A DNA stretch of 36,995 nucleotides from a virus (taxonomy: Duplodnaviria > Caudoviricetes). Each line of letters opens with the position of its first letter. Within the stretch, counting starts at the first letter, position 1. Both the position numbers and the translations under genes were made by a program. Below are positions 1 through 36,995 of this stretch, piece after piece. The notes under the pieces are model-generated. The model did no database searches. It saw only the letters and a program-made list of their open reading frames with translations, and was not told where the DNA came from. The stretch lies in the IMG/VR virus record IMGVR_UViG_3300025635_000011, positions 1 through 36,995 of that record; one strand, written 5' to 3'.

Positions 1-127
1 CGGCGCACTCCGCCCACGACGACAACTTCCCCGATCTTACAGAGAATATCATGACACTCGATGGTGTGTAGCTTACGCCCCACAGCTCCTTTGAACTTGG
101 CGATAACATATTTAAACAGCTCCACCA
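1..127. repeat. 127-bp terminal direct repeat, copy 1 (circular assembly overlap)
   Basis: 1-127 is identical to 36869-36995; it lies inside the RNR gene and the reading frame is continuous across the junction. Confidence 0.95.
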
Positions 128-704
128 GAGGTTCTGGTCCACTTGCCCGTCCACCGAAGGTTTTAAGGCGTGTACCGGCAGGACGAACTGCGGAAATGTC
201 CCATTTTGGGACTTCTCCAGCATAGAGGAGCGCAATAATCTGTCGAAGAGCCTTTGCCCATCCTTCCTTGGAGTCTTTAACAACAATAGTAGTATTGCTG
301 TCATACAGCTTTTCAGGAATCTCTGGTAGTTTGTTAACATATTTCTGCTCCACGCTAAAGCCAACACCTGTGCCACACAAAAGGATGTACATAGCCTCGT
401 CAAAGGCTTTAGGATCATCAATGGGCAAATATGAGCAGTTATAACCAGCGATGTTCTGGCGCTCCAGAGCCTCGCCAGCAGTCATAATTGACCGCATCGA
501 AGGCATAACTTCCAGGTTAGTCACAGCCTGTTCCAGCTCGTGACGAAGGGCAGGATTGAGCGTATATTGATGCTTATCCTTGAGGTGCTTTTCCATGAAG
601 TTAAAGTATCGAGTAACTGTCTCCTCCCAGTGTTCGCGTCGTCCTTTATCGTCCAGAAACCGGCTATAACGGCTTTTTGCAATATAAGTTTGGTATGGGG
701 TCAT
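1..704 (-). CDS. nrdJ: Class II (adenosylcobalamin-dependent) ribonucleotide reductase, N-terminal part; continues across the junction to 35674 (632 aa in total)
   Basis: ATG at 704 overlaps the upstream TAA (TAATG). Manual translation gives MTPYQTYIAKSRYSRFLDDKGRREHWEETV...VMPSMRSIMTAG...GYNCSY...LLCGTGVGFSVE, in frame with ORF 35674..36993. Confidence 0.92.
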   Translation of the reverse strand, partial: MTPYQTYIAKSRYSRFLDDKGRREHWEETVTRYFNFMEKHLKDKHQYTLNPALRHELEQAVTNLEVMPSMRSIMTAGEALERQNIAGYNCSYLPIDDPKAFDEAMYILLCGTGVGFSVEQKYVNKLPEIPEKLYDSNTTIVVKDSKEGWAKALRQIIALLYAGEVPKWDISAVRPAGTRLKTFGGRASGPEPLVELFKYVIAKFKGAVGRKLHTIECHDILCKIGEVVVVGGVR

Positions 705-1015
705 TATTTTCCTTGTTCTAATTCAATCAGCTTCTCAAGATAGTGGATGGCTTTCTTGAGGTCATCTATACCGCCCTTGTCTCTCCAACGGGACACATAT
801 TTTACACAGTTTCCCTCAAAATAGCCAAGGTTATTTGCATAAATGAAGTCCCAAGGCTGGATTTCTTTGTCACTATAGTGACTCCCTGCTATTTGTTTAC
901 CATTAGCACCTTTTTGGGGCACTTTCTCAGGTAAATTTAGTGATCTCATATAGTCTTCAATTCCATCACGAGTTGTTACGTGTATCGTTCCCGGCATTGG
1001 TGTCCATTCGTCCAT
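704..1015 (-). CDS. DUF3310 family protein (T7 gp1.7-like putative nucleotide kinase)
   Basis: Motif QIAGSHY...QPWDFI...YFEGNCVKYVSRWRDKGGIDDLKKAIHYL; start set at MDEW after a GGAG SD. Confidence 0.8.
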   Translation of the reverse strand: MDEWTPMPGTIHVTTRDGIEDYMRSLNLPEKVPQKGANGKQIAGSHYSDKEIQPWDFIYANNLGYFEGNCVKYVSRWRDKGGIDDLKKAIHYLEKLIELEQGK

Positions 1016-1769
1016 ATTTCTTCTCCAAGTATTCAATACTCAAAAACATTTCATCAAAGTGTCCGTCTTCAACCTCGTTCATCACGAGAAGACCTCGCCA
1101 ATGACGGTTACTAAGCTGATCCATGTAACTCTCATCATGCAGATAATAACTACCAACCACAATAGCTGTGATAGGTCGTCCATCAGCTCGTTTACCATAG
1201 GCGACTTGTTTGCCTTGTTGGTGTCCAGCAATACACGACATATGTAGCTTGCTGATAATAGCAGCAGGAGACGATGCAGGTCTGCCCATAGCACCGACAG
1301 GCCAGTAATGGTTAAAACCAACACCATTAATGAAAACAGGATGTAAGAACCCATAAACTTCCCAGTCAGATTCATAGCCTAAGTCCTTAGTTGAGATCAA
1401 CCCTTCAAGGGTGGGATTGTTGTTTACAGCTCGATCAATGCGATTCTCGTGGTTACCTAGTGTCAGAATCATCCGAGGCTTGTATACCTTCTCTTTGTTC
1501 TTCTTCTGACGAGCCTGGAGGTCTTTGAGAGGCTTCAGCAGCATCTTCATAGCTTGCTTCGCAACGTCGATATCAGACTTGTACCTAAGCCCTTCAAAGT
1601 ACTTGGAGCCTTTAATATCGTGGGAAGACAGACTAGGCATATCAGCAAAGTCCCCGATGTTAACAACAACGTCAGGCCGGTAATCCGTAATAGCCTGACC
1701 AGCCCAAGTAAGATGCTCCAGAGGAACGCCTTGCTTGACTTGACAATCCGGTATAACAAGGATTCTCAT
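966..1769 (-). CDS. Calcineurin-like metallophosphoesterase
   Basis: Motifs IPDCQ, GDFAD, GNHE, GFNH, GHQQ. Confidence 0.85.
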   Translation of the reverse strand: MRILVIPDCQVKQGVPLEHLTWAGQAITDYRPDVVVNIGDFADMPSLSSHDIKGSKYFEGLRYKSDIDVAKQAMKMLLKPLKDLQARQKKNKEKVYKPRMILTLGNHENRIDRAVNNNPTLEGLISTKDLGYESDWEVYGFLHPVFINGVGFNHYWPVGAMGRPASSPAAIISKLHMSCIAGHQQGKQVAYGKRADGRPITAIVVGSYYLHDESYMDQLSNRHWRGLLVMNEVEDGHFDEMFLSIEYLEKKYGRMDTNAGNDTRNNS

Positions 1770-2161
1770 TCTTCGGATTCAACCTCAAGAGAATAGACAG
1801 TTGGCTTGTGAACACCACCATTGTTAATCTCTGGATTCTGTTCAAGCAGTTCAAGAAAGATATTTCTATCTAATTCTCGCCCAGGGGCTGGGGAAACATT
1901 GTGGTCAAAGATAGGAAAAGGAACAGCATAAAAGACTCTGCTTTTAATGTCATAACCATAATGAGATTCAAGCGTCTTGATTACGTCCTCAAGTACCTCA
2001 ATCCAAGTAGGACCGGAGTACGCATTACGCATTTGTACATACTTATCTGCAAAGTCTTCCAGATCAGAATTATCTTGGTCGATGCTAAAACTAACAACGG
2101 TGTCTTTTTTAATCATGCTTTTCTCCTGTTGAATCTGATGAAAATAGTCTTCAAGTTCCAT
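1766..2161 (-). CDS. Hypothetical protein
   Basis: ORF packed between thyX and the phosphoesterase; GAGGAGG SD before MELEDY. Confidence 0.7.
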   Translation of the reverse strand: MELEDYFHQIQQEKSMIKKDTVVSFSIDQDNSDLEDFADKYVQMRNAYSGPTWIEVLEDVIKTLESHYGYDIKSRVFYAVPFPIFDHNVSPAPGRELDRNIFLELLEQNPEINNGGVHKPTVYSLEVESEE

Positions 2162-2801
2162 TAAGTACCTCCTCAAGCGAAGGGAAATGTTCAAAGATTA
2201 TATCTCGACATTGTTCCGCTACATCACGATGCTCCTTCTGTGTTGCCTTATCGCAACGAATGTCAATATAATGAATCCAGCTACGCAGGGTTCCATTCAT
2301 GTACAGTTTAGAGCCTGTAAGACCTTCTGGCAGAAGTGCTCGTGCGACCTCTTTAGCGATCCCTTTATTGAGAGCAGCCTCGTACAGAAACTCAGCCTCC
2401 TTGGTCAGTCTCTGCTGCACTCCGTCCCACCAAGTGGCTAGGTAACGATCATTCTCGTTGCCATAGATGTCTAGGGCTAGACTGTTCTGGCGATTAACCA
2501 TGTCCTGCTTACGGCACTCACGAGTCTCAAAAGCCTCTGCCGTAGCATAACGCTGGCTGAACTCTTGGAAGCTGAAGCTCCGGTGTCTCAGGATTTGACG
2601 AGCAATGTCTCTGGTGGTTTCAATCTCCATGCAGACATTGACCATCTCAAATGGACTCCAGTGCTTGTTCTTAACCAAGTACTTGAGAAGTTTTGAAGCC
2701 GTCTGAGGGTTGTTCTGGTTCGCTGGATTGCTTACCCTCGCCATGTACGCTATCTTCTCCTCCGCTTGTGGTGTCACCCACACTAAGTTCACCTGGGTCA
2801 T
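2151..2801 (-). CDS. thyX: FAD-dependent thymidylate synthase
   Basis: ARVS, HWSPFE, RQILRHRSFSFQEFSQRY (RHRx7S signature), KEVARALLP, TQKEHR. Confidence 0.95.
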   Translation of the reverse strand: MTQVNLVWVTPQAEEKIAYMARVSNPANQNNPQTASKLLKYLVKNKHWSPFEMVNVCMEIETTRDIARQILRHRSFSFQEFSQRYATAEAFETRECRKQDMVNRQNSLALDIYGNENDRYLATWWDGVQQRLTKEAEFLYEAALNKGIAKEVARALLPEGLTGSKLYMNGTLRSWIHYIDIRCDKATQKEHRDVAEQCRDIIFEHFPSLEEVLNGT

Positions 2802-2940
2802 ATTTTATTCCTTCCTCAACTGCGGCTTTTAAAGCCTGCATAATACCGTACAACAATAAACTTTGTCTTTCTTCGCTTGTTAAGTCAAAAGAAAAGTCTG
2901 CTGAACCGTCTTCATTTTCACGTATTAGGTGTACTTGCAT
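2671..2940 (-). CDS. Hypothetical protein
   Basis: ORF in the replication operon (ENEDGSAD motif); its C-terminus overlaps thyX by 131 nt. Confidence 0.65.
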   Translation of the reverse strand: MQVHLIRENEDGSADFSFDLTSEERQSLLLYGIMQALKAAVEEGIKYDPGELSVGDTTSGGEDSVHGEGKQSSEPEQPSDGFKTSQVLG

Positions 2941-3268
2941 TTCTGAAGTTCCTTACAAAATAATCAGCATCAACGACCACAAGAGGCTTACACTGATTCT
3001 GTTTAATGAATACCACAGGCTCATAAGTTCCGTGTGAGCAGGCTTGGTTGTAAAAGTCATACACGGCGATACGAGCATAACTCTTGCACTCAAGTTGCCA
3101 AGGATATATCTTACGAGCCGCAGGAGAGAGCATTACGTCCTCCCCACCAGCACCCATAGAGGTAGACTTAATATCGTCTAATTCAAGCTCTGGAGCGTGT
3201 TCTAGAAGCCTTGCTGCTGCCCACTTCTGTAGGTTCCGTCCTTTAGCTTTGGCACTAGAAGTCTTCAT
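2918..3268 (-). CDS. PD-(D/E)xK endonuclease, putative Holliday junction resolvase
   Basis: SAKAKGRNLQ...GAGGEDV...LECK...PLVVVDADYF pattern; replication-module context. Confidence 0.7.
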   Translation of the reverse strand: MKTSSAKAKGRNLQKWAAARLLEHAPELELDDIKSTSMGAGGEDVMLSPAARKIYPWQLECKSYARIAVYDFYNQACSHGTYEPVVFIKQNQCKPLVVVDADYFVRNFRNASTPNT

Positions 3269-3549
3269 GCCTTAGTCCTCTCATACTGATGCAACAAAGA
3301 CCCAAAAGCATCAGTGTATTCCTCATCATGGTTGGTCTTACCCATCGTAAACAGAATTGCATGAACTAACTCGTGACAGAAGGTCTGCTGAGTCATTTGC
3401 TCATTCATTCCTGCTTTGATTCTGATTTCTTGACTACTGGGGTCACAGATTCCGTAATCGCTAAGTCCCTCAACGTGCCTGACTGTCCAGTCGAATCCTG
3501 CGAGGGTAAAGGAGGAAGCCACAACTGGTCTGGATGGCGTCTTAACCAT
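3265..3549 (-). CDS. Small HExxH zinc-metallopeptidase-like protein
   Basis: YGIC...EIRI...TFCHELVHAIL...E pattern. Confidence 0.7.
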   Translation of the reverse strand: MVKTPSRPVVASSFTLAGFDWTVRHVEGLSDYGICDPSSQEIRIKAGMNEQMTQQTFCHELVHAILFTMGKTNHDEEYTDAFGSLLHQYERTKA

Positions 3550-4199
3550 AACAGTACACCGTTTTCGGTAACTCGCTCAATATTACCATCATACGCTTTA
3601 ACACAAGCATCATAATGTTCCCTTTCTGTTTTACAGTCTTGTAAGATCTTCTCAGCCTTGACAGGGCCAATGCCTTTGATGCCGATGATATTGTCTGTTC
3701 GATCTCCGGTCAGAATCTGAGTGTAGAAACTACGGATTCCTTCCTCTTCCGTGACATAGTACTTTTCCTTCTTAACGAAGTTATAGTGCCAGCCTTTGAC
3801 CTGATCGAAATCTTTATCAATCGAGACTATCCAGCATTTGTCTTGCTCTTTCGTGGCTTCGATGGCGATGGCATCATCGGCTTCTTGTCCTTCGACGAGT
3901 TCTGCTCCGAGTCGCTGGAGGTAGTCTCTGAGTCCATCGTAGTGCTTTGGCTTTTGGAAGTCTTTTCGGTTTCCTTTGTATGGGGCTGTTGTCGCCACCA
4001 TTTGTCGAAAATTCCCTTTGCCGGTGAGATAGGCTTTATAGTCATCGCAGTTTAGTTCCGTATAAACTATTTCAAAGATGAGTTCTTTAGCTCTTGCAAA
4101 ACAGATTTCCTCTGTCTCCTCTTCTGACGCAAACGCTACCCGATAAACGATAACGTCTGCGTCAATAAGAGCTAGCTTGGGAAGCTCAGATGAGATCAT
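3405..4199 (-). CDS. 5'-3' exonuclease (T7 gp6-like)
   Basis: LIDAD, NFR, YKGNR, EADD, SIDKD, GDRTDNIIGIKGIGPVKA motifs; the start could alternatively be 4223. Confidence 0.92.
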   Translation of the reverse strand: MISSELPKLALIDADVIVYRVAFASEEETEEICFARAKELIFEIVYTELNCDDYKAYLTGKGNFRQMVATTAPYKGNRKDFQKPKHYDGLRDYLQRLGAELVEGQEADDAIAIEATKEQDKCWIVSIDKDFDQVKGWHYNFVKKEKYYVTEEEGIRSFYTQILTGDRTDNIIGIKGIGPVKAEKILQDCKTEREHYDACVKAYDGNIERVTENGVLLWLRRHPDQLWLPPLPSQDSTGQSGTLRDLAITESVTPVVKKSESKQE

Positions 4200-4617
4200 C
4201 GTCTTCTTTAGCGTCTGGGACATAGGTACGAACCTCAGTCACAGTCAAGAAGGTTTTCTCAGAGTTTCCCACGATGCTGGGTGACATACCGAATTTAGCA
4301 CTCATCTTGTGCTTGTATGCACTCACGAGAGCTTCGCACTTGGAACCATTACCGATAGCATCAACTGCCACGGGATTGCCCTCTTTGTCCAAGGGCTTGA
4401 ACAAGAACTTGCTCTTGATAACAATGTAGTTACCTTGGGAGTCCTTGTGTTTCACACGGATACCAAGGCCAGCAAGCTTAGCCACATCATCGTCAGGGAT
4501 GTTACCGATCACGCATTCATAGCGGTCGTTGTCAGCGTTAAAAGCTTTATTGAACTCAGCCATCCATTTAGACCAGAACAGCTCTCCAGAGATTTTAACG
4601 GGTTTAAGATCACTCAT
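4186..4617 (-). CDS. Putative single-stranded DNA-binding protein
   Basis: Lies between polymerase and exonuclease; beta-rich with IGNGS motif; acidic C-terminal tail EDDDLI; strong SD. Confidence 0.65.
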   Translation of the reverse strand: MSDLKPVKISGELFWSKWMAEFNKAFNADNDRYECVIGNIPDDDVAKLAGLGIRVKHKDSQGNYIVIKSKFLFKPLDKEGNPVAVDAIGNGSKCEALVSAYKHKMSAKFGMSPSIVGNSEKTFLTVTEVRTYVPDAKEDDDLI

Positions 4618-4668
4618 TTTTCAATTCCTTTGAAAGTTAATAAAACGTCTGTCTTTCCAGACTGTCAG
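4618..4668 (-). promoter_or_regulatory. Hairpin GTCTG-GAAAGA-CAGAC plus AT-rich leader upstream of the putative SSB
   Basis: 5-bp stem at 4647-4662, followed on the minus strand by GTTTTATTAACTTTCAAAGGA. Confidence 0.4.
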
Positions 4669-4853
4669 TTAAGAGTCCTAACTTGGTTAAGTTGGAACTC
4701 GTGCTCTTCTATGTATTCTATCGCAGTTAATAGAATCATGTAAATTTGATCCATTTCAATGTTGCGTGTATGCGACACCATGAAACTCTCACCCTTAATG
4801 TCAATCACGATTCTAGCATCGTAATCAGTGGGTAGCTCGCCAGTTGGCTCCAT
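4665..4853 (-). CDS. Hypothetical protein
   Basis: GGAG SD before MEPTGE; operon packing. Confidence 0.6.
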   Translation of the reverse strand: MEPTGELPTDYDARIVIDIKGESFMVSHTRNIEMDQIYMILLTAIEYIEEHEFQLNQVRTLN

Positions 4854-6537
4854 ATTTGTATTCTCCGTCCAAAGGACAACGTAGTTTATAAAACAGACCA
4901 GCCTCAATGATGGATTGCTTTGCAGCCTCTCCAGTCACTTCAGCCAACTGAGCAGGAACCTCAAACTGCCATTCATCGTGAACATTAGCGACCATCTTCA
5001 CAGGCCACTTGTTGAGCTTTATTTTATCATTAAAAATCACCAGTGCCTTCTTCATCACAATAGCCCCTGCACCTTGTAGGAGACTGTTAAGAGCTGCGTG
5101 TTCAGATCGTACCCAGATCCTACGTCCATCTAGTCCAGGTACGTAACCTTTGGCAGAGAATCCTGCAACCCTGGAAAGTAGTTGTCCAAGAGCCGGGGTT
5201 TGCTTGAGGAACTTGTCCTTGAGAGCAGCTCCATCTCTTGCACTGCCTCCAACGATAGAGCCAATCTTTGAATCTCCTGCGCCATAGAGGAACGCATAGA
5301 TAAAAGTTTTAGCAAGGTCCCGTGTAGCAAGTCCCGCTGCTCGTTGGTTAACTGTGTGAACATCTGTTCCATCTTTAGATGATCCTTCAGTGACAGTTCG
5401 TACATAATCTTCATCCTTCATATAATGAGCAAGCATACGTAACTCAAGGCCGCTAGCGTCACAACCAACCAATACATTACCATTTTCTACCGTCCAACAT
5501 TGTCTACATTCAGGGCCATACAAGCTACCAGCGTTAGGGATCTGAGCCATGTTAGGCTTAGAGTGAGTCATACGTCCTGTCACAGCCCCGTTGGTGATAA
5601 CCTTGCCGTGTACTCGTCCGTCTGGTCCCATAGCTTCTAACCAAGATTCTATCTGAGCAATCCTCTTCTGCAAGAGAAAATAGTCTGCAATTATTTGCCC
5701 TTCGGGGAACAAAACTCCCCTTAAAGTGTCCTCATCTACCAAAGGTTGTCCTGTTGGGGTCAACTTCTTAGGCTTCCATCCAAGCTCAATCAGCTTTTCT
5801 CCGATTTGCTTTCGTGATCCAGGATTGAAGGTAATGATCTCGTCCTTGAGTCGCTTTCCTGTCTTTTCTGAGACTCGCTCAAAGGTGACTGGAGGCCATC
5901 TCTCCTGCATTTGCTCATATATTCCAGCCAGTTTTGTCTTGAGGTCAGTAAGTAAACAGGTTGCATGGATTGTGTCCAGTTTAAATCCGTTACGCTCTTG
6001 TTGAGCAATGATTGCTGCCACTTGGTGCTCTAGTTCCAGCGACTCAGAAGAGAATCCCTTTTTCTCCAGCGAAAGTGTCAGAAACTCATACGTTTTTTCC
6101 AAAACGTCAACATCTCGGATGCAGTAGTGCTCAAGCAGCCCATCAATGGGTTTATCAAAACATTCACCAGGATACTCCTCTCGTCTGTTCATCATCCAAG
6201 ACCACACAGCAGGGTAGTCAATCTTTTGAGTACCGCTCTGCTTTCCGTAGCTTTCCAAGCTGTGTCCGTTCTCTCTCGTTGGCTCTAAGAGCCTGCTTGC
6301 TACTAATGTGTCGTATGTCTTCTTCAATCCGATCTTCGTATTCCATAACCTGTTCAAGTGAAAGAAGTCGAATCCGATCCCATTGTGAGCTATCAGGAGT
6401 GTAGCCTTGCTTAGATAGTCGTTTAGGCCATTTGGATTTTTCCATACTTTAACTTCTCCGGTTTCAAGGTGTTTTGTGACGAGTAAATGGATCGTACTGT
6501 GTAACAGGTTCGTCTCGATGTCCAACGCTATTTTCAT
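4825..6537 (-). CDS. DNA polymerase family A (T7 gp5-like) with 3'-5' exonuclease domain
   Basis: ExoI DIET, ExoII HNGIGFD, ExoIII YCIRDV; motif A DASGLELR, motif B RDLAKTFIYAFLYG, motif C VHDE. Confidence 0.97.
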   Translation of the reverse strand: MKIALDIETNLLHSTIHLLVTKHLETGEVKVWKNPNGLNDYLSKATLLIAHNGIGFDFFHLNRLWNTKIGLKKTYDTLVASRLLEPTRENGHSLESYGKQSGTQKIDYPAVWSWMMNRREEYPGECFDKPIDGLLEHYCIRDVDVLEKTYEFLTLSLEKKGFSSESLELEHQVAAIIAQQERNGFKLDTIHATCLLTDLKTKLAGIYEQMQERWPPVTFERVSEKTGKRLKDEIITFNPGSRKQIGEKLIELGWKPKKLTPTGQPLVDEDTLRGVLFPEGQIIADYFLLQKRIAQIESWLEAMGPDGRVHGKVITNGAVTGRMTHSKPNMAQIPNAGSLYGPECRQCWTVENGNVLVGCDASGLELRMLAHYMKDEDYVRTVTEGSSKDGTDVHTVNQRAAGLATRDLAKTFIYAFLYGAGDSKIGSIVGGSARDGAALKDKFLKQTPALGQLLSRVAGFSAKGYVPGLDGRRIWVRSEHAALNSLLQGAGAIVMKKALVIFNDKIKLNKWPVKMVANVHDEWQFEVPAQLAEVTGEAAKQSIIEAGLFYKLRCPLDGEYKYGANWRATH

Positions 6538-6652
6538 GGCTTGCTTTCAGTTCCTCGTACTGGTGGATCAGCGTCTGATACTTGGATTGTAACTCATAAT
6601 ACTTGCCTTCCAGGTCGATTAACCTTCCAACTAATGTGTCAATGTCCATCAT
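6464..6652 (-). CDS. Hypothetical coiled-coil protein
   Basis: Heptad-like Leu/Tyr pattern; ATGA overlap with the upstream stop. Confidence 0.55.
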   Translation of the reverse strand: MMDIDTLVGRLIDLEGKYYELQSKYQTLIHQYEELKASHENSVGHRDEPVTQYDPFTRHKTP

Positions 6653-6795
6653 TTTAAGTTCATCCATAGCCCCACTTGGGCAAAAGCGTAACCAACCCAG
6701 ATCATACCATTAGGTAGATCCCCTTTGAGCCACTGGAGAGTGCCTACGATAGCGTAACCCACACCTGTAGCTCCTACGATTATGTGTTCAATCAT
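6649..6795 (-). CDS. Small two-helix membrane protein (48 aa, not in the ORF track)
   Basis: Manual translation MIEHIIVGATGVGYAIVGTLQWLKGDLPNGMIWVGYAFAQVGLWMNLK; fills the gap and overlaps both neighbours. Confidence 0.7.
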   Translation of the reverse strand: MIEHIIVGATGVGYAIVGTLQWLKGDLPNGMIWVGYAFAQVGLWMNLK

Positions 6796-6973
6796 AGTTC
6801 AATCCTAATTCCTTAGCATTTTCTGCCTTCTTATTCAATGCTTCGTTAGCAAGATACTTCTGAGCATCCTCTACGATCTTTTCTACATCCTTCTTACCGA
6901 AGATAGTGTCCCATTTACGTGCATATTCCTCCTCCGCAAGGATAAAAGGATTAACTGCTTTTTCCTGTGTCAT
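6788..6973 (-). CDS. Hypothetical protein
   Basis: ATGA overlap with the primase stop; GGAGG SD. Confidence 0.65.
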   Translation of the reverse strand: MTQEKAVNPFILAEEEYARKWDTIFGKKDVEKIVEDAQKYLANEALNKKAENAKELGLNYD

Positions 6974-8562
6974 AGATCCTCCAGTTTAACTTCAAACATT
7001 CTACCAGTATCCACATCATAACGCAGATCACAGGCAGGCCCAGTGAGACCACTGTAGCGGTTCTTCGCCACTGCTACCTTGGTGGTATGCCTCTCAGTAG
7101 CGTCTGCACTCATGGAGTTACGCTCCAGGGTAATCACAGCGTCTGAGAGCTGTGCAATAGCTCCCGAGCCTCGCAGTTGACTCAAAGACACTGCCTGCCC
7201 ATCCTCATGGCCTTGGTTGCCGTTAGGACGCTTCAGGTGCGACACAACAATCAAAGTAATATTAAGTTCCTGCACAAGTGTACGCAGGCGAGTCATCATT
7301 ACATCAATGGCCTTGCGCTCGTCTCCGTTATCTTGACCAGAAATGATGATAGATAAATGATCGAGAAATACAATCCGACAATCACAAGCCTTTGCCATGT
7401 ACCGGATGCGATTAATAATGTTGTCAGCAGAAGTGCTACCGAAATGGTCAAAAAGATAAATACGATCAGTCCCAAGAGTATGCTGGAAAGCATCATGTAA
7501 CTCCTCTGTTGATACTTTGGTGTCGGGCAGGTGCAGGAGCTTGTTAGCTCTCAAGCTCATAATGCTCCTGGCAGTCTTCCTCACAGATTCCTCCAAAAAC
7601 ATACCGCCGATGTTCCACTTCGTGGTGTTCAGAATATGGTAGAGGATCTCTCGCAAGAATTGACTTTTACCCAACCCAGAGCCTGCGGTGACTGTAACGA
7701 GTTCAGCAGGTCGGAACCCATACAGCAGAGAGTTCAGCCCCTTGAAGGGGTACAGAGCCTCCGCAGGTTGCTCTGGTTTGCTTACTTCATCCCAGAGTGA
7801 CGAGGCAGCAACAATTCCGTCAGGGACATACGTCTCAGCCTTCCACCAAGAATCGACAAAAGACTTCGTTTCACCAGATTTAAGATAATCACAGGCATCC
7901 TTACAATCTTGAATATGTTTAACAATCTTGGCCTTAACACCGAACAGTTCAGCAACCTCCTCTGCTGCTTTCTTCCCAGGTTCATCAGAATCAAAGCAGA
8001 TCACCACGCTGTCAAAGGAGTCCAACCACTCAAAGTTAGCTTTACAGTCCTTCAAGGCACTCTGAGCACCATTCTTGATAGACACCACAGGCCACTTGCT
8101 ACCCAGCATCTGGAAGGCCGCTAGTGCGTCCAGTTCACCCTCCACCAGCGTGACGTACTTGCCACCCTTGTGGAACAGGGATTGACCGAATAGGGTAGAT
8201 TTACCCCAATGTCCCTCCACCGAGAAGGTCTTATTAGCCACTGTACGCACCTTGGAGGCCACATAAGCACCAGTCTCATCAGCATACGGATAAATATGCT
8301 TCTGACCTGTCTGAGTGACTTTGTAATGCTCGCAGGTGTCCCTGGTGATCCCTCTATCGGGGATCGGTTTAACTTCGCCTTCAGTTTTCATTTCTGGCTT
8401 CGGTTTAGATTGATAACTAGCAACTGCTTCTTCTAAGGATTCTATCACCCCACAGGAAAAGCAGTAGGTGTGCCCATCTGAGTAGAGAGCATTAGCATCA
8501 GAGGATCCGCAGTGTTCACAGGCGATGTGCCTGACGAATTCTGAGGTGGTATCGTGGATCAC
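6970..8562 (-). CDS. DNA primase-helicase (T7 gp4-like)
   Basis: Zn finger CEHC...CFSC; TOPRIM EGELDA and FDSD; Walker A AGSGLGKS; FLDH; LRGSGAIAQLSD; KNRYSG. Confidence 0.97.
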   Translation of the reverse strand: MIHDTTSEFVRHIACEHCGSSDANALYSDGHTYCFSCGVIESLEEAVASYQSKPKPEMKTEGEVKPIPDRGITRDTCEHYKVTQTGQKHIYPYADETGAYVASKVRTVANKTFSVEGHWGKSTLFGQSLFHKGGKYVTLVEGELDALAAFQMLGSKWPVVSIKNGAQSALKDCKANFEWLDSFDSVVICFDSDEPGKKAAEEVAELFGVKAKIVKHIQDCKDACDYLKSGETKSFVDSWWKAETYVPDGIVAASSLWDEVSKPEQPAEALYPFKGLNSLLYGFRPAELVTVTAGSGLGKSQFLREILYHILNTTKWNIGGMFLEESVRKTARSIMSLRANKLLHLPDTKVSTEELHDAFQHTLGTDRIYLFDHFGSTSADNIINRIRYMAKACDCRIVFLDHLSIIISGQDNGDERKAIDVMMTRLRTLVQELNITLIVVSHLKRPNGNQGHEDGQAVSLSQLRGSGAIAQLSDAVITLERNSMSADATERHTTKVAVAKNRYSGLTGPACDLRYDVDTGRMFEVKLEDL

Positions 8563-9020
8563 TGGTTTTTACTCCTTAATTTGGCTTCTATGGCTTTGAC
8601 AAGGGACTTTAAGTCGCCGCCATCCCAATCAATTTCATCCTCATCCGTCAGCCCAACCCATTCACGCTGTGGTTGTGCGTCCAGCGTATTGCTGGACTTA
8701 ATTGAATCCAATGGATTCAATGGGGTGGTGTAGAGGGGAATGTCCTCGTAGCCTTCTGTTCGCTGGTGGCCGTCACGACCAGAGTCTGCTGGACGTTTCA
8801 AAGAAACAGACCAGTTCGGCCAATCACAATAAGGCTTGCAACGCCACATCCACGCCACCGGCTGATCGAAAGTTTCTTTCGATTCAGTTGAGCTTTGCTC
8901 AACGTCCTGCTTCTCTTCTTCTGCTATGGCTTTACAAAACCTGTTATAAGCGTTTTCAGCCCCTTTAGGCAGAGTGTGCCCCTTGAGTGCCACAATCAGT
9001 TCAATTGCTTCTTGCCTCAT
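8559..9020 (-). CDS. Hypothetical modular phage protein (QPVAW...PLYT...REWVGLTDE)
   Basis: Recurrent phage accessory motifs; start/stop overlaps on both sides. Confidence 0.7.
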   Translation of the reverse strand: MRQEAIELIVALKGHTLPKGAENAYNRFCKAIAEEEKQDVEQSSTESKETFDQPVAWMWRCKPYCDWPNWSVSLKRPADSGRDGHQRTEGYEDIPLYTTPLNPLDSIKSSNTLDAQPQREWVGLTDEDEIDWDGGDLKSLVKAIEAKLRSKNQ

Positions 9021-9439
9021 TGCGGCTCCCTATGCACGATCACAGAAGCCCCTGTTTCAGGGTCTGTATAGTTAGTTTCAGGCCCACACCAGCAAGTAGA
9101 CCCATCTGTGATGTGCTCTTGCTTCTCTTCCTCAGTCGGTGGTTCGCCTACATCAGCAACCCAAGCATCTGGCTTTTGAGAAAAGCAAAGACATGCCTCA
9201 AACTCAGGATCATCCTTTGTGATTTCAAGAAAGTCCCATTCAGGACAATAATGACGCTTCTCTGCCTCTGCGATGGCTTGGCGTAGAACGTCTTCAAGTT
9301 GAAATATAGGGTTGTGTGCAAACGAAATTGCTTCTCGCGTTGCTTTGTTTACGCGGTTGGCAAACGTAGGAACTTTCCACCACAATGACTTAAATTCCTG
9401 AACGTATTCCAGCGCCTGTTTCATTGCTTCTATGCTCAT
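9017..9439 (-). CDS. Hypothetical modular phage protein (MSIEAMKQALE...)
   Basis: AGGA SD; Cys/His clusters HYCPEWD and CWC. Confidence 0.7.
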   Translation of the reverse strand: MSIEAMKQALEYVQEFKSLWWKVPTFANRVNKATREAISFAHNPIFQLEDVLRQAIAEAEKRHYCPEWDFLEITKDDPEFEACLCFSQKPDAWVADVGEPPTEEEKQEHITDGSTCWCGPETNYTDPETGASVIVHREPQ

Positions 9440-9496
9440 GTCGTTTTTCCTAAGGTTTTGCGACACATTGTTGCATCATGTCGCTGGTGGAAACAT

Positions 9497-9682
9497 TCAT
9501 TTAAAACCCCTCATCTGAGCCTTTATTTCCTGTAGGGCTATCTCAGCCCCTACCCCATAGTTTTCATGCGATCCTAGGGTGCTTTTAATCGATTCTAGGA
9601 GCATTCTGTTGCTCACCGCTTCCTCGGCACATTTGAGCAGGAAAGATTCCTCTGGCAACGTGTATTCCATGATGACTTTCAT
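9497..9682 (-). CDS. Hypothetical protein
   Basis: GGAG SD; MKVIMEYTLPEE start. Confidence 0.65.
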   Translation of the reverse strand: MKVIMEYTLPEESFLLKCAEEAVSNRMLLESIKSTLGSHENYGVGAEIALQEIKAQMRGFK

Positions 9683-9693
9683 AAGTACTCCAG

Positions 9694-9709
9694 TGTCACT
9701 TAAGTGACA
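9694..9709. promoter_or_regulatory. Perfect 16-bp palindrome TGTCACTTAAGTGACA (candidate operator)
   Basis: Intergenic, immediately upstream of the SD of 9497..9682. Confidence 0.45.
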
Positions 9710-9751
9710 GTTTAATGATGGTTAAGACAAAAACAAAGAAAGACAACAACA

Positions 9752-9934
9752 TTAGATGTCTTCCTCTAATTTATTGCTTTTAGCTTCTTCTCTTTGAATC
9801 TTCATGTTCCCAACGTCTGCAAGGACGTTATCCATCCCGTATTTGTCAAAAATATCGACAATATCATTAATCGTTGACCAATACCATGATTCTTCAATCA
9901 ATTGCATCAATTCATCAGTGCTTTCGTTTTCCAT
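9752..9934 (-). CDS. Hypothetical acidic protein
   Basis: AAGGGG SD before MENEST. Confidence 0.6.
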   Translation of the reverse strand: MENESTDELMQLIEESWYWSTINDIVDIFDKYGMDNVLADVGNMKIQREEAKSNKLEEDI

Positions 9935-9987
9935 GGTTACCCCTTTATCTTTAAAGTTAATATAAGACAATAAACATTAATGATTTA

Positions 9988-10239
9988 TTAATCATTGATG
10001 TCTTCTATGCTTCTAAGTACTCTATAGTTATTATATAGTACGTCTTCTGTCCCTTCGGTGCTCAGATGGTCATCAAAGTCCCCACCAGTGGCAAGGTCTT
10101 TACGTTCAGCCACCGGCAGGTTAGTGTCAATGGATGCAAAACAAGGATTGCATAGGTCAAAGTAAATCCTGGTATGTCTTATCCTCCTAGTTGATTCAAA
10201 ATCAGTTAAAACCTCATTACAGCATTGACAACGCATCAT
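9988..10239 (-). CDS. Hypothetical zinc-finger-like protein
   Basis: CQCC...CNPC; GGAG SD; ATGA overlap. Confidence 0.7.
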   Translation of the reverse strand: MMRCQCCNEVLTDFESTRRIRHTRIYFDLCNPCFASIDTNLPVAERKDLATGGDFDDHLSTEGTEDVLYNNYRVLRSIEDIND

Positions 10240-10520
10240 TGTTCTCCTGTTGCTTTGGCGATGGCGGCGCGGGCGTTGATCACACAGTTGTACTCAGCGC
10301 CTTCCGTCTTTGGCGCGTATGTGTGGAATGCCTTGACCATGGTTTGCAGAGCCTCCAACAATTCAGGCGCGGCGGCGATCAGGCGAGCATCCTCCTCGGT
10401 CAGCGTGTTCTTAGAACAGCATCCGCACCCTGTTTCAAAGATAGGGCTTTCGTACTCTTCATCAGTATAAACCCCTTGGTCTTTGTATCCAAACCATGGC
10501 CCTGGTGTGTGTTTACTCAT
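10236..10520 (-). CDS. Conserved phage protein (HTPGPW...ARLIAAAPELLEAL type)
   Basis: Recognisable N- and C-terminal motifs; GAGG SD. Confidence 0.8.
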   Translation of the reverse strand: MSKHTPGPWFGYKDQGVYTDEEYESPIFETGCGCCSKNTLTEEDARLIAAAPELLEALQTMVKAFHTYAPKTEGAEYNCVINARAAIAKATGEQ

Positions 10521-10620
10521 GTTAAAATCCTCGATTTAAGACGTTTTTAGGCTAAGTGGCTACCCACCCCTTACCTACCTTAAAATAATCGCTCCTGGGC
10601 CCGTTTAAGGGCTTTTAGGG

Positions 10621-10881
10621 CTATTCTAGTGGTCGATCTGGCATGACAATCAGGGATTTAGTGATTTTCTTGCGATTATAGTCCTCCCTGAAGCACACAA
10701 ACTCATCTGTCCCCAATTTAGCAACATAGGCGTCTGAGTGCCGGGTGGAATAACATCGGGATTGTGCTCCCTGGTGTTCCACGTCATTGTAATACGTGCT
10801 CAGACGATAACCAATGACCCCGGACAAGGCCACAGCAGCAATTGACCCCAAAAGCCAGATTATACGCTCAGTATTGCTCAT
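10621..10881 (-). CDS. Hypothetical membrane-anchored protein
   Basis: N-terminal hydrophobic helix IIWLLGSIAAVALSGVIGY; two Cys; GGGAG SD. Confidence 0.65.
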   Translation of the reverse strand: MSNTERIIWLLGSIAAVALSGVIGYRLSTYYNDVEHQGAQSRCYSTRHSDAYVAKLGTDEFVCFREDYNRKKITKSLIVMPDRPLE

Positions 10882-11125
10882 TTTTCTCCCTTTCGATGTG
10901 CTTATAGTAGGCATCCATGGCCTTCTCTGTCACCATTGTGTCCATTATTGGCATAATGTCAACATCTCCCAGGTAGACAGCCTCAATATAAGGGTCTGCC
11001 CATTCGTATTCACTATTCGACTTTGAATCGTACCGCCAATGGTACTCAAAAGCTATTGTCACGTCCACAGGTGTGCTCATATTCGGTGGTGTCCATTCAA
11101 AAATATAGGTGTTTAATACGTTCAT
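10868..11125 (-). CDS. Hypothetical early protein
   Basis: GAGGT SD; ATGA overlap. Confidence 0.65.
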   Translation of the reverse strand: MNVLNTYIFEWTPPNMSTPVDVTIAFEYHWRYDSKSNSEYEWADPYIEAVYLGDVDIMPIMDTMVTEKAMDAYYKHIEREKNEQY

Positions 11126-11406
11126 GCTTGCACCTCTTTAGCCATTAAACGATTAAGACAATCACACAATTCATCCAGGCTATAAGATTGAAACACAATC
11201 CCACCCCCATAAGATTTATTATGGTATTTGCGTCCACCGGCTTTATTGGCAAGCTTACAGGCCATGGCGTAACGCTCTGACAGCCCGTATCCAATACCCT
11301 TGTCAGACCCGTGTACGTCAAGGGACAGAAAATGGCACACATAACGAGGGTTTCCGTTTACGTCATTACGCACACGTTCAAAAGCATTACTATCGATTGT
11401 TTTCAT
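11122..11406 (-). CDS. Conserved hypothetical early protein (NDVNGNPRYV...GGGIVFQSY)
   Basis: AAGGA SD; protein-like motif content. Confidence 0.75.
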   Translation of the reverse strand: MKTIDSNAFERVRNDVNGNPRYVCHFLSLDVHGSDKGIGYGLSERYAMACKLANKAGGRKYHNKSYGGGIVFQSYSLDELCDCLNRLMAKEVQA

Positions 11407-11432
11407 GATTGCATATCCTTTGCAAGTTGAAT

Positions 11433-11701
11433 TTAAGACAGGGACAGGTTTACATTGGAAAAATTATGTGTTGCATCCTCCCAGGGCTCTACAAATGCAC
11501 AGGTTGCACCTGATTTGCTATTGTATCGTGTGGTGTCCCCGTAATCGTTGACCTTGTGAAACCCAAGGCCAGAATCACGATTGATACGGACAATGGCACC
11601 CCTAATCGTTGAAGCTTTGACCTTGTGTCGTGTGACCCAAGAATAGTTAGCCTCGCCTCCGAATGTATCGGTGATTTCAACGAAAAGAATGAGTGTTTCA
11701 T
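11433..11701 (-). pseudogene. Frameshifted early gene MKHSF/FVEITDTFGGEANYSWV... (about 88 aa if repaired)
   Basis: SD plus ATG at 11701; a start-less open frame runs 11684-11433 and ends just before the next gene's leader; the shift lies at a T4 run (11683-11686). Confidence 0.65.
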
Positions 11702-11730
11702 GGTATCAATCCTTGATAAGTGAGTGATGC

Positions 11731-11778
11731 AACATCGCACCCCAAAGCCCCACACGTGAGGCTATCGGTTGAAATGTT
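11731..11778 (-). promoter_or_regulatory. Long imperfect intergenic hairpin, candidate RNase III processing site
   Basis: About 22-23 bp stem with 4 mismatches (AACATTTCAACCGATAGCCTCAC / GTGGGGCTTTGGGGTGCGATGTT). Confidence 0.55.
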
Positions 11779-12029
11779 TACTGGTCTAAAGTCTTTAGAG
11801 GCCACAATGCGCCATTAGACATTTCGACATAGTGTGTGCCATGCACAAACCCTATGCGACACATTCTAGCCTTGATCGCTCGTGCATAGGCATAGGATCG
11901 CTTGTGGTCTGAGTCGCTCAGGTACAGACTCGGGTCTGTGGCATGGTTATAAGCAGAGCACAGGCCAATAATGGTCGTCCCTGCTTTCCACATAGACCCG
12001 TTGGATTTGTAGACAACAAACTGTTTCAT
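11778..12029 (-). CDS. Hypothetical early protein
   Basis: GAGGGA SD; packing. Confidence 0.65.
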   Translation of the reverse strand: MKQFVVYKSNGSMWKAGTTIIGLCSAYNHATDPSLYLSDSDHKRSYAYARAIKARMCRIGFVHGTHYVEMSNGALWPLKTLDQ

Positions 12030-12036
12030 GCTTCCC

Positions 12037-12132
12037 TCACTTGGTTAAAACGTCAAAATACGCCAGAGCAGCCATTGTCAGGCAGAGGCCGATTGCGATT
12101 GCTAGTATGTAGTCCAGGATTGATGATTTCAT
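12037..12132 (-). CDS. Small single-helix membrane protein (31 aa, not in the ORF track)
   Basis: Manual translation MKSSILDYILAIAIGLCLTMAALAYFDVLTK; fills the intergenic gap; no clear SD. Confidence 0.6.
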   Translation of the reverse strand: MKSSILDYILAIAIGLCLTMAALAYFDVLTK

Positions 12133-12152
12133 GTGCGTGTTTTTGTAAAAAA

Positions 12153-12362
12153 TTAAACTGACAACGACAAGCCGGAAATGCGATAGCACTGCCCGCTGGG
12201 CAATTCAATGTCAACGACACCAAACGGATGCACGTCAATGATTTTTCCCTCAACCATGCGACCAAATAAAGATGTCTTAATGGTCTGGCCGATATGGCGC
12301 TTTTGACGGTTTGCGGCCACCGTGGCAAAAGTTTTCGCTTGAGTTTGTGATGTGTATTTCAT
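12153..12362 (-). CDS. Hypothetical early protein (small beta-rich)
   Basis: GAGGT SD. Confidence 0.65.
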   Translation of the reverse strand: MKYTSQTQAKTFATVAANRQKRHIGQTIKTSLFGRMVEGKIIDVHPFGVVDIELPSGQCYRISGLSLSV

Positions 12363-12369
12363 GGTGACC

Positions 12370-12582
12370 TCAAAGGTTAGACATTACAGTTGTGAATTTT
12401 ACATCGACAGAATCAATGAGGCGTGTCCAGTAGGACAACTCATCGAACACTCGGTCAAAGTTGGCAGACGACAACCCGATAGGTGTCTGCTCGCCTCCGA
12501 TCATCAGGGAACCTGTGACAGTGAATTCTATAGGATCGAGAGTGTCCCGATCCAGGGTTGTGCAGAATGTGAGTGTGTTCAT
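12370..12582 (-). CDS. Hypothetical protein, first gene of the early arm
   Basis: AAGGA SD before MNTLTF. Confidence 0.65.
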   Translation of the reverse strand: MNTLTFCTTLDRDTLDPIEFTVTGSLMIGGEQTPIGLSSANFDRVFDELSYWTRLIDSVDVKFTTVMSNL

Positions 12583-12630
12583 GGTGCTGATCCTTTGCAA
12601 GTTAATGTCCGTTGCGGACGTTATTTATAT

Positions 12631-12647
12631 TGCACGTACCATGCCAA
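12631..12647 (-). promoter_or_regulatory. Sigma54-type -24/-12 element facing the early genes
   Basis: Minus strand TTGGCATGGTACGTGCA (GG-N10-GC). Confidence 0.55.
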
Positions 12648-12694
12648 CCCGCTTTTATTGAACCTTTAGGTTTATGTTTTAGATTTTAGTTAAT

Positions 12695-12723
12695 ACTTTA
12701 TTGTCACAGTTTATAATCTGCAA
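12695..12723 (-). promoter_or_regulatory. Candidate sigma70 early promoter
   Basis: TTGCAG-N17-TAAAGT on the minus strand. Confidence 0.4.
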
Positions 12724-12745
12724 TACTTTTGATGTATAAATTTAC

Positions 12746-12834
12746 TGTGCTTTTATGGTGCATTTTATGGCACGCTTCTTGCCCTATGCACCATTATAGG
12801 ACAATGCACAAGGTTAGTGCACCATTATTGTGCT
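12746..12834. promoter_or_regulatory. Four NtrC-like binding sites
   Basis: TGTGCTTTTATGGTGCA (12746), TGCACCATTATAGGACA (12787), TGCACAAGGTTAGTGCA (12805), TGCACCATTATTGTGCT (12818) versus consensus TGCACCA-N3-TGGTGCA. Confidence 0.65.
12768..12782 (+). promoter_or_regulatory. Consensus sigma54 -24/-12 element
   Basis: TGGCACGCTTCTTGC matches TGGCACG-N4-TTGC exactly. Confidence 0.7.
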
Positions 12835-12929
12835 AGATACTTTAGATGTTAACTATCTTGACTGGATTGTTAGGGTAAACCCCTAGTACCCTTTAGAAGC
12901 ACCTTCACCGACCCTCACCTGCACCCAAT

Positions 12930-12944
12930 TGAGAATGATTCTCA
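12930..12944. promoter_or_regulatory. Fur-box-like 7-1-7 palindrome
   Basis: TGAGAAT-G-ATTCTCA in AT-rich flanks; second degenerate copy TGAGAAT-CC-ATTATCA at 12977-12992. Confidence 0.7.
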
Positions 12945-12951
12945 TTTACTA

Positions 12952-12967
12952 TTGACCCACTGGTCAG
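12952..12967. promoter_or_regulatory. RutR/TetR-family-like operator
   Basis: TTGACCCACTGGTCAG versus TTGACCANNTGGTCAA (2 mismatches). Confidence 0.45.
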
Positions 12968-13012
12968 TAACCTTATTGAGAATCCATTATCATTAGCGTT
13001 AGTGAGCACTTA

Positions 13013-13039
13013 CTAGCACTCTGGTGACGTGAGTGCTAA
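13013..13039. promoter_or_regulatory. CIRCE element (HrcA operator)
   Basis: CTAGCACTC-TGGTGACGT-GAGTGCTAA: 17 of 18 positions match TTAGCACTC-N9-GAGTGCTAA, with the exact 9-bp spacer. Confidence 0.85.
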
Positions 13040-13211
13040 CTAACTTAGTTACTGACTAGTGAGTCATTAGTGGCCAGGTGAGTGAGTGCTTACATAGGGG
13101 GGAGGGTCTTCTCTGGAGTGTTTACTTTTGCGGGAGCCCCTAAAGCACACAAAAAAGAGTATACAAAAGTAACCAAATAGTACATTTAATTGGGGACAGA
13201 TGAAGATAACG

Positions 13212-13224
13212 TAAGTTATTGAAA
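13212..13224 (-). promoter_or_regulatory. IHF-like binding site
   Basis: Minus strand TTTCAATAACTTA versus WATCAANNNNTTR (1 mismatch). Confidence 0.4.
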
Positions 13225-13375
13225 GATAAAGACAAATAGACACAGAAGACATAATTTAACATAATATTGTAAAAGGAGACTATGAAGCGGCAGACGTGCA
13301 CCCTTAATGGGGACTATAAAGTGAAGCCTTAATCAGTAAAAAGACAATAAATCTTAAACTTTTGTCATAAAAAGC

Positions 13376-13404
13376 TTGACAAGTGCATAAAAGTATGCTA
13401 AAGT
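13376..13404 (+). promoter_or_regulatory. Sigma70 promoter for the packaging/structural arm
   Basis: TTGACA-N17-TAAAGT with extended -10 TG. Confidence 0.75.
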
Positions 13405-13523
13405 ATCTTTAGAGTATACTTAAAAGCATTAAAGTATACTTAAATGTACTCTAATACGTTAAAGTATACATTAATGTTAAATATTAATTATTTATCTATA
13501 CATTAATGTATACATTAAAGTAT
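13390..13523. repeat. AT-rich AAAGTAT(AC)/ACATTAATGT repeat and palindrome cluster
   Basis: A(A/G)AGTAT at 13390, 13400, 13411, 13431, 13461, 13517; palindrome TATACATTAATGTATA at 13497-13512. Confidence 0.75.
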
Positions 13524-13571
13524 AAGGGCACTGTAAGAATTTTTGTCTTAACATCTCCTTGAAGGGTAAAG

Positions 13572-13979
13572 ATGGAAACGGAACCAAAGAAACGTGGTCG
13601 TGGAAGACCCAAGAAGGGTGAGATTGTCGCCCTTAAGAAAAAGAATACTGGTGTCATAGGTCGTCCCAAGGGTGATACGGCTATCATCAATGAGTACAAA
13701 CTCAGGATGCTGAATTCACCCAAGAGCGCAAAGGTGCTTGAAGCTATCTATGATGCTGCCTTGGATAACGAACATAAGAATCAAGCTGCTGCCTGGAAGT
13801 TGATTGTCGATAGGATTGTTCCTGTCTCAGCTTTTGAGGCTTCAAAGCAGGGCGGTAGTACCCCAAGCATCAGTATCAACATTTCTGGTCTCCAAAGCCC
13901 TTCTGTTGGCCTTGATGAGCCTATTGAGATGGTAGAAGATGTCACGGATGTGGAAATAAAAGATTATGACCAGTCTTAA
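13572..13979 (+). CDS. Putative terminase small subunit with AT-hook-like motifs
   Basis: Directly upstream of and overlapping TerL; KKRGRGRPKK and GRPKG. Confidence 0.7.
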   Translation: METEPKKRGRGRPKKGEIVALKKKNTGVIGRPKGDTAIINEYKLRMLNSPKSAKVLEAIYDAALDNEHKNQAAAWKLIVDRIVPVSAFEASKQGGSTPSISINISGLQSPSVGLDEPIEMVEDVTDVEIKDYDQS

Positions 13980-15222
13980 TTTCCAACTCCTGAAGTGGCA
14001 ACAGGAAGTATTTGGGTCTAAGAAACGATTCAAGGTGGTTGCAGCAGGTCGTCGATGCGGTAAGTCCAGGTTGTCTGCTGTTACCTTGTTGATTGAGGGT
14101 TTGAATTGTCCTGACGGTTCAGCGGTGATGTATATCGCTCCTACGCTGGGACAGGCTAGGTCGATTATCTGGGACTTGCTCCACGAGCTGGGTAGGCCGG
14201 TGATTAAGTCCAGTCACGTGAACAACCTTGAGATCACGTTGGTAAACGGACGAAAGATTCTCATCCGTGGGGCTGATAATCCTGATTCCTTGCGTGGTAT
14301 GTCTCTGACTTATGTGGTCTTGGACGAGTGTGCATTCGTTAAGCAAGATGTTTGGGAAAAGATTATCCGAGCTTCTTTGTCTGACAAAAAAGGTAGAGCC
14401 TTGTTTATATCCACTCCTTCTGGGAGGAACTGGTTCTACGATGTGTTTAAGTTAGGGCAGGAAGAGGATGAGGAGTGGAAGAGCTGGCACTTTACCACCA
14501 AGGACAATGAAACCATTGATCCGAAGGAGATTGAGGCTGCTCAGAAGACTCTCAGTTCTTTTGCCTTTAAGCAGGAATACCTGAGTTCCTTCGATACCGC
14601 AGGAGCTGACGTATTCAAGGAAGAGTGGTTCAAGGAAGCAAAGGAGCCTCAGTTTGGGGCTTACTATGTTGCTGTGGACTTGGCTGGGTTTGAGGATGTA
14701 GCCAAGAATGCTGGAGCAGCCAAGAAGAAACTTGATGAGACTGCTATTGCTATTGTTAAGTTATTGGATAACGGTGATTGGTGGGTTCATAGCATTGAGC
14801 ATGGTAGATGGGACATTAGACAGACTGCTGTCAATATTCTAAAAGCTATCAGAGACTTTCAACCGAGTGCTATCGGTATTGAGCGAGGAGCATTGAAGAA
14901 TGCAGTGCTTCCTTATCTTAACGACTTGATGAGAAAGAACAATATCTATGCCCATATACACGATCTTACTCACGGAAACAAAAAGAAAGTGGATCGAGTT
15001 ATCTGGTCACTGCAAGGACGCATGGAGCACGGTCGAGTTAGCTTCAATGAGAATGAAGATTGGACTGAGTTTAGGGATCAACTCGTCATGTTCCCTACCA
15101 ATGGTGTGCATGATGACTTAGTGGATGCACTGAGTTATGTGGACCAACTAGCTGTAGCCAACTATAACGCTGACTACGAAGAAGATGAGTTTGAGATTCT
15201 TGACCCGATAGCAGGATATTAA
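13966..15222 (+). CDS. terL: Terminase large subunit
   Basis: Walker A AGRRCGKS, LRG, Walker B VVLDE, motif III STP; nuclease VAVDLA, GIE, HDDLVDA. Confidence 0.96.
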   Translation: MTSLNFQLLKWQQEVFGSKKRFKVVAAGRRCGKSRLSAVTLLIEGLNCPDGSAVMYIAPTLGQARSIIWDLLHELGRPVIKSSHVNNLEITLVNGRKILIRGADNPDSLRGMSLTYVVLDECAFVKQDVWEKIIRASLSDKKGRALFISTPSGRNWFYDVFKLGQEEDEEWKSWHFTTKDNETIDPKEIEAAQKTLSSFAFKQEYLSSFDTAGADVFKEEWFKEAKEPQFGAYYVAVDLAGFEDVAKNAGAAKKKLDETAIAIVKLLDNGDWWVHSIEHGRWDIRQTAVNILKAIRDFQPSAIGIERGALKNAVLPYLNDLMRKNNIYAHIHDLTHGNKKKVDRVIWSLQGRMEHGRVSFNENEDWTEFRDQLVMFPTNGVHDDLVDALSYVDQLAVANYNADYEEDEFEILDPIAGY

Positions 15223-15223
15223 G

Positions 15224-15475
15224 ATGATTAAAAAAGGAAAAGAAGAGTTTGAAGGTTATAACAAACCTAAACGCACTCCAGGACACCCTACTAAATCTCA
15301 TGCTGTATTAGCTAAAGATGGAGATGAAGTTAAATTGATTCGTTTTGGTCAGCAAGGTGTTCAAGGTTCTCCTGACGGTACTGCCCGTAACGAGGCTTTC
15401 AAAGCTCGTCATGCCAAGAATATTGCCAAAGGTAAGATGAGTGCTGCTTACTGGGCTAACAAAGTTAAATGGTAA
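15224..15475 (+). CDS. Conserved basic hypothetical protein
   Basis: LIRFGQQG...FKARH...SAAYWA motifs; lies between TerL and portal. Confidence 0.75.
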   Translation: MIKKGKEEFEGYNKPKRTPGHPTKSHAVLAKDGDEVKLIRFGQQGVQGSPDGTARNEAFKARHAKNIAKGKMSAAYWANKVKW

Positions 15476-15484
15476 GGAAACACA

Positions 15485-17485
15485 ATGGAAGAAAATGAAT
15501 ACGAAGGTTACGAGGAACCAACCGAAGAAGAAAACGGTCTGGTAGATTTCGTTATCGAGCATACCAACCGTTGGCGTGATTATCGAGATACTAACTTCCT
15601 GGCTGACTGGGACGAATACGAGCGTATCTTCCGTGGTCGTTGGAATGCTCTTGATAAGACCAAAGAGACTGAGCGTAGTCGCCTAGTGTCTCCTGCTACG
15701 CAGCAGGCCATTGAGACCAGACACGCTGAGATTATGGAAGCTATTTTTGGTCAAGGTGAGTTCTTTGACATCAAAGACGACATCATGGATGTGAATGGTA
15801 ATCCGTTGGATGTTGAAGACATTAAAGCAAAACTGAATGAAGATTTTAAACAAGACAAGATTATCAAAGCTGTTGATGCTATTGAGCTCATGGCTGAGAT
15901 CTACGGAACTGGTATTGGTGAGATTCTTGTCAAGGAAGTGACGGCTTTCCGTCCAGCTACTAAGCCTATCCCTGGAGTAGCAGGTACAGCAGCTATCGGT
16001 GTTGAGGAATATAGCCGCATCAGTGTGCCTTTGAAGCCAGTGAATCCTCGTAACTTCCTGATTGACCCCAATGCGGACAGCATCGAAGATGCGCTGGGTG
16101 TTGCCATTGAGAAGTATGTCTCTTTGCACAAGATCGTGCAAGGGATGGAGAATGGAACCTATAAAAAAGTTGATATTGGGTCTGATTATGGTACGCAAGA
16201 ACTAGAACCTACTCAAGATGAGACTCAGTACCAAGATGATAAGGTTAAATTGTTGACTTATTATGGTCTGGTTCCTAAAGAATATCTTGAAGGTGAAAAA
16301 GAAGGCGAATACGTTGAGTTGTTCCCTGAAGGTTCCCAGGCTGAAGATTATGCTAACTTGGTGGAAGCCATTGTGGTTATCGCCAATGATGGAATCTTGC
16401 TGAAAGCTGAAGCATCTCCATACATGATGAAGGATCGTCCTGTGGTAGCGTATCAAGACGATACGGTTCCTGGTCGTTTCTGGGGTCGTGGTACGGCTGA
16501 GAAGGCTTACAATATGCAAAAAGCCATCGACAGCCAGTATCGTTCCATGCTGGACTCTATGGCCCTTACCACCGCCCCTATGGTGGCTATGGACGCTACC
16601 CGACTGCCTCGTGGTGCTAAGTTTGAGGTTCGTCCCGGTAAGGCAATCCTGACCAACGGCGCACCGTCAGAGATCCTGATGCCGTTCAACTTTGGGCGCA
16701 CGGATGGAACCAACGCTGCTGCTGCTCAGAACTTTGAGCGTATGCTGCTTCAGGCCACGGGAACTGTGGACGCATCTGGTATGCCCACCAATGTTCCTCG
16801 TGATGCTGGCGCTAGTGGCATGAGCATGGTGTTGGCTGGAATTATCAAGAAGTACAAGCGTACCTTGAGTAACTTCCAGGAAGACTTCCTGATTCCGTTC
16901 ATCAAGAAAGCTGCTTTCCGCTATATGCAGTTTGCCCCTGAGCGTTATCCGTCTGTGGATATGGAATTCATTCCTACTGGTGTGTTGGGAATTATGGCCC
17001 GTGAATACGAGCAACAACAGTTTATTGGGTTGTTGCAAACCCTTGGCCCTGACACTCCAGTGCTCCCGATCATCCTCAAAGGTATTCTGGCTAACAGTTC
17101 CTTGTCCAACCGTGGTGAACTCATGCAGGCTTTGGACAAAATGAGTCAACCTAATCCTCAGGCTCAGCAAGTTGCCATGCAACAACAGCAGCTCCAACAA
17201 GCGTTGGTGCAGGCTCAGGTGCAAGAAGTATCTGCCAAGGCTGCTAAGGAGCAGGCAGAGGCTCAGAAAGCCCTGATTGAGGCTCAGATGATCCCTGAAA
17301 AGCATCGAGTTGACATCATTCAGGCTGCTGCAACGAACATTGACAAGAGCAGTGACTTCGATAAACGCCTGAAATTGGCTGATGTGATGCTAAAAGAGAA
17401 GCAAGTTAACCTAAAAGCGGCTGATATTGCCTCAAATGAGCGTATTGCAACCCTACAAATGATGAATAAACGTCAAAAAGCATAA
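15485..17485 (+). CDS. Portal protein (P22-like, with C-terminal coiled-coil barrel)
   Basis: 666 aa after TerL; YGTGI, FLIDP, FWGRG motifs; Q/A-rich C-terminal helix. Confidence 0.88.
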   Translation: MEENEYEGYEEPTEEENGLVDFVIEHTNRWRDYRDTNFLADWDEYERIFRGRWNALDKTKETERSRLVSPATQQAIETRHAEIMEAIFGQGEFFDIKDDIMDVNGNPLDVEDIKAKLNEDFKQDKIIKAVDAIELMAEIYGTGIGEILVKEVTAFRPATKPIPGVAGTAAIGVEEYSRISVPLKPVNPRNFLIDPNADSIEDALGVAIEKYVSLHKIVQGMENGTYKKVDIGSDYGTQELEPTQDETQYQDDKVKLLTYYGLVPKEYLEGEKEGEYVELFPEGSQAEDYANLVEAIVVIANDGILLKAEASPYMMKDRPVVAYQDDTVPGRFWGRGTAEKAYNMQKAIDSQYRSMLDSMALTTAPMVAMDATRLPRGAKFEVRPGKAILTNGAPSEILMPFNFGRTDGTNAAAAQNFERMLLQATGTVDASGMPTNVPRDAGASGMSMVLAGIIKKYKRTLSNFQEDFLIPFIKKAAFRYMQFAPERYPSVDMEFIPTGVLGIMAREYEQQQFIGLLQTLGPDTPVLPIILKGILANSSLSNRGELMQALDKMSQPNPQAQQVAMQQQQLQQALVQAQVQEVSAKAAKEQAEAQKALIEAQMIPEKHRVDIIQAAATNIDKSSDFDKRLKLADVMLKEKQVNLKAADIASNERIATLQMMNKRQKA

Positions 17486-17491
17486 AAATGC

Positions 17492-17521
17492 TTGACAAAG
17501 TACTACATTTTGGTGTAGTAT
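17492..17521 (+). promoter_or_regulatory. Sigma70 promoter overlapped by an inverted repeat
   Basis: TTGACA-N18-TAGTAT; TACTACA-N6-TGTAGTA at 17501-17520. Confidence 0.65.
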
Positions 17522-17550
17522 TCGTTATTATTAACTAAAAGGTTCTCCAA

Positions 17551-17793
17551 ATGGACAAAGAACTACAAGTTTACTATGAAGAGATGTTTTCGATGATGGC
17601 TACCAAAGGGTGGTCATTATTGATGGAAGATTTCCAAGCATTGAAGACTAGTTTAAACGATTTATCTACTGTCACGGACACACAAGATCTTTATTTCCGT
17701 AAAGGACAGTTAGATATTCTTAATCTGGTTCTCCAGCGCAAGGAGATATGTGAGAAAGCCTTTGAGGAGCTTCAACATGAAGAGAATGTTTGA
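17551..17793 (+). CDS. Hypothetical protein (head module)
   Basis: GWS...LYFRKGQLDIL motif; AAGG SD. Confidence 0.75.
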   Translation: MDKELQVYYEEMFSMMATKGWSLLMEDFQALKTSLNDLSTVTDTQDLYFRKGQLDILNLVLQRKEICEKAFEELQHEENV

Positions 17794-18019
17794 GTTCTGC
17801 TGTGAGGATTATCACGTAACCGAGGCTTATGTGGAAGATAGTGTCCGAGTAAGGGCTTGCCCAATCTGCTCACAAGATGCTAAACGCATAATCTCAACAC
17901 CCATGTTTAAGTTAGAGGGGATTACAGGTCAATTCCCAACAGCTTATGACGCATGGGAGCGTAAACGGGCTGAGAAATTAGCTATTGAACGCAAACATAA
18001 CGGAACGGAAAACATTTAG
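17777..18019 (+). CDS. FmdB-like zinc-ribbon protein
   Basis: FEFCCEDYH...CPIC...KRIIS; GAGGAG SD. Confidence 0.65.
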   Translation: MKRMFEFCCEDYHVTEAYVEDSVRVRACPICSQDAKRIISTPMFKLEGITGQFPTAYDAWERKRAEKLAIERKHNGTENI

Positions 18020-18072
18020 TCGTTCCATTTTATAAGAATCCTAGAACCGTTAATTCGGCAGGAAAGGTAAGT

Positions 18073-18840
18073 ATGGCATTGATTGACGAAGAAATTGAGA
18101 AGCCGAGTGAAATCGAGGCTGAAGAGCAAAAGCAGATCCAACAGGAGGTAACTCCTGAACCTGTAGTCCAACAGATTCCTGAGAAATACTCAGGCAAGAG
18201 TCTAGAGGATATTGTGAAGATGCACCAAGAGGCTGAAAAGCTGATTGGAAGGCAGGCACAAGAGGTTGGTGAGATGCGAAAGCTCGCAGACCAGCTTATT
18301 CAGCAGAACCTCAATAAAGAGCAACCAGTTGCTAAACAAGAAACAGAGATTGACTTCTTTGAAGATCCGAAAACAGCGGTTCAAAAAGCAGTTGAGACTC
18401 ATCCAGACATTATCGCTGCTCGTGAAGCTGCACAACAGTTCAAGAAGATGCAGACTCAACAGATGCTTCAACAAAAGCATCCTGATTTTGCAGAGGTGGT
18501 AGGAGATGGTGAGTTCCAGGAGTGGGTTAAAGCCTCTCCAATCCGATTGAATATGTTTGCTATGGCAGACAGTCAATTTGATTTTCAAGCTGCCGATGAA
18601 TTGTTGAGCACTTTTAAGCAGATCCGTGGTGTAAAAGCCAAAGAAACTGCTGATGCAGGCCAAAAGATTCTTAAACAAAATCTAAGGGCTGCTTCCGTTG
18701 ATACGGGAGGCACTGGAGAATCTTCAGCCAAAGTCTATCGCCGTGCTGACCTAATCCGGCTAAAAATGACTGATCCTGACCGCTATGAACAGCTTCAGCC
18801 TGAAATTATGAAGGCATACGCTGAGGGCAGGGTTAAATAA
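18073..18840 (+). CDS. Capsid scaffolding protein
   Basis: Acidic and helical; IPEKYSGKS; C-terminal AYAEGRVK; immediately upstream of the MCP. Confidence 0.82.
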   Translation: MALIDEEIEKPSEIEAEEQKQIQQEVTPEPVVQQIPEKYSGKSLEDIVKMHQEAEKLIGRQAQEVGEMRKLADQLIQQNLNKEQPVAKQETEIDFFEDPKTAVQKAVETHPDIIAAREAAQQFKKMQTQQMLQQKHPDFAEVVGDGEFQEWVKASPIRLNMFAMADSQFDFQAADELLSTFKQIRGVKAKETADAGQKILKQNLRAASVDTGGTGESSAKVYRRADLIRLKMTDPDRYEQLQPEIMKAYAEGRVK

Positions 18841-18864
18841 CCAAACCTTTAGGAGTTTTATAAA

Positions 18865-19785
18865 ATGGCAAATACTTTTTCCGGCGCAAATGCCGTAACC
18901 ACCACCAGCGCAGCGAATTTTATTCCTGAAGTATGGAGTGATGAGATTGTTGCTTCGTACAAGAAGAACCTGGTTATGGCTAACCTGGTTAAGAAGATGA
19001 ACTTCAAGGGCAAGAAAGGTGACACCGTTCACATTCCTAGCCCTGTGCGTGGTTCTGCTTCTGCCAAGTCTGCTGCTAACACCGTTACGCTGATTGCTGA
19101 GAGCGATAGCGACATCGCCGTGTCGATCAACAACCACTACGAATACTCTCGTTTGATCGAGGACATCGTGGAAGCTCAAGCTCTGTCGAGCCTGCGTGGT
19201 TTCTACACGGAAGATGCTGGCTACGCCCTGGCTAAGCAAGTTGACACCAGCCTGATCCAGTTGGGCCGTGGCGCTAACGGTTCCAACGCTGCTAACCAGC
19301 AGTACTCTGGCGGTCTGATCGGTTCTACCGGCGCTGCTTACACCTACAGCTCGTCTAACGCTGCTGCTATCGCTGACGCTGGTATCCGTAAGGCTATCCA
19401 AGTGCTGGACGATAACGATGTGCCGATGGACGGTCGTTCGTTGGTGGTTCCTCCGGTTGCTCGTAACTCTATGTTGGGTATCGCTCGTTTCACCGAGCAA
19501 GCCTTCAAGGGCACTGGTTCTACCCTGATGAACGGTGAGTTTGGCGACATCTATGGCGTGAAAGTGTTCGTTTCTACGAACTGCGACACCACTGCTGCTA
19601 CGACCCCTGACAAAGTTGCTCTGCTGTTCCAGCGTGACTTCTCTGTCCTGGTTGAGCAACTGGGTATCCGTTCGCAGACGCAGTACAAGCAGGAATTCCT
19701 GGGTACTCTGTTCACCGCTGATACGCTGTATGGCGTGGCTGAGCTGCGTGACAAGAACTGCGTTCCGCTGATCGTTCTGGCTTAA
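18865..19785 (+). CDS. Major capsid protein
   Basis: FIPEVWS, GDTVHIP, GYALAKQVD, DTLYGV motifs; strong codon bias; AGGAG SD; followed by a terminator. Confidence 0.92.
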   Translation: MANTFSGANAVTTTSAANFIPEVWSDEIVASYKKNLVMANLVKKMNFKGKKGDTVHIPSPVRGSASAKSAANTVTLIAESDSDIAVSINNHYEYSRLIEDIVEAQALSSLRGFYTEDAGYALAKQVDTSLIQLGRGANGSNAANQQYSGGLIGSTGAAYTYSSSNAAAIADAGIRKAIQVLDDNDVPMDGRSLVVPPVARNSMLGIARFTEQAFKGTGSTLMNGEFGDIYGVKVFVSTNCDTTAATTPDKVALLFQRDFSVLVEQLGIRSQTQYKQEFLGTLFTADTLYGVAELRDKNCVPLIVLA

Positions 19786-19814
19786 TAACTATAAAAACTT
19801 AAGCTTGCACCCCT

Positions 19815-19868
19815 AAGGCTCCATCTCAAAAGGATGGAGTCCTTTTTAAAGAGCCCTACGGGGCTTTT
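19815..19868 (+). terminator. Two tandem rho-independent terminator-like hairpins after the MCP
   Basis: CTCCATC-N7-GATGGAG..CTTTTT and GAGCCC-TACG-GGGCTTTT. Confidence 0.75.
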
Positions 19869-19883
19869 CAGAAAGGAAACACA

Positions 19884-20045
19884 ATGGCTACATTTAAGAT
19901 GATTAATAACGATGATCCCAACCGTTACGCTGTAGTGACACAAGATGGGGACATTAAGAGTTTCCGTGATAATCCTGAATGGGAAGAAGTTGTTGAAGTT
20001 GTAGAAGAGCCGAAGAAGAAATCAAAATCTAAAGAAGAGCAATAA
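19884..20045 (+). CDS. Hypothetical 53-aa protein (not in the ORF track)
   Basis: AAAGGA SD; MATFKMINNDDPNRYAVV...PKKKSKSKEEQ; TAATG overlap with the next gene. Confidence 0.75.
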   Translation: MATFKMINNDDPNRYAVVTQDGDIKSFRDNPEWEEVVEVVEEPKKKSKSKEEQ

Positions 20046-22036
20046 TGGCTTATTCTGATACAGATCGACAAGCAGCGCAAGCATTCCAAGACTGGTTGAA
20101 CTCAGGCAACCAGTGGATGTGGGATTTAGCAAAATCAAACCCACTAGGGTATAAAGACGAATGGGATTGGTTTTTTGCTGCACAGCCTCAGTTGGCCCCA
20201 TACCGCGACGCCATAATGAACTATCAGAAGGTTCTTGCCGAACCTGCTGCGCCAACGCCTGCACCAACTCCAGAGCCAACTCAGACTCAAACTCAGACAC
20301 AAGCTCCTGCTAATAGCGATCCTAATATCGGCAAGGTATACCAACGAATCCAAGATATTCCAGAAGGATATGAGTGGAGAGGATCTGGTCTAGGTACTCC
20401 TATGACCAACCTGGCTGATATAGTAGCAGCAATAGAGGCAGCAAATAGAGGAGAACAAACTGATTATCAAAAACAGTTTACGTATCAAATTGTTGGTAAA
20501 AAGCCTGAAGGTGTTCTAGCTCAGGAAAGCCCTGGCATATATACGTTTGTAAAAGACGGTAAAGAATATGTTTATGCCCCCAAGGAGTTTGTCAATTATG
20601 GCGCTGTAGGCGCAGAACAAGGAGACCTCGGAAAAACGCTAAATATAAATTCTTTAATCAAGTCAAAAGACCTGCTGGATAAAGCCACTAAAACCAACAT
20701 TGATCCCAAACAATTTCAGGCTGATTTCACAAATGCTGGCATTAAAGACCCGTATCAAGGGTACGTGTGGCGTAAACAAGATTATATAGATGGGATTTAC
20801 GCACAAACTGGGGGCAAGCCCACTGACTATAACTACAACCCTGACGGTGCGCTTAGCCTCGGGAATAGAAATATTTATCCTGACCAATATGGTACGTACC
20901 AAGGCCAGGACGAAAATGGAAACTATATCTACAAAAAAGGCAAAAACACAACTGTTTTTGATCCTAAAACAGCCACGGGCACTATTTATTGGCCTGGAGA
21001 TGATGGCGGGCTTGGCGGGTTTTTACCCTTCGTAGCCCTGCTTGGTTTGGCATTCGGTATCCCTGCCGGGCTTGAGCTGCTAGCTGGTGAGGCGGCTGGG
21101 GCGGGTGCATTGGGCGCGGGTTTTGGAGAACTTAGCGCGGCTGAACTTGCTTCTTATGGAGTAACCGCAGAAACCCTTGGCCTCGGTGCGGCTGGGGGCA
21201 CATCGTTGGCTAATGCAGGATGGGATCCAAACTGGTTAGCTTCTGCTGGGCAGGGTGCTGGAGATATTGCCGCTGATCGGGCTTTAGGAAGTATTCTTGC
21301 TGACGGCGGGTTTGGCGAGCTTTCAGCAAGTGAGTTGGCTAATTTAGGTTATGATGCTTCTTGGGCTGATGCTTTAGGTTCTACTGGTTTAGAGGCTTGG
21401 GACGGCTATCAACCACCATCAAACTGGGAAACTGCTGATATGTCTCCGGTAGAGACAGCACCGCAGCCTACCACCACGCCTGAAGTACCTCAAACACCTA
21501 CGACTCAACCTTCTACAACCCCTGTTGAAACCGCTCCTAATCTTGAGGGTGGCGACCTTGGAATGACTGAGGCTGAGTGGCAAGACCAGTTCTATAAAGA
21601 TATTGGCATTGAGCCTTCTTCATTGTCTGATCTTCCTCCCGCTACTCAAGCAGAGATTGATGCGATCTTAAATCAAGGACCGAATGTTAGTTTGTCTGAC
21701 TTGAATAAAGTTCGTCAGGCTGTTAATTTGTCTAAGTTGCTACAAGGAGCAGGTCTTTTAGGCGGTGGAGCGTTGGCTGCAAATGCTGTTGGCGGTCTTC
21801 TTGGAGGATTGACTGGAGGAACAGGAACTACTCCTGGTATTAAACCACCTACTCCATTTACTGGAACCTATAGCGGCTCTGCTAACTATAGTCCTGAGTA
21901 TTATCAACAGATACAGCAAAATTACAATCGACTGTTCCCTACTGCTCCGGCTGATGTAGCAACCCCATTGCAGTCTTGGTATCAGACTAAGTTTGTTCCT
22001 GAGACAAACGTATCTAACAAATTATTTGGAGTCTAA
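20045..22036 (+). CDS. Large hypothetical virion-associated protein with a central hydrophobic segment and Pro/Thr-rich linkers
   Basis: 663-aa ORF in the structural arm; FLPFVALLGLAFGIPAGLELL; G/A-rich and acidic tracts. Confidence 0.7.
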   Translation: MAYSDTDRQAAQAFQDWLNSGNQWMWDLAKSNPLGYKDEWDWFFAAQPQLAPYRDAIMNYQKVLAEPAAPTPAPTPEPTQTQTQTQAPANSDPNIGKVYQRIQDIPEGYEWRGSGLGTPMTNLADIVAAIEAANRGEQTDYQKQFTYQIVGKKPEGVLAQESPGIYTFVKDGKEYVYAPKEFVNYGAVGAEQGDLGKTLNINSLIKSKDLLDKATKTNIDPKQFQADFTNAGIKDPYQGYVWRKQDYIDGIYAQTGGKPTDYNYNPDGALSLGNRNIYPDQYGTYQGQDENGNYIYKKGKNTTVFDPKTATGTIYWPGDDGGLGGFLPFVALLGLAFGIPAGLELLAGEAAGAGALGAGFGELSAAELASYGVTAETLGLGAAGGTSLANAGWDPNWLASAGQGAGDIAADRALGSILADGGFGELSASELANLGYDASWADALGSTGLEAWDGYQPPSNWETADMSPVETAPQPTTTPEVPQTPTTQPSTTPVETAPNLEGGDLGMTEAEWQDQFYKDIGIEPSSLSDLPPATQAEIDAILNQGPNVSLSDLNKVRQAVNLSKLLQGAGLLGGGALAANAVGGLLGGLTGGTGTTPGIKPPTPFTGTYSGSANYSPEYYQQIQQNYNRLFPTAPADVATPLQSWYQTKFVPETNVSNKLFGV

Positions 22037-23497
22037 ATGGCAATCTATCGTGGACCTGGAGGCTCAGGAGATGCTACAGATGATGCTTCCAATGCGGCAG
22101 AACTGGTAATCCAGAAGGCTGCTGAAGCTGCCTCGTCTGCAAGTGCAGCGTCTTCATCTGCAAGTGCTGCCAGTTCTTCTGCGGCTTCTGCTGCCATTAG
22201 TGCTGCCAGTGCATCTGCAAGTGCTGCTCAGGCTGCTGGCTTTGTTCCCAGTGTTACAGGGAATGCTGGAAAGTATTTGACCACAGATGGATCAATTACA
22301 TCCTGGTCTACAGTTGATGCTCTTCCGTCACAGACAGGCAACAACGGTAAATATCTAACCACCAACGGATCTGCTGCTTCGTGGGTAACTGTTGATGTTG
22401 GAGTAACCTCTGTTGCATTGACAGCACCAACTGGTTTGACAGTTTCTGGAAGTCCTGTAACGTCTACTGGAACCTTGGCGCTATCGTATACTGCTGGGTA
22501 TTCTATTCCTACGGATACGAAGCAGACTAACTGGGATACTGCCTACGGCTGGGGCAATCACGCAAGTGCTGGTTATTTAACCACGGCAGTGGCTGCAAGC
22601 ACGTATGCTCCTTTGACGGGCACTGGTGCTTCAGGTACTTGGGGTATTTCAATCACTGGTAATGCTGCTACGGTTACTAACGGCCTGTATTCTACTGTAT
22701 CTTACTCTAATCCTACATGGTTGACCTCCATTTCAGGGTCAATTGTTAGCGGTAACATCAGTGGAAACGCTGCTAACGTAACTGGTACGGTTGCGATTGC
22801 TAATGGCGGTACAGGACAAGCTACTCAACAAGCAGCTATTAATGCGTTAACAGGAACTCAGTCTTCTGGAAAGTATTTAAGGTCAGACGGAACCAATTCT
22901 AGTTTGTCAACTATTCAAGCAGCAGACGTTCCTACACTGAATCAGAATACAACAGGTACGGCAGCTAATATTACTGCAACGACCAACTCAACATTGACAA
23001 CCCTGAGTGCTTTGAGTCTCCCAGGTTCTCAGGTGAGTGGAAATATCAGCGGTAATGCAGCTAATGTGACTGGAACAGTCGCTATTGCTAACGGTGGATC
23101 TGGTCAGACCACGGCTCAAGCAGCCATGAATGCTTTTGCCGGTGCAGTCACTAGCGGGTCTTATCTGCGTGGTAACGGAACTAACGTAGTGATGGCAACC
23201 ATCCAGGCTGCTGATGTGCCTACGTTGAACCAGAACACAACAGGAACTGCTGGTGGCTTGACTGGTACGCCTAACATTACAGTTGGAACTGTTAATGGAA
23301 CAACGATTACAGCATCCACTCAGTTCAGTGGCCCTGGAACGGGATTAACAGGTACTGCAACCAGCTTGTCTATTGGAGGCAATGCAGCAACTGTCACTAA
23401 CGGGGTTTATACAACAGGTACTTATTCTGATCCAACCTGGCTGACTACGTTAGCTGGTTCTAAGATTACAGGCACAATTAACGGTGGCACATATTAA
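22037..23497 (+). CDS. Tail fibre-like protein with internal repeats
   Basis: MAIYRGPGG start; Ala/Ser run; GKYLTT repeats; 72-aa duplication; C-terminal INGGTY. Confidence 0.8.
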   Translation: MAIYRGPGGSGDATDDASNAAELVIQKAAEAASSASAASSSASAASSSAASAAISAASASASAAQAAGFVPSVTGNAGKYLTTDGSITSWSTVDALPSQTGNNGKYLTTNGSAASWVTVDVGVTSVALTAPTGLTVSGSPVTSTGTLALSYTAGYSIPTDTKQTNWDTAYGWGNHASAGYLTTAVAASTYAPLTGTGASGTWGISITGNAATVTNGLYSTVSYSNPTWLTSISGSIVSGNISGNAANVTGTVAIANGGTGQATQQAAINALTGTQSSGKYLRSDGTNSSLSTIQAADVPTLNQNTTGTAANITATTNSTLTTLSALSLPGSQVSGNISGNAANVTGTVAIANGGSGQTTAQAAMNAFAGAVTSGSYLRGNGTNVVMATIQAADVPTLNQNTTGTAGGLTGTPNITVGTVNGTTITASTQFSGPGTGLTGTATSLSIGGNAATVTNGVYTTGTYSDPTWLTTLAGSKITGTINGGTY

Positions 23498-23506
23498 AGG
23501 AAAACT

Positions 23507-24784
23507 ATGGCTTCTACTATCGTAACTAAAAACTCCAGCACTGCTGCCGCAGTTCCTCTCACTGGAGACTTGACTCAAGGCGAGTTGGCGGTTAACGTCA
23601 CTGACAAGCGACTGTTTACTAAAAACAGCGGTGGAACTGTTGTTGAGTTGGGAATTAACCCTACTGAATTGACAGTTAAAACCACTCTGAAGCTGTCAGG
23701 ATCAAGTTCTGGTTATGTGGCTTTGCAAGGGGCTGCTGCTGCCGGTTCTACAACCTACACGCTTCCCTCTGCTGACGGTACTAGCGGTCAAGCATTGACC
23801 ACTAATGGAACGGGTACGCTTTCTTGGGCCACGATTTCAACGGCTGCGGCAACGCCAACTGTTTTGGGTACTGTCTACGGAAAGATGACTGCTTCTGGCG
23901 CATCTCCATACTTGACTGCTCTTGGGTATAACGCCGGTGTAAGTACAACTGGAGCAAGTGTTACCGCTGTTGGTACTCAAGCACTTTATTCCAATACGAC
24001 TGCCGCTAACAATACGGCAGTTGGTTATCAGGCTGCTTTTTCGGAAACTAATGGTAACTACAACACTGCCGTTGGAACACAGGCTCTTTATTCACAAAAT
24101 GGTGTTGTTCAAAACGTAGCTGTTGGATACCAAGCTGGATATAGTCAGTCTACCGGAACGGGAACTGAAGGAAACTCGGTATTTGTTGGATATAAAGCTG
24201 GATTCGGAGTTACCACAGGTTATCGTATCGTAGCAATTGGTGCAGCTGCTGGATACTCAGGGACTGCGTTAACAACCGGAAATTCATGTACTTATGTCGG
24301 TTATGGCGCTCAAGCATCAGGAGCAGCTGTAAGCGGAGAATTGGTCTTATGTACTGTTAGTGCCGTTGGAAAAGGAACCAATACAGGTTTTATTTCTGCC
24401 AATGGTAGCGGTATTTACCAAGGAGGAAATTCTTCTACATGGTTGACCACTTCTGATCGCCGTTTGAAAAAGAACATTGTTGATAACAATGTTGGTCTTG
24501 AAAAATTGTTGCAAATTCAGGTGCGTAATTTTGAATATCGTTTACCTGAAGAAGTTGATCCTGAACTCAAACCAACAGATGCTGTTGAGAAAAAAGGAAT
24601 GCAACTTGGAGTTATTGCTCAAGAATTTCAACAGGTTTTGCCTGATTGCGTAAGACAAGAAAGCACAGGTGTTTTGGCTGTTGATGTTGATAATCTAACG
24701 TGGTACACCATTAATGCCATCAAGGAATTGAAGGCTGAATTAGACGCAGCTAAAGCTGAGATTGCACTTTTGAAAGGAAACTGA
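23507..24784 (+). CDS. Tail fibre/receptor-binding protein with C-terminal intramolecular chaperone (peptidase S74-like)
   Basis: N-terminal GELAVNVTDKRLFTK; NTAVGYQA repeats; SDRRLKKNI cleavage motif; GVIAQE; terminal coiled coil. Confidence 0.88.
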   Translation: MASTIVTKNSSTAAAVPLTGDLTQGELAVNVTDKRLFTKNSGGTVVELGINPTELTVKTTLKLSGSSSGYVALQGAAAAGSTTYTLPSADGTSGQALTTNGTGTLSWATISTAAATPTVLGTVYGKMTASGASPYLTALGYNAGVSTTGASVTAVGTQALYSNTTAANNTAVGYQAAFSETNGNYNTAVGTQALYSQNGVVQNVAVGYQAGYSQSTGTGTEGNSVFVGYKAGFGVTTGYRIVAIGAAAGYSGTALTTGNSCTYVGYGAQASGAAVSGELVLCTVSAVGKGTNTGFISANGSGIYQGGNSSTWLTTSDRRLKKNIVDNNVGLEKLLQIQVRNFEYRLPEEVDPELKPTDAVEKKGMQLGVIAQEFQQVLPDCVRQESTGVLAVDVDNLTWYTINAIKELKAELDAAKAEIALLKGN

Positions 24785-24785
24785 A

Positions 24786-25112
24786 ATGGCAACGACTTAC
24801 ACATGGACTGTTAATCAAATGTTTACGGTTCAACAGCCTGATCCAAACTATGTGGTAAATGTTTTGTGGACTTTGACGGGAGTTGACGGTCAATATTTTG
24901 CTTCAATCCAAGGAAGTTCACAGTTTAACAGCAATCAGTCAAGCACATTCATTCCTTACAACCAATTGACGCAAGACATTGTGATTGGTTGGGTTCAAAA
25001 CCAACTTGGGCCGCAGGGAATTGCTAACTTTGAAGCCAACGTGCAGGGACAGATCAACAGCATGATTACCCCGCCTGTTAGCCCTCAAAATAGTCCTCTT
25101 CCTTGGGCTTAA
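24786..25112 (+). CDS. Hypothetical tail-fibre-associated protein
   Basis: TTYTWTV...FIPYNQLT...GWV...PLPW pattern; follows the fibre gene. Confidence 0.75.
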   Translation: MATTYTWTVNQMFTVQQPDPNYVVNVLWTLTGVDGQYFASIQGSSQFNSNQSSTFIPYNQLTQDIVIGWVQNQLGPQGIANFEANVQGQINSMITPPVSPQNSPLPWA

Positions 25113-25113
25113 C

Positions 25114-25142
25114 TAGACATTTTGTGTATTTTATGGTATGCT
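25114..25142 (+). promoter_or_regulatory. Sigma70 promoter
   Basis: TAGACA-N17-TATGCT with extended -10 TG. Confidence 0.65.
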
Positions 25143-25168
25143 CTTTGTTTTAACTTAAAGGAGTTTCC

Positions 25169-25327
25169 ATGAACATTACACTCAATCTGGATATTAATGA
25201 AGTTCAAGGTATTTTGAAGGTTTTGGGAGATCTTCCCACTAGCTCAGGTGCTTATCCTCTGGCAATGAAGATCAAAGAACAAACTGAAGCACAGCTTCCT
25301 AAAGAAGAAAAACCAAAAGAGGAATAA
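25169..25327 (+). CDS. Hypothetical 52-aa protein (not in the ORF track)
   Basis: AAAGGAG SD; MNITLNLDINEVQGILKVLGDLP...KIKEQTEAQL. Confidence 0.8.
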   Translation: MNITLNLDINEVQGILKVLGDLPTSSGAYPLAMKIKEQTEAQLPKEEKPKEE

Positions 25328-25552
25328 ATGGACGAAGTTAGCCACAAAGAGATCTACGATAGGCTGGTTCAGGTTGAACAGAAAGTAGACACCATTGATG
25401 CAAATACCAAGAGTATGGTAAGCGCCTTCAATGCTGCCTCCGGTGCTTTTGCTGTACTTGAGTGGCTGGCTAAGGCTGTTAAACCTATTCTCATCGTTGG
25501 AGCCTTCTTTGGGGCTATTTACGCAGCAATCTCACACAAGGTGTCCCCATGA
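25328..25552 (+). CDS. Small coiled-coil plus C-terminal membrane protein (holin/antiholin-like)
   Basis: RLVQVEQKVD coiled coil followed by a hydrophobic helix. Confidence 0.6.
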   Translation: MDEVSHKEIYDRLVQVEQKVDTIDANTKSMVSAFNAASGAFAVLEWLAKAVKPILIVGAFFGAIYAAISHKVSP

Positions 25553-25959
25553 AAGAAGGACTTTTACAAGGTAAAGTCTGTCCTGTAGCAACTCAGGATA
25601 TTGCTGTAAACCTTAAAAACCGTAATAACGCTTTCAAGAAGTTTGGTTATGGTCCTCCCGATCCTTCGTTGCCTAACGAAGTGTTCTGGATGAAGAAAGC
25701 CAAGATGTATAACGCTCAGTCAAAAGACGTTAAAAAGATGCGTTGTGGTAACTGTGCTGCTTTTATTCAAACCCCTGCGATGCTTGAGTGTATTAAGTCA
25801 GGTATTGAGAGCAACATGGAGAATCCCAAAGAGCTGGCTTATGAAGACCAGTTTATGGAAGCAGCTAATCTTGGATTCTGCGAATTGTTTCATTTCCTCT
25901 GTGCTGGTTCCCGCACCTGTGATGCGTGGAAAGCTGGCGGTCCAATCACCAAGGAGTAA
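25549..25959 (+). CDS. Cys-rich conserved hypothetical protein
   Basis: CPVATQD, CGNCAAF, GFC...C...RTCDAW. Confidence 0.75.
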   Translation: MKEGLLQGKVCPVATQDIAVNLKNRNNAFKKFGYGPPDPSLPNEVFWMKKAKMYNAQSKDVKKMRCGNCAAFIQTPAMLECIKSGIESNMENPKELAYEDQFMEAANLGFCELFHFLCAGSRTCDAWKAGGPITKE

Positions 25960-25961
25960 TT

Positions 25962-26135
25962 ATGGCTACTAAAATGTCTAAAGGTCAAAAGAAAATCGGT
26001 AAAGTTATGCACGAATACAAGGCTGGTGAACTCCATAGTGGTAGTAAATCTGGTCCTATGGTGAAATCCCGTCGTCAGGCTGTTGCAATCGCCCTTTCTG
26101 AGGCAGGTCTTTCTAAAGGTAAGAAGAAGAAATGA
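25962..26135 (+). CDS. Small basic protein (DUF6496-like)
   Basis: KVMHEYKAGELHSG...VKSRRQAVAIALSEA; AAGGAG SD. Confidence 0.75.
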   Translation: MATKMSKGQKKIGKVMHEYKAGELHSGSKSGPMVKSRRQAVAIALSEAGLSKGKKKK

Positions 26136-26467
26136 GATCAATTACAGCAGGTAATAACCTTACTGCTGCAACCCCTACAGTTATTTATACGGTTCCAACT
26201 GGCTATTATGCTAAGTGGAACCTTCTGTATGCTCTAAACGGTACTGGTTCTTCAAAGCATTTGACTGTTACATGGCGTGATGCAAGCGCAAGTGCTGATA
26301 TTAACATTCTATACCAATATGTTGTCAGTTCTAAAGACTTCTTTAAACTTGACGGAGGTGCATATATGGTACTTGAAGAAGGTGATTATATAACTGTAAC
26401 TTCTGAAGCTGGAAGCACTTATACCACCATTGCTACGTTTGAGCAGATTAAGAAAGAAGGAATTTAA
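26132..26467 (+). CDS. Hypothetical virion protein
   Basis: IYTVP...LEEGD beta-rich pattern; structural context. Confidence 0.7.
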   Translation: MRSITAGNNLTAATPTVIYTVPTGYYAKWNLLYALNGTGSSKHLTVTWRDASASADINILYQYVVSSKDFFKLDGGAYMVLEEGDYITVTSEAGSTYTTIATFEQIKKEGI

Positions 26468-27118
26468 ATGTCCACGTACCTTGATTTGGTTAACAATGTG
26501 CTTACACGGCTACGTGAACCTACGGTTACGTCTGTGCAAGACACTACCTATTCTAAGTTGATTGGTGTCTATATCAATGATGCCAAAAGAGAAGTAGAGG
26601 ATGCTTACGACTGGAACTCTCTAACGGATACTTTGACAGCAACAACGACTGATAGTCTTTTTAACTATGTTTTAACTGGATCAGGTACACGCTTTAGGGT
26701 TATTGACGTTTTAAATGATACCAATAACTTTCAGATGAAGTATGCAGCTACGACCTGGATGGATAGACAGTTCTTGTTGGTTGATACTGGTCATGCTGCT
26801 CCTAGTTATTACAACTTTAACGGTGTGGACTCCAATGGAGACACCCAGGTTGATGTCTTCCCTATCCCTGACGGTGTTTATACCCTACGTTTTAACTTGA
26901 TTATTCCTCAAGCAGATCTCGTTAATGACACAGATCGTATCTTGGTTGCTAGTCATTTGGTAAGTATGCTGGCCTACGCTAAAGCTATTGCAGAGCGTGG
27001 TGAAGATTCAGGTATTCTTTCGTCAGAAGCCTATCAAATGTACAGACTTGCTCTGGCTGATGCTGTGGCTATTGAACGTAACCGCTATCTTGAAGAAGTT
27101 GTCTGGGTGAATCCGTAA
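26468..27118 (+). CDS. Head-tail adaptor / tail tubular protein A-like
   Basis: TYLDLVNNVLTRLRE N-terminus; FPIPD; size and synteny. Confidence 0.75.
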   Translation: MSTYLDLVNNVLTRLREPTVTSVQDTTYSKLIGVYINDAKREVEDAYDWNSLTDTLTATTTDSLFNYVLTGSGTRFRVIDVLNDTNNFQMKYAATTWMDRQFLLVDTGHAAPSYYNFNGVDSNGDTQVDVFPIPDGVYTLRFNLIIPQADLVNDTDRILVASHLVSMLAYAKAIAERGEDSGILSSEAYQMYRLALADAVAIERNRYLEEVVWVNP

Positions 27119-28656
27119 TGGCTGAGAATTTACTTACCTCCAGTATTGCTGCCCCCGGCTTCATGGGGGTAAATACTCAAGATTCCTCAGTGTCTCTTGA
27201 GTCTGGATATGCCACCGTTGCATCCAACTGTATCATTGATAAGTTTGGTCGTATCGGTGCTCGTAAGGGTTGGCTTCCTAAGCATTCATCTAATGCTGAC
27301 TTAGGCTCCGCAGATATTAAGGCGATTGGCGAATTAATCGCCGCAGATGGTACATCGTATATCATTGCAGCTGGAAATAACAAGATATTTAAACTGAATG
27401 GATCAACACTTACCAAACTTACCTATGGTGGTGGCGGGGTTGCTCCTACGATTTCAAATGATAAGTGGCAGATGGCTCCTTTGAATGGAGTCTTGTTCCT
27501 GTATCAATCAGGACATGACCCGCTGGTGTTTGATCCTACGGTGTCTACAACGACTTTTAGGCGTGTTTCTGAGAAGACGGGCTACCTGGGTACGGTACAG
27601 CAGGCTAACTGCGTTGTAAGCGCCTATGGACGCACCTGGAGTGCTAATACAGCCACAGATAAGAATACGGTTCAGTTCTCTGACCTGCTTTCAGGCCATG
27701 TATTGAATACAGGTTCCTCTGGTTCACTGAATGTGGCTCAAGTGTGGCCTTCCGGTGCTGATGAGATTCAAGGACTGGCTGCCCATAACAATTATTTGTA
27801 TATCTTTGGTCGTAGACAGATTCTAATCTATCAGGGCGCAAATGATCCAACTAATATGTCTTTGGCTGATACTGTTAGCGGTATCGGTTGCTGTTCTCGT
27901 GACTCTATTAAAGTTACTGGAGATGATATTATATTCTTGAGTGACTCTGGTGTTAGGTCGATGAAGCGAGTGGTACAAGAAAGATCTGCACCCTTGCGTG
28001 ATATGAGCATGAACGTGCGTGATGATCTGGTCAAGGCACTGGCTTCAGAAGATTTGTCAGATATTAAAGCTGTCTATTCTGATAGTAACGCTTTTTACTT
28101 GCTTGTTCTGCCTGTTAACCATATCTCCTACTGCTTTGATATGAGAACAACTCTGCAAAACGGAGCAGCAAGAACGACTACTTGGACTTTAGCTCCTTCT
28201 GCTTTGTTTGCTAACCGTGCTAAAGAACTTCTGATCGGTACTGCTGGTTATGTAGGATCATACACAGGTAACCTGGATAATACTTCTACGTATCCTATGA
28301 GTTATTACACCAACTATTTTGATCTAGGTTCTCCTACTGCAATTAAAGTATTGAAGAAGATTAGTTTTTCTATGGTTGGAGGTAGCGGGGCTGCTGTTGT
28401 GCTTAAGTATGGTTTTGACTATAGCAACAACTACAGCTCAGAGTTCCTGCAACTGGGATCTTACACGATTGCTGAATATGGTATTGCTCAGTACAACATT
28501 GATGAGTATAGCGTTGGTGTTGTGTTTGACAACAAGAAAGTTCAGGTCGGAGGAGCCGGTAACGTGATTCAGTTAGGTGTTGAAACTAACATTAATAACT
28601 TTGATCTTTCAATTCAAAAACTAGACATATTCTGTAAAGCAGGAAGGACTCGATAA
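27118..28656 (+). CDS. Tail hub / tubular protein B-like (P22 gp10-like)
   Basis: 512-aa beta-rich protein after the adaptor; GIGC...DIIFLSDSGVRS. Confidence 0.72.
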   Translation: MAENLLTSSIAAPGFMGVNTQDSSVSLESGYATVASNCIIDKFGRIGARKGWLPKHSSNADLGSADIKAIGELIAADGTSYIIAAGNNKIFKLNGSTLTKLTYGGGGVAPTISNDKWQMAPLNGVLFLYQSGHDPLVFDPTVSTTTFRRVSEKTGYLGTVQQANCVVSAYGRTWSANTATDKNTVQFSDLLSGHVLNTGSSGSLNVAQVWPSGADEIQGLAAHNNYLYIFGRRQILIYQGANDPTNMSLADTVSGIGCCSRDSIKVTGDDIIFLSDSGVRSMKRVVQERSAPLRDMSMNVRDDLVKALASEDLSDIKAVYSDSNAFYLLVLPVNHISYCFDMRTTLQNGAARTTTWTLAPSALFANRAKELLIGTAGYVGSYTGNLDNTSTYPMSYYTNYFDLGSPTAIKVLKKISFSMVGGSGAAVVLKYGFDYSNNYSSEFLQLGSYTIAEYGIAQYNIDEYSVGVVFDNKKVQVGGAGNVIQLGVETNINNFDLSIQKLDIFCKAGRTR

Positions 28657-28886
28657 TGAGTAACTATGTAAAGAGTACAAACTTTGCTGCAAAAGACAGC
28701 CTTGCATCAGGGAATCCTGCAAAGCTTGTTAAAGGCACTGAGCTTAATACTGAGTTTGACAATATCGCATCAGCAGTGTCTTCTAAAGCTGACGCATCCA
28801 ATTCAACACTAACAGGAAGTGCTACGGCTGTTAATCTTACAGTTTCTGGAACATTTACTGCCACCGTAGACGGAGGGACTTACTAA
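28656..28886 (+). CDS. Short tail-associated protein
   Basis: GTELNTEFDNIASAV anchor-like motif; C-terminal VDGGTY. Confidence 0.7.
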   Translation: MSNYVKSTNFAAKDSLASGNPAKLVKGTELNTEFDNIASAVSSKADASNSTLTGSATAVNLTVSGTFTATVDGGTY

Positions 28887-29953
28887 TGGCTACTACTACG
28901 ACTGACACCAGTGGTCTTCTTAGCGGAGGCATTAATGCCCTCGGTACGTATCTGGCTGCTCAATATGGTGCTAACCAGCAGAATGCACTAGCTAACCAGC
29001 TTCTGGCTTCTGGTCAGCAGGCTGCTCAAGCGGCTCAATTCCGTCCTGTAGGTGTTACCTCTCGTTTTGGTACGAGCGGGTTCACTTACGACGATCAAGG
29101 CAGGCTAGTAGGAGCCGGTTATCAGGTTGCTCCTGATGTAGCTGCCATGCGTGAGCGCCTGATGGGTCAAGCAGGTGCAAATCTAGCCCAAGCAGGCGGT
29201 GCAGCTCAGCAGATTGCCCCTGTTGGAGCAGCAGCTCAGGGTTTGTTTAATCTAGGTCAAGGATACCTTGCAGAGTCTCCGCAAGCGGCTGCTCAGCGAG
29301 TTATGCAACAACAGCAGGCTTTATTGCAACCTGGTCGTGAACAGCAACTAGCGCAACTAACCAATCAACAATTCCAACAGGGTCGTCTTGGTTTGGGTGT
29401 TGGTGGAACCTCTGGTGCAGGCGGTAGCGTGGCTATGGGCGCTACTAACCCGCAGATGCAGGCTTACTACAATGCCCTGGCCCAGCAAGACGCTCAGTTG
29501 GCTGCTCAGGCAATGCAACAAGGTCAACAACAGACCACCTTCGGTGCTGGTTTGTTCTCCACTGGTGCTAACCTACTGGGTCAAGTTCCTGCTTATCAAG
29601 TGGCTGCTTTGGCTCCGTATACCCAGTATATGGCAGGGGCGGCACAAGCTGAAGCCTTGGGTCAGAATCCGTTTGATGTTGCAACGGCTCTGGGTGCTAA
29701 ACAATCCAGCGCAGGCGCTAATGTGGCACAGATCCTAAATCAAGCCGCTCAAAACGCTAATATTCGTCAACAACAAGGTGCTACGATGCAACAACAAGCC
29801 CTCAGTGGAGGTATTGCTGGCTTGTCTGATCCTGTGGCTAAGTTGATTGGCTCCTTGACGGGTCTTAGTTCCTTGAGTCCTCTTGCTCAACAAGGTTATA
29901 ATCAAGCAGTTGATTATGCTACGACTGCCGATCAAGGCTGGCTCGACTTTTAA
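28886..29953 (+). CDS. Putative DNA ejection/internal virion protein
   Basis: G/A/Q-rich helical composition; position after the tail genes. Confidence 0.65.
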   Translation: MATTTTDTSGLLSGGINALGTYLAAQYGANQQNALANQLLASGQQAAQAAQFRPVGVTSRFGTSGFTYDDQGRLVGAGYQVAPDVAAMRERLMGQAGANLAQAGGAAQQIAPVGAAAQGLFNLGQGYLAESPQAAAQRVMQQQQALLQPGREQQLAQLTNQQFQQGRLGLGVGGTSGAGGSVAMGATNPQMQAYYNALAQQDAQLAAQAMQQGQQQTTFGAGLFSTGANLLGQVPAYQVAALAPYTQYMAGAAQAEALGQNPFDVATALGAKQSSAGANVAQILNQAAQNANIRQQQGATMQQQALSGGIAGLSDPVAKLIGSLTGLSSLSPLAQQGYNQAVDYATTADQGWLDF

Positions 29954-29962
29954 GGAGTAACA

Positions 29963-31114
29963 ATGGCTACAGCAGATATTTCTGGACTCTTTGGTGGTAC
30001 GCTAACCCCTGAAGAGCAACAACGACAACTAACTGAGGCTCGTGCAACTCAGTTTGCACAGTTGGCTCCTTCTCAGCAACTTGCTTTTATGGGCTACAAG
30101 GCCGGTGCAGGTCTTGGTCAAGGTCTGGCACAGGCCGCAGGCGTGGATATTCAAGATCCTATGATTAAACGAGCCACCATGATGCGTCAATTGGCTCAAG
30201 GAATTGATGTATCTTCTCCAGAAGGTTTGCAACAATACGCTATTCGTTTACAACAAGCAGGTTTTAACGCTGAAGCCGCTCAACTTGGGCAACAGATATT
30301 AGCAGCTCGTAAAACACAATCCGAGATTACTCGTAATGAGCGTGAACGTAGAGCCGCTGATCCTCTTCAACAACTTATTAGAAGCGGAAAGTATACTACC
30401 GATAGTATTGAAAAATACGATCAATCAGGTAAAATTTCAGATTTGGAACTAGTTAATCCAGAAGATAAAACAGCTTTACAAGAAACTGAAGAAGGTGTTT
30501 TCCTTATTAATAAAAAGACAGGTGAAAAGATTTCACGTGTTGGATCTCCTGTCAAGCGTGGAACAAACGTAAGTGTGGGGCTTTCAACCGTTGATAAAGA
30601 AAGTAATTTGCGTAAAGATTTTACTGGAGAGACAAAAGACATTACACAGGCTGTTTCAACTGCTGGGCGTATTGAAAAACTGCTGAACATGGGTTCTTTG
30701 GGTGAAACGATTGCTCAAAAGCAATTTGCTAAGCTTGCAGGCGATAATAATATTTCTAATCGAGATGTTGAAGCACTAGCTAACTTTGGTGATCTTGGTC
30801 AGCGTTTGGCAGGCACTCTTAGCCGTTTCTTTGAAGGGACATACTCTGAGTCACAACGTCAAGAAGCTCTTAAGCTGGTTAAAGAACTTAAAGCGGCAGG
30901 ATTAAGTCAATATTCTCAAAAACAGTCTCAGTATCGTGATCGTGCTAAGGCTGAGAATCTTCCTGCCGCAACAATTGAGTTTATTGCGCCTAATTTACCG
31001 GCAGAAGTTAAACCAGCCACATCCCTTCCGCCTGAAGGTACTAAACTCAGGAACAAGAAAACTGGTAAAATAGAGATTGTGCGAGGCGGTAAACTCGTTC
31101 CTTTTACGGAGTAA
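29963..31114 (+). CDS. Putative DNA ejection/internal virion protein
   Basis: AAGGAG SD; helical Q-rich N-terminus; synteny. Confidence 0.65.
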   Translation: MATADISGLFGGTLTPEEQQRQLTEARATQFAQLAPSQQLAFMGYKAGAGLGQGLAQAAGVDIQDPMIKRATMMRQLAQGIDVSSPEGLQQYAIRLQQAGFNAEAAQLGQQILAARKTQSEITRNERERRAADPLQQLIRSGKYTTDSIEKYDQSGKISDLELVNPEDKTALQETEEGVFLINKKTGEKISRVGSPVKRGTNVSVGLSTVDKESNLRKDFTGETKDITQAVSTAGRIEKLLNMGSLGETIAQKQFAKLAGDNNISNRDVEALANFGDLGQRLAGTLSRFFEGTYSESQRQEALKLVKELKAAGLSQYSQKQSQYRDRAKAENLPAATIEFIAPNLPAEVKPATSLPPEGTKLRNKKTGKIEIVRGGKLVPFTE

Positions 31115-31117
31115 TTA

Positions 31118-33652
31118 ATGGCTGATCAATACAATCCGGACGATTATGAGGTCGTAGATGAAACTACGCCTATGTCGAATGCAGAAATCCTTCGACAACG
31201 TGCTCTGAGGGGCCTTACAGCTCCTTTGAGTGCTGCTGCCGGTCCTGGAATGGGTTTTGCTCAAGCAGCCACTGGATTTGCTCCGTTGGCTATGGGAACA
31301 CCTGCTGCGGCTCCTACAGCTACTGAAGTAACTGAGGCTGCTAATAAAGCTCGTCAAGCGGCTGGAATGACTACTGGACCTCTTCCTCAGCGTGGTCTGC
31401 TTATGGGTCTTGCTGGAGCTGCACTAGAAGAAGGTCTTAATCCTTACAATTATCTGATTCCTGGCGGAAGTCGATTGACAACTCTGGCTACCCCTGCTGC
31501 CACAGCAGTTTCTGCTGAGCTGGGCGGTGAAGTAGGTAAAAACATCACTGGTGGGGAGGGCGGACGTACTGTAGGTTCATTGGTCGGAGGATTGATTAAC
31601 CCCGCTGTGTTGGCAGAAGCTGGTCTGAATCAGATTACTGCTGCTCGTTCCTTGAATCCTGACAAGATTAATACCCTTGTTAAAGAGTTTGGCGACCAGA
31701 AGGCAGCTTTGATGATTGCCTCTGCCTATACCGCTGATCCTCAGCTCAAGCAGAAGCTCCTACGTGCCGCTGAACTTCAAGCAACCACAGGTATTAATGT
31801 TCCTTTGCTGTCGGCTGCTGACAATAACATTCTGACCCAGACCGCACGGAGTTTGTCTGCTCGTGACCTTGGTTTTCAGGCTAAATACGCTCAACTAGAG
31901 CAAGAAGCTGCTGCTCAGTTGGCTGCTCGTCAAGCTAAAATCTTTGGCTCTGTATCTGAGGCTAAGATGGCTAATGCACTGGGAGCACCTACCAAGGTAA
32001 CCCCCGCTGTTGAATCTAGAATTAAAACAATTAAAGAAGAACTTGAAGATGCTGCGCTTGATTTTGAAAAAGCAGAAAAGTTTCAAGAATTAGGAAATAA
32101 ACTACGTAACGTGGTTACAGCCAAAGAAACCCAGGTTCGTAAAGAACTAGGTAAGAAGTATGAGGCTGTTATTAATAACGCTGAAAGTAACGGTTACAAG
32201 GTTTCTTCTGAGGAAACTGGCGGTCTATATGACTTCGTTAAAGCTCAAGAAAATGCCGATATTTTCAAGACCTTCCCTAAGCTGAACGGTAAGATTAAAT
32301 CAGTGTTCCAACCTCAAGAAACAGGCCCAGGATCGCTTATTAATCCTGACACTGGCCGCCCCTTCTTTGAGGGGGGTAGAGACTTTCCAGAGGCTTCTAT
32401 GCGTGATCTAGATAGCCTTAAACGGGCTGTCAATGAGTCCCTCCGTAACGCTGGGGACACTCAAATGCCTGTTCTGCTAGAACTGAAGTCTAAGATCAAC
32501 GGTATTATTGATAATATGCCTGGAAATCTTGGTGATGCTTATCGAGCTGTGGATCAAGAATTCTATTCTCGTGTTGGTATTCCTTTTGGAGCCAAAACGA
32601 TTCAGGACGTTAAATATAAGGATTTTGTCGAGTCTACCATTCCTGCTATTACAAAGAATAGATCAGCCTTGTCTGAATACCTATCGGTTGTAGGTAAAGA
32701 TAACGGGCTTGATTTAGTACGAGATGCTTTCTTTGCTGATGCTGCTCGTTATGGCGTAGCTAAAGATGGTATTCTTAATCCTAAATTATTAAGCAGATAC
32801 TTAGAACTAAACAAAGATACACTAAATCTTGTTCCTTCCATCCGAGATGAGCTTAAAAACATTAAGGGAGACGGATTAGAGTTTACTGCAACCATTGATA
32901 AGTTAAATAAACTTAAACTGGTTCAAGACACCCAAGATAGTGCCAAGATTTTTGATCGTTTTAGTTCTGGTGGTCTTGATGGTGTTGCTTCTCAATTCTT
33001 GGTAAGTCCTGAATTCCGTAAAACATTTATGTCTCCTGGAGGAGCAGGACGTAACCAACCTGCTATTAATGCCCTTCGTGCAAAGTTAACACAGAGTGTT
33101 ATGGATTCATCCAATCCTTTGGAGTATTTGACACAAAATAAGGAAGCCTACGATCAGTTGTTTGGTAAGAGCTATGGTAAAGCTTTAGGCGACTTGGCTG
33201 AGGTGGCTAATAGTCTCCAGACTAAACTGTTTATTAATACTCCTTTGAAAACCATTCAGCGCACTGGTCTTGAAGAAGCCACTGGCGTATCCCCTGCTGG
33301 TTTGGTATCTGTTATCCGTGATCGTGTGGCAGGAACCACCTACAAGGCTATCAACCTTCTGAGCCGATTCTATGTGAATCAGGTGGATAACACCACCAAA
33401 GAAGAACTAGGACGATTCCTGACTGATCCTGAGGCTGTTCGTAACGTAGCCGCTTCTCTTAAAAAGTTAGATAGTTTGAACCTTAGCGGAGCTTCTTCCA
33501 GGGCGAATAAATTAGCCAAGGATCTTATGGGAGGCATTGCTCATACATTGGTTCGCCGTGGTGTAGTTGTTGGCGGTGTTGCAGGAGAACAGCAAGGTCC
33601 ATCACAACAAGCTCCTGAGTTTAATCTGGAAGATTACGAAGTGGTTCAATGA
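31118..33652 (+). CDS. Large putative DNA ejection/internal virion protein
   Basis: 844-aa helical protein, third of the trio before the lysis genes. Confidence 0.65.
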   Translation: MADQYNPDDYEVVDETTPMSNAEILRQRALRGLTAPLSAAAGPGMGFAQAATGFAPLAMGTPAAAPTATEVTEAANKARQAAGMTTGPLPQRGLLMGLAGAALEEGLNPYNYLIPGGSRLTTLATPAATAVSAELGGEVGKNITGGEGGRTVGSLVGGLINPAVLAEAGLNQITAARSLNPDKINTLVKEFGDQKAALMIASAYTADPQLKQKLLRAAELQATTGINVPLLSAADNNILTQTARSLSARDLGFQAKYAQLEQEAAAQLAARQAKIFGSVSEAKMANALGAPTKVTPAVESRIKTIKEELEDAALDFEKAEKFQELGNKLRNVVTAKETQVRKELGKKYEAVINNAESNGYKVSSEETGGLYDFVKAQENADIFKTFPKLNGKIKSVFQPQETGPGSLINPDTGRPFFEGGRDFPEASMRDLDSLKRAVNESLRNAGDTQMPVLLELKSKINGIIDNMPGNLGDAYRAVDQEFYSRVGIPFGAKTIQDVKYKDFVESTIPAITKNRSALSEYLSVVGKDNGLDLVRDAFFADAARYGVAKDGILNPKLLSRYLELNKDTLNLVPSIRDELKNIKGDGLEFTATIDKLNKLKLVQDTQDSAKIFDRFSSGGLDGVASQFLVSPEFRKTFMSPGGAGRNQPAINALRAKLTQSVMDSSNPLEYLTQNKEAYDQLFGKSYGKALGDLAEVANSLQTKLFINTPLKTIQRTGLEEATGVSPAGLVSVIRDRVAGTTYKAINLLSRFYVNQVDNTTKEELGRFLTDPEAVRNVAASLKKLDSLNLSGASSRANKLAKDLMGGIAHTLVRRGVVVGGVAGEQQGPSQQAPEFNLEDYEVVQ

Positions 33653-34311
33653 TCGACCCAGTAAGTGCTTTTGCGCTGGCTCAAGGAGCCATTAAAGGCG
33701 TAAGGGCGCTTACTGCTCTCTATAAAGAGGCCAAACAAGCCGGTAAAGAAGTTGCTGACATAGCCACAGAAGTATCTGGTCATGTTGGTAAGTTCATGGA
33801 GGGCACTGAGAAGCTCCAGAAGATTGAGATTGAATCCAAGATAGCTCCTCCAGACCCTTCCAAGAGCATCCAAGCGCAGGCTTTTGAGAACATCATGCGT
33901 AGGCATGAGTTACAGAAGATGGAGACTGAACTCAGGGAGATGCTGGTCTATGAGCTTGATATGCCTGGGGTCTGGAAAGAGTTCAACGCTGAAAGGCACA
34001 GGCTTACAGTTGAACTTGAAGATAGGATGGCTCAAGAGCTAAAAGAGAGAAGAATAAGAGAGGCTAGACGATCCAAAAGACTAGAGAAGATCAAGATTAA
34101 AGCAGCTATATCCATAGCTGTTTTTCTTTGGTTCTTTGTCTTTTCAACCCTTATGTACGGTCTTTATCTAGATGCACAGGAGCGCAGGCTACTAGATAAG
34201 TTTGATCGTAAACAGTTTGAGTATCTATGGATCAATGATCCTGATTATGTCGAATGCTGGAAGGTTTTCCAAGCAACCTCAATGCTCCCCAGTTTCTGTA
34301 GAAAGGACTAA
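33649..34311 (+). CDS. Hypothetical membrane protein in the lysis module
   Basis: Coiled coil, then TM helix AAISIAVFLWFFVFSTLMYGLYL, then a short two-Cys tail. Confidence 0.7.
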   Translation: MIDPVSAFALAQGAIKGVRALTALYKEAKQAGKEVADIATEVSGHVGKFMEGTEKLQKIEIESKIAPPDPSKSIQAQAFENIMRRHELQKMETELREMLVYELDMPGVWKEFNAERHRLTVELEDRMAQELKERRIREARRSKRLEKIKIKAAISIAVFLWFFVFSTLMYGLYLDAQERRLLDKFDRKQFEYLWINDPDYVECWKVFQATSMLPSFCRKD

Positions 34312-34313
34312 TT

Positions 34314-34829
34314 ATGTTAACTTTATTGTCTACCCTTATCAGCTTCCTCATGGGTGGCCTACCTAAGCTCTTGGACTTCTTCCAGGACCGCTCAGACAAG
34401 AAACACGAGCTTCAGCTTGCACAGATGCAGACTGAGCGTGAATTGGCTATGCTTGAGAAAGGCTACGCTGCTCAGGCTAAGGTCGAGGAGATCCGTCTAG
34501 ATGAGATTAAGACCTCCAGCAGTGCTGAGACCACCCAGGCCGTCATTGGTGCTCAGCAGGCCGAAATGCAGGCTCTCTATGCCCACGATATGAGCTTGAA
34601 TGAGGGAACGTCTCAGTGGGTTAAGAACCTCCGTGCTCTGGTTCGTCCCTTGATTACCTATGGTTTCTTTGTCCTGCTGGTTATGATTGATTGTCTTTTG
34701 TTCTGGCATGGATTCAAGCAGAACGTAGATTTCACCACGTTAGCTGAACAATTGTGGGATAATGATACCCAGGCTCTGTTTGCTTCCATTATTGCTTTCC
34801 ACTTTGGTGGTCGGGCCTTTGGAAAATGA
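34314..34829 (+). CDS. Putative holin (3TM-holin-like)
   Basis: DKKHEL; WVKNLRALVRPLITY; FHFGGR; adjacent to lysozyme. Confidence 0.7.
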   Translation: MLTLLSTLISFLMGGLPKLLDFFQDRSDKKHELQLAQMQTERELAMLEKGYAAQAKVEEIRLDEIKTSSSAETTQAVIGAQQAEMQALYAHDMSLNEGTSQWVKNLRALVRPLITYGFFVLLVMIDCLLFWHGFKQNVDFTTLAEQLWDNDTQALFASIIAFHFGGRAFGK

Positions 34830-35305
34830 TAAGCGATAAAGCCATTGAGATGATTAAACACCATGAAGGGGTTAGGCAGGTTCCATATCGTTGCCCTGCT
34901 CTGCTGTGGACCGTTGGTGTTGGTCATGTTATTGACCCTAATCATATCAAAGTACCTTTAGAACAACGTAAACAACTTGCTATTCCAGAAGGCTGGGATA
35001 GAAAGCTTACGATGGAGGAAGTTAATGCGATTCTTCAGAAAGATCTTGAGTCTTTTGTCAGAGGTGTTCTACGTCTCTGTCCTAACTCTGCTACTAATCA
35101 AGGCCACCTTGACGCTCTCACTAGCTTTAGCTTCAACGTAGGGCTAGGTAACCTTCAGAAGTCCACCATACGGATGAAGTACAACCGTGGTGACATTGAA
35201 GGAGCTGCTGAAGGCTTCCTAGACTGGACCAAGGCAGGCGGTAAGGTACTACCTGGATTGGTTAAACGAAGAAACGATGAAAGAGCACTTTTCTTAGGTG
35301 CATAA
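34826..35305 (+). CDS. Endolysin, GH24 phage lysozyme
   Basis: E-X8-C-X5-T triad (EGVRQVPYRCPALLWT); SFSFNVG; GLVKRRNDE. Confidence 0.95.
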   Translation: MISDKAIEMIKHHEGVRQVPYRCPALLWTVGVGHVIDPNHIKVPLEQRKQLAIPEGWDRKLTMEEVNAILQKDLESFVRGVLRLCPNSATNQGHLDALTSFSFNVGLGNLQKSTIRMKYNRGDIEGAAEGFLDWTKAGGKVLPGLVKRRNDERALFLGA

Positions 35306-35331
35306 AAGAAGCCCTCCGAAGAGGGCTTTTT
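35304..35331. terminator. Bidirectional rho-independent terminator where the two arms converge
   Basis: AAAAG-AAGCCCTC-CGAA-GAGGGCTT-TTT between convergent stop codons. Confidence 0.9.
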
Positions 35332-35332
35332 G

Positions 35333-35482
35333 TTACCAGAAGAAGGTTATCTGAACGAATCCAAGTAAGATAACTATACCTGTCTTTTCATATATTTCTT
35401 CTTCGTCAACCTCAACGTACAGGGTATCCGCATGAGCGATACCGAATACGAGTCCATGAATGAAGTCGATACTGCAATTCAT
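35333..35482 (-). CDS. Hypothetical 49-aa protein (not in the ORF track)
   Basis: MNCSIDFIHGLVFGIAHAD...IVILLGFVQITFFW; abuts the upstream stop and the terminator. Confidence 0.65.
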   Translation of the reverse strand: MNCSIDFIHGLVFGIAHADTLYVEVDEEEIYEKTGIVILLGFVQITFFW

Positions 35483-35665
35483 TTAATCGCCTAAAAAGTA
35501 TTCAGTAAAGGTTGGATATATTTCTATAGTCCAGTTTGTGCCTTGTACTTCATTTACAATAGTAGCCAGTGCTTGATATAAATTGCAAGGAGCAACTAAA
35601 ATTTCTTTAGTTTCAAGATGAGTTTTATCATTGTATTTAATAAGCAAGTTTGTTCCTATTGACAT
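35483..35665 (-). CDS. Hypothetical protein
   Basis: AAGGA SD before MSIGTN; AT-rich. Confidence 0.55.
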   Translation of the reverse strand: MSIGTNLLIKYNDKTHLETKEILVAPCNLYQALATIVNEVQGTNWTIEIYPTFTEYFLGD

Positions 35666-35673
35666 AATAATCC

Positions 35674-36995
35674 TTAAAAAGCAATCTCGCAAGCGCCTGC
35701 GGTGCAGGAGAGCATCTGAGCACCTTCAACATTATCAGTACCTTCCTGGAAGGAATCCCAATCAATGTTATCAGGCATTTCAAGAGCCATCTGTAGGTAC
35801 TCACCAGCAGTAATCTCCTCGTAAGGAGCCTGACGATACGTACCGCCATCGTAGGGCAGGTAAGACACGCCAGTGACCTCATCAAAGTGATCCCAGGTCC
35901 ATGCACCGACTTTAGGCCACTCTGATTCGTTCACAGAGATAGTCACAGACGGTTTATGCTCACACCAGTGCTTCTGGAATACCAGCCAGAGATCCAAGTG
36001 CTCAATGGCGCTTAGATCCTCTCGTAGCACTGCTCCTTCGCCCACCTTCTGAGGAAAGCTAAACACAGTGGTTGAATCAGGCTTCATAACGCAAGGCTCA
36101 GACGGGAATCCTTGAGACTTCAGGAAGTTAGTCAGAGGGTCTTTGTTGTCAGAACGCACACGGCGAATGTAATACTGACTATGCTGGGGATGGATACCAC
36201 TAGCAGTTCCTGTGAGCTGAGACACAGTGCCTTCTGGTTTAACACAAGTAATAGCGGCAGAAGCAGGGATGCCAAGATCGTTAGCCATCCGAGCATTTGT
36301 ATCAATAGCAACATTCTTCAAGTCCTCAAGGCGCTTAGGTAGATCCAGATCGTAGGCGCTGTTCAGCAACGGATTATCCAAGATACCAGTCATAGATACG
36401 CCCAAGAGACGCTCTTCTTCAGTGTTGGTCTGCCATATCTTCCGCAGGTACGGGAAGTGGGTCATCGTCGATTGAAAAGTTCCAAGAATCGTTGCCAAGC
36501 GCACCTTATTACGAAGTCGATCCATATCATCCCCGTTACGAACAATAACAGAAGAAAGATTGCAAAATTGATAAGGCCTAAGAATAATCTCGCTGCAAGG
36601 GTTCGTGCCCCACTCTTTACCCAAGCTACGGCGACCATTCTTTTCTGCTTGCAGTTCTGACGCATAACGATTGAAGATTCCTCGCTCACCAGAGTGAGAT
36701 TCATAGATGTTAGACCATTCACGCATGAATTGACCAACGTCAGGTTTTACTTCGTACACGGCACTGTTGTTAGCCAAAGCTCGTTGACCATTACCGTCCC
36801 ACCAGTTGCCTGCCTTAGCGTGAGCCATACGGTCATCACCAAGGTCAGACAGGGAAATCATAGCACTACGGCGCACTCCGCCCACGACGACAACTTCCCC
36901 GATCTTACAGAGAATATCATGACACTCGATGGTGTGTAGCTTACGCCCCACAGCTCCTTTGAACTTGGCGATAACATATTTAAACAGCTCCACCA
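35674..36995 (-). CDS. nrdJ: Class II ribonucleotide reductase, C-terminal part (gene starts at 704 across the junction)
   Basis: GGVRRSA, NNS, active site TNPCSEI, FCNL, TCVKPEGT, HKPSVT, C-terminal CTAGAC; no class I beta subunit anywhere in the genome. Confidence 0.93.
   Translation of the reverse strand, partial: VELFKYVIAKFKGAVGRKLHTIECHDILCKIGEVVVVGGVRRSAMISLSDLGDDRMAHAKAGNWWDGNGQRALANNSAVYEVKPDVGQFMREWSNIYESHSGERGIFNRYASELQAEKNGRRSLGKEWGTNPCSEIILRPYQFCNLSSVIVRNGDDMDRLRNKVRLATILGTFQSTMTHFPYLRKIWQTNTEEERLLGVSMTGILDNPLLNSAYDLDLPKRLEDLKNVAIDTNARMANDLGIPASAAITCVKPEGTVSQLTGTASGIHPQHSQYYIRRVRSDNKDPLTNFLKSQGFPSEPCVMKPDSTTVFSFPQKVGEGAVLREDLSAIEHLDLWLVFQKHWCEHKPSVTISVNESEWPKVGAWTWDHFDEVTGVSYLPYDGGTYRQAPYEEITAGEYLQMALEMPDNIDWDSFQEGTDNVEGAQMLSCTAGACEIAF
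36869..36995. repeat. 127-bp terminal direct repeat, copy 2 (circular assembly overlap)
   Basis: Identical to 1-127. Confidence 0.95.

Follow-up and report, generated by a model that had tools for sequence, protein, structure and literature searches.

Interchangeable host-type binding sites densely fill a slot at the probable genome ends in an uncultured phage and its relatives

The phage DNA analysed here, hereafter the window (36,995 nt, positions 1-36,995 of IMGVR_UViG_3300025635_000011, treated as a whole phage contig), carries at 12631-13094 an array of what are, judging from their sequences, likely binding sites for host-type proteins, with many unrelated regulons represented side by side. 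What relatives share is a compact slot at the likely genome ends, closely packed with sites, and it is because this slot is kept while its contents are swapped that we favour, at slightly under an even chance, a reading in which the array would be an identity-blind coat of host proteins anchoring and shielding the ends of the genome.

Two gene arms diverge from 12600-13570. The minus-strand arm encodes small early ORFs, a primase/helicase, a T7-type polymerase, an exonuclease, a thymidylate synthase and a reductase, while the plus-strand arm encodes the terminase, portal, capsid, tail and lysin genes. The early/replication arm starts with a 70-aa ORF that matches no family (12370..12582, minus strand), and another early ORF (11122-11406, minus strand) matches Pfam Phage_TreK (E 7e-21), a staphylococcal-phage terminal-repeat-encoded protein. 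On the other side, a sigma70-type promoter with an extended -10 upstream of terS (13376..13404, plus strand) is likely the late promoter, and the stretch from there to terS (13404-13531) consists of AT-rich overlapping palindromes and 24-nt repeats, which makes it a candidate origin or terminase-binding region. Scans of the phage ORFs, 52 against PHROGs and 26 against Pfam, revealed neither an RNA polymerase nor a regulator, a negative limited by the many small early ORFs without a family. This agrees with the initial annotation, which had seen no recognizable cognate regulator in the phage, and the idea of a phage-encoded regulator for the array repeats, for which the same two databases gave no match, was rejected with the same proviso about the small early ORFs. 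Cultured relatives are remote (27-30% identity for TerL, up to 34% for the capsid and up to 51% for the primase) and no family name was therefore assigned; the region 12000-14500 has no DNA similarity match among 50,697 phage records, and the 6 runs in which half or more of the sampled words occur all come from freshwater metagenomes, 3 of which may be where this DNA originated. Two other readings were discarded. The 127-nt overlap between the ends of the window falls within the ribonucleotide reductase gene and is taken to be an assembly overlap rather than the terminal repeat, and a search of Rfam for RNA elements gave 5 weak microRNA matches, far under the gathering score and all outside the array.

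Consensus scans recovered every element that the initial annotation had listed in 12631-13094, with coordinates confirmed, and its expectation of a motif density above background was borne out. With a 15-pattern panel, the stretch gave 13 matches of 6 kinds, whereas 1000 dinucleotide-shuffled versions averaged 0.2 and never exceeded 3, and the best of the other 464-nt windows of the genome reached at most 2. The best matches in the whole genome to the sigma54, NtrC, Fur, RutR and CIRCE consensus all lie inside the array. General consensus motifs account for 11 of the 13 array matches and a TetR-type pattern tuned on these phages for the other 2; since 6 of the 15 panel patterns were tuned in this way (SdhR, PhaR, NrdR, a 14-nt palindrome, the TetR-type box and a second GntR-type box), the family counts given below are inflated. 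The names and consensus sequences used for sigma54, NtrC, Fur, CIRCE, DnaA, parS, LexA, IHF, NrdR, SdhR and PhaR are those in general use; the DnaA, parS, LexA and IHF sites, which occur in relatives, are named by consensus. That the sites lie nearly back to back, as had been claimed, holds for the right-hand part of the array (block B, 12920-13094), where they cover 135 of 175 nt, but not for the whole stretch (248/464 nt), in which 12648-12745 is a gap of 74% AT; coverage of the left-hand part (block A, 12631-12897) is 113/267 nt. In a helical phasing test, the centre-to-centre spacings between sites peaked at 18, 20, 22 and 30 nt.

Block B opens with a 19-bp Fur-type box (12928..12946), assigned by consensus match and host context, followed by a TetR-type palindrome (12951..12968, the earlier 'RutR-like' box) and by a second, Fur-family-type box (12975..12993) that has a 28-nt match (89%) in a host locus (L357) and may belong to another Fur-family protein. 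Next comes a CIRCE, the HrcA operator, matching at 17/18 positions (13013..13039) and assigned by consensus and host use, and around it are three copies of a 12-mer that had been left unnamed and that fits the published SlmA site. The Escherichia coli site is reported as a 12-bp consensus with tolerated positions (PMC3020112), and two of the three copies in the window (13002..13013 and 13082..13093) differ from it only at tolerated positions; the remaining copy (13029..13040) has one mismatch and overlaps a CIRCE arm. A short palindrome at 13037..13051 recurs with 0-1 mismatch in six relatives (L003, L007, L008, L012, L014 and L026), and a second TetR-type palindrome (13051..13068) was recognized by pattern match. 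Near the right edge of block A lies a palindrome with a 5-nt spacer (12871..12885), the 4-nt-spacer form of which is present in 22/87 phages and enriched in host genomes.

Block A is, from its sequence layout, likely an early promoter dependent on sigma54 with NtrC enhancers. A -24/-12 element on the minus strand (12631..12646) points towards the first early ORF, about 50 nt ahead of its start codon, and a 9-bp hairpin (12603..12623) falls where the 5' end of the early transcript is predicted. Upstream of the element, a spacer of 74% AT without panel sites (12648..12745) separates it from four NtrC-type sites at 12746, 12787, 12805 and 12818 (12746..12834), 100-190 nt away, which is within the range of about 100-200 nt for such enhancers. 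Three of the four sites announced by the initial annotation are strong, matching 14/17 positions in 3/5 host glnA upstream regions (shuffle maximum 12-13), while that at 12746 is weak, its 12/17 to host glnA promoters being no higher than the shuffle maximum. A second sigma54 element (12768..12782, plus strand) matches the consensus and points away from the early genes, as do 33/81 of the sigma54 panel matches; it agrees at 13/17 and 14/17 positions with two of the 5 host glnA promoters. The same layout of a sigma54 element with upstream NtrC-type sites is repeated in 7 TerL-anchored relatives (L008, L028, L034, L036, L072, L075 and L078), and a sigma54 site is present in 31/34 phages with NtrC-type sites vs 25/53 without. 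In other relatives, a sigma70-type promoter was seen by eye at the place of the early promoter; this may be because rpoN, found in 3/5 of the host-family genomes searched, is missing from the other two. In L058, L060, L063, L073 and L080, the early promoter has, by eye, a sigma54-like -24 half, a sigma70-like -10 and an IHF-type site upstream. Capture of a whole host promoter was considered and rejected, since matches extend over only 21-45 nt in 14/120 genomes (one genome unscored), and because no long host-promoter segment was found the array appears to be built of site-length pieces. A known parallel to this arrangement is glnAp2, an NtrC-activated sigma54 promoter. It resembles block A in its -24/-12 element, its tandem NtrC-type sites 100-190 nt upstream and its AT-rich spacer. 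Unlike glnAp2, however, block A lies on a lytic phage, ahead of the first early gene, and is rebuilt from site-length pieces. No sigma54/NtrC early promoter in a phage was found in a literature search of mostly open-access main texts.

The relatives of TerL in genome bins (17 loci) come from mixed taxa, including Luteolibacter (76%) and Burkholderiaceae (72%), so that bins alone do not name the host. We infer a Burkholderiaceae host, and the host tests cover this one family, that of genome G001. There, CIRCE, NtrC, sigma54, Fur, SdhR and PhaR forms are used before fitting genes, in accord with the earlier statement that the consensus sequences belong to host regulons, which was supported for the first four before or beside fitting Burkholderiaceae genes. 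The CIRCE core is found in 47/61 genomes of the family, and its reversed control in 2, with examples before groES and an rpoH-type gene; the inverted repeat of the array, with 9-bp arms around a 9-nt spacer and 17/18 positions matching, has a counterpart used before chaperone genes in the host lineage, as expected of an HrcA operator. The SdhR-type pattern occurs in 42/61 genomes (control 4) and precedes mdh, icd, glcB, aceA and a GntR gene (icd, glcB and aceA being named by eye), and the PhaR-type pattern occurs in 9/31 (control 1), 2 of the 9 before phasin. For Fur, two host contexts were checked, one beside a binding protein and the other between a Fur-family gene and a TonB receptor (L357). 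The 14-nt palindrome has 47 host sites vs 11 for the control, the window copy having one more spacer base, and it is a recurrent host intergenic motif (L279-L292). The NrdR-type exact pattern is present in 2/61 host-family genomes (control 6), and a 1-mismatch site lies before nrdA in G001. The RutR label did not survive: RutR is over the cut-off in 0/5 host-family genomes, and the phage-derived TetR-type pattern occurs in 5/31 genomes vs 11 for the control, so this operator identity was rejected. As regards SlmA, the gene is present in 5/5 host-family genomes, but the 12-mer has 68 sites on host chromosomes vs 116 for the control over 61 genomes, and exceeds the control only in some 2-Mb genomes (6 vs 0 in G001, one of the six being on its phage contig, and 3 vs 0 in G039 and G057). 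In four 2-Mb genomes of the host family (L313-L316), it is kept about 160 nt ahead of the start of coxB, the gene for subunit II of cytochrome c oxidase, and in L317, L319 and L323 it lies inside priA-like ORFs. The sites in the window differ from those of E. coli in being on phage DNA, in tandem and not enriched family-wide in the host chromosomes searched.

Contig depth and contig ends point to a direct terminal repeat of about 400 bp that likely spans 12902..13305, its right edge (~13300) being approximate. In run X3, contig depth goes from 112.5 to 228.6 (12949-13271) and back to 119.5, with side pieces at the borders below 8, and in run X2 from 28.5 to 56.8 (12960-13421) and then 35.9; the doubling rests on per-contig depth in these 2 of 7 runs, X1 and X4 having given long contigs and X5-X7 being fragmented. 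A conserved anchor (12898..12918, plus strand) likely contains, at ~12902, the physical end of the terminase arm, a point that at the early end corresponds to the inner border of the repeat. Contigs start within 1 nt of the equivalent base in 3/13 cases (L018, L047 and L064), where 13 is the number of distinct contigs stopping at most 420 nt left of the G-run described below after four loci cut at the 300-nt flank were dropped because their cut does not mark the end of a contig. On the right, a third conserved anchor (13296..13316, plus strand) is the candidate edge of the repeat, and 1/10 contigs stopping at most 700 nt right of the G-run (L139) ends inside it. Among metagenome loci, many of them not family members, neither the 8 truncated on the left nor those truncated on the right include one ending at an anchor, and in a further set of 11 matches 0/11 supported a terminus. 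Between these anchors, the array is closed by a family-wide G-run element (13095..13160, plus strand), which is likely a packaging or end-processing signal. If the repeat holds, block B would occupy the tip of the terminase end and would recur at the early end, 210-390 nt in from the terminus and followed there by block A. With the repeat present twice, the Fur, SlmA, CIRCE and TetR-type sites of the right-hand half would likely be carried by both ends of the genome. The initial annotation had placed the array at the leading end: depth and contig starts support its location at a genome end, and that the early end would be the one to enter first is presumed by analogy with T7 and pac phages.

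To see what relatives keep, the best 80 of 433 TerL relatives were retained and further loci added, giving 145 loci with the G-run element (including repeats of the same contig), 126 with enough flank and 87 after dereplication, the window included. Over these 87 phages, block B holds 21.7 panel matches per kb and block A 13.4. The two non-coding blocks that adjoin them have 1.6 and 0.1, shuffled sequences give 0.2-0.4, and the sites stop sharply at the G-run. The number of phages in which each kind is present in A or B, the members being related so that these are not independent events, is 56 for sigma54, 56 for DnaA, 44 for SlmA, 39 for the TetR-type box, 34 for NtrC, 32 for Fur, 25 for SdhR, 22 for the 14-nt palindrome, 19 for LexA, 13 for parS, 12 for NrdR, 10 for IHF, 9 for PhaR, 7 for CIRCE and 3 for the second GntR-type box. 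The idea that relatives would keep the motifs proved wrong, since they keep the slot and swap its contents. Among the 37 phages with TerL in hand, the shared fraction of site kinds averages 0.46 (0.09-1.0) for the 131 pairs with TerL at least 95% identical and 0.21 for the 535 pairs below that. Block B has only DnaA boxes in L028, L030 and L034, mostly sigma54 sites in L052, and NrdR and SlmA sites in L013, L033 and L035. The types of A and B, which lie on either side of the terminus anchor, assort independently and recombine there. In run X3, a minor variant (depth 7.7) gains at 12946-12949 a PhaR-type module of 33 nt that separates the Fur box from the TetR-type box. Panel sites are scarce or lacking in some members (none in L048, one or two in L119, L159, L210 and L238). 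The distance from the G-run to terL is 400-700 nt longer than in the window in L011, L015, L027, L034, L038 and L064, which suggests an inserted gene near terS. More distant relatives, examined by eye, still show the G-run element at 50% TerL identity (L258, about 1870-2000; L262, about 180-430), with a parS-like and an SlmA-like site, respectively, on its terS side rather than on the early side, and at 66-67% (L250, 1-950; L251, 1430-1950) with a different left neighbourhood, tandem LexA-like boxes preceding it in L250 and a Fur-like box in L251.

How might such a slot work? To our knowledge, the pulling of entering DNA by host DNA-binding proteins is a model with no dedicated sequence. In the explanation that we tentatively place first, entering DNA would be coated over its first few hundred bases by host proteins, which would retain it in the cell and delay motors that degrade from the ends until early expression is driven by host RNA polymerase, likely from the sigma54/NtrC-type promoter of the left half. 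The identity of the binders would matter little, and their number and closeness would matter. Binding, anchoring and shielding by such a coat are predicted from the sites themselves, and the presence in the family site set of the chromosome-cycle proteins DnaA, ParB and SlmA is counted in its favour, as are the sigma54 matches that do not face the early genes. The right-hand array is not readily explained by early regulation because it is too far from the promoter, too variable and likely duplicated at the other end. A precedent for an effect of density comes from RecBCD, which is reported to run past single bound proteins without pausing and to halt for ~9.5 s at five in tandem, with a pause time linear in array size and arrays finally cleared (10.1101/142224). 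Density rather than identity would thus slow a RecBCD-like motor, and a coat would buy seconds, not immunity. Counting against the coat are the ~200 nt without sites that lie outside the array at the early end, the sparse members of the family, the lack of host enrichment of the SlmA-type 12-mer and an end placed by 3/13 contig starts and by depth in 2 of 7 runs. A more detailed version is possible, though clearly short of an even chance: an interchangeable host-operator cassette in the terminal repeat would dress both ends in any sequence-specific proteins available in the host, ratchet entry and stall end-attacking motors or sensors, with early transcription gated by the nitrogen-starvation activator.

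Most of the array targets are repressors, and their titration would plausibly help the phage, which also fits the idea of a multicopy decoy, in which replicating sites would soak up host repressors and cell-cycle proteins, derepress chaperone, iron, dNTP, SOS and TCA genes and block host replication initiation and division. We regard this as rather unlikely. In its favour, host copies of the sites lie before groES and the rpoH-type gene (HrcA), before mdh, icd, glcB and aceA (SdhR), before phasin (PhaR), before nrdA (NrdR) and at a TonB receptor (Fur family), and, in cells whose multicopy plasmid carries SlmA sites in tandem, mild overproduction of SlmA is reported to block division (PMC3573117). 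However, no target is kept, the commonest kinds being present in 56/87 phages and CIRCE in 7/87, and near-identical phages differ. A decoy needs no fixed place, yet the sites end sharply at the G-run, and sigma54 and NtrC are activators. Moreover, abundant regulators such as Fur would hardly be titrated by one or two sites per genome.

The layout of the left half raises the further possibility that the whole array would be no coat at all but a sensor of host state, tuning early transcription by nitrogen, iron, heat and DNA-damage signals. The geometry of the sigma54 promoter, the association of its element with NtrC-type sites and, in other relatives, the sigma70-type promoter at the same place, with rpoN in only part of the host-family genomes, all favour this, and phi29 is reported to use host Spo0A sites in a similar way (PMC2731898). 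Nevertheless, the 280-450 nt by which block B precedes the early promoter exceed the reach of occlusion, and no promoter was found in block B; its second copy would sit at the other end, far from the early genes, and neither the identity nor the position of sites is conserved. We therefore accept sensing for the block A promoter and consider it improbable for the whole array.

T5 offers a close parallel. There, 8 DnaA boxes are reported to lie near the inner edge of the T5 terminal repeat, and an in silico model has membrane-bound DnaA stopping injection, a role in entry that is proposed there rather than shown (10.1101/866236). The T5 injection stop region resembles the array in being non-coding, repeat-rich, near the inner edge of the repeat and provided with host-protein sites, but it involves one host protein, a fixed number and spacing of sites, a 10-kb repeat with pre-early genes and a two-step injection, whereas the present family has ~15 kinds of site, swapped between relatives, and a ~400-bp repeat without genes; the PHROGs and Pfam scans, of 52 and 26 phage ORFs respectively, gave no match to A1 or A2. 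That DnaA, ParB and SlmA sites would similarly pause injection, attach the DNA to the membrane or the nucleoid, or serve as a host-primed origin for the first round of replication is the least probable reading and very doubtful: DnaA boxes in 56/87 phages, parS in 13/87 and an array that also straddles the inner edge of the repeat speak for it, but the window's own array has no DnaA box and no parS, the boxes of relatives (0 to 7) are not fixed in number and spacing as the eight of T5 are, and the phage encodes its own primase/helicase and polymerase. The coat, decoy, sensor and T5-like readings are not mutually exclusive.

Host sites on lytic phage DNA are thus already known, in T5 and phi29, with one or two proteins each and in fixed places. 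In phi29 and Nf, which like the present phage are lytic with a linear genome, sites for host proteins (of ParB type and for a global regulator) lie near promoters and origins, and Spo0A boxes and parS bring together two proteins in fixed places for one joint purpose, spore entrapment (PMC2731898). The array differs in packing many unrelated regulons together without conserving any one target, and no interchangeable multi-regulon array at phage termini was found in a literature search of mostly open-access main texts.

How the first bases of a phage are held and survive nucleases before any phage protein is made is an old open question. If the array does coat the ends with host proteins, entry aid and counter-defence would be encoded purely in DNA, with no phage protein involved. 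The array offers a clonable candidate of 175-460 bp and, because its 87 natural variants separate site identity from density, coat, decoy and sensor can be told apart. The host lineage of an uncultured phage can also be read from its set of sites, and the onset of the lytic cycle would be tied to nitrogen starvation if the early promoter is indeed of the sigma54/NtrC type.
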